Source: Candidatus Glassbacteria bacterium
Lineage (GTDB): Bacteria > Gemmatimonadota > Glassbacteria > GWA2-58-10
Assembly: GCA_016934095.1 (NCBI GenBank)
Contig: JAFGTO010000244.1
Location: 1-12,398, forward strand
Reading direction: 5' to 3'
Length of the DNA: 12,398 bases
Shown here piece by piece: positions 1 through 12,398 of this stretch. The position numbers were made by a program, and so were the translations under genes. Positions within the stretch are counted from its first letter, which is position 1; each line of letters opens with the position of its first letter. The notes under the pieces are model-generated. The model searched no databases and was not told where the DNA came from. It was given only the letters and a program-made list of their open reading frames with translations.

Positions 1-2
1 AG

Positions 3-1916
3 TTCCGCAGCAACCGGAAGAACCTCGACCGGATGCTGTACAGCAAGGGAGCCGCCCTGATGGAGTCGGTGCTGCACGACGCTGAGAACGCAGTGCTTGC
101 AGAGCGCGAGATCTCGGAACAGCTCGCCTCCCGCCTGGCGGATAACGCCAGGTACGCCCTGATGCTGGCCGACCGGGGAGCGCAGGCCGGGCGGTCGCTG
201 GCAGCCGCGGCCGCGGAGAACGGGCTGGTCCGCCTGGAGGTGTACGGTCCGGACGGGGGACTGATCGCAACTAGCGACCCGCGCGGCTCACCCGGAATGC
301 TGCCCGCATCCCTGGATGGCCTGGCCGCCGGGGATGAGCCGCTTATCAGGCTGATCCAGGACCCGGCGGGATCCGGGAACGAGCTCCTGGCGGCCGCCGT
401 GCGGGGTGGGGACGGCCGGGCGGGAGTGGCCTATGCCCTGTCGGATGAGCTCTTCGCGCTCCAGCGCCGGCTGGGAATCGGCCTGATCCTCGACGACCTC
501 TCCGCAGTGGAGGGGGTGGCTTACGCCGTGCTCCAGGACACTCTGGGGATCATCGCGGCCTCGAGCGACGTGGTGGAAATCGGCAGTATCGGCAAGGACC
601 CGTTCTTCCCCCTGGCCGCCGGGGAGATCAAGGGGCGCCGCCTGGATTTCTTCGGCGAGGAGGTCTACGAGCTGGCCGCCCTGTTCCAGCTCGGCGGCGA
701 GAGTTTCGGTTACCTGAGGGTCGGGCTCTCGACTGAAGAAGTACGCTCGATTGCCGAGCTGGACCGCAAGAGGTTCGGTTTCGGCATGGCGGTGCTGGCC
801 GTGCTGGCCGCGGTGGCTGTGCTGCTCTACTTTTTCCGCCTCCGCCACCTGCACCTGGAGCAGGAGCACTCGCGCATCAAGAGCTTCTCGGACAGCGTGC
901 TCGAATCCATGGGCGATGCGGTGATTGTCGCCGACCGGGACGGCAGGGTCCTGCTGGTCAACCGTGTCGCCGAAAAGCTATGCGGCACCGACCGGCCGCC
1001 CCTGCCGGGCCGCATGCTCTCGGAGGTGGCTCCCGGCCTGGCGGAAAAGCTCGGAAGCCTGGACACAGATGAGCCGCTGGTCTTGGAGACCGAGCTGCCC
1101 CGGCCCGGCTCTGCAGGACCGCTGCCCGTGCTGGCCACCGCCTCACCCTTATTGGTTGCCGGCAGCCGCTACACTACGGTTATCCTGCGCGACCTGACCG
1201 ACCGCAAGCGCGCCGAGGAGCTGGCCCTGCGCAACGAGAAGTACCAGGTCATGGCCGAGGTCTCGGCCTCGGTGGCCCACGAGATCCGCAACCCGCTCAA
1301 CGCGATCGGGATGAATGTCCAGCGCCTCAAGATGGAGTTCACCCCGCAGGAGGGGAGCCGGGGAGAATACGAGGAGTTCATCGAGATAATCCGCCGCGAG
1401 GTGGAGAGGATCAACGGGATAGTCGAACAGTACCTGACCCTGGCCCGTTTCCCCGGGCCGAAAAAAGAAATGGCGAGGATCGACAGGCTGCTGGCCGATA
1501 CCCTGCAGTTTTTCGCTGCCGAGCTCGCCGGGCGGCGGATCGCGGTGAAAGCGGATATCGCGCCCGCCGGGCCGTTCCCTTTCGATCCCGGGCAGTTGAG
1601 ACAGGTTTTCACCAACCTGATCAAGAACGCCGCCGAAGCCATTGAAAGCGAGGGGACCCTGCTGGTGGCCGGACGCCCGCTGCCGGGGTACTACCAGGTC
1701 TCCGTGCAGGACAGCGGCCCCGGGATCCCCGCAAGCGTGCGGGACAAGGTTTTCGAGCCGTTTTTCAGCACCAAGCAAAGTGGGCTGGGTCTTGGATTGG
1801 CCATTGTCCAGCGCATTGTCGCCGAGCACGGGGGTAATATATCCCTGGAAAGCAGCGGCCGGCCGGGGACCACTTTCGTGGTCACCCTGCCTGCAGACAA
1901 GGAGGATAAAACATGA
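3..1916 (+). CDS. Sensor histidine kinase (periplasmic sensor domain, TM, PAS, HisKA, HATPase_c); 5' end probably truncated by the window edge
   Basis: Frame is open from base 3 and the first in-window Met is at 33. There is no RBS before 33 and no N-terminal TM, so the true start is probably upstream. TM segment FGFGMAVLAVLAAVAVLLYFF. PAS-like SVLESMGDAVIVADRDGRVLLVN. H-box SASVAHEIRNPLNAIGMNVQRL. N-box LIKNAAEAI. G-boxes QDSGPGIP and GLGLGLAIVQRIVAEHGG. Strong GC3 codon bias. Confidence 0.85.
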   Translation, partial: FRSNRKNLDRMLYSKGAALMESVLHDAENAVLAEREISEQLASRLADNARYALMLADRGAQAGRSLAAAAAENGLVRLEVYGPDGGLIATSDPRGSPGMLPASLDGLAAGDEPLIRLIQDPAGSGNELLAAAVRGGDGRAGVAYALSDELFALQRRLGIGLILDDLSAVEGVAYAVLQDTLGIIAASSDVVEIGSIGKDPFFPLAAGEIKGRRLDFFGEEVYELAALFQLGGESFGYLRVGLSTEEVRSIAELDRKRFGFGMAVLAVLAAVAVLLYFFRLRHLHLEQEHSRIKSFSDSVLESMGDAVIVADRDGRVLLVNRVAEKLCGTDRPPLPGRMLSEVAPGLAEKLGSLDTDEPLVLETELPRPGSAGPLPVLATASPLLVAGSRYTTVILRDLTDRKRAEELALRNEKYQVMAEVSASVAHEIRNPLNAIGMNVQRLKMEFTPQEGSRGEYEEFIEIIRREVERINGIVEQYLTLARFPGPKKEMARIDRLLADTLQFFAAELAGRRIAVKADIAPAGPFPFDPGQLRQVFTNLIKNAAEAIESEGTLLVAGRPLPGYYQVSVQDSGPGIPASVRDKVFEPFFSTKQSGLGLGLAIVQRIVAEHGGNISLESSGRPGTTFVVTLPADKEDKT

Positions 1917-3268
1917 AAAGCCACCGTATCCTGGTGGTGGAGGACGAGGAGAACCAGCGCCGCACCCTGGCCGGTTTCCTGAGGAAAAAGGGTTACCGGA
2001 CCGAAGAGGCCCCTTCCGGGGAGGCCGCCCTGGAGCTTGTCCGCAAGCACCTTTACGACCTGGTCCTGACCGACCAGAAAATGGGGGGCATCGGCGGCCT
2101 GGAGCTGCTCAGGGAGGTCAAGGCCGCCAACCCGGAAATCGAGGTGGTCCTGCTGACCGCCTTCGGAGACCTCCGCTCCGCGGTCCAGGCGGTCCGCCAG
2201 GGCGCTTTCGACTACCTGGCCAAGCCGGTGGACCTGGAAGAGCTGGAGCTGACCCTCGAGCGGGCCCTGGAGCGCAGGCAGCTCGTGGTGGAAAACCGGA
2301 TGCTTCGCGAGTCGCTCGGCGAGCGGCAGAGCTTCGAGGAGATCATCTCCGTCAGCGATGCCATGGAGTCTGTGCTCAACATGGCTTCCCGGGTGGCCCG
2401 GGTCGACTCTCCCGTGCTGATCACCGGGGAGTCCGGCACCGGCAAGGAGATGGTGGCCAAGACGATCCACCAGGCCAGCGTGCGCAGGGACCAGCCTTTC
2501 GTGGCGGTAAACTGCGCCGCCCTGAACCAGAACCTCATCGAGAGCGAGCTGTTCGGCCACGAGAAAGGGGCCTTCACCGGCGCCATCCGTCAGCGCCAAG
2601 GCAAACTCGAGTCCGCCGACAGGGGGACCCTGTTCCTCGATGAGCTCGGGGAGATCAGCCCCGAGATCCAGGTTAAACTGCTGCGCTTTCTCCAAGAGCA
2701 CTCGTTCGAGCGGGTCGGCTCGGACCAGGTGCAGCAGGCGGACGTGCGCCTGATCGCCGCTACCAACCGCGACCTGGAGGCAGCCATCCGTCAGGGCGAT
2801 TTCCGCGAAGATTTCTACTACCGGATCAACGTGGTCAATATCCAGATCCCGCCCCTGCGCTCGCGCAGGGAGGACATCCGCCCGCTGATTGATTTCTTCC
2901 TGCAGAGAAACCGCGAGCGTCTCGGGCCGAAGACCTTCTCCAGGCAGGCGCTCGACTCCCTGCTGCGCTACGATTTCCCGGGAAACATCCGGGAGCTGCA
3001 GAACGTGGTCGAGCGGGCCATGGTGCTGGCCAGGAACGAGGTGGTCGACCTGGCCGACCTGCCCCCCTCGGTCACTGCCAGACAGGATAACTTTCCCGGT
3101 GTCCGCGAAATCGGCGGCTCGCTCACCGAGGAGATAGAGAACCTGGAAAGGCGCATGATTACCGCCGCCCTGGAATCCTGCGACAAGGTTCAGGTGCGGG
3201 CCGCGGAAAAGCTGGGAATCACGGAAAGGAACCTGCGCTACAAGATGAAAAAGCTGGGAATCAAATAA
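1913..3268 (+). CDS. Sigma-54-dependent response regulator, NtrC/AtoC/ZraR family (REC + AAA+ sigma-54 activator + Fis-type HTH)
   Basis: Start ATG 1913 overlaps the kinase stop TGA 1914-1916 (ATGA coupling), with a GGAGGA RBS at 1901-1906. REC domain with phospho-acceptor LVLTDQKMGG. Walker A GESGTGKE. GAFTGA motif ESELFGHEKGAFTGA. Walker B/arginine-finger region. C-terminal HTH AAEKLGITERNLRYKMKKLGI. Confidence 0.9.
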   Translation: MKSHRILVVEDEENQRRTLAGFLRKKGYRTEEAPSGEAALELVRKHLYDLVLTDQKMGGIGGLELLREVKAANPEIEVVLLTAFGDLRSAVQAVRQGAFDYLAKPVDLEELELTLERALERRQLVVENRMLRESLGERQSFEEIISVSDAMESVLNMASRVARVDSPVLITGESGTGKEMVAKTIHQASVRRDQPFVAVNCAALNQNLIESELFGHEKGAFTGAIRQRQGKLESADRGTLFLDELGEISPEIQVKLLRFLQEHSFERVGSDQVQQADVRLIAATNRDLEAAIRQGDFREDFYYRINVVNIQIPPLRSRREDIRPLIDFFLQRNRERLGPKTFSRQALDSLLRYDFPGNIRELQNVVERAMVLARNEVVDLADLPPSVTARQDNFPGVREIGGSLTEEIENLERRMITAALESCDKVQVRAAEKLGITERNLRYKMKKLGIK

Positions 3269-3300
3269 GCTTTCGATAAAAAGGATGGAAATTTCGTGTT

Positions 3301-3340
3301 TTCGACCAATTGGTCGAACAACTCTCGACAAAAATGTCGA
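3301..3340. promoter_or_regulatory. Tandem palindromes, candidate enhancer (UAS) sites for the adjacent NtrC-type activator
   Basis: Perfect 18-bp palindrome TTCGACCAATTGGTCGAA at 3301-3318. Second dyad TCGACA-AAAA-TGTCGA at 3325-3340. Centres lie about 160 and about 140 bp upstream of the predicted sigma-54 start site. An AT-rich tract between them and the promoter (3341-3440) is typical of a bending region. Confidence 0.45.
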
Positions 3341-3446
3341 TAATATAGATTTATTTATTTTCCAGGGAAATCCCGCCGGTATTTTTTCGCGTATAACCTG
3401 TTGAAATTCAAATGATTAAGGGTTTCAAATATATTTCAGACAATTT

Positions 3447-3461
3447 TGGCACCGTTCTTGA
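3447..3461 (+). promoter_or_regulatory. Sigma-54 (-24/-12) promoter candidate
   Basis: TGGCACC-GTTC-TTGA matches TGGCACG-N4-TTGCW. The GG and GA(C) elements have the exact 10-nt spacing, with only the -12 C replaced by A. It lies about 75 bp upstream of ATG 3537, directly downstream of a sigma-54 activator gene. Confidence 0.55.
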
Positions 3462-3536
3462 TTAAGGTAAGGGTGCGCGCATCGATTTTATCTTTCGCAG
3501 TATCAGCTTACCTTTAAAGAGCAGAGGAGGTGCCGG

Positions 3537-4388
3537 ATGAAAACCCTGAAAATTCTGCCGGTAATCACTTTTATCGGCGCATTGATGACTTTGAATCCCG
3601 GACTGTACGCCCAGGATGCCGATGACGCAGCCGCGGACGATGGGGCCGCTGTAGCGACGCCCCTGGGCGGAGCCTACCGCCACGGCATGAGGGATGTCGG
3701 GTTCCGCGGCTTTACCGACGAGGACGGCAACGGGCTCAACGACTATCTAGAGGACTCGGACGGCGACGGGGTGGTCAACGCCCACGACCCGGACAGCGAC
3801 CTTTATCGCGGCGAGCCGGGTACGGCTCTGGGACGCGGCCTGGGCTTCGTGGATGAGGACGGCAACGGGCTCAACGACTATCTAGAGGACTCGGACGGCG
3901 ACGGGGTGATCAACGCCCACGACTCCGACAGCCCGCTCTACCGCGACCCCCGCGCCAGGGGCGCTTTCGGGCGCGGCCTGAGCTTTGTGGATGAGGACGG
4001 CAACGGGATCAACGACCGTCTCGAGGACTCGGACGGCGACGGGGTGATCAACGCCCACGACCCGGACAGCCCGCTCTACCGCGACCCCAGCGCCAGGGGC
4101 GTTTTCGGGCGCAGGCTCCGCTTCATCGATGAGAACGGCGACGGTGTCAGCGACTGCCTCGAGGACTCGGACGGCGACGGGGTGATCAACTCCCTCGACC
4201 CCGACAGCCCGCTGTATCGCGGCAGCGCGGCCGGGAACACGGTCAGGGGCGCACGCCTCGGCTCGGCCGGCAAGACTGTCATGCAGCGCGGGTCGGCTTT
4301 CAGCGGACAGTCGCGCTCTACCGGAAGGGCAAGAGTGAGAACGCCCGGGAGCTGCACAACCGCTCCCGCCGGCAGCGGCAGCAATTAA
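3537..4388 (+). CDS. Secreted acidic repeat protein with tandem DxDxDG (thrombospondin type 3 / EF-hand-like) calcium-binding loops
   Basis: RBS AGAGGAGG at 3524-3530. Signal peptide MKTLKILPVITFIGALMTLNPGLYA|QD. About 3.7 copies of a 45-46 aa unit EDGNGLNDYLEDSDGDGVINAHDPDSPLYRDP.ARGAFGRGLSFVD. Each unit carries two back-to-back 12-residue loops, DEDGNGLNDYLE and DSDGDGVINAHD, fitting DxDxDGxxDxxE/D. Confidence 0.8.
   Translation: MKTLKILPVITFIGALMTLNPGLYAQDADDAAADDGAAVATPLGGAYRHGMRDVGFRGFTDEDGNGLNDYLEDSDGDGVVNAHDPDSDLYRGEPGTALGRGLGFVDEDGNGLNDYLEDSDGDGVINAHDSDSPLYRDPRARGAFGRGLSFVDEDGNGINDRLEDSDGDGVINAHDPDSPLYRDPSARGVFGRRLRFIDENGDGVSDCLEDSDGDGVINSLDPDSPLYRGSAAGNTVRGARLGSAGKTVMQRGSAFSGQSRSTGRARVRTPGSCTTAPAGSGSN
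3720..4217 (+). repeat. In-frame tandem DNA repeat, 135-138 bp unit, about 3.7 copies, inside CDS 3537-4388
   Basis: Units begin at 3720, 3855, 3993 and 4131 with GAGGACGGCAACGGG...GAGGACTCGGACGGCGACGGGGTG(A/G)TCAACGCCCACGAC. Copies 1-3 are nearly identical at the nucleotide level and copy 4 is more diverged. Confidence 0.85.
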
Positions 4389-4405
4389 CGATTCTGCAGT
4401 TCTGC

Positions 4406-4437
4406 AGCCCGGGAGCCTCGTACCCGAGGCTCCCGGG
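4406..4437 (+). terminator. GC-rich hairpin (14-bp stem, 4-nt loop) between the two repeat-protein genes; possible intra-operon attenuator or partial terminator
   Basis: GCCCGGGAGCCTCG-TACC-CGAGGCTCCCGGGC is a perfect inverted repeat 18 nt after stop 4388, preceded by the direct repeat TTCTGCAG x2. It is followed by an A-rich tract (AGATAAAACAAACAAAA) rather than a U-tract, so it is not a canonical intrinsic terminator. Confidence 0.35.
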
Positions 4438-4464
4438 CAGATAAAACAAACAAAATCACGGATC

Positions 4465-5136
4465 ATGGGTAAAAGAATTACATACGGCGCGGCAGTGGCG
4501 ATTTTTCTTTTTTGCGGCACTCTTTCCGCACAGCAGGAAAAGGCCCGGCCGGAGACTCGGAAATCAACGGTCCAGCCCGGCGGGTCCGCAGCCCAAAAAG
4601 CAGCCGACAATAAAGAACCCCAGACGCCTGTCGCCGTATTCGGCTTCCAGGACCGGGACCGCGACGGCAAGAACGACCTGTTCCGGGACGCCGACGGCGA
4701 CGGGATCAACGATATCACCAAGAAACCCTACCCTCACAAGTTCAAGTTCGCAGATGAGGACGAGGATAAAATCAACGACTTGTTCGTGGATGCCGACGGC
4801 GACGGGGTGAACGACCTTGAAGTCAAGTTTATCGATGCCGACAGCGACGGGATCAACGACAATATCATCGATGTCGACAAGAACCATATCAACGACATCA
4901 CCGGCCTGCGCTATACCAGCAAGTCCCTGCGGGGGTACAAGTACGGTTTTATCAAGGAGGAGCGCCTGCTGATGATGCGCGGCTTCATCGATGAAGACGG
5001 GGACGGGATCGCGGATGCACCCCGGGGCATGATGCTCAGAAAAGGCATGCGCGACCGGATTATCGACCGGGACGGCGACGGGATCGACGACAGGAGGGAG
5101 ATGATGCGCAAATTCAGACCAGGACCCAGGAGATAG
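4465..5136 (+). CDS. Secreted paralogous DxDGDG-loop repeat protein (degenerate Ca-binding loop repeats)
   Basis: Signal peptide MGKRITYGAAVAIFLFCGTLSA|QQ. Loops DRDRDGKND, DADGDGINDI, DEDEDKINDL, DADGDGVNDL, DADSDGINDN, DEDGDGIADA, DRDGDGIDDR. Codon composition is more AT-rich than the first paralog. Ends TAG 5134-5136, 3 nt before the next start. Confidence 0.75.
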   Translation: MGKRITYGAAVAIFLFCGTLSAQQEKARPETRKSTVQPGGSAAQKAADNKEPQTPVAVFGFQDRDRDGKNDLFRDADGDGINDITKKPYPHKFKFADEDEDKINDLFVDADGDGVNDLEVKFIDADSDGINDNIIDVDKNHINDITGLRYTSKSLRGYKYGFIKEERLLMMRGFIDEDGDGIADAPRGMMLRKGMRDRIIDRDGDGIDDRREMMRKFRPGPRR

Positions 5137-5139
5137 GCA

Positions 5140-6405
5140 ATGAAAAAATTCGGCTTGCTAGGCCTGATACCGCTTTTCCTCTGGGCCGGGATGCTCCGGG
5201 CCCAGAAAGAAGTCAGCGTGGGGACCCACATGCTGGCTGACGACAATATCTTCCGCAACCACACAGGACAGGGCGACTTTGTCGCTGTACCTTACGCCGA
5301 CCTAGGCTACCAGTTCAGTCCCGGCCAGGACACGGAGACACTGGACCTGTTCTACCTAGGCTATTCAGGGCAGTTTTTCCTTTTCCGCGAGCTGAGCCGG
5401 AGGGACTTCTCCGTGCACGGCTTCTCCGCACACTACAACCACCTCTGGCCCGAGTCGCGCAACCTGCTCGCTGTCGGCGGCAAGGTGGAAACCAGGCTCA
5501 ACCCGGAAGACTACAAGTATTTCAACTATACCTCGGGCGGATTTTACCTGAACTACAAGAGATACCTCAGGGAAGACCTGATGCTGCTGGCCGGGTACAA
5601 CCTTACCGGCAAGAACTTTTCCGAATTCCCGGAGTTCAATTACCTGGAAAACATCTTTTCCATCCAGACCAGCCTGTTCCTGCAATCCAGGACCACCCTG
5701 CGGTTTTCCGCCAATTACTACCACAAGAACTACCTCAACAGTATCTCTACTCTGGACTCGGTTTTTGTCGAGCCGCCCCCGGTTTCCGGGCCCATGCCCG
5801 GCATGGGCTATGGATACGGCCGCGGGATGTTCCTCAGGAACCTGTTCCCGGAGGATGTTGGCGAAGGTTTCTACTCGTACCGCATGCGTGCCGATGAATT
5901 CCCCAGCACCGACCAGTTCAAGCTGGGTTTCACAGTGGCCCAGGGCCTGGCCGAGGGCACGGGGATCACCGCGGGCTACACCGCCCGGCTCAACCCCCGC
6001 AACCGCAACCGCTACCTGTCCAACCTCGGCGAATCGGTGCTGAACAATGAAGAGCTTTTCGACGACCACTACAGCTACCTGGGCCACGAGGGCACTTTGC
6101 AGCTCAAGCAAATGCTGCCTGCAGAGTCGATACTGACCCTGATGTTCACCGTGCGCAGCCGCCGTTTCAGCGACCGGCCAGCCCTGGACCTCGAGGGCTA
6201 CCCGCTGCCCTCCGGAGAGGACCGGCGGGACAGGGCTGTGCTTTTCGAGGCCGAGTTCACCAAGCGGCTCAGGCCCGGCATTTCCTGGATCACCGACAAC
6301 CTCGAGCTCTCGGTCGGGTTCGGCCTGGGCAGCAACAGCTCGAACGACCAGTATTACGATTTCAACGACAAATATTTCATTTTCGCCCTGGAAAAAGCCT
6401 TCTAG
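5140..6405 (+). CDS. Putative outer-membrane beta-barrel protein (no heme motif)
   Basis: RBS AGGAGA at 5126-5131. Signal peptide MKKFGLLGLIPLFLWAGMLRA|QKE. High Tyr/Gly/Asn/Ser content with alternating aromatic/hydrophobic patterning typical of amphipathic beta-strands. C-terminus ...YFIFALEKAF ends in Phe as in Bam-dependent OMPs. Co-transcribed with the two repeat proteins. Confidence 0.7.
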   Translation: MKKFGLLGLIPLFLWAGMLRAQKEVSVGTHMLADDNIFRNHTGQGDFVAVPYADLGYQFSPGQDTETLDLFYLGYSGQFFLFRELSRRDFSVHGFSAHYNHLWPESRNLLAVGGKVETRLNPEDYKYFNYTSGGFYLNYKRYLREDLMLLAGYNLTGKNFSEFPEFNYLENIFSIQTSLFLQSRTTLRFSANYYHKNYLNSISTLDSVFVEPPPVSGPMPGMGYGYGRGMFLRNLFPEDVGEGFYSYRMRADEFPSTDQFKLGFTVAQGLAEGTGITAGYTARLNPRNRNRYLSNLGESVLNNEELFDDHYSYLGHEGTLQLKQMLPAESILTLMFTVRSRRFSDRPALDLEGYPLPSGEDRRDRAVLFEAEFTKRLRPGISWITDNLELSVGFGLGSNSSNDQYYDFNDKYFIFALEKAF

Positions 6406-6534
6406 CTCCGCCCTCTCCGCGACCTGGCGCAAGGGAATCCCGTGCCCCCTGCCTCATGCCGCTGCATTTTCTCCGCCCCTCACCATTTTCATGATACAGC
6501 GGACTCACTGTAGCCCGGATACGGTCAATAAGTC

Positions 6535-6563
6535 TTGATTTAATCAGGCGGATATGGTAGCAT
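6535..6563 (+). promoter_or_regulatory. Possible sigma-70-type promoter for the encapsulin operon
   Basis: TTGATT (6535-6540), a 17-bp spacer, then TAGCAT (6558-6563), in the AT-richer spacer about 100 bp upstream of the EncFtn start. Weak matches only. Confidence 0.3.
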
Positions 6564-6669
6564 TTAACAGAGCCGCAAAAATGACCTCCGGGCCCGCCCT
6601 CTCGAGCCCGGCGCCAAATACTTTCAGGCGAAGACATCCTTGAACCTGCCCATCAGAGAGGAGTTTTCC

Positions 6670-7038
6670 ATGAGCAGTACTTATCATGAACCATCCCAGG
6701 AGCTGCCTCCGGAAGTCCGCGATACCCATCGCGCACTGGCGAGCCTGATCGAAGAGCTGGAGGCTATCGACTGGTATAACCAGCGGGCCTCTCTCACCAC
6801 CGACCCGGAGCTCAAAGAGATTGTCCAGCACAACCGGGACGAGGAAATCGAACATGCGGCCATGGCCCTGGAATGGCTGCGCAGGAGGATCCCCAAATTC
6901 GACGAGGAACTGAAGACCTACCTGTTCTCTTCCGGCCCCATTACCGAAATAGAAGAAGCCCTGGCAAAAGAACCTGCTGAAAACGACGCGCCGGCCCCGG
7001 GCAGCCTGGGAATCGGCTCGCTGCGAAAGGAGAGCTGA
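6670..7038 (+). CDS. Encapsulated ferritin-like protein (EncFtn) with C-terminal encapsulin cargo-loading peptide
   Basis: RBS AGAGGAG at 6654-6660, 9 nt before ATG 6670. The track start at 6640 is a TTG with no RBS, so 6670 is preferred. EncFtn signature EELEAIDWYNQRA...DPELKEIVQHNRDEEIEHAAMALEWLRRR (metal-binding Glu/His residues). C-terminal tail ...PGSLGIGSLRKES matches the GSLxIGSLK-type encapsulin targeting peptide. The stop lies 2 nt before the shell gene. Confidence 0.85.
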   Translation: MSSTYHEPSQELPPEVRDTHRALASLIEELEAIDWYNQRASLTTDPELKEIVQHNRDEEIEHAAMALEWLRRRIPKFDEELKTYLFSSGPITEIEEALAKEPAENDAPAPGSLGIGSLRKES

Positions 7039-7040
7039 CG

Positions 7041-7841
7041 ATGAGCGACATTCTGCGACGTTCACTGGCTCCGCTGACGGAAGCCGCCTGGAAGGAAATC
7101 GACAGGACGGCCTCGAACATCCTCAAAGCAAGCCTCACCGGGCGCAAGCTGGTTGACTGCGACGGGCCCCACGGCCTGGAGCTGGGTGCGGTGAACCTGG
7201 GCCGCCTGGCAATCCCCGAGAAACATAAGAGGGCGGGTGTAAGCTGGGGCGTGCGCGAGGTGCTGCCGCTGGTGGAGTTACGGGTACCCTTCCAGCTCGA
7301 CCAGATGGAGCTGGACTCGATCTCCAGGGGCTCGAAGGATGTCGACCTGGGTCCGCTGGAAAAAGCCGCCAGGGCAGTGGTCGATTTCGAGGAATCCGCA
7401 ATCTACAAAGGCTTTCCGGAGGCCAGGGTCCAGGGCATACTCAAAGCCGCAAAACACGCCCCGCTCAAGATCCCCGCCGCACGCGAAGACTGCCCCAAGG
7501 CCGTGGCCGAGGGGATCAAGCTGCTGTCCGAGGCGGGAATCGAGGGGCCTTACGCGCTGGTCCTCTGCCTGGAGTGCTACCATGAGCTGATCGCCACCGC
7601 CAAGGGATACCCTACTTTCCGGGTGGCGGAGCGCCTGGTGGAAGGCGGGATATTCTACAGCAGCGCCCTCAAGGGCGGCGTGCTGCTGTCCGTGCGCGGC
7701 GGAGATTTCGAGCTGACCCTGGGCCAGGATATCTCCATCGGCTTCTCGGGCTGCACCGCGGACAAAGTGGAGCTCTATTTTGCCGAGTCTTTCACTTTCC
7801 GCGTGCTGGAGCCGCTGGCCGCTGTCGAGCTGAAACCCTGA
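7041..7841 (+). CDS. Family 1 encapsulin nanocompartment shell protein (HK97 fold; Linocin_M18 family)
   Basis: RBS AAAGGAGAG at 7026-7034. Sequence is collinear with the T. maritima encapsulin: LRRSLAPLTEAAWKEID, GRKLVDCDGPHG, WGVREVLPLVELRVPFQL..ELD..RG..DVDLGPLE, GIEGPYALV, RGGDFELTLGQDISIGF, ESFTFRVLEP. The 266-aa length is typical. Confidence 0.9.
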   Translation: MSDILRRSLAPLTEAAWKEIDRTASNILKASLTGRKLVDCDGPHGLELGAVNLGRLAIPEKHKRAGVSWGVREVLPLVELRVPFQLDQMELDSISRGSKDVDLGPLEKAARAVVDFEESAIYKGFPEARVQGILKAAKHAPLKIPAAREDCPKAVAEGIKLLSEAGIEGPYALVLCLECYHELIATAKGYPTFRVAERLVEGGIFYSSALKGGVLLSVRGGDFELTLGQDISIGFSGCTADKVELYFAESFTFRVLEPLAAVELKP

Positions 7842-7899
7842 CCCCGCGGTATAATCAGGGAACGGGCGCCGGACGGACTTGGACCGTTTGTTTACCCGA

Positions 7900-7935
7900 G
7901 GGGCACATTTATGCATGTGCCCCATTTTATTCTCC
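7900..7935 (+). terminator. Rho-independent terminator after the encapsulin operon
   Basis: GGGGCACAT-TTATGC-ATGTGCCCC (9-bp stem, 6-nt loop) followed by ATTTTATTCT, about 60 bp after stop 7841. Confidence 0.6.
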
Positions 7936-8004
7936 TGATTGCCGTAAGCTGCCTGACAGTACTGATGCAGAAACCGCTGATATCAGCCAGGGTGCCGGGG
8001 TAAA

Positions 8005-8080
8005 ATCGTGTTACTTTTTCTAAATATTAACGTTAAAAAATACCGGGATTATCTGTCATTCCAGCCGGTATAAATTCATC
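8005..8080 (+). promoter_or_regulatory. AT-rich putative promoter region for the cytochrome operon
   Basis: TTACTT (8011-8016) is spaced 17 bp from TAAAAA (8034-8039). A strong -10-like GGTATAAAT sits at 8067-8075 with a poor -35. No TGGCAC-type sigma-54 element was seen here. The exact promoter is unresolved. Confidence 0.25.
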
Positions 8081-8111
8081 CAATTAAATCTTACCTGATG
8101 AAAGGGTTTAT

Positions 8112-9473
8112 ATGCGATCAGCCCGTAAAGTCTTAGCTGTCGTTGTCATTGGCACGGTTGTGGCGGGAGCGGGCTTACTGGCCCAGGTCAAGGCAGGCGA
8201 CGCCGCCCATGGCACCAGGCAGTACGACCAGTATAAAAAACCCAAGTTCTGCGGTACTTCCTGCCATACCGACTTCTATCGCCAGTGGCGCCAGGAGATG
8301 CACTCCCAGGCCTATGTCCACCACTGGGACGAGATCGAGTATTTCAAGCTGGCCGTGCCCCACGCGGAAAAAGACCCGGCCGTGGCCGGGGTCAGGGATG
8401 GCTGTAATGGCTGCCATGCGCCGGTGTCTTTCCTGGCGGGCGACACCCCTCCGCCCAGGCCCGAGGAAAACAGCCGGGCCAACGAAGCTGTCACCTGCGA
8501 CCTGTGCCATACTATCACCGGTTTCGAGTCAGACACTCCCCACAACTTCAACTATTATTCCGAGCCGGGGAACGTGAAATACGGGCCCAGGGGCGGGGTA
8601 ACCTCTCCTGAGCACGTGATCGAGGTCAGCAAGTTCCTGCCTTCCGCAGAGTTCTGCGGCACCTGCCATAACGAGAAAAGCCCTTACGGGGTATGGGTCA
8701 AATCGACCCACCTCGAGTGGAAGGAAGGGCCTTACGCAGCCGAGGGAGTCCCCTGCCACGACTGCCACATGCCAAGGGCCGAGGGCAGGAGGGCCTCGAT
8801 GGGTAAGGCCTACCCGGACATCCGTCAGCACCTGTTCCACGGCGCTCACGACAACGGCAAGATCAGGGGCACGGTGGAGCTGCGCATCCACCCGGATATC
8901 GATGAGACCGAGCCGGGCGAAAAAGTGGTCTTTACCGTGGTGCTCTTCAACCAGAAAGCCGGCCACAAGTTCCCCACCGGCTCGGTGGAGGACCGGATTG
9001 TCTGGCTGCATGTCGAGGCCACCGATGCCCAGGGCAAGGTCTATCACCTGCCGGTGGACCCCAAGGGTTTCGAGGGGGAAGAGTATACGATCGCCCGGGA
9101 CGTCCTGGCCTACCAGGACATGGGCATAGCGCTGAACGACCCCGGCTTCCAGGGCGTGCAGCGGGATGGGGTCCCGGTGGGAGACCGTATTTTCCGCATG
9201 CCCTATTTCGACCCCCAGGGCCGGATGACGATCCAGCAGTGGAACACCAAGAGCCTGGGTGTAGACTACCGGATACCCCCCAGGGGTACCAGGGTGGAGA
9301 CTTTCTCCTTCAGCCTGCCGTTCGAGGTCGCCCCGGGCAGGATGACTGTCGAAGCCACGCTCAACTACAGCAAGCTGGTCAAACCGGTGGCAGAGCTGCT
9401 CGAGGTGCCGCCGGATGAAACTGAAACAGTTGTGGTCAACGAGCATTCTACCGTAATCAACGTATTCGACTGA
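8112..9473 (+). CDS. Multiheme c-type cytochrome (five heme-binding motifs) with a C-terminal heme-free, probably beta-sandwich, domain
   Basis: Signal or anchor peptide MRSARKVLAVVVIGTVVAGAGLLAQVKA. Heme motifs CGTSCH (CX3CH), CNGCH, CDLCH, CGTCH and CHDCHMP. The GVPCHDCHMPRAEG segment resembles the NrfA-family CxDCHMP heme, but the family's distal heme is missing. The last about 200 aa are Cys-free. Confidence 0.85.
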   Translation: MRSARKVLAVVVIGTVVAGAGLLAQVKAGDAAHGTRQYDQYKKPKFCGTSCHTDFYRQWRQEMHSQAYVHHWDEIEYFKLAVPHAEKDPAVAGVRDGCNGCHAPVSFLAGDTPPPRPEENSRANEAVTCDLCHTITGFESDTPHNFNYYSEPGNVKYGPRGGVTSPEHVIEVSKFLPSAEFCGTCHNEKSPYGVWVKSTHLEWKEGPYAAEGVPCHDCHMPRAEGRRASMGKAYPDIRQHLFHGAHDNGKIRGTVELRIHPDIDETEPGEKVVFTVVLFNQKAGHKFPTGSVEDRIVWLHVEATDAQGKVYHLPVDPKGFEGEEYTIARDVLAYQDMGIALNDPGFQGVQRDGVPVGDRIFRMPYFDPQGRMTIQQWNTKSLGVDYRIPPRGTRVETFSFSLPFEVAPGRMTVEATLNYSKLVKPVAELLEVPPDETETVVVNEHSTVINVFD

Positions 9474-9483
9474 AGAAGGAAAA

Positions 9484-10665
9484 ATGAAAAAAAAGACGTT
9501 TTACACCCTGGTCTTTTCCCTGGCGGCCGCCGGTCTGTGTTCCATCTTTACGGCCGAGTCCGCCTATGCTGTCCCGGCTTTCGCCAGGAAATACCGGCTG
9601 AGCTGCAAGACCTGCCACCAGCCGATCCCCAGGCTGAAACCTTATGGGGATGAATTCGCCGGCAACGGTTTCGTGCTCACCGACCAGGAAGCGCCCAGGT
9701 ATTTTGTCGAGACCGGGGACGACGAGCTCTCGCTGATCCGGGATTTCCCCATCGCCGTGCGCCTGGAAGGGTTCATCAACTACAACGACGTGGCGGGAAA
9801 AAGGTCGGACTTCAACACTCCATACCTGTTGAAGCTGCTCTCCGGCGGGGCCCTGACCAAAAACATCGCCTATTACTTCTATTTCTACATGGATGAGAGA
9901 GGAGAGGTGGCCGGTGTCGAGGACGCCTATGTCATGTTCAACAACCTGCTGGGAGTCGACCTGGATATCTACGCAGGCCAGTTCCAGGTCTCCGACCCCC
10001 TGTTCAAGCGGGAGCTGCGCCTGACCCTGGAGGACTACCAGGCCTACAAGTCCACTCCGGGCCGCTCGGGGATAAACCTGACCTATGACAGGGGTATCAT
10101 GGTAACTTACGGGTTGCCCAGCGGCACCGACCTGATTTTCGAGGTGGTCAACGGCAACGGCTTGAGCGAGGCGGACGAGGACAAGAACTTCGACTCCGAC
10201 AGGTACAAGAATTTCATGGGACGCATCTCCCAGGATGTCGGTAAATACCTGCGCCTGGGTGTGTTCGGCTACACCGGCCGGGAAAAGAGCGCCGGCCGGC
10301 TGAACCAGGCCTGGCTGGCCGGTCCCGACCTGACAGTGTCAATCAACGAAAAGTTCGAGCTGAACCTGCAGTATGTCGAGAGAAGGGACACCAACCCTTA
10401 TTTCCTCAGCTCCGGCTACCGGGACCTCAAGACCAGGGGCGCGCTCGGCGAGATGGTGATCGCCCCCCGGGGCAGCGACGGCAAGGTCTACCTGGTGGGG
10501 CTGTTCAACTGGACAGACTCGGACGACAATTCGGAGGATTTCAAGAGCCTGACCGGTCATCTCAGCTACCTGCTGCGCAGGAACATCCGTCTGGTCGGCG
10601 AGGTAACCCACAACTGGGCCAATGATACCAACCGCCTCGGCGTGGGTTTTGTCTCGGCGTTCTAG
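9484..10665 (+). CDS. cyc2: Cyc2-like fused monoheme cytochrome c-porin (outer membrane; candidate Fe(II) oxidase or extracellular electron conduit)
   Basis: RBS GAAGGAAAA, start 11 nt after the cytochrome stop. Signal peptide MKKKTFYTLVFSLAAAGLCSIFTAESAYA|VP. A single CKTCH heme motif lies within 15 residues of the mature N-terminus inside PAFARKYRLSCKTCHQP, which matches the conserved N-terminal cytochrome module of Cyc2. The remaining about 340 aa are rich in Tyr/Gly/Asn beta-strand patterning and end GVGFVSAF (terminal Phe), consistent with a porin barrel. The family assignment is from memory, not from a search. Confidence 0.6.
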   Translation: MKKKTFYTLVFSLAAAGLCSIFTAESAYAVPAFARKYRLSCKTCHQPIPRLKPYGDEFAGNGFVLTDQEAPRYFVETGDDELSLIRDFPIAVRLEGFINYNDVAGKRSDFNTPYLLKLLSGGALTKNIAYYFYFYMDERGEVAGVEDAYVMFNNLLGVDLDIYAGQFQVSDPLFKRELRLTLEDYQAYKSTPGRSGINLTYDRGIMVTYGLPSGTDLIFEVVNGNGLSEADEDKNFDSDRYKNFMGRISQDVGKYLRLGVFGYTGREKSAGRLNQAWLAGPDLTVSINEKFELNLQYVERRDTNPYFLSSGYRDLKTRGALGEMVIAPRGSDGKVYLVGLFNWTDSDDNSEDFKSLTGHLSYLLRRNIRLVGEVTHNWANDTNRLGVGFVSAF

Positions 10666-10701
10666 CTGTCTTTGCTCGGGATTTCACCATAGAGCCGGAT
10701 A

Positions 10702-10730
10702 GGGGGGACCTTCCAAGGCCCCCCTTTTTT
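10702..10730 (+). terminator. Rho-independent terminator after the cytochrome/porin pair
   Basis: GGGGGGACC-TTCCAA-GGCCCCCC followed by TTTTTT, about 35 bp after stop 10665. Flanking CCGGAT/ATCCGG could extend the stem. Confidence 0.75.
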
Positions 10731-10943
10731 ATCCGGTATACCGACTCCCCGGTTTTAGCTGAATCGGCCAGCGAGCGCATTCCCCGCAGCTCGCTGCCGG
10801 GAGTCTTCAATCAGCACAATCAGGAACAGACCCCGGTCCGGCTCATGCTCCCCGGCTGCGAGTTGTTAATAAGGTCGCACGCTTGGTGCAACTGATTATT
10901 AGCTGATCACAGGGCTATTATTACACCCTCCGCACCATAAACT

Positions 10944-10974
10944 TGTTGTCTTTTAGCGAATCCTGTGATAAAAT
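10944..10974 (+). promoter_or_regulatory. Possible sigma-70 promoter for the DUF4234-like gene
   Basis: TTGTTG (10944-10949), then an 18-bp spacer, then an extended -10-like TGTGATAAAAT (10964-10974). It lies about 90 bp upstream of ATG 11064 in an AT-rich spacer. Confidence 0.3.
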
Positions 10975-11063
10975 ATTAATACGGCGCCCGCCGTGCCGCT
11001 TGCTCGTATCAACAGATCCCTTTTTCCCGCAGTATTCTTCCCTCTGCCCCAAGGAGGCCCCGG

Positions 11064-11546
11064 ATGGACGAACAGCCACAAGCCGAATCATTGGGAAAGG
11101 TCCGCAATCCTGTGGTCATGGTACTCCTGTTGATCATCACCATAAATATTTACTGGGTTGTCTGGCTGTACAAGATATATTCCGAGATTCGCAGGCGGTC
11201 CACCGATGTTACCGGTGTAACCCCGGGTAAAGCCGCCGGTTTTATCTTCATCCCGGTATTCAATATCTTCTGGGCGTTCTATATCATCGTGGATTTCCCC
11301 CGCGCCATCCGCCGTCTCCAGGAGGCCGACCCGCCCACCGGGAATCTCCTGAACAACTCTCTGGTAGTGATCCTGCTGATCGTGGGCTTGCTGATCAACA
11401 TTATTATTGCCCAATTCCAGCCTGCTTTCCTGCTGCTGGGCGAAATACTGCTGATTGCAGGTCTGCTGATGTCGCAAGAGGCCCTGAACGGCCATTGGCG
11501 GGCACATCAAGCCGCAGCGGGCGGGCCGGCGCCGGAGCAATCCTGA
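11064..11546 (+). CDS. Small polytopic membrane protein, DUF4234-like, with an internal duplication
   Basis: Strong RBS AAGGAGG at 11051-11057. Two homologous halves, NPVVMVLLLIITINIYWVVWLYKIYSEIRR and AAGFIFIPVFNIFWAFYIIVDFPRAIRR, each with an IY/IF-W-x-x-Y motif as in DUF4234-family proteins. Two further hydrophobic helices follow. Codon usage is markedly AT-richer than neighbouring genes. Confidence 0.65.
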   Translation: MDEQPQAESLGKVRNPVVMVLLLIITINIYWVVWLYKIYSEIRRRSTDVTGVTPGKAAGFIFIPVFNIFWAFYIIVDFPRAIRRLQEADPPTGNLLNNSLVVILLIVGLLINIIIAQFQPAFLLLGEILLIAGLLMSQEALNGHWRAHQAAAGGPAPEQS

Positions 11547-11851
11547 GCAGTCGCGGTCGAAGCGGGCACCAGGCTTAATTCGGGCTCATGTCCGGACCCG
11601 GACAGGCACGCCCTGAGAAAACTTTTTCATAAGACGGTAACCTTGCAGCCGGCAACAACGTTAAACGTTCGACAGTGTTCAAAATGACCTGTCTTGTTCC
11701 CTGCTTCAATGAGCATAAGACAGCCGTCCGGAAATAAATTACTGGTTTTTCCCGGCCTGCCAGCGGTATGCCGCCAGTCCCGCTTACCCCACAGGCAGGC
11801 CGCCTCCAACTGACAACGTGCATTACCGCACTTCCCGAGCTTGCAGACAAG

Positions 11852-12398
11852 ATGACCCGGCTTACCCTGCGCATACCGGCGTTTTTGCTGCTGTTGCTGA
11901 CCGCTTTTCCCGGCATTGGCGAGCTTTCGGGGAAGGTGTTTTTCAGCGGCAGCTCCCAGTCTCTTTTCTACTACCTGGAAAACTACCCCGGCAGCGGCGG
12001 CCAGGGCTCGGTCTGCAATTTCAGGTCCTACGAGTCGGTGAGGATGAAGCTGGTCGGCAGGGGCAGCAAGAACAGCCTGGGTTTCCATACTTTTTTTCGC
12101 ACCAGCCAGGATCTGAATGTCGATTACGAAGAGGACCCGCTGCACCGCCTCTACAACGGCTACCTGGAGTGGATACACGGCCGCTTCAGCGCCGCCGCGG
12201 GCCGCCAGTGGCTGCACCTGGGAGTGGGGAGCCTCACCCTGGACGGGGCGAAAGTGAGCTATACGGACCCGCGCTATCTCGAGGTTACCGGCTACCTGGG
12301 CACGGAGAGTCCCTACACCCGACATTTCAGCCTCAGCGGTTGGGACAGGGCCAGGGCCGGGGGAGTCTACCTGAGCAGCAAAGCGCTCAAGCCGCTCA
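11852..12398 (+). CDS. Secreted protein of unknown function, 3' partial (runs off the window); possibly an outer-membrane beta-barrel
   Basis: Open + frame with strong GC3 bias. It is not in the ORF track because it has no stop in the window. Signal peptide MTRLTLRIPAFLLLLLTAFPGIGELSG. Tyr/Gly/Ser-rich alternating pattern (FFSGSSQSLFYYLENYPGSGG...). An alternative in-frame ATG at 11768 gives a poorer signal peptide. It overlaps and is preferred over the antisense track ORF 11627-12325. Confidence 0.55.
   Translation, partial: MTRLTLRIPAFLLLLLTAFPGIGELSGKVFFSGSSQSLFYYLENYPGSGGQGSVCNFRSYESVRMKLVGRGSKNSLGFHTFFRTSQDLNVDYEEDPLHRLYNGYLEWIHGRFSAAAGRQWLHLGVGSLTLDGAKVSYTDPRYLEVTGYLGTESPYTRHFSLSGWDRARAGGVYLSSKALKPL

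Follow-up and report, generated by a model that had tools for sequence, protein, structure and literature searches.

A predicted sigma-54 control region between an NtrC-type regulator gene and genes for secreted Asp-rich proteins in Candidatus Glassbacteria

At the enteric glnAp2 promoter, NtrC activates transcription by oligomerisation on an enhancer and looping of the DNA. Its site is TGCACC-N5-GGTGCA. Enhancers of this kind have a standard layout, with tandem dyads placed 60-140 bp before a -24/-12 promoter. Here we describe a comparable arrangement in the window, by which we mean the whole stretch of DNA that was analysed, an entire 12,398-nt (12.4-kb) contig of a Candidatus Glassbacteria metagenome-assembled genome (MAG). 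The likeness to NtrC at glnAp2 lies in a regulator of REC-AAA+-HTH composition, in two dyads that are whole helical turns apart and in a GG/-12 promoter about 100-140 bp downstream of them. The differences lie in the motif, which reads TCGAC-N6-GTCGA in the window, and in the predicted targets, which are genes for secreted Asp-rich proteins and a barrel rather than nitrogen-assimilation genes. On the evidence described below, we would put the probability at roughly 0.85 that the 268-bp spacer behind the regulator gene is a complete enhancer-dependent (sigma-54) control region run by the adjacent two-component system.

The two-component system itself is only distantly matched by named protein families. 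AtoSC and ZraSR of Escherichia coli are the best-scoring ones for both window proteins, with NCBIfam scores of 475 for AtoC (cut-off 714), 421 for ZraR (760), 229 for AtoS (646) and 149 for ZraS (479), and the regulator reaches 419 bits against the NCBIfam ntrC model (cut-off 558.6). Because all these scores are below the curated cut-offs, the window proteins fall outside the AtoSC, ZraSR and NtrBC equivalog families. Judged from its sequence, the system resembles ZraSR in combining a periplasm-sensing kinase and an activator with an adjacent envelope or periplasmic gene and a sigma-54 promoter. Its target genes, however, are unrelated to ato or zraP, and the published AtoC and ZraR operators are sequences unlike the window dyads. 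The regulator matches the AAA+-DBD structure of ZraR (1OJL) with E = 4.9e-88. The closest solved full-length homolog is NtrC1 of Aquifex aeolicus (PDB 4L4U, 1NY5; E = 7.5e-103, residues 5-450), which has the same REC-AAA+-HTH composition but unrelated DNA targets. To our knowledge, no DNA-bound structure of the DNA-binding domain of the window regulator exists. A search of the literature on this system or its motif gave nothing relevant, and the TCGAC motif is not listed in the Desulfovibrio sigma-54 regulome paper.

The kinase and regulator genes and the three target genes are on the + strand. The sensor histidine kinase gene (1..1916) is truncated at the 5' end of the contig. Its reading frame stays open as far as base 3, and the protein lacks about 40 residues at the N-terminus; an ortholog in a related locus (L161) is 71% identical and its alignment begins at L161 residue 41. 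The kinase carries PAS, HisKA and HATPase domains according to Pfam, together with a periplasmic domain and one transmembrane segment. The response regulator gene follows at 1913..3268. The preliminary description of this DNA had taken its product for an NtrC-family activator, and the domain composition bears this out: Pfam and the translation give a complete activator with a REC domain (Response_reg, 8e-29), a sigma-54-interaction AAA+ domain (Sigma54_activat, 5.9e-73) with the AAA lid, and HTH_8 (5.4e-12, residues 408-448). The phospho-acceptor of the REC domain is Asp54 in the context LVLTDQKM, and the AAA+ motifs GESGTGKE, LFLDE and GAFTGA are intact. This combination of a REC domain with its Asp, an AAA+ domain with Walker A and B motifs and GAFTGA, and a Fis-type HTH is that of an NtrC-type enhancer-binding protein. 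The recognition helix of HTH_8 is ITERNLRYKMKK, and all syntenic regulators share its pattern [IL][TS]ERNLRYKMKK without change, whereas paralogs have other sequences there. No record was matched when the regulator protein was looked up by its exact sequence. As for the sigma factor, the intact GAFTGA loop hints indirectly at an rpoN gene in this genome, as does full-length RpoN, which supplements of PMC12316311 list for cultured Ignavibacteria and Gemmatimonadota.

The spacer, which the preliminary description had noted as AT-rich, begins behind the regulator stop at 3268 and reaches the ATG at 3537. Its GC content is about 40%, compared with 62-69% in its flanks. That description had also pointed to a perfect 18-bp palindrome and a second dyad at the classic enhancer distance of about 140-160 bp, and we find both of them in place. 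The distal candidate enhancer (UAS) site is TTCGACCAATTGGTCGAA at 3301-3318 (TTCGAC-CAATTG-GTCGAA, with the core TCGAC-N6-GTCGA), and the proximal one is TCGACAAAAATGTCGA at 3325-3340 (TCGAC-AAAAAT-GTCGA). Both palindromes therefore represent a single motif, TCGAC-N6-GTCGA, with centres at 3309.5 and 3332.5, which are 23 bp apart. The centres are 138.5 and 115.5 bp upstream of the promoter GG, and would be at about -163 and -140 if transcription starts near 3473. This fits the layout of a UAS, in which at least two symmetric sites are found within about 60-200 bp upstream of a -24/-12 promoter. Exact matches to TCGAC-N6-GTCGA number two in the 12.4-kb window against 0.03 expected, and none of 200 shuffles gave two. 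The symmetry within the spacer of site 1, which makes it a perfect 18-mer, is not kept in relatives, and the consensus of 40 unique sites reads at-TCGAC-nAaATg-GTCGA-a. Near-matches with one mismatch at 1411 and 5063 are in coding sequence and were rejected as binding sites; the match at 5063 belongs to the codons of a conserved DRDGDG stretch, where orthologs have it too.

The predicted sigma-54 promoter is TGGCACCGTTCTTGA at 3447-3461 on the + strand, which can be read as TGGCAC-CGTTC-TTGA. Its GG is at 3448-3449, its TTG at 3458-3460 and an A at the -12 position, 3461, so that the spacing from GG to the expected GC, 10 nt in this promoter class, is correct. The -12 position is 76 nt 5' of the ATG at 3537, and transcription is predicted to begin about 12 nt further on, at about 3473. 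For scoring we built a position weight matrix (PWM) from 177 published promoters in two parts of Table S2 of PMC12316311, most of them RegPrecise sites from Desulfovibrionales. With this matrix TGGCACCGTTCTTGA obtains 18.8 bits, the 82nd percentile of the 177 training promoters, compared with 9.9 bits for the next-best site in the window, and 18.8 bits are attained by 1% of Markov-1 random windows of equal composition. The pattern TGGCAC-N5-TTG occurs once in the window where 0.09 occurrences are expected. A further -24/-12 match with one mismatch, at 8150-8164, is within the signal-peptide codons of a cytochrome and not among the top PWM hits, and we regard it as due to chance.

Regulator scans and barrel-homolog look-ups produced eight loci beyond the window that share the order kinase, regulator, spacer, gene 1, gene 2 and barrel. 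In the alignment of the nine spacers, taken from loci of 48 to 67% GC, the mean column identity is 50%. The columns that are invariant in all nine include the four TCGAC/GTCGA half-sites, the promoter's GGCA and TTG, a GCGCA core downstream of the promoter and the ribosome-binding site with the ATG. A few isolated bases are invariant as well: three of them lie in the central A/T-rich region and a fourth in the leader. The ribosome-binding site is GGAGG at 3526..3530 (+ strand), 6 nt 5' of the ATG at 3537. Each of the six added loci that contain the spacer has no exact dyads besides the two located there. The sole PWM hit of at least 12 bits within that spacer follows one dyad at 115.5-118.5 bp and the other at 137.5-140.5 bp, and in five of these six loci it is also the top hit of the whole locus. 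Within the close clade the geometry of dyads and promoter is thus tightly fixed, at about 116 and 139 bp. This pattern of conservation supports the view that the DNA elements named in the preliminary description are under purifying selection in related loci. Two contigs end early: L001, the closest genome hit with 86% identity, stops inside the regulator gene, and L081 stops 158 nt after it, so both could confirm the dyads alone.

The alignment also changes how the -12 base should be seen. The promoter had been described as one substitution away from the consensus. This count is right, as A replaces C at -12, but the substitution is no defect, since the base is A or T in nine of nine close loci and never C. 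Across all lineages, the 20 unique dyad-associated promoters have C at this position in 8 cases, T in 7, A in 4 and G in 1, whereas the 177 reference promoters have C in 159, T in 14, A in 4 and G in none (8/20 against 159/177 for C; Fisher p = 1e-6). The TTG before it is invariant in 20/20. Precedents exist in Table S2 of PMC12316311, which lists two functional sigma-54 promoters of E. coli, pspA and pspG, that have TTGT at -12, and several compiled Desulfovibrionales sites with TTGA or TTGT. Since pspA and pspG function with TTGT, the -12 C is dispensable, and we consider the non-C base a conserved trait of the regulon and not a weakness of the prediction; the difference from pspA and pspG is that here it spans the whole regulon. 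The -12 element helps to hold the closed complex silent. A relaxed -12 may for this reason alter basal activity.

A sceptical reading would be that, for want of the -12 C, the -24/-12 match is non-functional, and that most expression of gene 1 comes from a sigma-70 promoter or from transcripts that read through out of the regulator gene. An A at -12 is indeed rare in the reference set (4/177), a sigma-70-like match, TTCAAA-17-TATATT, is present at 3407-3435, and the terminator scan found nothing to separate gene 1 from the regulator gene, so that some expression could come from read-through. However, the sigma-70-like hexamers are kept in none of the relatives, while GGCA and TTG are invariant in 9/9 loci that all have A or T at -12. 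In addition, the site scores as highly as it does despite its A, and the pspA, pspG and compiled TTGA sites provide examples of the same kind. We therefore hold this explanation to be highly improbable, and prefer a genuine sigma-54 promoter at 3447-3461.

Palindromes at the end of a gene might instead work chiefly at the RNA level, with hairpins serving to terminate the kinase-regulator transcript or to stabilise it. The RNA of 3260-3365 folds into two hairpins with -21.4 kcal/mol (z = -2.5), and in the window a U-rich stretch follows the second one. The stems, though, have just 5-7 bp, the U-rich tail is missing in relatives and the terminator scan reports no site in the spacer. The half-sites show no variation, and pairing at the variable positions does not rise above that of shuffles; the constraint therefore falls on the sequence and not on RNA pairing. 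Moreover, the dyads in Ignavibacteria do not follow a gene: they occupy regions between divergent genes or precede operons, and their weaker copies break the pairing. No Rfam family was found in 3200-3600. Taken together, a role chiefly as hairpins seems extremely unlikely to us, and we continue to read the dyads as protein-binding sites on DNA.

More distant relatives, with regulators about 50% identical, are found in MAGs of Ignavibacteria and in several unclassified lineages. The genes for a full-length kinase, the barrel and the Asp-rich proteins remain neighbours there, in differing orders and orientations. The dyads come in pairs about 22 bp apart, often one strong and one degenerate, and a spacing of 21-24 bp recurs across several lineages. 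These pairs are 58-120 bp upstream of sigma-54-type promoters, which face the barrel operon as well as an operon that is divergent from the kinase gene and starts with an Asp-rich protein. Our claim of a fixed distance between dyads and promoter concerns the close clade only, and we claim no regularity of helical phase across lineages. As dyads and promoters precede the same targets in rearranged loci, the motif follows the target genes and not merely the 3' end of the regulator gene. In one of these loci (L009) the divergent operon also extends to homologs of two more window genes, those for the cytochrome (75% identity) and the porin-like protein.

To quantify the association we compared a set of 38 loci, consisting of the window and loci picked by regulator similarity or synteny, with 123 loci of paralogous activators. 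The density of exact dyads is 0.065 per kb in the former and 0.007 per kb in the latter (binomial p = 4e-9), an enrichment found despite the TCGAC pentamer being about 3-fold rarer in the set of 38, although the raw dyad counts are somewhat inflated because some contigs are near-duplicates. One locus, L024, was left out of the ortholog set because its HTH differs and no dyad is present.

These figures bear on the question of which protein binds the dyads. The promoter could be genuinely sigma-54 dependent and the dyads bound by another factor, either a different enhancer-binding protein or a repressor, with the adjacent regulator acting elsewhere. Other enhancer-binding proteins are encoded in the genomes of the group: L165 has a PAS-AAA+-HTH_8 protein directly after the barrel gene, and an activator in L066 is matched from residue 120 onward only, with no REC match, yet has the identical recognition helix. 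Against this, the dyads co-occur with orthologs of the regulator over several lineages and gene orders, are about 9-fold rarer at loci of paralogous activators and have the tandem layout of a standard enhancer, and the recognition helix is invariant exactly where the dyad motif is conserved. Binding by another factor thus appears very unlikely. Control of the downstream secreted-protein operon by the adjacent regulator, as proposed in the preliminary description, is instead supported by the conservation of the DNA, the synteny and the invariant recognition helix.

Between enhancer and promoter, the preliminary description had placed a probable bending tract. There is indeed a semi-conserved A/T-rich box, ATAACCTGTTGAAATTCAAATGATTAA, at 3393-3419, which forms an island of conservation midway between the two elements. 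The IHF consensus WATCAANNNNTTR is matched with one mismatch at 3394-3406 (- strand) and at 3406-3418 (+ strand). The window contains 7 such one-mismatch matches against 3.3 expected, and the consensus is poorly kept in relatives, where the box follows the pattern GTAAC-N17-(G/A)TTAC. The arrangement resembles that of nifH/Pu-type promoters in its A/T-rich element midway, its one-mismatch IHF match and, in the close clade, its fixed distance between enhancer and promoter; it differs in that a good match to the IHF consensus is found in the window only. The box is therefore retained as a candidate architectural site of the IHF/HU type, and bending is plausible but unproven because relatives keep GTAAC-N17-(G/A)TTAC more than the IHF consensus. 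The alignment also shows a further conserved, GC-rich box, GTGCGCGCAT, at 3473-3482 (+ strand), which would occupy +1 to +10. It is an alternating purine-pyrimidine sequence with the palindromic core TGCGCGCA. Of the first 160 loci, just L082 and L083 contain the full box, and both have it at this position. Its GCGCA core is invariant in the nine aligned loci, 11-13 nt past the -12 base, and one further G is conserved.

The predicted target genes begin behind the spacer. The product of the first (3537-4388) is acidic and secreted and has a signal peptide. It contains 3.7 tandem copies of a 46-residue repeat in which DxDGDG motifs abound, the repeat at the DNA level spanning 3720-4221. The second (4465-5136) encodes another secreted Asp-rich repeat protein, and both have syntenic homologs in related loci. 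The third (5140-6405) encodes a predicted outer-membrane beta-barrel, which synteny across related loci marks as a conserved member of the cluster. Its AlphaFold2 model has 18 strands and a pLDDT of 80, and Foldseek against the PDB returns E values of about 1e-9 with TM 0.42-0.48, so that the modelled fold is a generic OprD/Occ/AlgE-like one. None of the three products has a family match in Pfam or NCBIfam. From 3000 to 7900 the terminator scan gave no candidate on the + strand, and this suggests that one transcript probably spans at least the three target genes. The gaps at 6405-6640 and 7841-8112 contain neither a dyad nor a sigma-54 site.

From these observations we propose the following model. 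On sensing its signal, the kinase (33-1916) would phosphorylate Asp54 of the NtrC-type regulator (1913-3268). Regulator dimers would then bind both TCGAC-N6-GTCGA dyads through HTH_8, two helical turns apart, and the AAA+ ring would assemble. The A/T-rich DNA, possibly bent at the box of 3393-3419, would loop the ring onto sigma-54 RNA polymerase, which is expected to wait in a closed complex at TGGCAC-N5-TTGA (3447-3461). ATP hydrolysis, coupled via the GAFTGA loops, would open the promoter, and transcription would begin near 3473 and cover at least the genes for the two Asp-rich repeat proteins and the barrel (3537-6405). This mechanism is the textbook one, and in this respect the result confirms existing understanding. 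What it offers is a concrete regulatory model, with motif pairs, promoters and targets; the two-component system concerned, which occurs in uncultured Glassbacteria, in Ignavibacteria and in further lineages, is uncharacterised. Since no family in the libraries searched matches the targets, which often adjoin multihaem cytochromes, the motif could be used to trace the full regulon in MAGs. Sigma-54 biology would gain a natural collection of promoters that systematically lack the -12 C.

A wider reading is tentative, and we consider it possible but rather doubtful. The loci might belong to one regulon, so far unrecognised, that Glassbacteria have in common with Ignavibacteria and other lineages. 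In it, a periplasm-sensing kinase and its activator would switch on an extracellular module from variant sigma-54 promoters that have kept TTG and lost the -12 C. This module would consist of Asp-rich repeat proteins, probably binding Ca2+ or other metals, and an 18-strand channel, joined in many loci by a multihaem cytochrome and a porin-like partner. As part of the same reading, the conserved box at 3473-3482 could add a second input in Glassbacteria, for example by a repressor or through supercoiling.

A conserved feature of the spacer lies just past the predicted sigma-54 promoter (3447-3461, plus strand). The box GTGCGCGCAT (3473-3482) lies exactly 11 nt past the -12 base and coincides with predicted positions +1 to +10 of the transcript. 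It alternates purines and pyrimidines and has a palindromic core, TGCGCGCA. The core of the box is conserved in all nine Glassbacteria-type spacers. The box could serve as an operator, as start-site context or as supercoiling-sensitive DNA. Seven loci from one Ignavibacteria subclade (L011, L012, L013, L017, L018, L020 and L085) conserve a GC-rich palindrome, GGACGTCC, which is unlike the window box and lies about 20-30 nt downstream of a kinase-divergent sigma-54 promoter (minus strand, near 3835). It is possibly the counterpart, in this subclade, of the +1 box in the window.

The first terminator-like site on the plus strand past the sigma-54 promoter is a strong hairpin at 7900-7931 (GGGGCACAT-TTATGC-ATGTGCCCC, then ATTTTATT), directly 3' of an encapsulin gene, and the sigma-54 transcript might for this reason reach that far. 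The encapsulin, a family-1 shell protein, is encoded together with an encapsulated-ferritin cargo protein (EncFtn) at 6640-7841, between the barrel and cytochrome genes. Since the cytochrome gene follows the barrel gene more directly in the related loci L083, L161 and L168, the gene order makes the EncFtn-encapsulin pair look like an insertion into the cluster.

Beyond the hairpin, positions 8112-10665 encode a multihaem c-type cytochrome, which has a weak NCBIfam match to ExtKL, and then a porin-like protein without a family. The cytochrome shares 75% identity with its homologs in L083 and in the Ignavibacteriales locus L009, whereas the L009 regulator is only about 50% identical to that of the window. 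This difference in identity points to strong constraint on the cytochrome or to its lateral transfer. Further multihaem cytochromes are encoded in neighbouring loci, and Rieske and cytochrome b genes are found in L163. These genes hint at extracellular electron transfer.

The recognition helix of the window regulator, ISERNLRYKMKK, is also found in an enhancer-binding protein on a Candidatus Eiseniibacteriota chromosome (L066, match at 6001-6987). This protein aligns with the window regulator from residue 120 onward only, and a REC match is absent from the alignment. The L066 locus contains one exact TCGAC-N6-GTCGA dyad, at 11685. A common DNA specificity may link the window regulator to an activator under different control. 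In another Glassbacteria MAG (L165) a PAS-AAA+-HTH_8 activator (2280-3602) comes after the barrel gene, and about 220 bp past the activator gene, at 3822, there is a 16-bit match to the matrix of published sigma-54 promoters. This shows that such genomes encode several enhancer-binding proteins.

The annotated ATG of the sensor kinase at 33 is not the true start, as the frame at 1-33 runs open to the contig start and kinase orthologs are longer by about 40 N-terminal residues. These extra residues are probably the first transmembrane segment.

Gene 1 contains a tandem repeat (3720-4221) of 3.7 copies of a 138-bp unit with 86% identity, and every 46-residue unit encodes the calcium-binding-like motifs DEDGNG…DSDGDG. 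In gene 2, a sequence with one mismatch to the dyad, TCGACCGGGACGGCGA (5063-5078), was rejected as a binding site. It codes for a conserved DRDGDG stretch, recurs at the same codons in L163, L164, L166, L167 and L168, and is a coding coincidence.

Follow-up and report, generated by a model that had tools for sequence, protein, structure and literature searches.

Among described systems, ZraPSR of the Enterobacteria comes close to the locus reported here. In that system, a periplasmic-sensor kinase (ZraS) and an NtrC-type regulator (ZraR) are paired with a sigma-54 promoter, preceded by regulator-binding sites, that stands before the adjacent gene for an exported metal-associated protein, ZraP. 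Loops of the form D-x-D-x-D-G-x-x-D, arranged in runs and without predicted helices, are known from the TSP3-type members of the Dx[DN]xDG calcium sites (Rigden et al. 2011, PMC3123361). A further point of comparison is the Cyc2 iron oxidase, which is recognized by a signal peptide, the motif AxPxFAR[Q/K][T/Y], one CxxCH, PxL and a length of at least 365 aa, and whose distant homologues still need testing (Keffer et al. 2021, PMC8406198).

Here, we analyzed a stretch of 12,398 nt (the window) from a Candidatus Glassbacteria MAG (GCA_016934095.1, contig JAFGTO010000244.1, positions 1 to 12,398, forward strand). Three genes, A, B and C, are encoded on the plus strand within 3537–6405, exactly where an earlier, sequence-only reading had placed their reading frames, next to genes for a sensor kinase and a sigma-54-dependent regulator (Table 1).

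Table 1. Genes and regulatory elements of the window, by position.
Feature	Position	Strand	Description
Sensor histidine kinase	3..1916	+	Periplasmic sensor of ~250 aa, TM2, PAS, HisKA, HATPase; Pfam PAS/HisKA/HATPase_c
NtrC-family sigma-54-dependent response regulator	1913..3268	+	REC, AAA+ Sigma54_activat, HTH_8; Pfam Sigma54_activat (5.9e-73), Response_reg, HTH_8
Upstream activating site 1	3302..3317	+	Palindrome TCGACCAATTGGTCGA; exact TCGAC-N6-GTCGA
Upstream activating site 2	3325..3340	+	Palindrome TCGACAAAAATGTCGA; exact TCGAC-N6-GTCGA; starts 23 bp after site 1
Sigma-54 promoter	3447..3461	+	TGGCACCGTTCTTGA; TGGCAC-N5-TTGA; -24 GG, -12 GA; 76 nt before ATG
Protein A	3537..4388	+	283 aa; Sec signal; four 46-aa tandem units with two DxDxDG loops each; basic Gly/Arg tail
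Protein B	4465..5136	+	223 aa; Sec signal; 6–7 DxDxDG loops; PYxHxFxF and ITGxxY..SLRGYxxG.I.EER segments; basic tail
Protein C	5140..6405	+	421 aa; predicted outer-membrane beta-barrel, 16–18 strands; loop motifs NNEELFDDHYSY and NxSNDxYY; C-terminal Phe
Encapsulated ferritin	6640–7038	+	TIGR04535, 153.5 bits (cut-off 125); Pfam EncFtn-like
Family 1 encapsulin shell	7041–7841	+	NF041155, 280.3 bits (cut-off 100); Pfam Linocin_M18
Pentahaem c-type cytochrome	8112–9473	+	Four CxxCH motifs and one CxxxCH, read from translation
Cyc2-type fused cytochrome-porin	9484–10665	+	393 aa; AVPAFARKY-RLS-CKTCH-QPI-PRL

The five genes form a module that is conserved, in many phyla, well beyond this contig. 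Homologues of C make up 799 clusters at 50% identity, and in 65 of 75 loci C is immediately preceded by an A/B-type gene; the median gap between the two is -4 nt, and their stop and start codons usually overlap. The regulator is adjacent to C homologues in 65 loci, and the kinase and regulator together adjoin the module in 35 of the 44 loci with enough flank to be counted. When all neighbours were clustered without bias, the only common partners were C (86 loci), A/B (67), the regulator (65) and the kinase (61), followed by a cytochrome (13) and Cyc2 (10). The carriers are uncultured sediment and groundwater lineages, namely Glassbacteria, Ignavibacteriota, Bacteroidota, KSB1, Calditrichota, Latescibacterota and Marinimicrobia-like organisms. 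A, B and C found no match among Pfam, NCBIfam and PDB sequences and so belong to no family described there, and our literature search found no description of the module; the earlier impression that the gene combination is not a described system thus stands. Three families that lack a profile in these databases are tightly linked to a two-component system and to defined cis-elements, and together they constitute a concrete candidate for an envelope response in lineages whose envelope stress systems are, to our knowledge, little studied.

The kinase reading frame is open from base 3, and its gene overruns the 5' end of the contig, so the first transmembrane segment is absent here. In full-length orthologues (670–690 aa), a conserved periplasmic domain, marked by the invariant motifs GIG, LQD and LRxGL, lies between two transmembrane segments, which bears out the proposed periplasmic-sensing kinase, just as Pfam does the NtrC-type neighbour. 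The pair is most similar to AtoS/ZraS and AtoC/ZraR, with ZraS and ZraR giving the second-best scores. None of the NCBIfam equivalog cut-offs for AtoS, ZraS, AtoC or ZraR is reached by the window's kinase or regulator (149 bits against 479 for ZraS; 421 bits against 760 for ZraR).

The window contains four matches to the palindrome at no more than one mismatch, compared with 0.43 expected, and the only two exact ones are the intergenic pair. In 54 loci, which represent at least six phylum-level lineages, such paired enhancer sites precede the sigma-54 site by 65–199 bp (mostly 75–146 bp). The promoter motif TGGCAC-N5-TTG[C/A/T] precedes the operon in 72 of 83 loci, against a background of 0.046 sites per kb, and its sequence is identical or nearly so in the Glassbacteria loci L003, L005 and L006. 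The -12 element of the window is GA rather than the consensus GC, which counts against the site, but the site is still kept in orthologous loci. Furthermore, the gaps are 76 bp between A and B and 3 bp between B and C, and there is no plus-strand terminator inside A-B-C, as expected if the three genes are co-transcribed. These results uphold the sigma-54 two-component control and the single operon suggested earlier, and the arrangement of sites and genes supports the prediction that the adjacent sensor-regulator pair controls the operon.

Read from sequence, A, B and C begin with Sec-type signals (ending LYA/QD, LSA/QQ and LRA/QK, respectively), in agreement with the export proposed for A and B. 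The DxDxDG loops of these two proteins were also correctly recognized; they share the consensus F-[VI]-D-x-D-G-D-G-[IV]-N-D and number 6–10 in each A/B-type protein, far above chance. Protein A has eight D-x-[DN]-x-[DN]-G loops in its tandem units, which appear in the DNA as a repeat at 3720–4221 (period 138, 3.7 copies, 86% matches), and protein B has six strict loops, or seven if one relaxed position is allowed. The loop count in composition-preserving shuffles is 0.28 (A) and 0.15 (B), and not one shuffle in 20,000 came up to the real count. The loops nevertheless account for only 37% of A and 36% of B in their mature forms, so the description of the proteins as almost entirely loops was overstated. 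Similarly, strong acidity, claimed for both, is true of A (pI 4.3, net charge -26) but not of B, which is only mildly acidic (pI 5.3, net charge -7). A basic Gly/Arg/Lys tail closes both proteins, a feature that the earlier description had missed. In the A family (alignment A3), the repeating unit is F[VI]DEDGDGIND..D.DGDGV.N..DPD, the number of units varies and the tail has a net charge of +5. The B family comprises more than 424 homologues, 45–55% identical across phyla, all annotated as hypothetical and without a Pfam domain, and its alignment (A2) has 43 invariant columns.

The likeness of A and B to thrombospondin type 3 repeats is partial. They share with the TSP3-type sites the tandem DxDxDGxxD loops, and the Asp at position 9, invariant in the TSP3 type, is kept in B at 99% conservation, with Asp or Asn at this place in A; position 12 is Asp or Glu in 74% of the A loops and is not acidic in B. 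On the other hand, the disulphide-forming cysteines of TSP3 are missing, F-[VI] stands ahead of each loop, and B adds conserved segments outside the loops as well as its own basic tail. TSP_3 (PF02412) and TSP3_bac (PF18884) gave no match to the window's A or B even at E<=10, and relatives of the two proteins scored 10–18 bits, below the cut-off of 25. EF-hands were rejected as an alternative, as the sequence-only reading had anticipated: no Pfam EF-hand profile matched, calmodulin was matched only at E=0.41 in the profile search, and the AlphaFold2 model of B, which is of low confidence (pLDDT 56), is free of helices and of regular secondary structure altogether. Metal binding by A and B is a prediction from the DxDxDG motif.

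The 421-aa beta-barrel assigned to C is also predicted by AlphaFold2 (pLDDT 79, pTM 0.73), with 18 strands by DSSP that start at residue 21, directly after the signal peptide, and Phe as the last residue. The fold with 16–18 strands is shared with OprD/Occ, AlgE and TpsB (FhaC/CdiB) barrels, but the sequence identity to these is 5–12%, the TM-score is about 0.45, and C has its own conserved loop motifs, EELFDDHY and NxSNDxYY. We rejected C as a TpsB/Omp85 two-partner transporter, as it lacks POTRA domains and matches neither the POTRA nor the ShlB profile of Pfam. An MtrB/OmbB/Ext porin was rejected as well, given that C is obligatorily paired with an A/B-type gene and that cytochromes are near only 26 of 89 C loci.

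Could this module be an inducible envelope response to metal cations, with a logic like that of ZraPSR? We prefer this interpretation and give it a probability of roughly one half. The cations would be divalent or trivalent. By analogy, the kinase, sensing through its periplasmic domain, would phosphorylate the NtrC-type regulator, which would bind the two TCGAC-N6-GTCGA palindromes and activate the sigma-54 promoter, and this promoter would drive the two Sec-exported proteins together with the outer-membrane barrel. A and B, in which a short basic tail follows an acidic core of Ca2+-type (hard-cation) loops, may then buffer, chaperone or hand over periplasmic cations beside a dedicated channel. 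The translational coupling of the barrel gene to A/B-type genes suggests a stoichiometric partnership, and A and B may be in contact with C. The parallel with ZraPSR drawn in the sequence-only reading holds for the sigma-54 logic and gains from locus L086, where the first operon gene, in the slot of A, encodes an LTXXQ protein (CpxP/Spy/ZraP family; 50.7 bits, cut-off 24.3), an occupancy seen only in that locus. It does not extend to homology, as the equivalog cut-offs are missed, A and B share no homology with ZraP and the window yields no LTXXQ match. It also differs in that the barrel is an obligatory partner in the module and that the hosts are Glassbacteria and allied phyla, mostly of the FCB group, rather than Enterobacteria. 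Two results count against a response to metal cations: the sensor domain of the kinase shows no conserved His/Cys cluster as a metal ligand, and A and B have no significant match to calcium-binding family profiles.

For this Glassbacteria, and also for Ignavibacteria, the cation is probably iron, judging from gene context. The window itself carries an encapsulated ferritin and a cytochrome-Cyc2 pair, and because such linkage recurs, with the cytochrome-Cyc2 pair tied to the module in Glassbacteria and Ignavibacteria, iron rather than calcium alone is the most likely cation here. The gene at 9484–10665 shows all the Cyc2 sequence features listed in PMC8406198, its porin domain and iron-oxidase activity being putative. 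Counted outward from the cytochrome, an A/B-type gene lies less than 1.5 kb upstream in 20 of 53 loci, and the kinase and regulator lie within 7 kb in 12 of 25. In Ignavibacteriaceae, the layout is miniB-C, then a divergent regulator and kinase, then A-DUF2202-cytochrome-Cyc2, and enhancer-like half-sites with a sigma-54-type site stand ahead of both gene strings, although those before miniB-C are degenerate (TCGCC-N6-GTCGC and CGGCAC-N5-TTTGT, read by eye). Against the link to iron, no enhancer or sigma-54 signature lies directly upstream of the window's own cytochrome-Cyc2 pair. Multihaem cytochromes within 10 kb speak for the link in 26 of 89 C-anchored loci, but they are missing from 63, and therefore iron is not a general explanation of the module.

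A narrower account would make the module an accessory of iron oxidation, with the two-component system as an Fe(II) sensor and A, B and C as dedicated parts of the Cyc2 pathway; C would admit Fe2+ or release Fe3+, and A and B would chelate Fe3+ against encrustation. Loops rich in carboxylate groups are well matched to hard cations, Fe3+ among them. The account draws on the A-type gene that comes first in the A-DUF2202-cytochrome-Cyc2 strings together with the module's enhancer and promoter, on the tie between the cytochrome-Cyc2 pair and the module in 38–48% of cytochrome-anchored loci, and on ferritin-like genes within the cluster in two phyla. However, ~70% of the module loci lack a multihaem cytochrome within 10 kb, loci L086–L088 have the module without cytochromes amid housekeeping genes, and the function of the Cyc2 clade concerned is itself putative. 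C lacks a haem motif, comparison with the downstream Cyc2-type protein detects no similarity (hhalign probability 0.2%), and A, B and C belong to no described Cyc2 pathway. We consider this account, in both its sensing and its iron-handling parts, rather doubtful. Equally tentative is its boldest form, in which the kinase and regulator would be a dedicated Fe(II)-sensing system and the first identified regulator of Cyc2-type iron oxidation and the poly-DxDxDG proteins and barrel a new Fe3+-binding, anti-encrustation envelope class. If it were true, that class would be common to Glassbacteria, Ignavibacteria and other uncultured sediment lineages, and the kinase and regulator would be recognizable in the DNA by a pair of TCGAC-N6-GTCGA sites ahead of a sigma-54 promoter. 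We found no paper that describes the sensing or control behind Cyc2 expression in these lineages.

It is likewise rather unlikely that C serves as a dedicated outer-membrane translocon or anchor for disordered, acidic A and B. These proteins would then cross the outer membrane via C, or be held there by their basic tails, and fold on extracellular Ca2+ into a surface matrix, an adhesin or a mineral-nucleation coat.

A response to scarce Ca2+ or Mg2+, serving Ca2+ scavenging or outer-membrane stabilization, appears improbable. The oprH gene is encoded beside phoPQ, just as the barrel gene here lies beside its own two-component system; the loops are of the Ca2+ type, and the basic tails could bridge anionic lipid. 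However, the system shows no homology with PhoPQ or OprH, its regulator belongs to the sigma-54 activators and not to the OmpR type, and the links to iron genes and to the LTXXQ protein make metal-excess stress the better fit. That the genes are mere neighbours without shared function behind a fortuitous sigma-54 site, as the off-consensus -12 element and the missing family annotation of all three proteins might suggest, is scarcely credible and already contradicted by the conservation across phyla of gene order, overlapping stop and start codons, promoter and paired enhancer.

Returning to the preferred cation response, the module links a regulator with a binding site and promoter to Cyc2-type iron-oxidation genes, and the enhancer-plus-promoter signature could serve for regulon mapping in any module-bearing genome. 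Neither the iron context (ferritin, cytochrome and Cyc2) nor the conservation of the module had figured in the sequence-only reading. No plus-strand terminator lies between C and the ferritin gene, and a strong one follows the shell gene at 7900–7923; the ferritin and encapsulin genes are thus possibly read through from the module promoter. The ferritin C-terminus ends in ...GSLGIGSLRKES, which we take to be the encapsulin targeting peptide of the cargo.

Every convincing gene of the 12,398-bp window lies on the + strand (table below), and the coordinates that the sequence-only reading had assigned to A and B (exported DxDxDG-loop proteins) and to C (a predicted outer-membrane β-barrel) are correct. 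The window is an entire Candidatus Glassbacteria MAG contig, and C is 100% identical to JXQ83_06775. Reverse-strand ORFs over 3537–6405 (e.g., 3882–4721 and 5365–6432) were dismissed as artefacts of high G+C, since it is the + strand proteins that show cross-phylum conservation. Rfam returned no RNA family anywhere in the window.

Features of the window and of related loci from other genomes and metagenomes (L-numbers)
Feature	Location	Strand	Remarks
Histidine kinase	3–1916	+	runs off 5' contig end
NtrC-type sigma-54 response regulator	1913–3268	+	
Palindrome TCGACCAATTGGTCGA	3302–3317		145 bp upstream of sigma-54 site
Palindrome TCGACAAAAATGTCGA	3325–3340		122 bp upstream of sigma-54 site
Sigma-54 site TGGCACCGTTCTTGA	3447–3461		76 nt before A start codon
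A	3537–4388	+	
B	4465–5136	+	
C	5140–6405	+	
Encapsulated ferritin	6640–7038	+	C-terminal ...GSLGIGSLRKES
Family 1 encapsulin shell	7041–7841	+	
Strong terminator	7900–7923		after encapsulin shell gene
Pentahaem c-type cytochrome	8112–9473	+	four CxxCH, one CxxxCH
Cyc2-type 393-aa protein	9484–10665	+	one CxxCH motif
DUF4328/DUF4234 membrane protein	11064–11546	+	
ORF with signal peptide (MTRLTLRIPAFLLLLL...)	about 11850–12398	+	leaves contig at 3' end
A-type proteins with [C/K]DGTG[P] tails	L016 9216–9569; L036 14901–15608; L088 8422–8922		examples; also proteins P0174, P0178
A–DUF2202 ferritin-like lipoprotein–pentahaem cytochrome–Cyc2 string, Ignavibacteriaceae	L036 14901–19163; L044, L052, L054, L061, L073, L095, L103 and others		
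~415-aa protein and 11–14-haem cytochromes	L003 11711–14968; L005 14336–16508; L009–L011 15.6–18.8 kb		

A search of 1.84 billion representatives yielded homologues of C in 799 clusters (50% identity). A one-genome-per-species scan, with 127 relatives confirmed and 80 loci retrieved, covered, by record title, Glassbacteria/Gemmatimonadales, Ignavibacteriota, Bacteroidota, KSB1, Calditrichota and Zhuqueibacter, and look-ups from B homologues added a locus from Latescibacterota and two other lineages. Annotation of 86 non-redundant loci, using HMMs derived from alignments of A, B and C, showed a five-gene module: a kinase, a sigma-54 regulator, a barrel and one or two poly-DxDxDG proteins. It has conserved cis-elements and shows translational coupling. 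In 65 of the 75 loci with enough upstream sequence, the gene immediately before C was of the A or B type, and the median gap of −4 nt, with 37 overlaps, indicates that the two are translationally coupled. Of the 44 loci flanked by 6 kb or more on each side, 35 had the orthologous kinase and regulator within 6 kb; the joint conservation of the trio and the two-component system, which the sequence-only reading had left to be checked, was confirmed. The genes are arranged as HK-RR-A-B-C, as RR-miniA-miniB-C-HK or divergently; in Ignavibacteriota and Bacteroidota, A and B occur as one-unit "mini" forms.

The predicted sigma-54 promoter likewise stood up. The window's site is identical or nearly so in Glassbacteria orthologues, and 72 of 83 loci have TGGCAC-N5-TTG[C/A/T] ahead of the operon's first gene, against a background of 0.046 sites per kb. 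Upstream of it, by 65–199 bp (mostly 75–146 bp), a pair of TCGAC-N6-GTCGA palindromes spaced 20–23 bp apart was found in 54 loci across phyla; the only exact copies in the window are the two in the table. Such an arrangement of enhancer and promoter is standard for sigma-54 activators, and we infer that the adjacent, co-conserved regulator binds them.

What kind of proteins does this promoter serve? A carries 8 and B 6–7 D-x-[DN]-x-[DN]-G loops, whereas same-composition shuffles gave 0.28 and 0.15 and reached the observed count in 0 of 20,000 cases, bearing out the loops first read from the sequence. The consensus, F-[VI]-D-x-D-G-D-G-[IV]-N-D, is that of a generic Dx[DN]xDG calcium site (PMC3123361); most A loops have an acidic residue at position 12, and Asp9 is near-invariant in B (99%). 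Loops make up 36–37% of the mature proteins, so the description "built almost entirely" of loops was an overstatement, and "strongly acidic" fits A (net −26) but not B, which is mildly acidic (net −7). Across both families, an acidic core (median net charge −30 in A and −15 in B) is followed by a basic Gly/Arg/Lys tail (+5). Inspection supported the Sec signals claimed for A and B and revealed a Sec-type signal on C as well. A consists of four tandem 46-aa units, encoded by a DNA tandem repeat (3720–4221, period 138 bp, 86% matches); orthologues have two to five units, and the array therefore expands and contracts. A-type proteins from lineages other than Glassbacteria have at least one [C/K]DGTG[P] motif in the Gly-rich basic tail, sometimes along with paired cysteines (CTGTGVC, CTGNC). 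Of A, B and C, B shows the strongest conservation (45–55% identity across phyla, 43 invariant columns); its AlphaFold2 model is poor (pLDDT 56, without secondary structure), and Foldseek with this model found no match. C is a predicted barrel (pLDDT 79) in which DSSP assigns 18 strands and whose last residue is Phe; the shorter homologues, which lack residues 205–250, may have 16.

Pfam (E ≤ 10) and NCBIfam (E ≤ 1) yielded no meaningful match to any of the three proteins, and PDB searches with single sequences and profiles found no match. The proposed likeness to thrombospondin type 3 repeats gained no above-threshold support in the HMM search, TSP_3 and TSP3_bac matching solely in relatives and there under the threshold. 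Matches to dockerin, BamM, MtsD, Opp4A and SSSPR-51 were far under cut-off and were dropped. A literature search, including Glassbacteria iron, Cyc2 sigma-54 and periplasmic DxDxDG contexts, found no description of the module. It is an undescribed combination of known kinds of parts, with three unannotated families.

Could the module nevertheless work like ZraS/ZraR-ZraP, as the sequence-only reading proposed? The regulator and kinase are nearest AtoC/ZraR and AtoS/ZraS, yet fall under every equivalog cut-off; membership in that system is not supported. As a way of working, the analogy is independently supported by L086, a 1.27-Mb metagenome contig, in which the A slot is taken by a 242-aa protein (8197–8925) with repeated LTXXQ motifs (PF07813, 50.7 bits vs. 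24.3) and a sub-threshold Heavy-metal resistance match. This protein, which belongs to the CpxP/Spy/ZraP family, is the first in its operon and is followed by B and the barrel.

We favor, at a probability of about one half, an inducible envelope response to metal cations, consisting of a buffer or chaperone plus a channel and linked to iron in this genome. The acidic A and B proteins would probably act as hard-cation binders within the envelope, working together with C, and a cue perceived in the periplasm would probably induce all three. No metal-ligand signature was found in the kinase sensor alignment. Such a response would be testable in poorly studied phyla. Alternatively, A/B and C might be a dedicated export or surface-display pair, which we consider unlikely. 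In three loci from KSB1 and Calditrichota (L040, L051 and L071), two barrel paralogues flank the two-component system, one behind an A-type and one behind a B-type gene, which suggests a separate barrel partner for each loop protein.

Is the module, then, strictly an accessory of iron oxidation? Its association with Cyc2-type and other cytochromes is recurrent and non-obligatory. The Cyc2-type protein of the window, with AVPAFARKY, CKTCH and PRL, meets the sequence criteria for a Cyc2 fused cytochrome–porin (PMC8406198); C shows no relation to this porin (hhalign probability 0.2%). The Cyc2-type gene follows the pentahaem cytochrome gene in 59 of 59 related metagenome loci, the identity to Ignavibacteria and other Glassbacteria copies being 67–86% for the cytochrome and 50–77% for the Cyc2-type protein. 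The pair adjoins the module in Glassbacteria (L005, L006, L009–L011, L089–L091) and in Ignavibacteriaceae, where [miniB-C] is followed by divergent regulator and kinase genes and then by [A-DUF2202-cytochrome-Cyc2]. Upstream of each of the two Ignavibacteriaceae gene strings there are enhancer-like half-sites and a sigma-54-type site, those before miniB-C being degenerate and read by eye. The module offers Cyc2-type genes a candidate regulator and a candidate DNA signature; Cyc2 itself was already known in Ignavibacteriales from FeGenie surveys (PMC8478452). Viewed from the cytochrome outward, an A/B-type gene lies less than 1.5 kb upstream in 20 of 53 loci, and the kinase and regulator lie within 7 kb in 12 of 25. 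Ferritin-like genes stand inside the cluster in two phyla, as DUF2202 in Ignavibacteria and as encapsulated ferritin with encapsulin in the window, between the A-B-C operon and the cytochrome–Cyc2 pair. The ferritin–encapsulin pair looks like a lineage-specific insertion because it occupies this position in none of the related loci fetched. Upstream of the ferritin gene and of the cytochrome gene, neither the window nor the Glassbacteria orthologues have an enhancer or sigma-54 signature, so that direct control is unsupported there and only read-through is possible. Of 89 loci, 26 have multihaem cytochromes no more than 10 kb from C (in some cases directly downstream, as in L037, L039 and L053), and the fact that most loci have no cytochrome nearby, L086–L088 lying among housekeeping genes, weakens a purely iron role, which we likewise hold to be improbable.

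Downstream in some Glassbacteria loci, an unannotated ~415-aa protein is followed by cytochromes with 11–14 haem motifs and, in L003, by Rieske and cytochrome b genes; these genes look like a porin–cytochrome conduit beside the module.

A response to low divalent cations like that of oprH-phoPQ is very unlikely. A chance neighbourhood can practically be dismissed, unbiased clustering of all neighbouring ORFs having returned C (86), A/B (67), the regulator (65) and the kinase (61) and no other common partner. Next came the cytochrome (13), Cyc2-type (10) and DUF2202 (6). The [FeFe]-hydrogenase, Nuo51-like protein, ABC ATPase, C92 peptidase, type IX secretion-tailed protein and TonB receptor, each lineage-specific and in few loci, were rejected as module parts. 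Two module-bearing records, L009 (DATKXY010000006.1) and L080 (CALRIY020000069.1), are titled "archaeon" and "Synechococcus sp. UW140"; their outer-membrane barrel, sigma-54 regulator and 57% identity to Glassbacteria suggest that these bins are mislabelled or contaminated.

Follow-up and report, generated by a model that had tools for sequence, protein, structure and literature searches.

Does the tandem array inside a small secreted-protein gene of a Candidatus Glassbacteria bacterium reflect real gain and loss of coding units, can the assembled number of units be trusted, and what might the repeated units do? The window analyzed here is the whole 12,398-nt stretch of contig JAFGTO010000244.1. 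We consider it probable that the window holds a genuine four-unit in-frame array, that its units turn over by recombination and gene conversion, and that the gene product is a putative cation binder under sigma-54 control.

The gene carrying the array corresponds to hypothetical protein JXQ83_06765 (MBN2289019.1) of a Candidatus Glassbacteria MAG. Its product is laid out as a signal peptide followed by four ~46-aa units and a basic Gly/Arg tail (Table 1). The signal peptide cleavage site is a prediction read from the translation; the hydrophobic N-terminal segment is kept in homologs, which also end in Gly/Arg-rich tails with a final R or K. The repeat array has a pI of 4.05 and is 21% Asp, and the whole protein contains two Cys residues. 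We take this frame to be the coding frame because its GC3 (0.82) matches that of the neighboring genes (0.75 to 0.86), because an overlapping antisense ORF (3882-4721) has a lower GC3 (0.65) and was rejected as noncoding, and because homologous proteins exist. The family is rare, with 215 cluster representatives at an E value of ≤1e-3 among 1.84 billion proteins, and the 90% cluster of the window protein has a single member. Searches of metagenome and genome collections found no locus with >67% identity to the window locus, and neither those collections nor the protein clusters yielded a second assembly of the window's species.

Table 1. Features of the repeat locus and its surroundings, in window coordinates
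Feature	Position	Strand	Basis or details
Sensor histidine kinase	33-1916	+	Found in 55 of the fetched loci
Sigma-54-dependent response regulator	1913-3268	+	Found in 58 of the fetched loci
Palindromic sites TCGACCAATTGGTCGA (3302-3317) and TCGACAAAAATGTCGA (3325-3340)	3302-3340	+	Candidate activator-binding sites; binding predicted
Sigma-54-type -24/-12 element TGGCACCGTTCTTGAT (TGGCAC-N5-TTGA)	3447-3462	+	75 nt upstream of ATG
Ribosome-binding site GAGGAGG	3524-3530	+	Read off the sequence upstream of the repeat gene
Secreted repeat protein gene, 283 aa	3537-4388	+	ORF list, translation, exact match to NCBI MBN2289019.1
Predicted Sec signal peptide MKTLKILPVITFIGALMTLNPGLYA, followed by QD after the cleavage site	3537-3611	+	Translation; cleavage site predicted
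Repeat unit 1	3717-3851	+	135 nt, 45 aa; DEDGNGLNDYLE-DSDGDGVVNAHD-PDSDLYR plus linker
Longest exact intra-array repeat, 54 nt	3720-3773	+	Identical to 3855-3908
Repeat unit 2	3852-3989	+	138 nt, 46 aa; mosaic
Repeat unit 3	3990-4127	+	138 nt, 46 aa
Repeat unit 4	4128-4265	+	138 nt; core only 4128-4220 (93 nt, 31 aa)
Basic Gly/Arg/Ser-rich C-terminal tail	4221-4385	+	55 aa, pI 12, zero acidic residues
Perfect GC-rich hairpin, 14 bp, no U-tract	4407-4438	+	Between the repeat gene and the next ORF
ORF2, second secreted DxDGDGxND-repeat protein, 223 aa	4465-5136	+	ORF2-like sequence in 82 loci
ORF3, outer-membrane-like, 421 aa, signal peptide, ends ...EKAF	5140-6405	+	ORF3-like sequence in 43 loci

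The presence of in-frame tandem repeats of 135 to 138 bp inside this gene, first proposed in an earlier note, was borne out. TRF called the array at 3720-4221, within the ORF, with a period of 138, 3.7 copies, 86% matches and a score of 666, and a separate repeat search returned four copies at spacings of 135, 138 and 138 nt. All four unit lengths are multiples of three, and the units lie head to tail in an intact reading frame. A unit, ~46 aa long, has the general plan DEDGNGINDRLE-DSDGDGVINAHD-PDSPLYR, a pair of adjacent Asp-rich Dx[DN]x[DN]G loops, after which comes a linker rich in Gly and Arg. The description of the first three copies as almost identical at the DNA level was overstated. 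Over full units, identity is 83% between units 1 and 2 (112/135 plus a 3-nt indel), 89% between units 2 and 3 (123/138) and 77% between units 1 and 3, and unit 4, the most diverged, is 69 to 73% identical to the others. At least 15 substitutions separate each unit from every other, and after the 54-nt longest tract the next-longest exact shared tracts are 39 and 33 nt. Near-identity is confined to the 78 nt that open each unit and code for both loops, where units 1 to 3 show four to six differences; the linkers between the loop pairs have diverged.

The pattern of differences within unit 2 was informative. This unit resembles unit 1 at unit positions 4 to 57 and 124 to 138 and resembles unit 3 in between, and the sites that discriminate between the two are clustered, making it a nonrandom mosaic (runs test, P = 0.003). 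The 54-nt tract common to units 1 and 2 also holds a synonymous CTA codon and a Tyr codon, both of which distinguish it from unit 3. Identity at synonymous sites was weighed as possible proof that units of the window had duplicated recently, and was downgraded: even the diverged unit 4 is ~80% identical to unit 3 at third codon positions, and strong codon bias (GC3) keeps these positions alike, so that synonymous-site identity is weak evidence for recent exchange. Exact tracts of 33 to 54 nt are longer than the minimum of homology generally cited for recombination by RecA; they fall far below the near-identity of classical VNTR units. The window array is moderately aged, with diverged units, yet capable of recombination through its exact tracts. 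Slippage or collapse is a far smaller risk for it than for the arrays of relatives with exact repeats of 65 to 131 nt.

Comparison with relatives bore on whether units are gained and lost. Close homologs of the window gene carry 2, 3, 4, 5 or 7 units, with seven in the locus that we call L004. For 28 of 38 units, the nearest DNA neighbor is another unit from that genome; most of the remaining ones are terminal units, and these pair with terminal units from other genomes. The window follows this pattern, in that the closest relative of its unit 4 is the terminal unit of locus L003 and not the adjacent window units, and in that its inner units are nearer each other than their positional counterparts in the nearest relative. 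Lineage-specific residues are common to the units within each genome. The type of unit also shifts among close relatives: the unit 1 type has been amplified in locus L001, and an inner type has been duplicated in L003, where the cores of units 2 and 3 are 97.8% identical. The best within-array core identity is 93 to 98% in the window's clade versus roughly 61 to 85% in more distant family members, whose units are old and diverged. Together, the nearest-neighbor relationships, the lineage-specific residues and the mosaic structure of unit 2 indicate that units evolve in concert within genomes. Because species differ in unit number and because units evolve in concert, real turnover is required. 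The earlier proposal of a length-variable locus draws its support from relatives of the window's species. As judged from the comparison with relatives, turnover in the clade probably proceeds by unequal recombination plus gene conversion between units. Inner units would be homogenized within a genome while edge units drift, and unit number would shift in whole-unit steps that leave the reading frame intact.

A more direct view of copy number change came from L001 and L002, two JGI contigs of one related species or population (samples 3300083231 and 3300082323). Their flanks are identical (0 mismatches in 6,000 plus 780 nt), and L001 has four units versus three in L002. The difference is exactly one 138-nt unit, with a clean junction inside a 131-nt exact repeat shared by units 1 and 2 of L001, and it represents either a real polymorphism or an assembly collapse. 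We regard it as a serious possibility, not quite an even one, that it is purely an artefact of assembly, in which case the family directly shows differences only between species. The complete identity of the flanks over 6.8 kb, the position of the junction and the shorter, more fragmented contig of L002 (7.9 kb versus 43.6 kb for L001) are all consistent with collapse. In short-read de Bruijn assembly, moreover, a 131-nt repeat equals or exceeds the largest common k-mers and is barely spanned by 150-nt reads. However, a clean whole-unit difference is equally expected from unequal recombination, and even if this one pair were set aside, the between-species range and the concerted evolution of units would still need real turnover. 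Copy number was equal in three of four same-species locus pairs, and the differing pair alone has long exact repeats.

These observations also bear on the assembly hazard raised in the earlier note, which applies to the family and only modestly to the window. Within the family, the hazard is evident from the exact repeat at L001/L002 and from three contigs of close relatives (L006/L092, L090 and L016; 7.7 to 17.8 kb) that terminate within the array. In the window, the hazard is modest because the units differ by so many substitutions and because the longest exact repeat is only 54 nt. As a statistical test of hazard, array-internal contig ends were dropped, since ~3 of 12 contigs versus roughly 1 expected was not significant. 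A single short-read assembly should nevertheless not be trusted for unit number or gene length in this family, because one population yields three- and four-unit versions and several contigs break in the array.

We then considered what the units encode. Each contributes two Dx[DN]x[DN]G motifs, giving eight in the protein versus 0.28 expected from composition shuffles, and the sequence shows candidate acidic ligands further along, D or E at positions 9 and 12 of the loops. In all four units, loop 2 conforms to the 12-residue EF-hand loop pattern. Rigden, Woodhead, Wong and Galperin (2011, PMC3123361) report Ca2+ binding by the linear motif Dx[DN]xDG in 12 or more structural contexts, with a bias to periplasmic, surface or secreted proteins; the spacing D-x-[DN]-x-[DN]-G plus acidic residues at positions 9 and 12 corresponds to the classical geometry for coordinating Ca2+ (PMC3123361). 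The window protein resembles that class in its eight motifs, its predicted secreted or periplasmic location and its acidic positions; unlike the class, which is a motif and not a homologous family, it carries the motifs as fused pairs in a ~46-aa unit without a recognizable host fold, and the loops are candidate binding sites. The paired Ca2+-binding loops suggested earlier find support at the level of the motif; a significant match to a Ca2+-binding family or solved structure was not obtained. Pfam and NCBIfam scans of the protein returned no family, even at an E value of ≤10, apart from noise. Compared in full length with PDB sequences, the protein matched only a designed TIM barrel of similar repeat length, a periodic match rejected as spurious. 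When the PDB was searched with a unit profile built from 48 sequences, the matches were limited to loops and fell short of significance: the Ca2+-coordinating loops of calmodulin (E ≥ 0.035) and a teneurin-4 segment, KDNDGDGLVDCMDPD. AlphaFold2 modeling of the full protein from a 10-sequence alignment was unusable (pLDDT 48.6), and a two-unit model (pLDDT 66) showed little regular structure; these models are ion-free and of low to moderate confidence. Neither the motif strings nor PF27309, a family precomputed on some distant relatives of the protein, turned up in a full-text literature search.

Known Ca2+-binding repeats offer partial parallels. Thrombospondin type 3 repeats have little secondary structure and wrap around Ca2+ ions. 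Like these repeats (PF02412) and bacterial TSP3 (PF18884), the window protein has tandem Asp-rich DxDxDGxxDxxD loops, and its first loop (DEDGNGINDRLE) follows a TSP3-like pattern, position 7 being hydrophobic and position 9 being Asp. In contrast to TSP3, it lacks disulfide-forming cysteines (two Cys in 283 aa) and has a different unit length and Gly/Arg linkers, and neither Pfam model matches it even at an E value of ≤10. The second loop, DSDGDGVINAHD, is EF-hand-like in its fit to the 12-residue loop pattern and in that the best, nonsignificant PDB matches are to calmodulin loops; unlike EF-hands (PF00036/PF13499), the units show no flanking helices in the low-to-moderate-confidence models and have no Pfam match at threshold. 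The full PROSITE EF-hand and dockerin patterns are not matched by the window protein; of the EF-hand pattern, only the 12-residue loop portion is matched, by the second loop. Dockerin type I (PF00404) scored 8.5 bits against a cutoff of 22.9 (E = 3.2).

From these sequence features we infer that the mature protein may bind Ca2+ or another divalent cation polyvalently, either in the periplasm or outside the cell, with a capacity or reach that would scale with the number of units. Less probably, though still worth entertaining, the Asp-rich units are not Ca2+ sites at all and instead engage other metals or mineral surfaces, or form a disordered polyampholyte scaffold or chaperone in the envelope. 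The lack of a family or fold match, the scarcity of regular structure in the AlphaFold models and the Arg/Gly-rich linkers and tail (tail pI 12) would fit such a role. So would the neighborhood, in which the cassette adjoins a multiheme cytochrome and a CxxCH outer-membrane-like protein in the clade and an encapsulated ferritin in the window, and the sigma-54 two-component control, which resembles that of metal-stress systems (the regulator scores 421 bits against ZraR, below the cutoff). On the other hand, the spacing of the motifs and the acidic residues at positions 9 and 12 follow the classical Ca2+ geometry, and the second loop of each unit fits the EF-hand loop pattern. Ca2+ or another divalent cation is the reading that we prefer for the loops.

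Selection on the loops might also be invoked to explain the array itself. Formally, the array could be evolutionarily static in this lineage, with units alike only through selection on their Asp-rich loops and with no ongoing expansion, contraction or conversion. The concentration of identity in the loop-coding 78 nt next to diverged linkers, the inflation of third-position identity by codon bias, the equal copy number in most same-species pairs and the old, diverged units of distant members are all compatible with this idea. However, it does not sit well with the exact tract that carries the CTA and Tyr codons in units 1 and 2 and not in unit 3, with the clustering of informative sites in unit 2, with inner units closer to one another than to their positional counterparts or with the changes in unit number and type among L001, L003 and other close relatives; thus, a static array is unlikely.

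Weakest is the proposal that the window array is under-assembled, the genome holding more than four units of which near-identical copies were collapsed by a short-read assembler: it can draw on the near-identical adjacent units of relatives (the L001 exact tract and the L003 cores), the one-unit discrepancy between two assemblies of one population, the contigs that stop inside the array and the seven-unit relative, but it is quite improbable, given that all four units are separated by at least 15 substitutions with no exact repeat beyond 54 nt, that a hidden copy must be an extra near-perfect duplicate of one unit, that the contig passes uninterrupted through the array with flanks of 3.7 and 8 kb and that relatives on long, up to megabase-scale contigs (L084, L097, L098 and L099; 0.38 to 6.5 Mb) have four to five units, matching the range of shorter contigs. 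Because the four units are mutually distinct, the longest repeat is short and long-contig relatives carry four to five units, the window copy number is probably right, and the sequenced population most likely does have four units; of the earlier idea that the number might exceed the 3.7 copies seen, we found no positive sign.

The locus belongs to a known kind, the in-frame repeat locus, and its family is uncharacterized. Bacterial in-frame VNTRs in secreted or surface genes include the 60-bp repeats of Treponema pallidum arp and the alpha C/Rib repeats of group B Streptococcus. The array described here shares with them head-to-tail units in multiples of three, whole-unit gain and loss, concerted evolution and trouble in short-read assembly. 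In contrast, their units are near-identical and their strain variation has been shown experimentally, whereas units 1 to 3 here are 77 to 89% identical, variation is confined to differences among species plus a single, ambiguous pair from the same population, and nothing connects the array to host immunity. The array is real, yet fairly ordinary as a finding. As a repeat array, its importance is mostly practical; biologically, a secreted protein changes here by whole units, and its coding mini-array clearly illustrates concerted evolution.

The surroundings of the gene are conserved as a cassette, in the order sensor kinase, sigma-54 activator, repeat gene, second Asp-rich repeat gene and outer-membrane-like gene. 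The activator carries a Sigma54_activat domain (E = 5.9e-73). The products of ORF2 and ORF3 had no Pfam, NCBIfam or PDB match, ORF 9484-10665 had no PDB sequence relatives, and scanning the window for Rfam families and tRNAs gave no hits. Outside this core, the clade cassette adjoins genes for a multiheme cytochrome and an outer-membrane-like protein with a CxxCH motif; an encapsulated ferritin gene lies near the cassette in the window. Upstream of the repeat gene, the TGGCA and TTG portions of the -24/-12 element are invariant across seven aligned close loci, and 36 of 50 loci have such a motif in the 300 nt preceding the gene, versus a background of 0.015 per 300 nt. The -24 GG is present; the -12 dinucleotide is GA (TTGA) in the window's clade and GC (the canonical TTGC) in many other loci. 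Roughly 105 to 145 nt upstream of this element, the two TCGAC-N6-GTCGA palindromes are likewise invariant in 7/7 aligned close relatives. Downstream, the region from 4386 to 4464 folds with a dG of -38.4 kcal/mol (z = -7.35), and hairpins of different sequence occur at the matching position in L003, L084, L123 and L086.

We propose that the adjacent two-component activator would bind both palindromes and activate the sigma-54 promoter of the repeat gene, and that the repeat protein would be coproduced with the second Asp-rich repeat protein and the outer-membrane-like protein. ZraSR-ZraP is a sigma-54 two-component envelope metal-stress module. The cassette is similar to it in that a sensor kinase and a sigma-54 response regulator adjoin a gene for a small, predicted periplasmic protein with a putative -24/-12 promoter. 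It differs in that its effector is unrelated to ZraP and that scores are far under the equivalog cutoffs (421 bits for the regulator against a ZraR cutoff of 760; the ZraS cutoff is 479).

Tentatively, the cassette could constitute an undescribed envelope system of several poorly studied phyla (Glassbacteria/Gemmatimonadota, KSB1, Calditrichota, Marinimicrobia, Aminicenantes and Desulfuromonadales) that senses an external cation or metal and exports polyvalent Asp-loop proteins, with capacity tuned by unit gain and loss. Such tuning would operate over evolutionary time and perhaps within populations. Of more interest than the repeat array itself is its context: an unannotated family lies under a strongly conserved sigma-54-type enhancer architecture, and in several candidate phyla it is accompanied by the second Asp-rich repeat protein and the outer-membrane-like protein. 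Should these proteins bind cations, the cassette would represent a novel inducible response of the envelope in lineages that have yet to be cultivated.

The window is a complete contig (12,398 nt) from a metagenome-assembled genome of Candidatus Glassbacteria, and the product of its repeat gene matches NCBI MBN2289019.1 ("hypothetical protein JXQ83_06765") exactly. The 283-aa protein consists of a signal-peptide-like segment, four units (u1 to u4), and a tail. Codon-position GC (0.67/0.50/0.82) was in line with that of the adjoining genes. An overlapping antisense ORF (3882-4721) was rejected as coding, its GC3 of 0.65 being lower than its own GC1.

Features of the window and of the repeat protein
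Feature	Position	Strand	Description
Sensor kinase	33-1916	+	PAS/HisKA/HATPase; upstream of repeat gene
Response regulator	1913-3268	+	Receiver/sigma-54-activator/HTH_8; upstream of repeat gene
Palindrome	3302-3317		TCGACCAATTGGTCGA; intergenic region
Palindrome	3325-3340		TCGACAAAAATGTCGA; intergenic region
Promoter element	3447-3462		TGGCACCGTTCTTGAT; ~105 nt past palindromes, 75 nt before ATG
GCGC-containing segment	3463-3480		TGCGCGCA
Ribosome-binding site	3524-3530	+	GAGGAGG; upstream of repeat gene
Repeat gene	3537-4388	+
Signal-peptide-like hydrophobic segment	N-terminus of repeat protein	+	MKTLKILPVITFIGALMTLNPGLYA followed by QD, from translation
u1	3717-3851	+	135 nt, protein register, in frame
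u2	3852-3989	+	138 nt, protein register, in frame
u3	3990-4127	+	138 nt, protein register, in frame
u4	4128-4265	+	138 nt, protein register, in frame
C-terminal tail of repeat protein		+	55 aa; Gly/Arg/Ser-rich, pI 12
GC hairpin	4407-4438	+	Perfect 14 bp, no U-tract; 3' of repeat gene, before ORF2
ORF2	4465-5136	+	223 aa, signal peptide, secreted DxDGDGxND-repeat protein
ORF3	5140-6405	+	Signal peptide, C-terminus ...EKAF, outer-membrane-like
Encapsulated-ferritin cargo gene	6640-7038		EncFtn-like, E=1.2e-40
Encapsulin shell gene	7041-7841		Family 1, E=1.4e-83
Multiheme c-type cytochrome	8112-9473		Weak ExtKL-like, NapC/NirT matches
393-aa protein	9484-10665		After cytochrome; signal peptide, one CKTCH heme-binding-type motif near N-terminus

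Tandem Repeats Finder returned one strong array (3720-4221; period 138, 3.7 copies, 86% matches, score 666), and a second repeat search found four copies with spacings of 135, 138, and 138 nt. All four units are multiples of three in length, and the in-frame tandem array that the earlier note had placed inside a gene was confirmed. Its description of copies 1 to 3 as almost identical did not hold for whole units: DNA identity was 83% between u1 and u2 (with a 3-nt indel), 89% between u2 and u3, and 77% between u1 and u3, and u4 was 69 to 73% identical to the others. Near-identity among u1 to u3 was confined to the first 78 nt of the unit (4 to 6 differences), versus 9 to 27 differing positions in the linker-coding 60 nt. 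The longest exact repeat was 54 nt (3720-3773 = 3855-3908), followed by repeats of 39 and 33 nt. The locus belongs to an already known sort, the in-frame coding repeat. In DNA behavior the array resembles the variable-number repeats that lie in frame in bacterial genes for surface and secreted proteins, but its units are more diverged, and differences in unit number were seen between species and in one ambiguous same-population pair.

Since no second assembly of the window's species was present in the collections searched, length variability was tested on relatives. Among the closest homologs (47 to 66% identity; P, homologous proteins; L, fetched loci of relatives), we counted two units in P0008 and P0029, three in P0009 and L002, four in L001, L003, and L123, as in the window, five in L084, L085, and L086, and seven in L004. 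Units of one genome had idiosyncratic residues in common (ISDYLEDADGDGVVNAHD three times in L001, INMLDPDSD in L004, and DDDNDG...SKYYR in L085), and the nearest DNA neighbor lay in the same genome for 28 of 38 units; the exceptions were mostly terminal units, matched to terminal units of other genomes. This is the classical pattern of concerted evolution through unequal exchange, in which the units at the edges are not homogenized. The amplified unit type varied by lineage (three u1-type units in L001, two identical inner-type units in L003, and a hybrid u2 in the window). The window's u2 followed u1 at unit positions 19-33 and 124-138 but resembled u3 between them, and its informative sites were clustered non-randomly (8 runs in 32 sites; permutation P = 0.003).

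The most direct case was that of L001 and L002, contigs from sister JGI samples. They had no mismatches over 6,000 nt upstream and 780 nt downstream, and their repeat genes differed only in that exactly 138 nt was cleanly deleted from one of them (four versus three units), with the junction inside a 131-nt exact repeat. That repeat fits collapse by the assembler, but real polymorphism fits the 138-nt difference equally well, and we put the chance of collapse at about even. Three further same-species pairs, each with diverged units, had equal copy numbers. Unit counts, concerted evolution, and the L001/L002 comparison together indicate that whole-unit change does occur in the family, and it is concentrated where units have long exact tracts in common. 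The earlier note's claim of a length-variable locus has good support in the family as a whole and is plausible for the window's own array.

The assembly hazard is real for the family. Three contigs of close relatives (L006/L092, L090, and L016; 7.7 to 17.8 kb) ended inside the array versus ~1 expected by chance, a suggestive sign that was not significant. For the window the hazard is weak: an extra unit could be hidden only as a further near-perfect duplicate of one unit, and we consider this unlikely, given four mutually distinct units, exact repeats no longer than 54 nt, and unit-specific sequence that anchors the assembled path throughout. Very long contigs, which we infer to be long-read assemblies (L084, 1.16 Mb; L097, 0.39 Mb; L098, 3.6 Mb; and L099, a 6.5-Mb chromosome record), carried four to five units, the range of the short-read contigs; there was therefore no sign of systematic under-counting, and the suggestion that the true copy number may exceed 3.7 was not borne out.

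Across 200 distinct units the family consensus was G-F-V-D-E-[DN]-G-D-G-I-N-D-x-x-x-D-x-D-G-D-G-[IV]-x-N-x-x-D-P-D, i.e., two 12-residue Asp-rich loops back to back. The window unit runs DEDGNGINDRLE, then DSDGDGVINAHD, PDSPLYR, and a Gly/Arg linker with G-F-V at its end. The repeat protein contains eight Dx[DN]x[DN]G motifs versus 0.28 expected from composition-preserving shuffles, and its array has a pI of 4.05 and 21% Asp. The same linear motif binds Ca2+ near-identically in at least 12 structural contexts, and proteins bearing it are strongly biased to periplasmic, surface, or secreted locations (Rigden et al., PMC3123361). The paired Ca-binding loops proposed earlier thus stand at the motif level but not as a family or PDB match: the repeat protein matched no Pfam or NCBIfam family (the best Pfam hits at E<=10 were noise; Dockerin_1, for example, reached 8.5 bits where the cutoff is 22.9), and matches of the unit profile to PDB were nonsignificant (E>=0.035) and restricted to the Ca loops of calmodulin and one segment of teneurin-4. 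The protein's sole PDB match was to 6wvs (phmmer, E=0.025), a TIM barrel designed with four-fold symmetry, and was rejected as a periodicity artifact, not homology, because the ~46-residue repeat period of the barrel coincides with that of the array. AlphaFold2 gave a pLDDT of 48.6 for the whole protein and 66 for a two-unit fragment (70 to 77 in loop cores, <50 in the linker). The first loop resembles thrombospondin type 3 repeats and the second resembles EF-hand/dockerin loops; membership tests placed the protein in none of these, and it has no profile matches, cysteine pairs, or flanking helices. Calcium binding by the units is a reasonable motif-level prediction.

The family is rare: among 1.84 billion cluster representatives, 215 matched at E<=1e-3, 45 at E<=1e-10, and 5 at E<=1e-30, and a full-text literature search on its motif strings found no paper. 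Distant relatives (P0088, P0094, P0100, P0115, P0116, and P0118) are secreted proteins of 130 to 165 aa with FVDEDGDGVCD single-loop repeats and carry the precomputed Pfam match PF27309. Two paralogous repeat-protein genes occur at L025 (4240, 7117), L089 (4669, 5884), and L124 (5947, 6650), in genomes that include KSB1 and Ignavibacteria MAGs; thus, the family also grows by whole-gene duplication. In L028, a 2.4-kb metagenome contig, the homolog (1678-2250) is split over two reading frames, and the frame changes within the Gly/Lys-rich linker that joins units 1 and 2. Either the gene is a pseudogene, or the sequence or its assembly is in error.

Downstream, ORF2 and ORF3 had no relative in Pfam, NCBIfam, or PDB. 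ORF2 carries single DxDGDGxND loops with short linkers (FRDADGDGINDI, FVDADGDGVNDL, FIDADSDGINDN, FIDEDGDGIAD, and IIDRDGDGIDD), and P0011 and P0012 (440 to 460 aa, Desulfuromonadales, lipoprotein-like) resemble it. The EncFtn-like and encapsulin genes sit between ORF3 and the multiheme cytochrome gene; the pair was found at that position in none of 163 fetched related loci and therefore seems to have been inserted in the window's lineage alone. The 393-aa protein ends in ...GFVSAF, typical of outer-membrane barrels; together with the cytochrome it recurs in L001, L016, L035, L085, L086, and L146, and the two may form a porin-cytochrome-like module. The segment with the GC hairpin folded with z=-7.35. 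Four relatives (L003, L084, L123, and L086) also have a hairpin at this site, each with a different sequence; it is thus the structure that is conserved and not the sequence. The hairpin may act to terminate or attenuate transcription or to stabilize the mRNA, setting the ratio of repeat protein to downstream products.

When the window's neighbors were compared with the fetched loci by tblastn, a cassette recurred, with the regulator at 58 loci, the kinase at 55, ORF2-like genes at 82, and ORF3-like genes at 43. The intergenic region between regulator and repeat gene spans 268 nt. Both TCGAC-N6-GTCGA sites, TGGCA/TTG, and the GCGC core of TGCGCGCA were invariant in seven aligned close loci, the remainder of the spacer being variable. 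In the wider family, TGGCAY-N5-YTGM was present within the 300 nt before the repeat-protein gene at 36 of 50 loci versus a background of 0.015 per 300 nt. The GCGC core follows the promoter element by ~15 nt and may mark the region where transcription starts or serve as an operator.

What the sequences show directly is a secretion signal, the motif content, a conserved promoter architecture, and a conserved neighborhood. We propose that the two-component system would activate sigma-54 transcription of this gene and that its product would be a secreted polyvalent cation-binding protein, with a binding capacity that would scale with unit number. The most interesting aspect of the locus is the uncharacterized, putatively sigma-54-controlled cassette around the repeat gene.

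Follow-up and report, generated by a model that had tools for sequence, protein, structure and literature searches.

In family 1 encapsulins the cargo gene, by definition, immediately precedes that of the shell (Andreas and Giessen 2021, PMC8346489). Family 1 systems with Flp or EncFtn cargo occur in 23 bacterial phyla, and their horizontal transfer is frequent (PMC8346489). The closest described relative of the system analyzed here is the nanocompartment of the myxobacterium H. ochraceum (7oe2, 7odw, 7oeu; PMC8791618), where residues 117-GSLGIGSLR-125 of EncFtn were built into cryo-EM density on the P-domain, on the inside of the shell, and the core motif of the targeting peptide was defined as GxLGIxxL (Ross et al. 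2022, PMC8791618). In the EncFtn of R. rubrum (Rru_A0973, 5da5) the residues E32, E62 and H65 are the ligands of the ferroxidase centre, as validated by mutation, and activity requires them as well as Y39 (PMC11202242). A T=1 family 1 shell is also formed by the T. maritima encapsulin (maritimacin, 3dkt, 7kq5), with a ferritin-like cargo (Flp) bearing a C-terminal tag, and M. xanthus EncA-EncBCD (T=3) and Q. thermotolerans IMEF (T=4) are likewise iron-mineralising encapsulins with ferritin-like cargo.

Here we analyzed a stretch of 12,398 nucleotides (the window) from Candidatus Glassbacteria, a poorly known class in the Gemmatimonadota. Its positions 6670-7841 most probably represent a classical (family 1) encapsulin iron-storage system (probability about 0.92) with the same two-gene architecture as in H. 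ochraceum, a reading based on gene structure, family membership, residues, predicted fold and terminator. All sequence-testable features of family 1 Flp/EncFtn systems (Andreas and Giessen 2021, PMC8346489) were found, and EncFtn fits as the one primary cargo gene directly upstream of the shell gene. The host is uncultured, and the pair adds one more intact EncFtn/predicted T=1 encapsulin pair to database relatives that run into the thousands (6724 EncFtn and 2660 shell matches). It is a known system type with ordinary biology, and the unusual point is its insertion within a conserved outer-membrane cytochrome locus, a setting that differs from that in H. ochraceum. The features of the cassette are as follows.

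6535-6563, + strand: candidate sigma-70 promoter TTGATT-17 nt-TAGCAT, unsupported (8/12 consensus positions)
6659-6663, + strand: Shine-Dalgarno sequence AGGAG, 6 nt ahead of the EncFtn ATG, by sequence reading
6670-7038, + strand: EncFtn gene for a 122-aa encapsulated ferritin-like cargo, from profile, PDB and alignment matches
7000-7026, + strand: targeting (cargo-loading) peptide GSLGIGSLR, EncFtn residues 111-119, from its identity to the H. ochraceum peptide
7028-7032, + strand: Shine-Dalgarno sequence AGGAG of the shell gene, within the 3' end of the EncFtn gene and 8 nt ahead of the shell ATG, by sequence reading
7041-7841, + strand: shell gene (family 1 encapsulin) for a 266-aa protein with a predicted HK97 fold and T=1 assembly, from profile, PDB and model matches
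7900-7933, + strand: intrinsic terminator, its 9-bp stem containing 6 G-C pairs and closing a loop of 6 nt ahead of the tail ATTTTATTCT, from scan and RNA fold

The cargo gene and its targeting peptide

The longest open reading frame of the cargo spans 6640-7038, starts with TTG and encodes 132 aa. We read the ATG at 6670 as the true start instead of this TTG, because it is preceded by AGGAG, because every EncFtn homologue in the alignment begins with MS/MA-x-YHEP and because an identical protein of 122 aa is recorded as 'ferritin' from a Candidatus Glassbacteria MAG (P0241). The gene ends with TGA at 7036-7038 and the protein with ...APAPGSLGIGSLRKES. The first-pass annotation had thus placed the reading frame and the C-terminal sequence correctly, but its length of 123 aa has to be changed to 122. 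It had also suggested profile searches for both genes, and for the cargo these gave Pfam EncFtn-like PF22277 with an E-value of 9.5e-41 and 137.9 bits (cutoff 27) as well as NCBIfam TIGR04535 'encapsulin-associated ferritin-like protein' with 153.9 bits (curated cutoff 125). With HMM E-values from 1e-41 to 1e-84 for the EncFtn and shell genes, chance can be ruled out for both. The best PDB matches of the cargo are 7oe2 from H. ochraceum (1.3e-36), followed by 5da5 from R. rubrum (1e-31), and both align without gaps across the fold, with an identity of about 53% across the folded domain for the former and of 57% over residues 2-95 for the latter.

The gapless alignment to 5da5 has an offset of 3 and therefore allowed us to transfer the R. 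rubrum residues E32, E62, H65 and Y39 to E29, E59, H62 and Y36, which are all in place in the window protein (E59-I-E-H62). The flanking metal-site residues E28, E31 and W35 correspond to R. rubrum E31, E34 and W38, and H54, E58 and E61 to H57, E61 and E64. In the alignment of 15 homologues all of these residues are invariant but for E31, with a conservation of at least 90%, and the EncFtn metal-site signature proposed earlier is indeed present.

The earlier proposal of an intact cargo-loading peptide was also borne out, as the cargo carries GSLGIGSLR, identical in 9/9 residues to the shell-bound peptide of H. ochraceum EncFtn and fitting both GxLGIxxL and L-x-[VI]-x-x-[LI]. A linker of about 14 residues leads up to the peptide, and KES follows it. 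The linker between fold and peptide is shorter than in the H. ochraceum protein, and EncFtn has 122 aa here compared to about 131 aa there. The R. rubrum tail reads ...GSLGIGSLKGE and the window tail ...GSLGIGSLRKES, with a different linker composition. Since the peptide is the same as that of H. ochraceum, an interchangeable use in encapsulin engineering might be possible. With regard to a second cargo, no other targeting-peptide-like motif was found in the six frames of the window.

The shell gene and its predicted assembly

The reading of 7041-7841 as a shell gene of 266 aa was confirmed, with a predicted HK97 fold. Its product covers the whole Pfam profile Linocin_M18 PF04454 (E 6e-80, 268.6 bits, cutoff 24.3) and reaches 280.3 bits (cutoff 100) with the NCBIfam equivalog NF041155 'family 1 encapsulin nanocompartment shell protein'. 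The best PDB match is the H. ochraceum shell (7odw, 1.6e-66), and the next ones are the T=1 shells of T. maritima, Mycobacterium, Klebsiella and E. coli. An AlphaFold2 model based on 26 homologues has a mean pLDDT of 89.6 and predicts the N-terminal helix (residues 14-31) and the compact HK97 fold that are features of family 1. In a Foldseek search against the PDB this model superimposes on H. ochraceum 7oe2_A with a TM score of 0.93 and an rmsd of 1.8 Å, the two proteins being of equal length (266 aa) and 46% identical in a near-gapless alignment. Ranks 1 to 27 of the Foldseek matches (TM 0.82-0.94) are taken without exception by T=1 shells of family 1 and their engineered variants. The T. 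maritima shell is among the closer relatives (E 1.2e-56, TM 0.90) but differs in an identity of about 39%, a thermophilic host and another tag sequence. In contrast, the T=3 and T=4 shells give TM scores of 0.70-0.77 and rmsd values of more than 7 Å against the T=3/T=4 conformers; those of M. xanthus and Q. thermotolerans are distant (E 1e-12 to 1e-9), longer (278-294 aa) and combined with other cargo sets, and the window shell does not appear to be of their type. From the fit of the model to T=1 shells and the near-gapless alignment, a 60-subunit T=1 particle of about 24 nm is the likely assembly of the shell protein.

The identical protein in NCBI (P0001), encoded on a contig of 12,398 bp that the window spans in full, is named 'bacteriocin family protein', and one could read the 266-aa protein as a secreted 'linocin-like bacteriocin' or as a relic of an HK97-type phage capsid. 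In the encapsulin family, the label bacteriocin goes back to a historical misannotation. Encapsulins are frequently misannotated (PMC8346489), and the HK97 fold that they have in common with phage capsids (PMC8346489) is what a capsid relic would share with them. Nevertheless, the equivalog score, the N-terminal helix (H14-31) and the structural match to encapsulin shells speak against both versions, as does the dedicated cargo with its targeting peptide directly upstream, and neither the ORF listing nor the profile searches revealed a terminase, portal, protease or integrase gene in the window. We therefore consider a capsid or bacteriocin extremely improbable and treat the protein as an encapsulin shell.

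Operon structure and proposed function

Only 2 nt separate the EncFtn stop from the shell ATG at 7041, exactly the spacing given in the first-pass annotation, and as the ribosome-binding site of the shell gene lies inside the cargo gene the two genes are probably translationally coupled. The same annotation had delimited the pair by a promoter and a terminator, of which the latter was recovered by both the scan and RNA folding: the stem at 7900-7923 has a folding energy of -17 kcal/mol with a z-score of -3.59, and 0/200 shuffled sequences were as stable. The candidate promoter at 6535-6563 did not hold, since with 8/12 consensus positions it falls under the threshold of 9/12 used in the promoter scan and is absent from its output. 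A sigma-54 element with two or fewer mismatches was not detected in 6406-6669, nor a Fur box in the EncFtn leader, the best matches in the window having 6-7/19 mismatches. The 265-nt leader and the 270-nt trailer gave no match to an Rfam RNA or riboswitch with an E-value below 0.4. A GC-rich hairpin at 6588-6611 was rejected as an RNA structure because of its z-score of -1.46 and the missing U tract on the + strand. RNA folding revealed no convincing terminator between the stop of the upstream gene (6405) and the EncFtn start at 6670.

How the shell is built, with which T number, and how it is loaded and used for iron oxidation and mineral storage we infer from the H. ochraceum, R. rubrum and T. 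maritima systems. According to this model the EncFtn and shell genes would be transcribed together and the shell protein would assemble into a T=1 icosahedral shell of 60 subunits with a diameter of about 24 nm. By analogy with homologues that are 53-57% identical, EncFtn would form a ring-shaped (annular) D5 decamer with di-iron ferroxidase centres at the subunit interfaces, presumably built from E29, E59 and H62 with Y36 nearby, and it would act as a ferroxidase that has no storage capacity of its own. Its flexible tail with GSLGIGSLR would dock in a hydrophobic pocket of the P-domain on the inside of the shell, and in this way EncFtn would become enclosed during shell formation. Fe(II) would then enter via the shell pores and be oxidised by EncFtn, and the ferric mineral would be kept in the shell lumen, which might buffer cytoplasmic iron and limit Fenton chemistry.

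The surrounding locus and the distribution of the cassette

All genes from 33 to 10665 lie on the + strand. Around the cassette these include the following features, and a DUF4234/DUF4328 membrane protein is also among the eight flanking genes.

33-1916, + strand: histidine kinase
1913-3268, + strand: NtrC-type sigma-54 response regulator
3447-3462: -24/-12 element TGGCACCGTTCTTGAT, upstream of the first repeat-protein gene
3537-4388, + strand: aspartate-rich repeat protein, no Pfam match
4465-5136, + strand: aspartate-rich repeat protein, no Pfam match
5140-6405, + strand: 421-aa outer-membrane-type protein with a C-terminal F, no Pfam match
6670-7841, + strand: EncFtn-encapsulin cassette
7977-8006: promoter-like site before the cytochrome gene, from the scan
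8112-9473, + strand: 453-aa multihaem cytochrome with four CXXCH and one CXXXCH, matching NapC/NirT and c554
9484-10665, + strand: 393-aa Cyc2-like protein, from published Cyc2 sequence criteria

Keffer et al. 2021 (PMC8406198) define Cyc2 as a porin-barrel protein of 365 aa or more that has a signal peptide, the motif AxPxFAR[Q/K][T/Y], a single CXXCH and a PxL downstream. The 393-aa protein has a signal peptide, A28-VPAFARKY37, C41-KTCH45 and, four residues past the haem site, P49-R-L51, and in its predicted structure a signal helix leads into a beta-barrel, with 16-strand porins as Foldseek matches (E 5e-12). Keffer et al. caution that the function of Cyc2 is uncertain outside cluster 1 (PMC8406198). 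Cyc2 homologues in Ignavibacteria have already been mentioned in the literature. Together with the cytochrome, the 393-aa protein might plausibly form an iron-oxidation module, as judged from these sequence motifs. The first-pass annotation had placed the cassette directly upstream of such a module, which stands as a plausible reading of the two genes, but the adjacency itself is not conserved in relatives.

The Cyc2-like module beside the cassette hints at an iron-rich lifestyle of the host. This bears on the question of what the compartment mainly does, as a fused cytochrome-porin of the Cyc2 type and multihaem cytochromes suggest an iron-rich niche, and a Fur box, typical of control by iron starvation, is absent upstream of EncFtn. 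The main role might thus be protection against iron and oxidative stress, with removal of excess Fe(II) in an iron-rich habitat with fluctuating redox conditions. However, such a role is compatible with storage, the lack of a Fur box of the E. coli type says little in this phylum, the regulatory evidence favours neither side, and both an iron reserve and stress protection are allowed by the literature (PMC8346489). We regard stress protection as a serious but somewhat less probable description of the main role than iron storage.

A second question is whether the cassette belongs functionally to its neighbours. The -24/-12 element at 3447-3462 is the only good sigma-54 element of the window, stands ahead of another gene, is consistent with the adjoining NtrC-type regulator and has counterparts at the same place in L009 and L004 (identical to L007 in sequence), the two distinct loci with synteny along the entire window. 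As all genes share one strand, the stretch from 6405 to 6670 has no significant terminator and the GC content of the cassette equals that of its flanks, transcription might read through from this promoter into the cassette, which would then be controlled by the kinase and the NtrC-type regulator and serve as an iron sink for the Cyc2-like protein and the cytochrome. Against this coupling, none of the 83 related loci (80 with relatives of the 393-aa protein and three from an exact look-up) contains an encapsulin or EncFtn gene within 10 kb of the cytochrome and Cyc2-like genes, and the fully syntenic L004/L007 and L009 lack the cassette. The strong terminator of the cassette and the promoter-like site at 7977-8006 additionally argue for the cytochrome genes as a separate unit. 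A coupling of this kind is therefore unlikely. Marginally less likely still is the specific scenario in which the cassette was captured into a sigma-54-controlled cytochrome/Cyc2 locus and is now co-expressed by read-through as its iron sink; this scenario rests on the lack of a significant terminator between 6405 and 6670. If true, it would mean a dedicated cytoplasmic iron sink tied to extracellular iron redox chemistry in a Glassbacteria lineage, and the link between encapsulin and Cyc2 would be previously undescribed, as our literature search found no paper with both terms or linking the two.

The comparison of loci allows a closer look at the history of the cassette. In 81/83 loci the 453-aa cytochrome is encoded directly upstream of the Cyc2-like gene, and this pair is kept across Ignavibacteriota, Zixibacteria, Bacteroidota, Aminicenantes, KSB1 and Glassbacteria/Gemmatimonadota, so that with 0/83 loci having the cassette its adjacency to the module appears specific to the present lineage. 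Of the proteins that the two syntenic loci share with the window, the cytochrome (71-81% identity) and the regulator (71-74%) are the most similar, and lower values were obtained for the Cyc2-like protein (60-65%), the kinase (52-59%), the 421-aa protein (55-56%) and the two repeat proteins (51-58%). The genes of the 421-aa protein and the cytochrome are 1706 nt apart in the window, compared to 914 nt in L004 and about 220-300 nt in L009. No remnant of either cassette gene was left between these genes in L004 or L009, and at the empty site of L004 this was searched for with both tblastn and blastn. Since the syntenic relatives share the flanks and lack the pair, the cassette is a presence/absence insert, and from gene order we read it as an accessory insert between the outer-membrane-type gene and the cytochrome and Cyc2-like module. 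Parsimony favours its gain here over its loss elsewhere. A foreign origin could not be derived from composition, as the GC content of the cassette (0.58-0.64) equals that of the flanks, and around the cassette we found short direct and inverted repeats at chance level only and no mobile-element genes. The modest added value of the pair is evolutionary: a cassette present here and missing at the same site in syntenic relatives.

EncFtn is located directly upstream of the shell gene in 5/5 metagenomic shell relatives and in L093. The closest relative of the shell, L002 (66% identity), has no adjoining cargo gene. A kinase and a sigma-54 regulator also stand beside the L002 shell gene, but a specific link to those of the window was rejected because the regulator is 37% identical to the window's, which reflects generic family similarity. 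The closest EncFtn relative on a long contig (75% identity), from the same two samples, stands alone at another locus. Judging from L002 and from this lone EncFtn, the linkage of cargo and shell is not universal in the clade. The cassette behaves as a mobile two-gene unit, its closest relatives have cargo and shell at separate loci, and even the lone EncFtn retains the tag GSLGIGSLRKET.

The cytochrome and Cyc2-like gene pair

Downstream of the encapsulin cassette (the EncFtn cargo gene followed by the shell gene) we found a conserved pair of genes and two short elements:
7851-7856, perfect TATAAT, directly past the shell stop codon
7977-8006, promoter-like CTGATA-18-TAAAAT, in the AT-rich spacer upstream of the cytochrome gene
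8112-10665, two-gene module, a 453-aa cytochrome then a 393-aa Cyc2-like protein

The cytochrome carries four CXXCH motifs and one CXXXCH motif, and the 393-aa protein shows the features published for the Cyc2 fused cytochrome-porin (PMC8406198), namely AVPAFARKY, CKTCH, PRL and a porin barrel. Both genes are linked in 81 of the 83 loci compared, which span at least six phyla, with identities of 55-80%, and a multihaem partner kept upstream of the Cyc2-like gene so widely may merit separate study. Taken together, the two short elements suggest that the pair is transcribed separately, from a promoter of its own past the terminator of the cassette (7900-7923).

Cargo and shell genes in the closest relatives

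The closest relative of the shell gene (L002, 10001-10804, 66% identity) has no partner gene at its locus, and neither has an EncFtn gene with 75% identity and an intact GSLGIGSLRKET tag (L091, 8001-8381). Both loci come from the same two JGI samples. As shell and EncFtn are located at separate loci, cargo and shell are unlinked in these relatives, assuming that the contigs all derive from a single organism. Upstream of EncFtn in the window, a perfect palindrome (TGATT-T-AATCA, 6537-6547) overlaps the -35 hexamer of the promoter proposed in the first-pass annotation. It could be an operator for an unspecified regulator, and its comparison with the Fur-box consensus gave no match.

Aspartate-rich repeat proteins and syntenic loci

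Further upstream, two genes encode secreted-looking proteins and are preceded by a sigma-54 element:
3447-3462, sigma-54 -24/-12 element TGGCACCGTTCTTGAT, roughly 75 nt ahead of the gene for the first repeat protein
3537-4388, protein of aspartate-rich repeats
4465-5136, protein of aspartate-rich repeats

Their repeat unit, …EDSDGDGV(I)NAHDPDSPLYR…, is similar to calcium-binding repeats; neither protein has a match in Pfam or NCBIfam. The genes lie between a regulator and the gene of a 421-aa outer-membrane-type protein, and the syntenic loci encode conserved counterparts of both proteins (51-58% identity) and also keep the position of the sigma-54 element (L004, 2839; L009, 5200). This element fits the NtrC-type regulator (1913-3268) and the kinase (33-1916).

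The record of the syntenic locus L007 is labelled 'archaeon isolate'. Its gene spacing agrees with that of the bacterial locus L004 and the percent identities of the two are nearly equal, so they appear to be one sequence, and L007 has probably been binned wrongly. For the Glassbacteria-like loci L006 and L009 the label is Gemmatimonadales, in line with the treatment of Glassbacteria as a class of Gemmatimonadota.

Follow-up and report, generated by a model that had tools for sequence, protein, structure and literature searches.

Gene content of the locus

The window analysed here is the entire 12398-bp contig of a Candidatus Glassbacteria metagenome-assembled genome (MAG). The following features were located in it.

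33-1916, + strand: PAS sensor histidine kinase, with which the island described below opens (HisKA, HATPase_c and PAS domains)
1913-3268, + strand: sigma-54-dependent response regulator of the NtrC/AtoC/ZraR type (Response_reg; Sigma54_activat, 5.9e-73; HTH_8)
3302-3340, + strand: two tandem palindromes, TCGAC-N6-GTCGA (2 matches vs 0.10 expected)
3447-3461, + strand: sigma-54-type promoter TGGCACCGTTCTTGA, upstream of the gene at 3537
3537-4388, + strand: secreted Asp-rich repeat protein with 4 repeats of approximately DEDGNG.ND.LEDSDGDGVINAHDPDSPLYR in its translation
4465-5136, + strand: second secreted Asp-rich protein, with DxDxDG repeats in its translation
5140-6405, + strand: probable 421-aa outer-membrane barrel, last conserved gene before the probable insertion (signal peptide; C-terminal end ...LEKAF)
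6670-7038, + strand: EncFtn, encapsulated ferritin cargo (PF22277, TIGR04535, structure match 7OE2)
7041-7841, + strand: family-1 encapsulin shell protein (PF04454, NF041155)
7900-7923, + strand: intrinsic terminator at the end of the encapsulin operon (stem of 9 bp, -17 kcal/mol, z -4.15)
8112-9473, + strand: c-type cytochrome with five haems and, at its N-terminus, a signal or anchor (haem motifs, 5ZE8 match)
9484-10665, + strand: Cyc2-type fused monohaem cytochrome/16-strand outer-membrane porin (motifs, AF2, Foldseek)
10702-10730, + strand: intrinsic terminator closing the cytochrome operon (GGGGGGACCUUCCAAGGCCCCCC, then UUUUUU; -28.7 kcal/mol, z -3.97)
11064-11546, + strand: DUF4328/DUF4234 membrane protein (Pfam match), within a second lineage-specific insertion at approximately 10653-11894
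11852-12398, + strand: porin-like gene truncated where the contig stops, with its 5' part present (tblastn with the protein of the relative L096)

The preliminary description had placed a ferritin-loaded encapsulin operon next to a putative outer-membrane cytochrome of the cyc2 kind and its cytochrome partner, co-oriented, with a terminator and a spacer between them. The genes had mostly been named correctly, the encapsulin operon being of family 1 and the fused cytochrome-porin of Cyc2 type, and the layout proved accurate: the EncFtn, encapsulin, five-haem cytochrome and fused cytochrome-porin genes all lie on the + strand at the positions first given, and the terminator at 7900-7923 is followed by an AT-rich spacer of 188 bp before the cytochrome gene.

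The encapsulin operon and the cytochrome pair

The open reading frame of EncFtn opens with TTG at 6640 and ends at 7038; since a GAGGAG ribosome-binding site precedes the ATG at 6670, this ATG is the likely start. EncFtn matched PF22277 (1.2e-40), TIGR04535 (153.5 bits vs a cutoff of 125) and the Haliangium ochraceum EncFtn structure 7OE2 (1.3e-36). The EEIEH region was conserved in the alignment to 7OE2, and the C-terminal localisation sequence GSLGIGSLRKE aligned with GSLGIGSLRQE of H. ochraceum EncFtn. The encapsulin gene starts 2 nt after that of EncFtn. Its product matched PF04454 (6e-80) and NF041155 (280 bits vs a cutoff of 100), and its best solved relatives were T=1 shells (7ODW, 1.6e-66; 3DKT, 1.2e-56). 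The two genes form a canonical family-1 operon, and AUUUUAUU, the U-rich tail of its terminator, directly follows the stem.

In the systems of H. ochraceum and Rhodospirillum rubrum (7ODW, 7OE2, 5N5F, 5DA5), the EncFtn gene likewise immediately precedes that of the shell. The EncFtn domain matched those of both species at 1e-31 to 1e-36, the localisation peptide GSLGIGSLR(K/Q)E is common to these systems, and the shell of approximately 265 aa matched as well (1.6e-66). The operon, known here from sequence, showed no structural difference from these systems and is unusual in its genomic position alone. By analogy with the solved homologues, EncFtn would be packaged through its localisation peptide into a small T=1-like shell, inside which it would oxidise Fe(II), and the iron would be kept as a mineral in the cytoplasm.

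The five-haem cytochrome is probably periplasmic. It contains one CX3CH motif (CGTSCH, residue 47) and four CXXCH motifs (residues 98, 129, 182 and 215), and all 10 of its Cys residues fall in these motifs. Mean column identity was 78% among 20 homologues. The best solved relative was the penta-haem c552 of Thermochromatium tepidum (5ZE8), which matched over two stretches with 3.3e-8. This c552, MccSep/ExtKL of Geobacter sulfurreducens and the protein in the window all have approximately 450 aa, five haems and an N-terminal signal. However, the match to the ExtKL model was weak (59.7 bits vs a cutoff of 250) and, as no Cys lies outside the haem motifs, neither Cys239, a haem ligand in MccSep, nor the catalytic Sec/Cys325 of that protein has a counterpart here. 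Its first haem motif, CX3CH, is also unlike those of c552 and MccSep. Furthermore, its gene is linked to that of an outer-membrane cytochrome-porin, a linkage absent from the MccSep preprint (bioRxiv 10.1101/2025.11.18.688581).

The gene for the fused cytochrome-porin, a protein of 393 aa, begins 10 nt after the cytochrome gene, and the two form a two-gene operon. The N-terminus of the protein reads AVPAFARKY-RLS-CKTCH-QPI-PRL and the C-terminal end ...GFVSAF. Its AF2 model showed 16 long strands (pLDDT 68.7), and Foldseek retrieved 16-strand porins including OprP (2O4V) and OprO (4RJW). The protein thus has the sequence and architecture by which Cyc2 was defined (PMC8406198). With Cyc2PV-1 of Mariprofundus, Cyc2 of Acidithiobacillus ferrooxidans and Cyt572 of Leptospirillum (PMC8406198), it shares a signal peptide, a single CXXCH preceded by AXPXFAR[Q/K][T/Y] and followed four residues downstream by PXL, more than 365 aa in length, and a porin of 16 strands similar to OprP/OprO. 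Keffer et al. described Cyc2 porins as poorly conserved, whereas the barrel of the window type stood out by its conservation, with 55-66% identity between phyla and a mean column identity of 65% over 18 aligned sequences. Unlike Cyc2 of A. ferrooxidans, the Cyc2-like gene of this type nearly always has a five-haem cytochrome gene in front of it, directly upstream in 81 of 83 loci. In the rus operon of A. ferrooxidans, the partner of Cyc2 is the dihaem Cyc1.

Together, the five-haem cytochrome and the Cyc2-type protein would carry electrons across the outer membrane, with the direction of flow and the substrate as yet putative. Relatives of the Cyc2-like protein occurred in Glassbacteria, Ignavibacteria, Zixibacteria, KSB1 and Aminicenantes. 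Cyc2 homologues of this kind have been reported from Fe(III)-reducing Ignavibacteriaceae (PMC6344600), and in FeGenie the type described from these phyla, cluster-3 Cyc2, counts as ambiguous. The protein had previously been called a putative Fe(II) oxidase. Its membership in the Cyc2 family is supported, but the term "Fe(II)-oxidising" over-reads the sequence, given the relatives in Fe(III)-reducing taxa; Fe(II) oxidation is a putative, unproven activity.

The conserved island and the encapsulin slot

The cytochrome pair belongs to a conserved electron-transfer island with the order kinase, sigma-54 regulator, two Asp-rich repeat proteins, barrel, cytochrome pair, porin-like protein and multihaem cytochromes; Rieske/cytochrome b genes follow it in several relatives. 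The best NCBIfam matches of the kinase, AtoS and ZraS, were both under the cutoff, and its orthologues (52-71% identity) occupied the same position in the relatives L096, L005, L007 and L098. The response regulator was 81% identical to its L096 orthologue. The palindromes at 3302-3340 were found nowhere else in the window and are probable enhancer sites for this regulator; L096, L005 and L007 have the same palindromes ahead of their orthologue of the gene at 3537. The sigma-54-type promoter sequence in L096 was identical to that in the window, and the equivalent sites were TGGCATCCTTTTTGA in L005 and TGGCACGTAACTTGT in L007. The -12 element of this promoter is TTGA/TTGT, compared with the consensus TTGC. 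The first Asp-rich protein, which probably binds Ca, had no match to a Pfam or NCBIfam family, and its orthologues were found in L096, L005, L007 and L098. The second was 66% identical to its L096 orthologue. No family match was obtained for the barrel protein, whose orthologues at 55-65% identity were present in L096, L001, L007, L089 and L098.

At the downstream end, a tblastn search of the window with the 412-aa L096 protein gave 77% identity over 166 aa at 11903-12397. In relatives, a multihaem cytochrome gene comes after the porin-like orthologue, with 12 CXXCH motifs in the L001 copy, and this pair lies a short way past the Cyc2-like gene. In its layout the pair, whose porin-like member is haem-free, resembles the porin-cytochrome (Pcc-type) clusters for extracellular electron transfer reported from Ignavibacterium and Melioribacter (PMC6137239). 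In the window, the contig ends after codon 182 of the porin-like gene.

We then compared 83 loci with a Cyc2-like gene, 80 of them from species-representative genomes, using flanks of up to 10 kb on each side. Neither encapsulin nor EncFtn was detected near the Cyc2-like gene in any of the 83 (tblastn, 1e-5). Five related lineages (L096, L001/L005, L007, L089 and L098/L099) kept the gene order, with no encapsulin between the barrel and the cytochrome pair; the adjacency of encapsulin/EncFtn to the Cyc2-like gene is accordingly not conserved. As far as conservation is concerned, this is the outcome that the preliminary description had named as refuting the link. In L096, the closest relative (86% identity in the cytochrome), the DNA aligned in order with 1-4208, 4637-6403, 8205-10652 and 11895-12393 of the window. 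The distance from barrel to cytochrome was 229 bp in L096 and 1.7 kb in the window, and elsewhere among the relatives the slot measured approximately 390 bp, measured 917 bp and carried an ORF of 57 aa, or contained a gene for 148 aa. The region of approximately 10653-11894 was also missing from L096, where 290 bp separate the Cyc2-like gene from the next gene. The nearest encapsulin relatives (66-38% identity) lay in unrelated contexts without the cytochrome pair, which was also absent around the five encapsulin relatives with long flanks. Since the adjacency occurs in one genome alone and the modules are apparently separate units, the encapsulin operon was most probably inserted, in this lineage only, into an intergenic slot of the island whose content varies, and is not part of a coupled iron system. 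Against this reading, no mobile-element signature in the form of flanking repeats or a tRNA was found, and the slot lies in an island devoted to redox/metal chemistry, not in an arbitrary place.

Two other origins were considered. The spacer lengths of 229-917 bp could reflect decay of an operon ancestral to the island, but five lineages, the closest relative among them, would then have to have lost it, no remnant of encapsulin or EncFtn was detected by tblastn in any relative's spacer, and the nearest encapsulins are only 66% identical and in unrelated contexts, while for the island genes on either side the identity to relatives reaches 77-86%. Ancestral presence is thus very improbable. A chimeric join might be suspected in a single 12.4-kb MAG contig with two insertions relative to its closest relative. 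However, both flanks of each insertion are collinear with L096, so that two precise chimeric joins per insertion would be required, and the G+C content across 6500-8000 (0.56-0.63) shows no anomaly against the remaining window. We regard an assembly artefact as scarcely credible.

Transcription and the proposed iron coupling

The encapsulin operon and the cytochrome pair are predicted to be separate transcription units, and each ends in a strong terminator. A search for shared regulator motifs in the two spacers, 6406-6669 (264 bp, ahead of EncFtn) and 7842-8111, yielded nothing beyond chance: there were no common words, no Fur box (best site 11/19, equal to shuffles) and no sigma-54 promoter or enhancer palindromes, which occurred only upstream of 3537. 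The 188-bp spacer contained one weak promoter-like site (7977-8006, 9/12 positions).

On the upstream side, no + strand terminator was found between 3447 and 7900, and the hairpin at 6588-6611 was not significant and had no U-tract. Consequently, the encapsulin genes could be read through from the island promoter at 3447, sharing control with the upstream half of the island. In that case, the encapsulin operon would belong with the Asp-rich proteins and the barrel in a unit controlled by the kinase and regulator, unlinked to the downstream cytochromes. All these genes lie on one strand, and the first convincing + strand terminator past 3447 is that at 7900. Furthermore, the closest encapsulin homologue (66%, L084/L085) also adjoins a kinase and sigma-54 regulator pair, divergently oriented; the L084 regulator, however, is only 37% identical to that of the window and need not be its orthologue. 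The 264-bp spacer ahead of EncFtn also speaks against such a unit, and the slot is empty or otherwise filled in every relative, so that encapsulin is not a conserved member of an upstream operon. We consider this arrangement possible but rather unlikely.

The functional or regulatory link between the modules that had been suggested was thus unsupported, with the adjacency found in 0 of 83 loci, a strong terminator in between and no shared motifs. It might still be supposed that, in this lineage only, encapsulin was recruited to buffer iron entering through Cyc2-type surface redox under a common signal. The modules, adjacent and co-oriented, both have to do with iron, directly or potentially, and a single genome is compatible with recent recruitment; among the publications searched, none named both Cyc2 and encapsulin, so that such a link would be undescribed. 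Against this supposition stand the five syntenic relatives and all 83 Cyc2-like loci, which lack the adjacency, the terminator, the lack of a shared motif or Fur box, and the as yet putative electron-flow direction of the Cyc2-like clade. In addition, the prevailing view of Cyc2-type proteins is that they oxidise Fe2+ on the outer membrane and so keep iron outside the cell (PMC8406198), which leaves no obvious route to a cytoplasmic compartment. Recruitment is therefore improbable, and we found no evidence that surface iron redox is coupled to encapsulated iron storage. As each module is of a known kind, both components are ordinary. Taken together, these findings suggest that the two self-contained modules became neighbours in this lineage through the insertion of one beside the other.

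Encapsulin operon and gene content of the window

The window is an entire contig (12398 bp) from a Candidatus Glassbacteria MAG, and all of its convincing genes were found on the + strand.

Table. Features of the window.
33-1916, +, PAS histidine kinase
1913-3268, +, sigma-54-dependent response regulator
3302-3340, two enhancer-like TCGAC-N6-GTCGA palindromes (0.1 expected)
3447-3461, sigma-54-type promoter TGGCACCGTTCTTGA, upstream of the first repeat-protein gene
3537-4388, +, secreted Asp-rich repeat protein 1
4465-5136, +, secreted Asp-rich repeat protein 2
5140-6405, +, 421-aa probable outer-membrane barrel
6670-7038, +, EncFtn (likely start ATG 6670, with a GAGGAG site)
7041-7841, +, family-1 encapsulin shell
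7900-7923, strong intrinsic terminator after the shell gene (z -4.15)
8112-9473, +, five-haem cytochrome
9484-10665, +, 393-aa monohaem Cyc2-like protein
10702-10730, second intrinsic terminator, after the 393-aa gene (z -3.97)
11064-11546, +, DUF4328/DUF4234 membrane protein
11852-12398, +, porin-like gene, first 182 codons, cut by the contig end

The preliminary description proposed a ferritin-loaded encapsulin operon, and indeed both of its proteins scored far above the curated cutoffs. The shell protein exceeded the Linocin_M18 and encap_f1 models (PF04454, 268.6 bits against a cutoff of 24.3; NF041155, 280.3 bits against 100), which identifies it at the profile level as a family-1 encapsulin. 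The EncFtn gene, as cargo, lies directly before the shell gene, ending 2 nt upstream of it. EncFtn gave 137.6 bits with PF22277 (cutoff, 27) and 153.5 bits with TIGR04535 (cutoff, 125), and it aligned over its full length with the EncFtn of Haliangium ochraceum, with its C-terminus GSLGIGSLRKE matching the localisation sequence of the latter. Its Glu/His ferroxidase region was also recognised, HNRDEEIEHAAM pairing with HNKNEEVEHAMM of 7OE2; by domain score and this region it is assigned to EncFtn. The open reading frame begins at TTG 6640, and ATG 6670, with GAGGAG in front, is the likelier start. The closest solved relatives of the shell were T=1 encapsulins (7ODW and 3DKT), the match to T=3/T=4 shells being about 50 orders of magnitude worse, and this similarity is the one indication that the shell would assemble as a T=1-type icosahedron. 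Judged by gene order and homology, the two genes form a canonical EncFtn/encapsulin operon. By analogy with the solved homologues, EncFtn would be packaged via its C-terminal peptide and iron would be mineralised within the cytoplasmic shell.

In the public annotation, the shell is a "bacteriocin family protein", the five-haem cytochrome is a "NapC/NirT family cytochrome c", and a sequence 100% identical to the 393-aa protein is listed at NCBI as a "hypothetical protein" of the same organism. The closest encapsulin homologue (66% identity; comparison loci L084/L085, 9652-10804) has no EncFtn gene upstream and is divergent from an adjoining histidine kinase and sigma-54 response regulator (the regulator being 37% identical to that of the window). 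In another comparison locus (L087, 9060-9424), the EncFtn upstream of a 59%-identical encapsulin matched as two overlapping pieces in different frames, the called gene being merely 56 aa; the split match probably reflects a frameshift or a sequencing error.

The Cyc2-like protein and its five-haem partner

The 393-aa protein was compared with the published features of Cyc2. Keffer et al. (PMC8406198) defined the family by a signal peptide, exactly one CXXCH, an upstream motif AXPXFAR[Q/K][T/Y] that they regard as unique to Cyc2, a PXL motif that follows after four residues, no fewer than 365 aa in total, and a porin of 16 strands similar to OprP/OprO, which they named as templates. The N-terminus of the 393-aa protein is hydrophobic and ends in AESAYA/VPAF, as expected of a signal peptide. 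The haem region reads AVPAFARKY-RLS-CKTCH-QPI-PRL: one CXXCH is present (CKTCH, residues 41-45), preceded by the Cyc2 motif A-V-P-A-F-A-R-K-Y at residues 29-37 and followed by PXL with its Pro at +4. CKTCH, as well as P31, A32, F33, A34, R35, and Y37 of the motif, was invariant among 18 homologues. Three residues lie between the motif Tyr and the first Cys, the published wording being "5 amino acids upstream" (PMC8406198). An AlphaFold2 model of moderate confidence (mean pLDDT 68.7) contained 16 strands of 8-16 residues each. When this model was used in a Foldseek search, the top hits were all 16-strand porins, OprP and OprO included. Furthermore, the C-terminal residue is Phe, which is typical for outer-membrane barrels. 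The family profile gave no meaningful match to PDB sequences.

Because the protein carries every sequence and architecture feature of Keffer et al. that was tested, its membership of the Cyc2 family is supported. Hence, the preliminary assignment as a cyc2-type outer-membrane cytochrome stands, and its label of putative Fe(II) oxidase becomes one possibility among others, since Cyc2 homologues have been reported from Fe(III)-reducing Ignavibacteriaceae (PMC6344600) and the function of cluster-3 Cyc2, published with the label "possible iron reduction", is "most uncertain" according to Keffer et al. (PMC8406198). Cluster-3 Cyc2 is dominant in Ignavibacteriales and Zixibacteria MAGs (PMC8478452), and these surveys are suggestive of cluster 3 for the present protein.

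The five-haem cytochrome (453 aa) has one CX3CH and four CXXCH motifs, within which all 10 of its 10 Cys residues fall; the first motif was CX3CH in 67 of 73 homologues. Its sole meaningful solved relative was the penta-haem cytochrome c552 of Thermochromatium tepidum (5ZE8, 3.3e-8), and the AlphaFold2 model (mean pLDDT 44.6) was too poor for use. An identity as the polysulfide reductase MccSep/ExtKL was considered and rejected: NF040886 gave 59.7 bits (cutoff, 250), and the cytochrome, which contains neither Sec nor any free Cys, lacks both the catalytic Sec/Cys and the haem-ligating Cys by which the polysulfide reductase is defined.

To obtain comparison loci, species-representative genomes were scanned for Cyc2-like genes; the best 80 of 586 confirmed stretches were kept and, with three others, gave 83 loci (L001-L083), whose flanks of up to 10 kb per side were searched by tblastn with all ten window proteins. 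The five-haem cytochrome gene was directly upstream of the Cyc2-like gene in 81 of these 83 loci, which include the best 80 of 586, and the other two were cut by contig ends. The two genes are accordingly a near-obligate pair, and both members are unusually conserved across phyla, with a mean column identity of 78% for the cytochrome (Glassbacteria, Zixibacteria, and Ignavibacteria) and 65% for the Cyc2-like protein. The literature searched contained no account of a pentahaem cytochrome as the partner of Cyc2, and searches on Rosettibacter and Melioribacter returned nothing relevant; the pairing is a modestly useful side observation. Several public MAG records with this FCB-type pair (L004, L005, L007, L022, L043, L075-L077, and L080) are titled "archaeon", "Gemmatimonadales", "Hyphomicrobiales", or "Eubacteriales", labels that look unreliable; L005 is 99.9% identical to a contig bearing a full Glassbacteria-like island.

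On the gene arrangement, the five-haem cytochrome and the Cyc2-type cytochrome-porin form a separate two-gene operon. From the architecture, the haem of the Cyc2-like protein would sit in or at the barrel and would exchange electrons with the five-haem protein on the periplasmic side, so that the pair may act as an outer-membrane conduit.

Adjacency in other genomes and the variable slot

The adjacency of the encapsulin operon and the cytochrome pair, on which the preliminary description was built, was not conserved. By tblastn, encapsulin or EncFtn was detected in 0 of the 83 Cyc2-like loci, including the best 80 of 586. The whole island, with its order unchanged (kinase, regulator, two repeat proteins, barrel, five-haem cytochrome, Cyc2-like protein), is present in five related lineages, and 0 of these 5 syntenic relatives has an encapsulin. 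The intergenic slot between the barrel and cytochrome genes, where the encapsulin operon lies in the window, varied among them.

Table. The slot in the five related lineages.
L096/L097 (L096, closest relative of the window), 229 bp; cytochrome 86% identical in amino acids to that of the window
L001/L005, 917 bp with a 57-aa ORF
L089, 148-aa secreted helical protein; Cyc2-like protein 72% identical to that of the window
L098/L099, 287 bp
L007, about 390 bp

The slot occupant in L089 (847-1293) is Lys/Glu-rich and had no family match; a Spy/ZraP-like identity was dropped when Pfam gave no support.

The same result was obtained from the encapsulin side. The encapsulins nearest to that of the window are only 66-59% identical to it. 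Their contexts, like the five loci returned by a metagenome scan with the encapsulin as the query, had no gene related to either cytochrome gene and next to no proteins with CXXCH. Among encapsulin loci with long flanks, 0 of 5 had an adjoining Cyc2-like gene.

In a DNA alignment, L096 and the window share four collinear blocks (window 1-4208, 4637-6403, 8205-10652, and 11895-12393), and two segments are specific to the window: one comprises the encapsulin operon and its spacers, the other the DUF4328 region. Since the island is conserved without encapsulin and is collinear with L096 around it, the encapsulin operon is, as judged from these alignments, a lineage-specific insertion in a variable intergenic slot of a conserved island. 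L096 was the only relative whose DNA aligned with the window in the coding flanks; the spacers of L001/L005, L007, L002, and L003 were too diverged from those of the window to place the insertion boundaries. Rfam at a permissive threshold gave just two chance-level matches, no tRNA was found around the insertion, and no direct or inverted repeats flank it; hence, there is no riboswitch or mobile-element signature. The G+C content of the insertion is like that of the rest of the window.

The second window-specific insertion, at about 10653-11894, holds the DUF4328/DUF4234 gene (11064-11546), which separates the Cyc2-like and porin-like genes; these are 290 bp apart in L096. The truncated porin-like gene (11852-12398) is 77% identical to a 412-aa haem-free porin-like protein, its orthologue. 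Next to this gene in relatives comes one for a multihaem cytochrome (12 CXXCH in L001), and some of them have, further downstream, genes for a 672-aa multihaem cytochrome and then for Rieske/cytochrome b. The cytochrome pair belongs to an island that continues in relatives with the porin-like gene and multihaem cytochromes, several with Rieske/cytochrome b.

At the other end of the island, the two secreted proteins (3537-4388 and 4465-5136) consist of Asp-rich DxDxDG-type repeats, such as DEDGNGLNDYLEDSDGDGVINAHDPDSPLYR present four times, with no family match in Pfam or NCBIfam. In the five related lineages, their genes are always followed by that of a 415-442-aa barrel protein. They possibly bind Ca2+ or another metal at the envelope.

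Control of the encapsulin operon and meaning of the neighbourhood

The encapsulin and cytochrome operons adjoin and are co-oriented, as originally described, with the terminator at 7900-7923 and then a 188-bp AT-rich spacer between them. The shared regulator motifs that had been envisaged for the spacers 6406-6669 and 7842-8111 were not found: the best match to a Fur box was 11/19, which equals the shuffled level, and no words of 10-16 nt with 0-3 mismatches, in either orientation, were common to the two spacers beyond chance. A sigma-54 promoter was absent upstream of the EncFtn and cytochrome genes in both the window and its relatives; the site at 3447 was the sole one found. Enhancer palindromes likewise occurred only upstream of the first repeat-protein gene, with nothing comparable before the EncFtn or cytochrome gene. 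A common transcript or shared regulatory element of the two operons is accordingly disfavoured, with a terminator between the units and the sigma-54 promoter and enhancers confined to 3302-3461.

This promoter and palindrome region is kept in L096 (6665-6920), L005 (4421-4690), and L007 (5043-5300), and it probably defines a regulon of the adjoining kinase and regulator. Its -12 element is unusual, TTGA/TTGT versus the consensus TTGC. No + strand terminator was detected between 3447 and 7900, and a hairpin at 6588-6611 was not significant. We infer that the encapsulin operon, if it shares control at all, would more likely do so with the upstream sigma-54 operon than with the downstream cytochromes. 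One could then suppose that, in this one Glassbacteria lineage, an extracellular-electron-transfer island under sigma-54 control captured the EncFtn nanocompartment, whose genes would be transcribed from the island promoter. If so, cytoplasmic iron sequestration would be switched on with outer-membrane redox machinery, and iron redox and storage would have become coupled recently and in this lineage only. We consider this capture very improbable, and a recent functional recruitment of the encapsulin in one lineage is just as doubtful.

Cyc2 is pictured as oxidising dissolved Fe2+ at the cell surface (PMC8406198), so it is not obvious how that reaction would lead to a cytoplasmic compartment, and no evidence of coupling between the encapsulin and cytochrome modules was found. 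In the literature searched, Cyc2 and encapsulin were not described together, which fits both an undescribed link and an absent one. A genuine link would tie energy-yielding surface iron redox to compartmentalised iron storage and would apparently be undescribed. Taken together, the comparisons show no conservation of the neighbourhood, for which coincidence is the best reading. Both modules belong to known kinds, and what an accidental neighbourhood contributes is no more than an ordinary encapsulin and an ordinary member of the Cyc2 family.

In Glassbacteria, Ignavibacteria, Zixibacteria, and allied phyla, the Cyc2-like gene nearly always has the five-haem cytochrome gene as its partner, and in the Glassbacteria-related lineages examined, the pair lies within an island that also encodes porin-like proteins and multihaem cytochromes. 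Caution is advised when cyc2 is used as a metagenomic marker of Fe(II) oxidation for the clade of this Cyc2-like protein.

Follow-up and report, generated by a model that had tools for sequence, protein, structure and literature searches.

Does a cyc2-type gene that is coupled to a multiheme cytochrome gene encode an iron oxidase, and if not, what might the pair do? The question is raised by a 12,398-nt stretch of DNA from a Candidatus Glassbacteria bacterium (the window), in which two adjacent + strand ORFs of 453 and 393 aa, here called MHC5 and Cyc2L, were located as the original prediction had described them. It bears on current practice: no marker gene for microbial iron oxidation is used more widely than cyc2, and surveys score the genes of this clade as potential for iron oxidation in Ignavibacteriales, Zixibacteria and Aminicenantes. 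Overall, hundreds of bacterial species from sediments and the subsurface have inherited MHC5 and Cyc2L as a unit, which probably serves to move electrons across the outer membrane.

The tight coupling that had been proposed for the two genes is real, with a gap of 10 nt rather than 11 nt and one terminator (Table 1). A GAAGG ribosome-binding site within the spacer indicates that MHC5 and Cyc2L are coupled both in translation and as an operon, and a terminator scan found no terminator-like site there, the other matches in the region falling within coding sequences. The anticipated common terminator was found downstream of Cyc2L as a hairpin with a U-tract (folding energy of the 80-nt stretch 10666-10745, -31 kcal/mol), while a separate terminator closes the encapsulin operon upstream of the pair. 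The two-gene module is small, about 2.6 kb.

Table 1 Features of the window, with positions counted from its first nucleotide.
Feature	Position	Strand	Remarks
PAS histidine kinase (33-1916) and sigma-54-dependent response regulator (1913-3268)	33..3268	+	Pfam
Sigma-54-like promoter TGGCACCGTTCTTGA	3447..3461	+	1 mismatch; upstream of Asp-rich repeat gene
Two secreted Asp-rich repeat proteins	3537-4388, 4465-5136	+	
Putative outer-membrane protein, 421 aa	5140-6405	+	
Encapsulated ferritin (EncFtn)	6640-7038	+	Just upstream of pair
Family-1 encapsulin shell	7041-7841	+	Own terminator 7900-7923
MHC5, pentaheme c-type cytochrome	8112..9473	+	453 aa ORF
MHC5 heme site 1, C47-G-T-S-C-H52 (CX3CH)	8250..8267	+	
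MHC5 heme site 2, C98-N-G-C-H102	8403..8417	+	Invariant in alignment A2
MHC5 heme site 3, C129-D-L-C-H133	8496..8510	+	Cys, His invariant in A2
MHC5 heme site 4, C182-G-T-C-H186	8655..8669	+	Cys, His invariant in A2
MHC5 heme site 5, C215-H-D-C-H219	8754..8768	+	Cys, His invariant in A2
MHC5 heme-free C-terminal beta-sandwich (Ig-like) domain	8859..9470	+	AF2 strands, confident only in parts
Intergenic spacer AGAAGGAAAA	9474..9483	+	10 nt, GAAGG ribosome-binding site
Cyc2L, Cyc2-type fused monoheme cytochrome-porin	9484..10665	+	393 aa ORF
Cyc2 signature A29-VPAFARKY-RLS-C41KTCH45-QPI-P49RL51	9568..9636	+	Heme site 9604-9618
Cyc2L beta-barrel, predicted, about 16 strands	9703..10662	+	C-terminal signal ...GFVSAF
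Intrinsic terminator of two-gene operon	10702..10730	+	Hairpin 10702-10724 GGGGGGACCUUCCAAGGCCCCCC, U-tract 10725-10730 (UUUUUU)

The features from which Cyc2L had been recognised, namely a signal peptide, a CKTCH site near the mature N-terminus, barrel-like sequence and a final Phe, were all confirmed. Its N-terminus (MKKK-TFYTLVFSLAAAGLCSIFTAESAYA followed by VPAF) reads as a Sec signal peptide with a KKK n-region, a hydrophobic core and a putative cleavage between AYA and V, and the single heme site, C41-K-T-C-H45, lies within AVPAFARKYRLSCKTCHQPIPRL. Structure prediction returned a barrel of about 16 strands, the best structural match of the model being OprP. Exactly one CXXCH was present in 78 of the 79 homologues recovered from 80 species genomes, the pattern ..P.F.R.....C..CH...P.L in 73/79 and a terminal Phe in 75/79, so that the heme motif is not a chance match; the Cyc2 N-terminal motif, on which the assignment had been made to depend, is thus present and conserved. 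In the Cyc2L alignment A1, whose mean column identity across phyla is unusually high at 61%, P31, F33, R35, C41, C44, H45 and P49 never vary, L51 is conserved to at least 90%, and no invariant Met or second His that could act as distal heme ligand was found within the first 100 residues. Any heme placement read from the model is tentative, because its cytochrome domain is of low confidence (pLDDT <50 for residues 25-71). A long loop of the barrel (GQFQVSDPLFKRELRLTxEDY, aa 165-185) is conserved to an unusual degree and may fold inward as a constriction loop.

Keffer et al. (2021, PMC8406198) define Cyc2 proteins by a signal peptide, a single CXXCH, the motifs AXPXFAR[Q/K][T/Y] and PXL, an OprP-like porin and a minimum length of 365 aa, for which the FeGenie preprint uses 375 aa. 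In agreement with the Cyc2 architecture originally proposed, every one of the sequence and architecture features listed by Keffer et al. was found in Cyc2L: the first motif reads A29-V-P-A-F-A-R-K-Y37, the second, four residues past the CXXCH, reads H45-Q-P-I-P49-R-L51, the length of 393 aa exceeds both thresholds, and the porin domain is predicted to be a 16-strand OprO/OprP-like barrel. Y37 and C41 are separated by three residues, where the published description places the motif "5 amino acids upstream" (PMC8406198). The same signal peptide, single N-terminal CXXCH, two motifs, length of ~400 aa and 16-strand OprP-like barrel, the last as modelled for Cyc2L, are common to Cyc2PV-1 of Mariprofundus ferrooxydans, Cyc2 of Acidithiobacillus ferrooxidans and Cyt572 of Leptospirillum. 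A proteobacterial sister family (the P0340 group), found in MAGs labelled Gallionellaceae, Thiobacillaceae, Acidiferrobacterales and Nitrospinota, aligned with Cyc2L over 361 columns (hhalign probability 100, E 1e-61, 30% identity) and has the blocks PYLxKLLS, YYFY, GQFQVSD, RExRLT, TYDRG and VNGNGI in common with it; its porins are larger (~430 aa, with longer loops, against 393 aa), and no multiheme cytochrome gene adjoined the porin gene in the two members checked. Judged by the published signature and architecture, Cyc2L is a Cyc2-type protein, whose homology was computed only to these uncharacterised proteobacterial fused cytochrome-porins.

Cyc2L nevertheless differs from canonical Cyc2. 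Barrel identity across phyla is ~45-80% in its clade compared with 17-23% published across Cyc2 clusters, making Cyc2L far more conserved; Cyc2L always accompanies a pentaheme cytochrome, whereas reports on canonical Cyc2 describe its genes as standing on their own or beside mono- or diheme Cyc1/c4-type partners; and the hosts of Cyc2L, unlike those of canonical Cyc2, are mostly organotrophs. The constant pentaheme coupling, the conservation far above that of canonical Cyc2 and the organotroph hosts lead us to regard the pair as a separate two-protein module.

MHC5 does carry the five heme sites that had been counted, but four of them are CXXCH (CNGCH, CDLCH, CGTCH, CHDCH) and one is CX3CH. 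The latter is kept in 63/70 homologues and aligns, with a one-residue gap, with the first CXXCH of the pentaheme c552 5ZE8, and the name pentaheme is therefore reasonable. All 10 Cys of MHC5 lie within the five heme motifs, no other invariant-Cys column occurs in alignment A2 (mean column identity across phyla 75%, again unusually high), and seven invariant non-motif His, including H240/H243/H246, are found for five hemes. The heme domain of ~220 aa is followed by the large heme-free domain already noted in the original prediction, a beta-sandwich (aa ~250-453) with the invariant stretches FNQKxGHKFPTGSVEDR, AYQDMG and GDRIFRMPYFDPQGRMTIQQWNT. More than 2,400 homologues were found at about 70% identity. 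A signal peptide with probable cleavage between LLA and QVKAG and without a lipobox suggests that MHC5 is soluble and periplasmic, as expected of the periplasmic redox partner that had been envisaged; Gln at position +1 is known in Bacteroidota-type signal peptides.

The pairing of the two genes had been flagged as unusual, which is correct in comparison with canonical Cyc2 but not within the clade, where it is the rule. The synteny survey proposed along with the prediction placed MHC5 directly upstream of Cyc2L on the same strand in 78/80 species genomes (of the two exceptions, one is truncated at a contig end), and Cyc2L directly downstream of MHC5 in 75/75 metagenome loci with enough sequence to judge (80 MHC5-anchored loci in all, the remaining 5 having <200 nt beyond the MHC5 gene). 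The gap is mostly 8-15 nt or an apparent overlap, the overlaps being caused by a simple ORF caller choosing an upstream start. The matrices of pairwise identity calculated for MHC5 and for Cyc2L are correlated (r = 0.66, 142 pairs; reached by 0/500 permutations), and no other gene family is a conserved neighbour, none occurring in more than 11/81 loci. Within the clade, the pairing is obligate and the partners co-evolve; being the rule there, it characterises a large family rather than the Glassbacteria window.

The module was found in at least 426 species genomes, and its protein clusters number thousands. Hosts include Ignavibacteriota, Melioribacteraceae, Zixibacteria, Aminicenantes, Bacteroidota and Acidobacteriota, mostly organotrophic anaerobes or facultative anaerobes, some of them from lineages that reduce Fe(III). 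At least one isolate, Rosettibacter primus 4148-Me, carries the module, which is thus directly testable. In FeGenie-based surveys, cyc2 has already been called in Ignavibacteriales, Zixibacteria and Aminicenantes, mostly as cluster 3; of the obligate pentaheme partner of these genes we found no description in the literature.

By sequence comparison, MHC5 is a distant relative of Thermochromatium tepidum c552 and of Geobacter MccSep/ExtKL. The match to c552 (5ZE8; phmmer E 3.3e-8, profile E 5.6e-8) covers hemes 1-3 and 4-5, and the two proteins are alike in length (453 vs 435 aa), in having five hemes in the N-terminal half and in the C-terminal beta-sandwich, but share only ~18% identity and differ at the first site (CX3CH in MHC5, CXXCH in c552). 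The AF2 model of MHC5 is poor (pLDDT 52), yet its top Foldseek match is again 5ZE8, with Ig-like domains next in rank; Pfam gave partial matches to Cytochrom_NNT and Cytochrome_C554. The NCBI record name, a NapC/NirT tetraheme quinol dehydrogenase, is disfavoured, since PF03264 matches residues 174-226 only (profile 31-79 of 174), NrfH/TorC models score far below their cut-offs, MHC5 has five hemes and a 200-aa extra domain, and its N-terminus (...LLAQVKAG) resembles a cleavable signal peptide, against a NapC/NirT membrane anchor. Like MtrAB(C), MtoAB and PioAB, which serve electron transfer across the outer membrane, the pair combines the gene of an outer-membrane barrel with that of a multiheme cytochrome facing the periplasm in a single operon, but the MtrAB/MtoAB-type complex, a large heme-free barrel around a periplasmic decaheme cytochrome, does not describe Cyc2L and MHC5.

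The model that we favour, with reasonable though limited confidence, is that MHC5 and Cyc2L would form a self-contained, co-inherited two-protein electron conduit across the outer membrane. In Cyc2L, a short N-terminal domain bearing the only c-type heme would be joined to a ~16-strand OprP-like barrel. MHC5 would be a soluble pentaheme cytochrome in the periplasm, with the "heme cap plus Ig-like stem" layout of c552/MccSep, and would dock at the periplasmic side of this barrel and extend the one-heme gate into a multi-heme relay reaching periplasmic or inner-membrane redox partners. Because only one heme would sit in a narrow barrel, the outside partner would have to be a small soluble species, with Fe2+, chelated Fe3+ and quinone/humic-type mediators as candidates, and a mineral surface is unlikely to be a direct partner of Cyc2L. 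We infer the direction of transfer and the substrate, which is probably dissolved iron: family precedent and the repeated ferritin-like genes beside the cassette make iron the most likely choice.

Among specific roles, we place first, if only tentatively, an oxidase at the cell surface that would take electrons from dissolved Fe(II) and pass them inward through MHC5. Three members of the Cyc2 family oxidised Fe(II) in vitro, all characterised members are Fe(II) oxidisers, and monoheme Cyc2 has been argued to act upon dissolved Fe2+ (PMC8406198); for Cyc2L, Fe(II) oxidation is possible. The hosts are mainly organotrophs rather than lithotrophic iron oxidisers, and cluster-3 cyc2 occurs in iron reducers too, both of which speak against an Fe(II)-oxidiser.

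A somewhat less probable explanation is that the conduit runs outward, with electrons from organotrophic metabolism reaching soluble Fe(III) chelates, humic quinones or shuttles by way of MHC5 and the Cyc2L heme. T. tepidum c552, the closest solved relative of MHC5, has been described as a low-potential cytochrome, outward porin-cytochrome conduits usually have a dedicated multiheme periplasmic partner, and the sister family, from MAGs labelled with lithotroph-rich taxa, has no such partner in the two members checked. Some host lineages are cited as Fe(III) reducers, and the FeGenie authors consider the function of cluster-3 cyc2 uncertain and also list it in the iron reducers Geobacter and Rhodoferax. 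However, Fe(II) oxidation is the activity of every characterised Cyc2-family protein (PMC8406198), the decaheme MtoA and PioA are multiheme partners that serve inward transfer, and ferritin-like neighbours suit the handling of excess Fe(II) at least equally. It is conceivable, but doubtful at present, that the Cyc2-type heme-porin and the c552/MccSep-fold pentaheme represent a distinct, widespread class of outer-membrane conduit that works outward or reversibly in anaerobic organotrophs, the hosts in question being the FCB group, Zixibacteria and Acidobacteriota. In that case, many metagenome "iron oxidation (cyc2)" calls for these phyla would indicate the wrong process, marker tools that label such genes of FCB-group and Acidobacteriota genomes "iron oxidase" would have the direction wrong, and a common way in which soluble Fe(III) or humics are reduced in sediments and the subsurface would have been overlooked. 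Direction and substrate of the module deserve testing before it is counted as an iron oxidase.

An alternative explanation, which we consider improbable, is that MHC5 is a periplasmic enzyme on the MccSep/c552 scaffold whose small substrate would enter through the barrel, the barrel heme being a gate, sensor or auxiliary redox site. The porin-like ExtI of Geobacter is a larger barrel and is not known to carry heme. It is encoded in extHIJKL together with MccSep, the pentaheme seleno-polysulfide reductase of Geobacter sulfurreducens, a periplasmic protein with a pentaheme alpha-helical cap, an Ig-like stem and an active site between the heme domain and a loop of the Ig-like domain (bioRxiv 10.1101/2025.11.18.688581). 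MHC5 parallels this system in an apparently similar two-domain layout, with a five-heme part and a strand-rich/Ig-like C-terminal part, in the outer-membrane barrel gene alongside, and in a weak but real similarity to NCBIfam ExtKL (NF040886; residues 127-310 only). Its very high conservation, extreme in the heme-free domain, H240/H243/H246 and GHKFPTG and accompanied by the seven invariant non-motif His, would also suit an enzyme. Against this, the ExtKL score of 59.7 bits is far from the cut-off of 250, and MHC5 has no counterpart of the heme-ligating Cys239 or of Sec/Cys325, both strictly conserved in MccSep as C239 and U325 (bioRxiv 10.1101/2025.11.18.688581), which rejects membership in the MccSep/ExtKL family. 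As MHC5 has no Cys or Sec outside its heme motifs, the MccSep chemistry of a His/Cys-heme plus Sec/Cys is excluded; no CXXCK or other known catalytic-heme motif was found in MHC5 either, and the Cyc2 heme signature on the partner barrel would be left unexplained.

A role in iron homeostasis rather than respiration, through assimilatory Fe(III) reduction with Fe2+ entry by the pore or through protective oxidation of surface Fe2+, in both versions coupled to ferritin-like storage proteins, seems least probable of the four. In its favour, EncFtn/encapsulin genes adjoin the pair in the window, a DUF2202 ferritin-like lipoprotein gene does so in 15 other loci, and a dedicated sensor kinase and a sigma-54 regulator lie nearby in several lineages. 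Against it, most loci have no ferritin-like genes, the encapsulin operon ends in a terminator of its own and has been inserted when compared with locus L003, and a five-heme relay seems more machinery than iron uptake needs. The little that remains falls to other roles.

The neighbourhood of the preferred two-protein conduit varies among loci. Neither the EncFtn nor the encapsulin gene was found in any of 160 related loci, and the encapsulin/EncFtn operon is a lineage-specific insertion upstream of the pair. The DUF2202 gene lies in or beside the cassette, mostly directly upstream of MHC5. Ferritin-like neighbours are limited to a minority of loci and probably reflect few independent events. 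A search of the window for sigma-54 promoters found none upstream of position 8112; among 142 loci, 5 have good sigma-54 promoters 63-80 nt upstream of the MHC5 gene, compared with 0 in coding controls. The sigma-54-like site upstream of the Asp-rich repeat gene draws its support from position, because the whole-window count was not above chance. The kinase/response regulator pair is a possible candidate for a regulator of the region: its homologues occur near the pair in L003, L011, L024 and L027, and a kinase with a matching N-terminal region lies divergently near it in about 11 metagenome loci. The Asp-rich repeat genes and the putative outer-membrane protein gene are recurrent, non-universal neighbours that keep the same order in L003, there without encapsulin genes, and relatives of the Asp-rich repeat proteins are encoded near the pair in 21/161 loci.

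An MHC5 relative (60-86% identical to the pentaheme c-type cytochrome of the window) was encoded directly upstream of Cyc2L, the fused monoheme cytochrome-porin, and on the same strand in 78 of 80 species-representative genomes with a Cyc2L relative; of the two exceptions, one was cut by a contig end and only the other (L059) truly lacked MHC5. The reciprocal test, on metagenome loci anchored on MHC5, found Cyc2L directly downstream in 75/80, while in the remaining five the sequence stopped less than 200 nt beyond MHC5. The porin also has a proteobacterial sister family, in MAGs labelled Gallionellaceae, Thiobacillaceae, Acidiferrobacterales and Nitrospinota, which is homologous to Cyc2L along the entire sequence (hhalign probability 100, E 1e-61, 30% identity); neither of the two members examined lies next to a multiheme gene. 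The original prediction had suggested this synteny survey and regarded the pairing as unusual; it is indeed unusual for Cyc2, but these counts and the sister-family comparison identify it as fixed in a large clade rather than peculiar to the contig. Any other gene family occurred near the pair in at most 11 of 81 loci, so the conserved unit consists of exactly two genes. Identity matrices of MHC5 and Cyc2L correlate (r = 0.66 over 142 pairs, a value reached by 0 of 500 permutations), as would be expected of genes inherited and evolving together. The gap between the genes is 10 nt, not 11 nt as first stated, and contains GAAGG.

Among the carriers of the pair are an isolate, Rosettibacter primus 4148-Me, and a MAG classed as Melioribacter roseus; omics and genome papers on M. 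roseus make no mention of the pair genes, and the papers on Rosettibacter proved uninformative. FeGenie-based surveys have reported cyc2, mostly of "cluster 3", in Ignavibacteriales, Zixibacteria, Aminicenantes and Krumholzibacteria, largely the taxa carrying the Cyc2L family, which is indirect evidence that Cyc2L belongs with Cyc2; cyc2-like genes in the carrier phyla are already in the literature. The pair was not described in papers containing both "Cyc2" and "pentaheme" or in two recent multiheme surveys; in the papers that could be searched we found no description of an obligate pentaheme partner, of the c552/MccSep ancestry of this partner or of the unusual conservation of the clade, which is not proof of absence. 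The pair is compact, occurs commonly and also in a culturable host, and bears directly on the reading of cyc2, a popular marker gene. In a Thiobacillaceae-type sister-family locus (L081), the porin-cytochrome gene and the gene downstream share 14 nt; the latter encodes a 214-aa protein with a faint PEGA-domain match, which may be a different partner from that of the FCB-type clade. The closest relatives of the window, L001 and L002, encode a repetitive multiheme protein 1.5-2.5 kb downstream of the pair, with many C-x-x-C-H-N-G-P-S-G-H-P copies roughly 40 residues apart; this gene is absent from the window.

The description of Cyc2L in the original prediction was correct in all essentials. The N-terminus of this 393-aa protein reads as a typical signal peptide ending AYA-V, followed by a single CKTCH within AVPAFARKY-RLS-CKTCH-QPI-PRL and by a strand-rich, barrel-like body with the C-terminus ...GFVSAF. 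By published criteria, a Cyc2 has a minimum length of 365 aa, a signal peptide and a single CXXCH, with the motif AXPXFAR[Q/K][T/Y], termed unique to Cyc2, upstream of CXXCH and PXL four residues downstream of it, together with a porin of 16 strands, modelled on OprO/OprP (Keffer et al. 2021, PMC8406198). Relatives of Cyc2L number more than 5,260 when clustered at 90% identity; the top 120, each with 55-80% identity, belong to Ignavibacteriota, Melioribacteraceae, Bacteroidota, Zixibacteria, KSB1 and Aminicenantes. Against 1.84 billion representatives, a profile search returned 2,856 clusters at E ≤ 0.001 and 175 at E ≤ 1e-30, and the P-x-F-[AS]-R ... C-x-x-C-H ... P-x-L signature is kept in distant full-length members. 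Within the close family, mean column identity is 61%, barrel included, compared with 17-23% across clusters of reference Cyc2 proteins (tabulated with Keffer et al.). A PDB sequence search with Cyc2L or its profile gave no match, a further search, starting from a distant proteobacterial homologue, yielded one more conserved but uncharacterised family and no named iron-oxidiser Cyc2, and cluster look-ups of distant matches gave uninformative names. Five MAGs with the FCB-type cassette (L014, L025, L055, L063, L069) are titled Hyphomicrobiales, Clostridia or Clostridiales, titles that look unreliable given their gene content; one MHC5 homologue (P0123) is labelled "archaeon".

Residues 165-185 of Cyc2L (GQFQVSDPLFKRELRLTxEDY) form a long, almost invariant loop, which, by analogy with loop L3 of general porins, we infer to fold into the barrel and help hold the heme domain. 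An invariant Met or second His in the cytochrome domain is absent from the alignments of both the close and the sister family. On a barrel strand, Met151 of the close family (EDAFxMFNN) adjoins a near-invariant His of the sister family (EDAWFRHDD); this could point to a distal heme ligand supplied by the barrel wall.

MHC5 had been predicted to be a pentaheme protein, and five sites were indeed found, although not all are CXXCH: four are, and the fifth is CX3CH (CGTSCH). Of 70 homologues, 63 retain the CX3CH site, and in an alignment with a solved pentaheme cytochrome it falls on the first heme motif, so that five hemes are a fair reading. That structure, Thermochromatium tepidum cytochrome c552 (5ZE8), is the closest solved relative of MHC5 (phmmer E 3e-8, profile E 6e-8) and also its top Foldseek match, which, given a poor AF2 model, counts only as agreement with the sequence match. 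Seven invariant non-motif His and several invariant Met would be enough to six-coordinate five hemes, a ligand count that fits an electron carrier. There is no lipobox at the N-terminus, which ends ...LLAQVKAG; in Bacteroidota-type bacteria, substrates of signal peptidase I typically have Gln at +1. We read MHC5 as a soluble periplasmic protein.

We consider it rather likely that the pair acts as a two-protein outer-membrane conduit. The Cyc2L heme, in or at a narrow barrel, would exchange electrons with a small soluble external species, and MHC5, presumably docked on the periplasmic face of the barrel, would use its five hemes to pass them to, or receive them from, partners in the periplasm or inner membrane. 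Within such a conduit we lean slightly, and tentatively, towards Fe(II) oxidation over outward transfer; in its favour, all three tested Cyc2 family members oxidise Fe(II) (Keffer et al. 2021, PMC8406198). Ferritin-like neighbours would likewise fit cells facing abundant Fe(II). Outward electron transfer through the pair, which we rate only slightly lower, would suit hosts that are organotrophic and often Fe(III)-reducing, and would agree with the presence of cluster-3 cyc2 in Geobacter and Rhodoferax and with the resemblance of the multiheme partner to outward conduits; 5ZE8, which we take to be low-potential, also counts for this direction.

The extreme conservation of MHC5 (mean column identity 75%, heme-free domain included) would also suit an enzymatic role. 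MHC5 scored 59.7 bits against the NCBIfam model ExtKL, below the cut-off of 250. ExtKL is MccSep, a periplasmic homotetrameric polysulfide reductase with a five-heme helical cap, an Ig-like stem and an active site formed by heme-ligating Cys239 and by Sec325 from the Ig-like domain (2025 preprint, bioRxiv 10.1101/2025.11.18.688581). MHC5 appears to share the layout of MccSep, but all ten of its Cys lie in heme motifs and its alignment has no other invariant Cys column; an MccSep-type polysulfide reductase is thus excluded, as the catalytic residues are absent. The NCBI record places MHC5 in the NapC/NirT family, which reflects a partial domain match only (residues 174-226) and misfits a 453-aa, five-heme, two-domain protein. 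An Mtr-like complex was rejected because the Cyc2L barrel is too small and itself bears a heme.

Features of the window and of related loci (window genes are all on the plus strand)
Feature	Source	Position	Strand	Remark
PAS histidine kinase	window	33-1916	+	
Sigma-54-dependent response regulator	window	1913-3268	+	
Secreted Asp-rich repeat proteins (two)	window	3537-4388, 4465-5136	+	no Pfam match
Putative outer-membrane protein	window	5140-6405	+	421 aa
Encapsulated ferritin	window	6640-7038	+	encapsulin operon, 6640-7923
Family-1 encapsulin shell	window	7041-7841	+	own terminator 7900-7923
MHC5	window	8112-9473	+	
Cyc2L	window	9484-10665	+	
Strong terminator 3' of pair	window	hairpin 10702-10724, U-tract to 10730	+	80-nt stretch around it: -31 kcal/mol
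DUF4328 membrane protein	window	11064-11546	+	
DUF2202 ferritin-like protein	L101	2148-2762		loci include L101, L103, L111, L115-L117, L137, L138, L141, L155, L043, L100, L134, L027
Asp-rich repeat proteins	L101; L143	1439-2083; 2142-2783		
214-aa protein	L081	7289-7933		
Repetitive multiheme protein	L001; L002	4195-5244; 7349-8266		
Divergent kinases	L134, L143, L094, L114 and others	first ~1,800 nt	-	
Sigma-54 promoter upstream of MHC5 gene	L006, L011, L024, L031, L040			near-consensus

In the window, the encapsulin operon sits between the outer-membrane protein gene and the pair. In L003, the kinase, regulator, repeat proteins and outer-membrane protein are ordered as in the window and followed directly by the pair, and the operon is thus an insertion relative to this otherwise collinear locus. 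We rejected encapsulin as part of the module, as none of the 160 related loci had the operon. In 15 of 161 loci the cassette contains or adjoins a gene for a DUF2202 ferritin-like lipoprotein (...FLGC); in most cases this gene immediately precedes that of MHC5, in the slot taken by the encapsulated ferritin in the window. Two unrelated ferritin-like genes beside the cassette in different lineages are a modest, independent hint at an iron substrate; their placements probably reflect few evolutionary events. Relatives of the Asp-rich secreted repeat proteins lay beside the pair in 21/161 loci; the repeats (for example FVDEDGNGLNDYLEDSDGDGVINAHDPDSPLYR) look like calcium- or metal-binding sequences. 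The 421-aa protein, with a signal peptide, the C-terminus ...LEKAF and no family match, probably forms a barrel in the outer membrane and is conserved in L003 (56%) and L085 (62%), and weakly in L011, L024 and L027.

An Rfam scan of the window gave no match, and the 270 nt preceding 8112 contained neither a sigma-54 promoter nor a repeat. Near-perfect sigma-54 promoters were present 63-80 nt upstream of the MHC5 gene in 5 of 142 loci (0 in coding controls), two of which also carry relatives of the window kinase and regulator. About 11 metagenome loci have kinases divergent from the repeat-protein/cytochrome cassette that share the N-terminal sensor region of the window kinase (28-31% identity over 300-600 residues). 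The window itself has a sigma-54-like site at 3447-3461, upstream of a repeat-protein gene.

Follow-up and report, generated by a model that had tools for sequence, protein, structure and literature searches.

We asked what kind of multiheme cytochrome is encoded at positions 8112-9473 of a 12,398-nucleotide stretch of Candidatus Glassbacteria DNA (hereafter the window), and what its genomic surroundings say about its role. The original prediction had described a catalytic cytochrome related to NrfA that lacks the distal heme, possibly remodelled as an electron carrier, or else a new subfamily. The open reading frame, its five heme motifs and the unusual CX3CH site at the first of them all stood up to closer analysis; the resemblance to NrfA, in the form described, did not.

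A probably secreted pentaheme cytochrome

The product of the gene is identical to a protein of a Candidatus Glassbacteria metagenome-assembled genome that is annotated as "NapC/NirT family cytochrome c". Its features are as follows.

8112..9473, + strand: pentaheme c-type cytochrome gene, 453 aa, PHC / c552 / ExtKL fold (from the open reading frame list; PDB entry 5ZE8 best by sequence and fold)
8112..8183, + strand: probable Sec signal peptide, residues 1 to ~24, MRSARKVLAVVVIGTVVAGAGLLA, with no lipobox Cys (read from the sequence; putative cleavage site)
8250..8267, + strand: heme 1 site C47GTSCH52 (CX3CH), a clade-specific one-residue insertion at positions invariant in the clade
8403..8417, + strand: heme 2 site C98NGCH, invariant
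8496..8510, + strand: heme 3 site C129DLCH, from a motif scan
8655..8669, + strand: heme 4 site C182GTCH, within a NapC/NirT-like di-heme stretch (residues 174-226)
8754..8774, + strand: heme 5 site C215HDCH (CHDCH at 8754-8768) followed by M220-P221, the stretch read earlier as NrfA-like
8862..9470, + strand: heme-free Ig-like beta-sandwich domain, residues ~251-453 (AF2 strands, Foldseek)
8961-8996, + strand: superfamily-invariant loop G284-H285-x-x-P288-T-G-S..R295 in the Ig-like domain

The product is probably exported to the periplasm as a soluble pentaheme c-type cytochrome. Its signal-peptide region forms an N-terminal helix at residues 2-21 of the AF2 model and is weakly conserved in the clade alignment (mean max-frequency 0.37). 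The reading frame is uninterrupted and contains no in-frame UGA, and the protein has exactly ten cysteines, every one of them inside the five heme motifs. These motifs are confined to residues 47-219 with none beyond; the C-terminal half (residues ~251-453) is heme-free, as had been predicted.

The similarity to NrfA and NapC is local

In profile searches no NrfA, HAO or octaheme model of Pfam or NCBIfam was significant. The Pfam NrfA model (PF02335) reached only E = 2 and 7.7 bits (cut-off 24.1) and aligned with just 22 residues (203-224). When HMMER was used to compare residues 175-225 with NrfA chains, the E values were 0.18-0.56; no NrfA chain was significant in the PDB sequence searches (E at least 0.1), and none appeared in the fold search. 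The motif proposed as an NrfA signature, CHDCHMP followed by AEG, is not a property of the clade, whose motif is C[HQ]xCHM[T]: M220 is invariant, whereas position 221 is Pro in 9 and Thr in 110 of the 119 clade sequences, and "AEG" is not conserved.

There is nonetheless a local likeness. W203-x-E-G-P-Y...G-V-x-C-x-D-C-H-M-P matches the heme-3 region of NrfA, PtdA-type relatives share a COG with NrfA, and the five-heme core of MccSep, a relative discussed below, overlays those of other multiheme enzymes. On the other hand, the order of motifs is not collinear with that of NrfA, since the NrfA-like stretch is the fifth motif of our protein, and the CxxCK active-site heme is absent, as is any other open-site signature. 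The proposal that the protein descends from a catalytic cytochrome of the NrfA/ONR/HAO type, or of the sulfite-reductase type, and has shed its distal heme is thus already contradicted at the level of sequence, and we consider it very improbable. The apparent loss of the family's final CxxCH presumes an NrfA ancestry; five hemes with a heme-free C-terminal domain are the normal state in the family to which we assign the protein.

The stretch that resembles NrfA is far closer to NapC/NirT. The NapC/NirT model PF03264 matches above its cut-off (E = 2e-10, 41 bits versus 24.1), but residues 174-226 align to profile positions 31-79 of 174, and judging from this alignment the match is to a di-heme module, not to the architecture of the whole NapC/NirT family. 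This stretch holds the pattern C-x-x-CH ... W-x-x-G/S ... C-x-D-CH-M/x-P, which is common to NapC/NirT/NrfH and NrfA. Our protein has neither the N-terminal membrane anchor nor the tetraheme quinol-dehydrogenase architecture of NapC/NirT/NrfH, and none of these proteins, NrfA included, has its 200-aa Ig-like domain. The NCBIfam NrfH and TorC models scored far below their cut-offs (22.7 versus 134.2 bits and 18.4 versus 455 bits, respectively).

The protein belongs to the PHC fold

The pentaheme protein has the PHC fold, in which an N-terminal alpha-helical five-heme cap is joined to a C-terminal heme-free Ig-like stem. The only significant sequence match in the PDB was 5ZE8, the low-potential pentaheme cytochrome c552 (LPC) of Thermochromatium tepidum, and the match covers both domains (phmmer, E 3.3e-8; stretches 21-138 and 162-310); a PDB profile search returned the same entry at E 6e-8. 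It was also the top Foldseek match over the full length (E 1.3e-9), followed by Ig-like and beta-sandwich domains. The AF2 model, built with 34 close homologs, has a mean pLDDT of 52 and an unreliable heme domain (pLDDT <50), and the overall TM-scores are low because of this poorly modelled domain. From residue 255 onward the secondary structure is all-beta, with strands at 255-313 and 360-451 that are confident in parts. Members of the family are described as packing their five hemes in a Y shape, with four of them bis-His; the AF2 model is of the polypeptide alone.

Like our protein, 5ZE8 carries five N-terminal c-type hemes and a C-terminal Ig-like domain, and the two share a CH-x5-QW-x2-SMH helix after heme 1 and an "H-x-x-P-T-G" loop. 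Their identity is only about 19-25%, however, and heme 1 of 5ZE8 is bound by an ordinary CANCH. The clade represented in the window has a larger Ig-like domain, with the clade motifs HHWDEIEYF, HLFHGAHD, YQDMG, GDRIFR and QWNT, and an obligate Cyc2-type neighbour (described below). The T. tepidum c552 is uncharacterised in function.

The sole characterised member of the fold is MccSep of Geobacter sulfurreducens, a pentaheme selenoprotein polysulfide reductase whose Ig-like domain forms the active site (bioRxiv 10.1101/2025.11.18.688581). In that enzyme heme 2 is catalytic, with Cys C239 as distal ligand, and a selenocysteine (UGA-encoded, U325) lies in a loop of the Ig-like domain. MccSep and ExtKL share with our protein the five hemes and the cap-plus-stem architecture, and ExtKL (NF040886) gave the best NCBIfam match (E 1.9e-16). 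This kinship raised the reading of a polysulfide (or selenite) reductase of the MccSep/ExtKL type. The match scored 59.7 bits, well short of the cut-off of 250, and since no Cys exists beyond the heme motifs there can be neither a His/Cys heme nor a Sec/Cys residue, and the reading frame has no internal UGA; the comparison with C239 and U325 is with their published description, and what it establishes is the absence of a spare Cys. With the defining features of such a reductase missing, we regard this reading as extremely improbable. By analogy, heme 2 of our protein may be equivalent to the catalytic heme 2 of MccSep.

A further reading concerns the literature on cable bacteria, in which PHC relatives have been proposed, by analogy with archaeal AvECN, to be subunits of a polymerising cytochrome filament ("nanowire"), and in which a structural kinship of c552-type PHCs and AvECN has been suggested. 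We saw no sign of polymerisation in our protein. Its signal peptide is plain and its strict partner is an outer-membrane barrel, and MccSep is a tetramer rather than a filament. A filament subunit therefore seems highly doubtful.

CX3CH at heme 1 is a clade-specific insertion

The heme sites of the PHC family are typically canonical CxxCH, as are all five of MccSep. Heme 1 of our protein departs from this, and we treat the departure as a variant feature that gives no ground for exclusion. The original prediction would have been refuted by a confident alignment to a known pentaheme carrier family with CX3CH as its usual site; a confident match to a known pentaheme family exists, but CX3CH is atypical there. 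The original prediction was right to call the motif rare. Among distant representatives with a scorable N-terminus, 52 have CX2CH at heme 1 and 11 have CX3CH; 8 of the latter are fragments of the same clade, and the remaining three (P0215, P0222 and P0249) constitute an independent case.

A sequencing error had been raised as a possible explanation for the motif. CGTSCH is found in 120/120 close homologs and so is no such error, and CX3CH also occurs in all metagenome-recovered loci of the clade. C47, G48, C51 and H52 are invariant in 119/119 clade sequences, and the protein offers no alternative Cys that could make a CxxCH at heme 1. The pattern of conservation indicates that CX3CH is real and under selection. 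The clade itself was correctly suspected to be a new subfamily: it is distinct and tightly conserved. Across 119 sequences, 184 of the 453 positions reach 97% identity or more, and CX3CH at heme 1 is specific to the clade.

Sister lineages have an ordinary CxxCH at heme 1 (P0121, for instance, at 63% identity). We ruled out a correlation between CX3CH and the pairing with Cyc2 described below, as CX2CH sisters at 51-67% identity are likewise paired. Because these lineages are also paired, CX3CH is a one-residue insertion that came later at heme 1, and because it arose in a lineage already associated with Cyc2, it probably tunes a terminal heme rather than marking the origin of the function. 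By analogy with MccSep, heme 1 could be the solvent-exposed heme at which electrons enter or leave.

The downstream gene encodes a Cyc2-type cytochrome-porin

Ten nucleotides downstream of the pentaheme gene lies a second cytochrome gene:

9484..10665, + strand: Cyc2-type fused monoheme cytochrome-porin, 393 aa (synteny, AF2, Foldseek)
9568..9636, + strand: Cyc2 signature AVPAFARKY-RLS-CKTCH-QPI-PRL (criteria of Keffer et al. 2021)

No Pfam or NCBIfam model matched this protein. Published criteria for Cyc2 are the sequence AxPxFAR[Q/K][T/Y] shortly before a single CxxCH, PxL after it, a length of at least 365 aa and a 16-strand barrel resembling OprO/OprP (Keffer et al. 2021, PMC8406198). The AF2 model of the partner contains 16 long strands (pLDDT 75, pTM 0.72), Foldseek ranks 16-strand porins highest, OprP (2O4V) and OprO (4RJW) among them at E about 1e-11, and its C-terminus reads ..SAF. 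The spacing of the signature was identical in 7/7 partners examined, and the FARKY...CxxCH part is present in nearly all partners from metagenome loci. By its signature, its length and its modelled 16-strand barrel, the partner is thus a Cyc2-type protein under the published definition, an assignment that does not imply Fe(II) oxidase activity.

The association of the two genes is strict. In 85 of 86 loci the next gene downstream, on the same strand, encodes a partner of ~393 aa (the one exception is at a contig end), and all 64 metagenome loci of paired lineages with enough downstream sequence are paired (43 with CX3CH and 21 CX2CH sisters). Lookups that started from the partner found the pentaheme gene upstream in 2/2 cases. 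Over 142 pairs the divergence of the two genes is correlated (Pearson r = 0.76), with the pentaheme protein the more conserved of the two in every one, and the intergenic spacing is short (median HSP gap 68 nt). Relatives of the pentaheme protein are encoded in at least 547 species-level genomes, and the pairing is near-absolute across several phyla. The pentaheme and Cyc2-type genes are a two-gene module, almost always found together. The literature that we searched holds no description of this pairing, though most subscription journals were outside its scope and such an absence is no proof.

PHC genes adjoin redox or porin partners elsewhere, as in ExtKL with the porin ExtI and PtdA with the porin PtdB. 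ExtI has no heme, whereas the barrel encoded in the window has its own. In a sister clade at 46-47% identity, the gene directly downstream encodes a Tat-exported superoxide-reductase-domain protein, within a reactive oxygen species (ROS) and iron operon that includes rubrerythrin, SOR-domain proteins, ferritin and a flavodiiron protein. For the large Geobacter PHC gene GSU2801, the only neighbour that we found in the literature is GSU2802, which is DraT and not a cyc2.

Other genes in the window

Two further regions of the window were compared with related loci:

33..3268, + strand: PAS histidine kinase (33-1916) and sigma-54-dependent response regulator (1913-3268), from Pfam
11852..12398, + strand: 5' portion of a gene for a heme-free outer-membrane barrel, truncated by the end of the window, 77% identical to positions 12847-14085 of the related locus L006

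A homolog of the kinase lies at most about 6-8 kb from the pentaheme gene in 23/86 loci and one of the regulator in 19/86, and the two-component system may regulate the module in some of the lineages. A scan for sigma-54 promoters gave 6 matches where 5.05 were expected, the best (3447-3462) being upstream of a gene for an Asp-rich protein and not of the cytochrome; we rejected these matches as regulatory evidence. An adjacent encapsulin/EncFtn pair had suggested a link to iron, and we rejected it as part of the module on finding it in 0/86 other loci.

In related loci a homologous barrel gene heads a cluster of a porin, a 12-heme cytochrome and a cytochrome of at least 17 hemes (multiheme genes in L006, L007, L050 and L143), and in the sub-lineage of the window such a porin-multiheme cytochrome cluster follows the module. 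The presence of these other multiheme cytochromes nearby, like the occurrence of PHC relatives in many differing contexts, would suit a reading in which the adjacency of the two module genes is operonic without direct electron exchange, the pentaheme protein being a general periplasmic carrier or store for several partners. One would not expect such a carrier to remain attached to one gene, yet the synteny is near-absolute over several phyla, with short gaps and joint divergence of both genes, and we think this explanation improbable.

A probable periplasmic redox partner for Cyc2

We favour, as the probable though by no means certain explanation, that the pentaheme protein is the periplasmic redox partner of the Cyc2-type cytochrome-porin, relaying electrons between the barrel heme and periplasmic or inner-membrane carriers. 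We infer a physical interaction in which the pentaheme protein would dock at the periplasmic side of the barrel and pass electrons between the single heme of the barrel and those carriers. Besides the synteny, this reading is favoured by the PHC genes that adjoin redox or porin partners elsewhere and by the porin-multiheme cytochrome cluster behind the module in the sub-lineage of the window. Given docking and relay, the pair would amount to a minimal electron conduit across the outer membrane, and the gene pair probably does move electrons across that membrane. The flow might be either inward, with Fe(II) being oxidised, or outward, to Fe(III), humics or other acceptors. The bis-His hemes of the T. 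tepidum PHC are reportedly of low potential; if the same is true here, this would argue against electron uptake from Fe(II).

The same logic operates in the known Cyc2 pathway of iron oxidation, where periplasmic cytochromes such as Cyc1 take the electrons of Cyc2. Known partners of Cyc2 are mono- or diheme class I cytochromes, in contrast to the pentaheme PHC with its Ig-like domain that we describe. FeGenie, for example, lists cyc1 as "periplasmic cytochrome c4". The hosts also differ from Fe(II) oxidisers that carry Cyc2, being mostly of anaerobic or facultative heterotroph lineages (Ignavibacteria, Aminicenantes, Zixibacteria and Glassbacteria). The porin-cytochrome complexes (MtrAB/PioAB and the Geobacter Pcc), as well as PtdA-PtdB, likewise have a gene for a periplasmic multiheme cytochrome beside one for an outer-membrane barrel. 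In Mtr and Pcc, however, a deca- or octaheme wire runs through a heme-free barrel of 20 or more strands, whereas here the barrel has 16 strands and a fused heme of its own, and its periplasmic partner is a globular pentaheme protein.

Some observations count against a simple carrier. The Ig-like domain equals the heme domain in conservation (0.85 versus 0.84 in the clade alignment), the protein is better conserved than its partner in 142/142 pairs, and the clade has seven invariant non-proximal His for five hemes, along with invariant Met and acidic residues. Constraint of this kind is more than is usual for a simple wire, so that a catalytic or metal-binding site would fit it equally well. 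H70, H243, H246, H312, M63, M220 and M230 are candidates for lining such a pocket or metal site.

We accordingly weighed the possibility that the protein is an enzyme, in which Ig-like loops complete a pocket at one heme (probably heme 2) and the barrel mainly admits the substrate or supplies electrons; candidate substrates include Fe(II), ROS and a sulfur or nitrogen oxyanion. The precedent of MccSep supports it, as do the extreme conservation of the Ig-like domain, the surplus invariant His, Met, Asp and Glu, and the GHxxPTGS..R loop, in which H285, P288 and R295 are invariant even among distant relatives. The ROS/iron operon of the sister clade points the same way, and 14 of 152 paired loci have ferritin-like genes nearby, although at about 9% this link is weak and the encapsulin pair is unique to the window. 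Against it, the protein lacks the catalytic Cys ligand and the Sec/Cys of MccSep, CxxCK and other known open-site motifs are missing, and the invariant His suffice for five bis-His hemes. Overall we judge an enzyme unlikely, if plausible.

Significance

No genetic marker of microbial iron oxidation is used more widely than Cyc2, and the route by which electrons pass to or from Cyc2 on the periplasmic side is poorly defined beyond a few Proteobacteria. A pentaheme neighbour of Cyc2 in hundreds of species-level genomes is a concrete candidate for the missing step, and the two-gene pair is a better marker than cyc2 alone. The PHC fold gains a third context, beside polysulfide reduction by MccSep and the uncharacterised c552. 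The series of CX2CH and CX3CH sites, with His and Met ligands at defined positions, also provides natural material for the study of how a terminal heme is tuned; the window encodes a His64/Pro221 form, which contrasts with a Met64/Thr221 form.

It is conceivable, though on balance rather unlikely, that Ignavibacteria, Aminicenantes, Zixibacteria, Glassbacteria and their relatives share a self-contained, so far unrecognised outer-membrane redox module in which the Ig-like domain, together with the surplus invariant His, Met and acidic residues, makes up a site for catalysis or metal binding, used for example in periplasmic Fe(II) or ROS chemistry fed through the heme-porin. If the pentaheme protein is catalytic it would be a new type of heme enzyme, and such a module would hold a second type of enzyme in the PHC fold, one that is independent of Cys and Sec.

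Heme motifs and fold family of the pentaheme protein

The open reading frame at 8112-9473 on the forward strand encodes a 453-residue protein, identical to a Candidatus Glassbacteria MAG protein annotated "NapC/NirT family cytochrome c". It contains exactly ten cysteines, every one inside one of five heme-binding motifs, a number far above chance expectation for 453 residues, and its C-terminal approximately 200 residues carry no heme motif. In these respects (reading frame, motifs and heme-free C-terminal half) the original prediction was accurate. The signal-peptide cleavage site was read from the sequence by eye.

Heme-binding motifs of the pentaheme protein (nucleotide positions, strand, motif, residues)
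8250-8267 (+): heme 1, CGTSCH, residues 47-52
8403-8417 (+): heme 2, CNGCH, residues 98-102
8496-8510 (+): heme 3, CDLCH, residues 129-133
8655-8669 (+): heme 4, CGTCH, residues 182-186
8754-8768 (+): heme 5, CHDCH, residues 215-219

The only significant solved relative in sequence searches of the PDB was 5ZE8, the low-potential pentaheme cytochrome c552 of Thermochromatium tepidum; the alignment takes in its heme domain as well as its C-terminal domain (E = 3e-8), and a profile search recovered it at E = 6e-8. Confidence in the AF2 model of the protein was low overall (mean pLDDT 52) and in the heme domain (below 50), with values of 80-93 for the C-terminal strands. A Foldseek search with this model returned 5ZE8 first, over its full length (E 1.3e-9), followed by generic Ig-like or beta-sandwich domains, with no NrfA among the matches.

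The best NCBIfam match was ExtKL (NF040886), yet it scored 59.7 bits against a cut-off of 250. ExtKL is MccSep, recently characterised as a tetrameric polysulfide reductase built from an Ig-like stem and an alpha-helical cap that carries five hemes; electrons enter at its heme 1, which is exposed to solvent, heme 2 has His/Cys ligation through C239, and selenocysteine U325 extends in from the Ig-like domain (bioRxiv 10.1101/2025.11.18.688581). A "PHC family" of pentaheme cytochromes has been proposed in the literature, uniting ExtKL, Gsu2801, T. tepidum c552 and cable-bacteria cytochromes. The architecture of our protein is normal for this known fold family, and the final CxxCH that had been taken as a lost heme is no loss, the heme-free half being the Ig-like stem. 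Whereas MccSep has C239 and U325, the pentaheme protein has no cysteine outside its heme motifs and no in-frame UGA; because of this we ruled out an MccSep-type enzyme, a reading that is at best very unlikely. A role as a nanowire subunit is just as improbable.

The resemblance to NrfA around heme 5, from which an NrfA-family cytochrome had been proposed, did not hold up. In a permissive Pfam scan the NrfA model PF02335 matched residues 203-224 only (E = 2, 7.7 bits against a cut-off of 24.1), HAO and octaheme models were absent from the Pfam and NCBIfam results, and NrfA chains in the PDB sequence searches reached E = 0.1-0.6 at best, confined to that short stretch. The stretch (W-K-E-G-P-Y...G-V-x-C-x-D-C-H-M-P) is a far better match to the NapC/NirT di-heme module (PF03264, E 2e-10, above cut-off), and since it is the fifth motif of the protein there is no collinearity with the NrfA family. 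The protein has no CxxCK motif; at residue 221, directly after CH-M, 110 of the 119 clade sequences have Thr and 9 have Pro; and the "AEG" after heme 5 is unconserved within these 119 sequences. An NrfA-derived cytochrome is accordingly most improbable.

A clade-specific CX3CH at heme 1

The CX3CH is genuine: it is present in 120 of 120 close homologs (69-86% identity) and in every locus of the clade recovered from metagenomes, which rules out a sequencing error. It marks this tight clade, as heme 1 is CxxCH in P0121, a family representative at 63% identity, and in 52 more distant representatives. Three distant representatives of about 430 aa (P0215, P0222 and P0249) have independent CX3CH sites at heme 1 (CQEKCH, CKDNCH and CKEKCH), and the insertion therefore arose at least twice in the superfamily.

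Across 119 clade sequences from several phyla, identity reaches at least 97% at 184 of the 453 positions, with conservation of 0.85 in the heme-free domain versus 0.84 in the heme domain. Position 64 is Met in 110 members and His in nine, including the target; distant relatives have His there, inside a conserved "SMH" after heme 1, and this His is probably an axial heme ligand. The same nine members combine His64 with Pro221, the other 110 having Met64 and Thr221. Seven non-proximal histidines are invariant in the clade (H70, H168, H240, H243, H246, H285 and H312), of which only H285, in the Ig-like-domain loop G-H-x-x-P-T-G-S...R, is superfamily-wide.

Such conservation bears on the main rival to the redox-partner role that we favor, namely that the pentaheme protein is itself catalytic. 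Three features are consistent with it: how tightly the Ig-like domain is constrained, an excess of invariant His, Met and acidic residues, and the precedent of MccSep as an enzyme. None of the three is proof, and we regard catalysis as rather unlikely.

Pairing with a Cyc2-type cytochrome-porin

The redox-partner role draws on the adjacent gene (9484-10665, 393 aa), which begins 10 nt downstream of the pentaheme gene. Its product is annotated as hypothetical everywhere and has no Pfam or NCBIfam match. Cyc2 is a fused monoheme cytochrome-porin that oxidises Fe(II), and by the criteria published for it (Keffer et al. 2021, PMC8406198) the sequence and predicted structure of the partner identify it as a Cyc2-type cytochrome-porin. 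It has the signature AVPAFARKY, three residues, CKTCH, three residues, PRL, with the same spacing in 7 of 7 orthologs; it exceeds the 365-aa Cyc2 minimum and ends in ...SAF. Its AF2 model has exactly 16 long strands (pLDDT 75, pTM 0.72), and Foldseek matched the model to 16-strand porins, among them OprP (2O4V) and OprO (4RJW), which are reported as Cyc2 templates.

Scanning one genome per species, we found relatives of the pentaheme protein in at least 547 genomes. The best 80 loci of these carried the labels Ignavibacteria/Melioribacteraceae/"Bacteroidetes" (45), Aminicenantes/Acidobacteriota (17), Clostridia-type (8), Zixibacteria (4), unclassified (2), and Glassbacteria, Gemmatimonadales, Zhuqueibacter and Alphaproteobacteria (1 each). 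A Cyc2-type gene lay immediately downstream on the same strand at 85 of 86 loci; at the lone exception the contig stops 188 nt past the pentaheme gene. On metagenome contigs the pairing was seen in 43 of 43 CX3CH loci with room for it and likewise in 21 CxxCH sister-lineage loci (51-67% identity to the target); more distant relatives (49% or less) were unpaired with a Cyc2-type gene. Because the CxxCH sister lineages are also paired, the pairing predates the insertion, and CX3CH is a later modification within a Cyc2-associated lineage. The divergence of the two proteins is correlated across 142 pairs (Pearson r = 0.76), the pentaheme protein always being the more conserved (mean identity 69% versus 54%).

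Reverse lookup from the partner found the pentaheme gene upstream in 2 of 2 cases, frameshift-split as is typical of long-read assemblies. At L087 (3490-4946) and L088 (3659-4919), loci on long contigs from the same sequencing project, a frameshift divides the pentaheme gene into two ORFs, most likely as an artefact of long-read assembly rather than a sign of a pseudogene.

Gene neighborhood of the module

About one locus in five carries, alongside the module, a PAS histidine kinase and a sigma-54 response regulator (33-3268 in the window). At 3447-3462, just downstream of the sigma-54 activator gene and approximately 75 nt upstream of an Asp-rich repeat gene, the sequence TGGCACCGTTCTTGAT resembles a sigma-54 promoter (one mismatch); such sites in the window (6, versus 5.05 expected) are not above chance. 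Two secreted proteins without a Pfam match (3537-4388 and 4465-5136) consist of DEDGNGLNDYLEDSDGDGVINAHDPDSPLYR-like Asp-rich repeats that recall calcium-binding DxDxDG repeats. The first has homologs upstream of the module in 17 of 86 loci, and a related 214-aa protein occurs in 23 of 152. The gene at 5140-6405 encodes a 421-aa protein with a signal peptide and a C-terminal ...EKAF, which matched nothing in Pfam or NCBIfam and is probably an outer-membrane barrel. Of 86 loci, 13 have it conserved upstream of the module, with 55-64% identity to its counterparts at L006 and L050.

Between the two-component genes and the cytochrome is an EncFtn-encapsulin pair (6640-7841), found in none of 86 other cytochrome-module loci. 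This encapsulin operon comprises a 132-aa EncFtn-type ferritin-like cargo (TIGR04535), whose terminal GSLGIGSLRKES looks like a candidate encapsulin targeting peptide, and then a 266-aa family-1 encapsulin shell; a GC-rich hairpin and T-run follow at about 7890-7930. Of 152 paired loci, 13 have genes for ferritin-like DUF2202 proteins; secreted DUF2202 proteins are encoded on the flanks of the module at Ignavibacteria-type loci (L003, 7266-7829; L004, 6842-7576 and 10787-11362).

Downstream, positions 11852-12398 hold the 5' part of a heme-free outer-membrane barrel gene, which runs past the window end and is 77% identical to the L006 barrel. Between it and the Cyc2-type gene, a 160-aa membrane protein (DUF4328/DUF4234; 11064-11546) was not seen at that position in the related loci examined. 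In the target's sub-lineage three genes come after the module, encoding a heme-free barrel of 412 aa, a cytochrome with 12 hemes and a lipobox repeat cytochrome with at least 17 hemes: at L006 (cluster 12847-16532), L007, L050 and L143 the barrel precedes a 300-aa protein with 12 CxxCH and a third gene of at least 493 aa with 17 CxxCH, repeats of about 53 residues and a lipobox-like N-terminus. This is a cluster of the classical porin-cytochrome type.

Other clades and a proposed role

A sister clade at 46-47% identity (L114, 1900-8538; also L091 and L107) has CGMCH at heme 1 and no Cyc2 neighbor. Its operon runs Fur-family regulator, rubrerythrin, pentaheme cytochrome, Tat-signal desulfoferrodoxin-domain protein, desulfoferrodoxin (Dfx), ferritin and flavodiiron protein; the pentaheme gene directly precedes that of a periplasmic superoxide-reductase-type protein, and the arrangement suggests that a PHC cytochrome feeds a superoxide-reductase system in the periplasm. 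In a distant clade at 31-34% identity, a signal-peptide protein of approximately 266 aa ending in ...LKF is encoded directly upstream (L122, 2313-3122; L154, 474-1274); it has no Pfam match and may be a small outer-membrane barrel. Throughout the fold family, thus, PHC genes adjoin the redox protein or porin that they presumably serve.

The best-supported explanation, which we consider reasonably probable, assigns the pentaheme protein to the Cyc2-type cytochrome-porin as its dedicated redox partner in the periplasm. Together the two would form a minimal conduit through the outer membrane. If heme 1 is the exposed entry heme, by analogy with MccSep, CX3CH and the His/Met variation could tune the partner-facing terminal heme region. 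The axial ligands, the pentaheme-Cyc2 interaction and the activity are inferences, and electrons could flow either inward or outward. Cyc2 in Proteobacteria is an Fe(II) oxidase, but FeGenie lists cluster-3 Cyc2 as possibly reductive, and the host lineages have been reported, by gene content, as both iron-oxidising and iron-reducing.

The PHC fold family and Cyc2 are both already known. The literature searched, mostly outside subscription journals, contained no description of the fixed pentaheme-Cyc2 module, of how widespread it is, or of the CX3CH and ligand variants specific to the clade. For non-proteobacterial lineages the module supplies a concrete candidate for the periplasmic step in electron transfer by Cyc2-type proteins, and the pentaheme and cyc2 gene pair offers a more specific two-gene marker.
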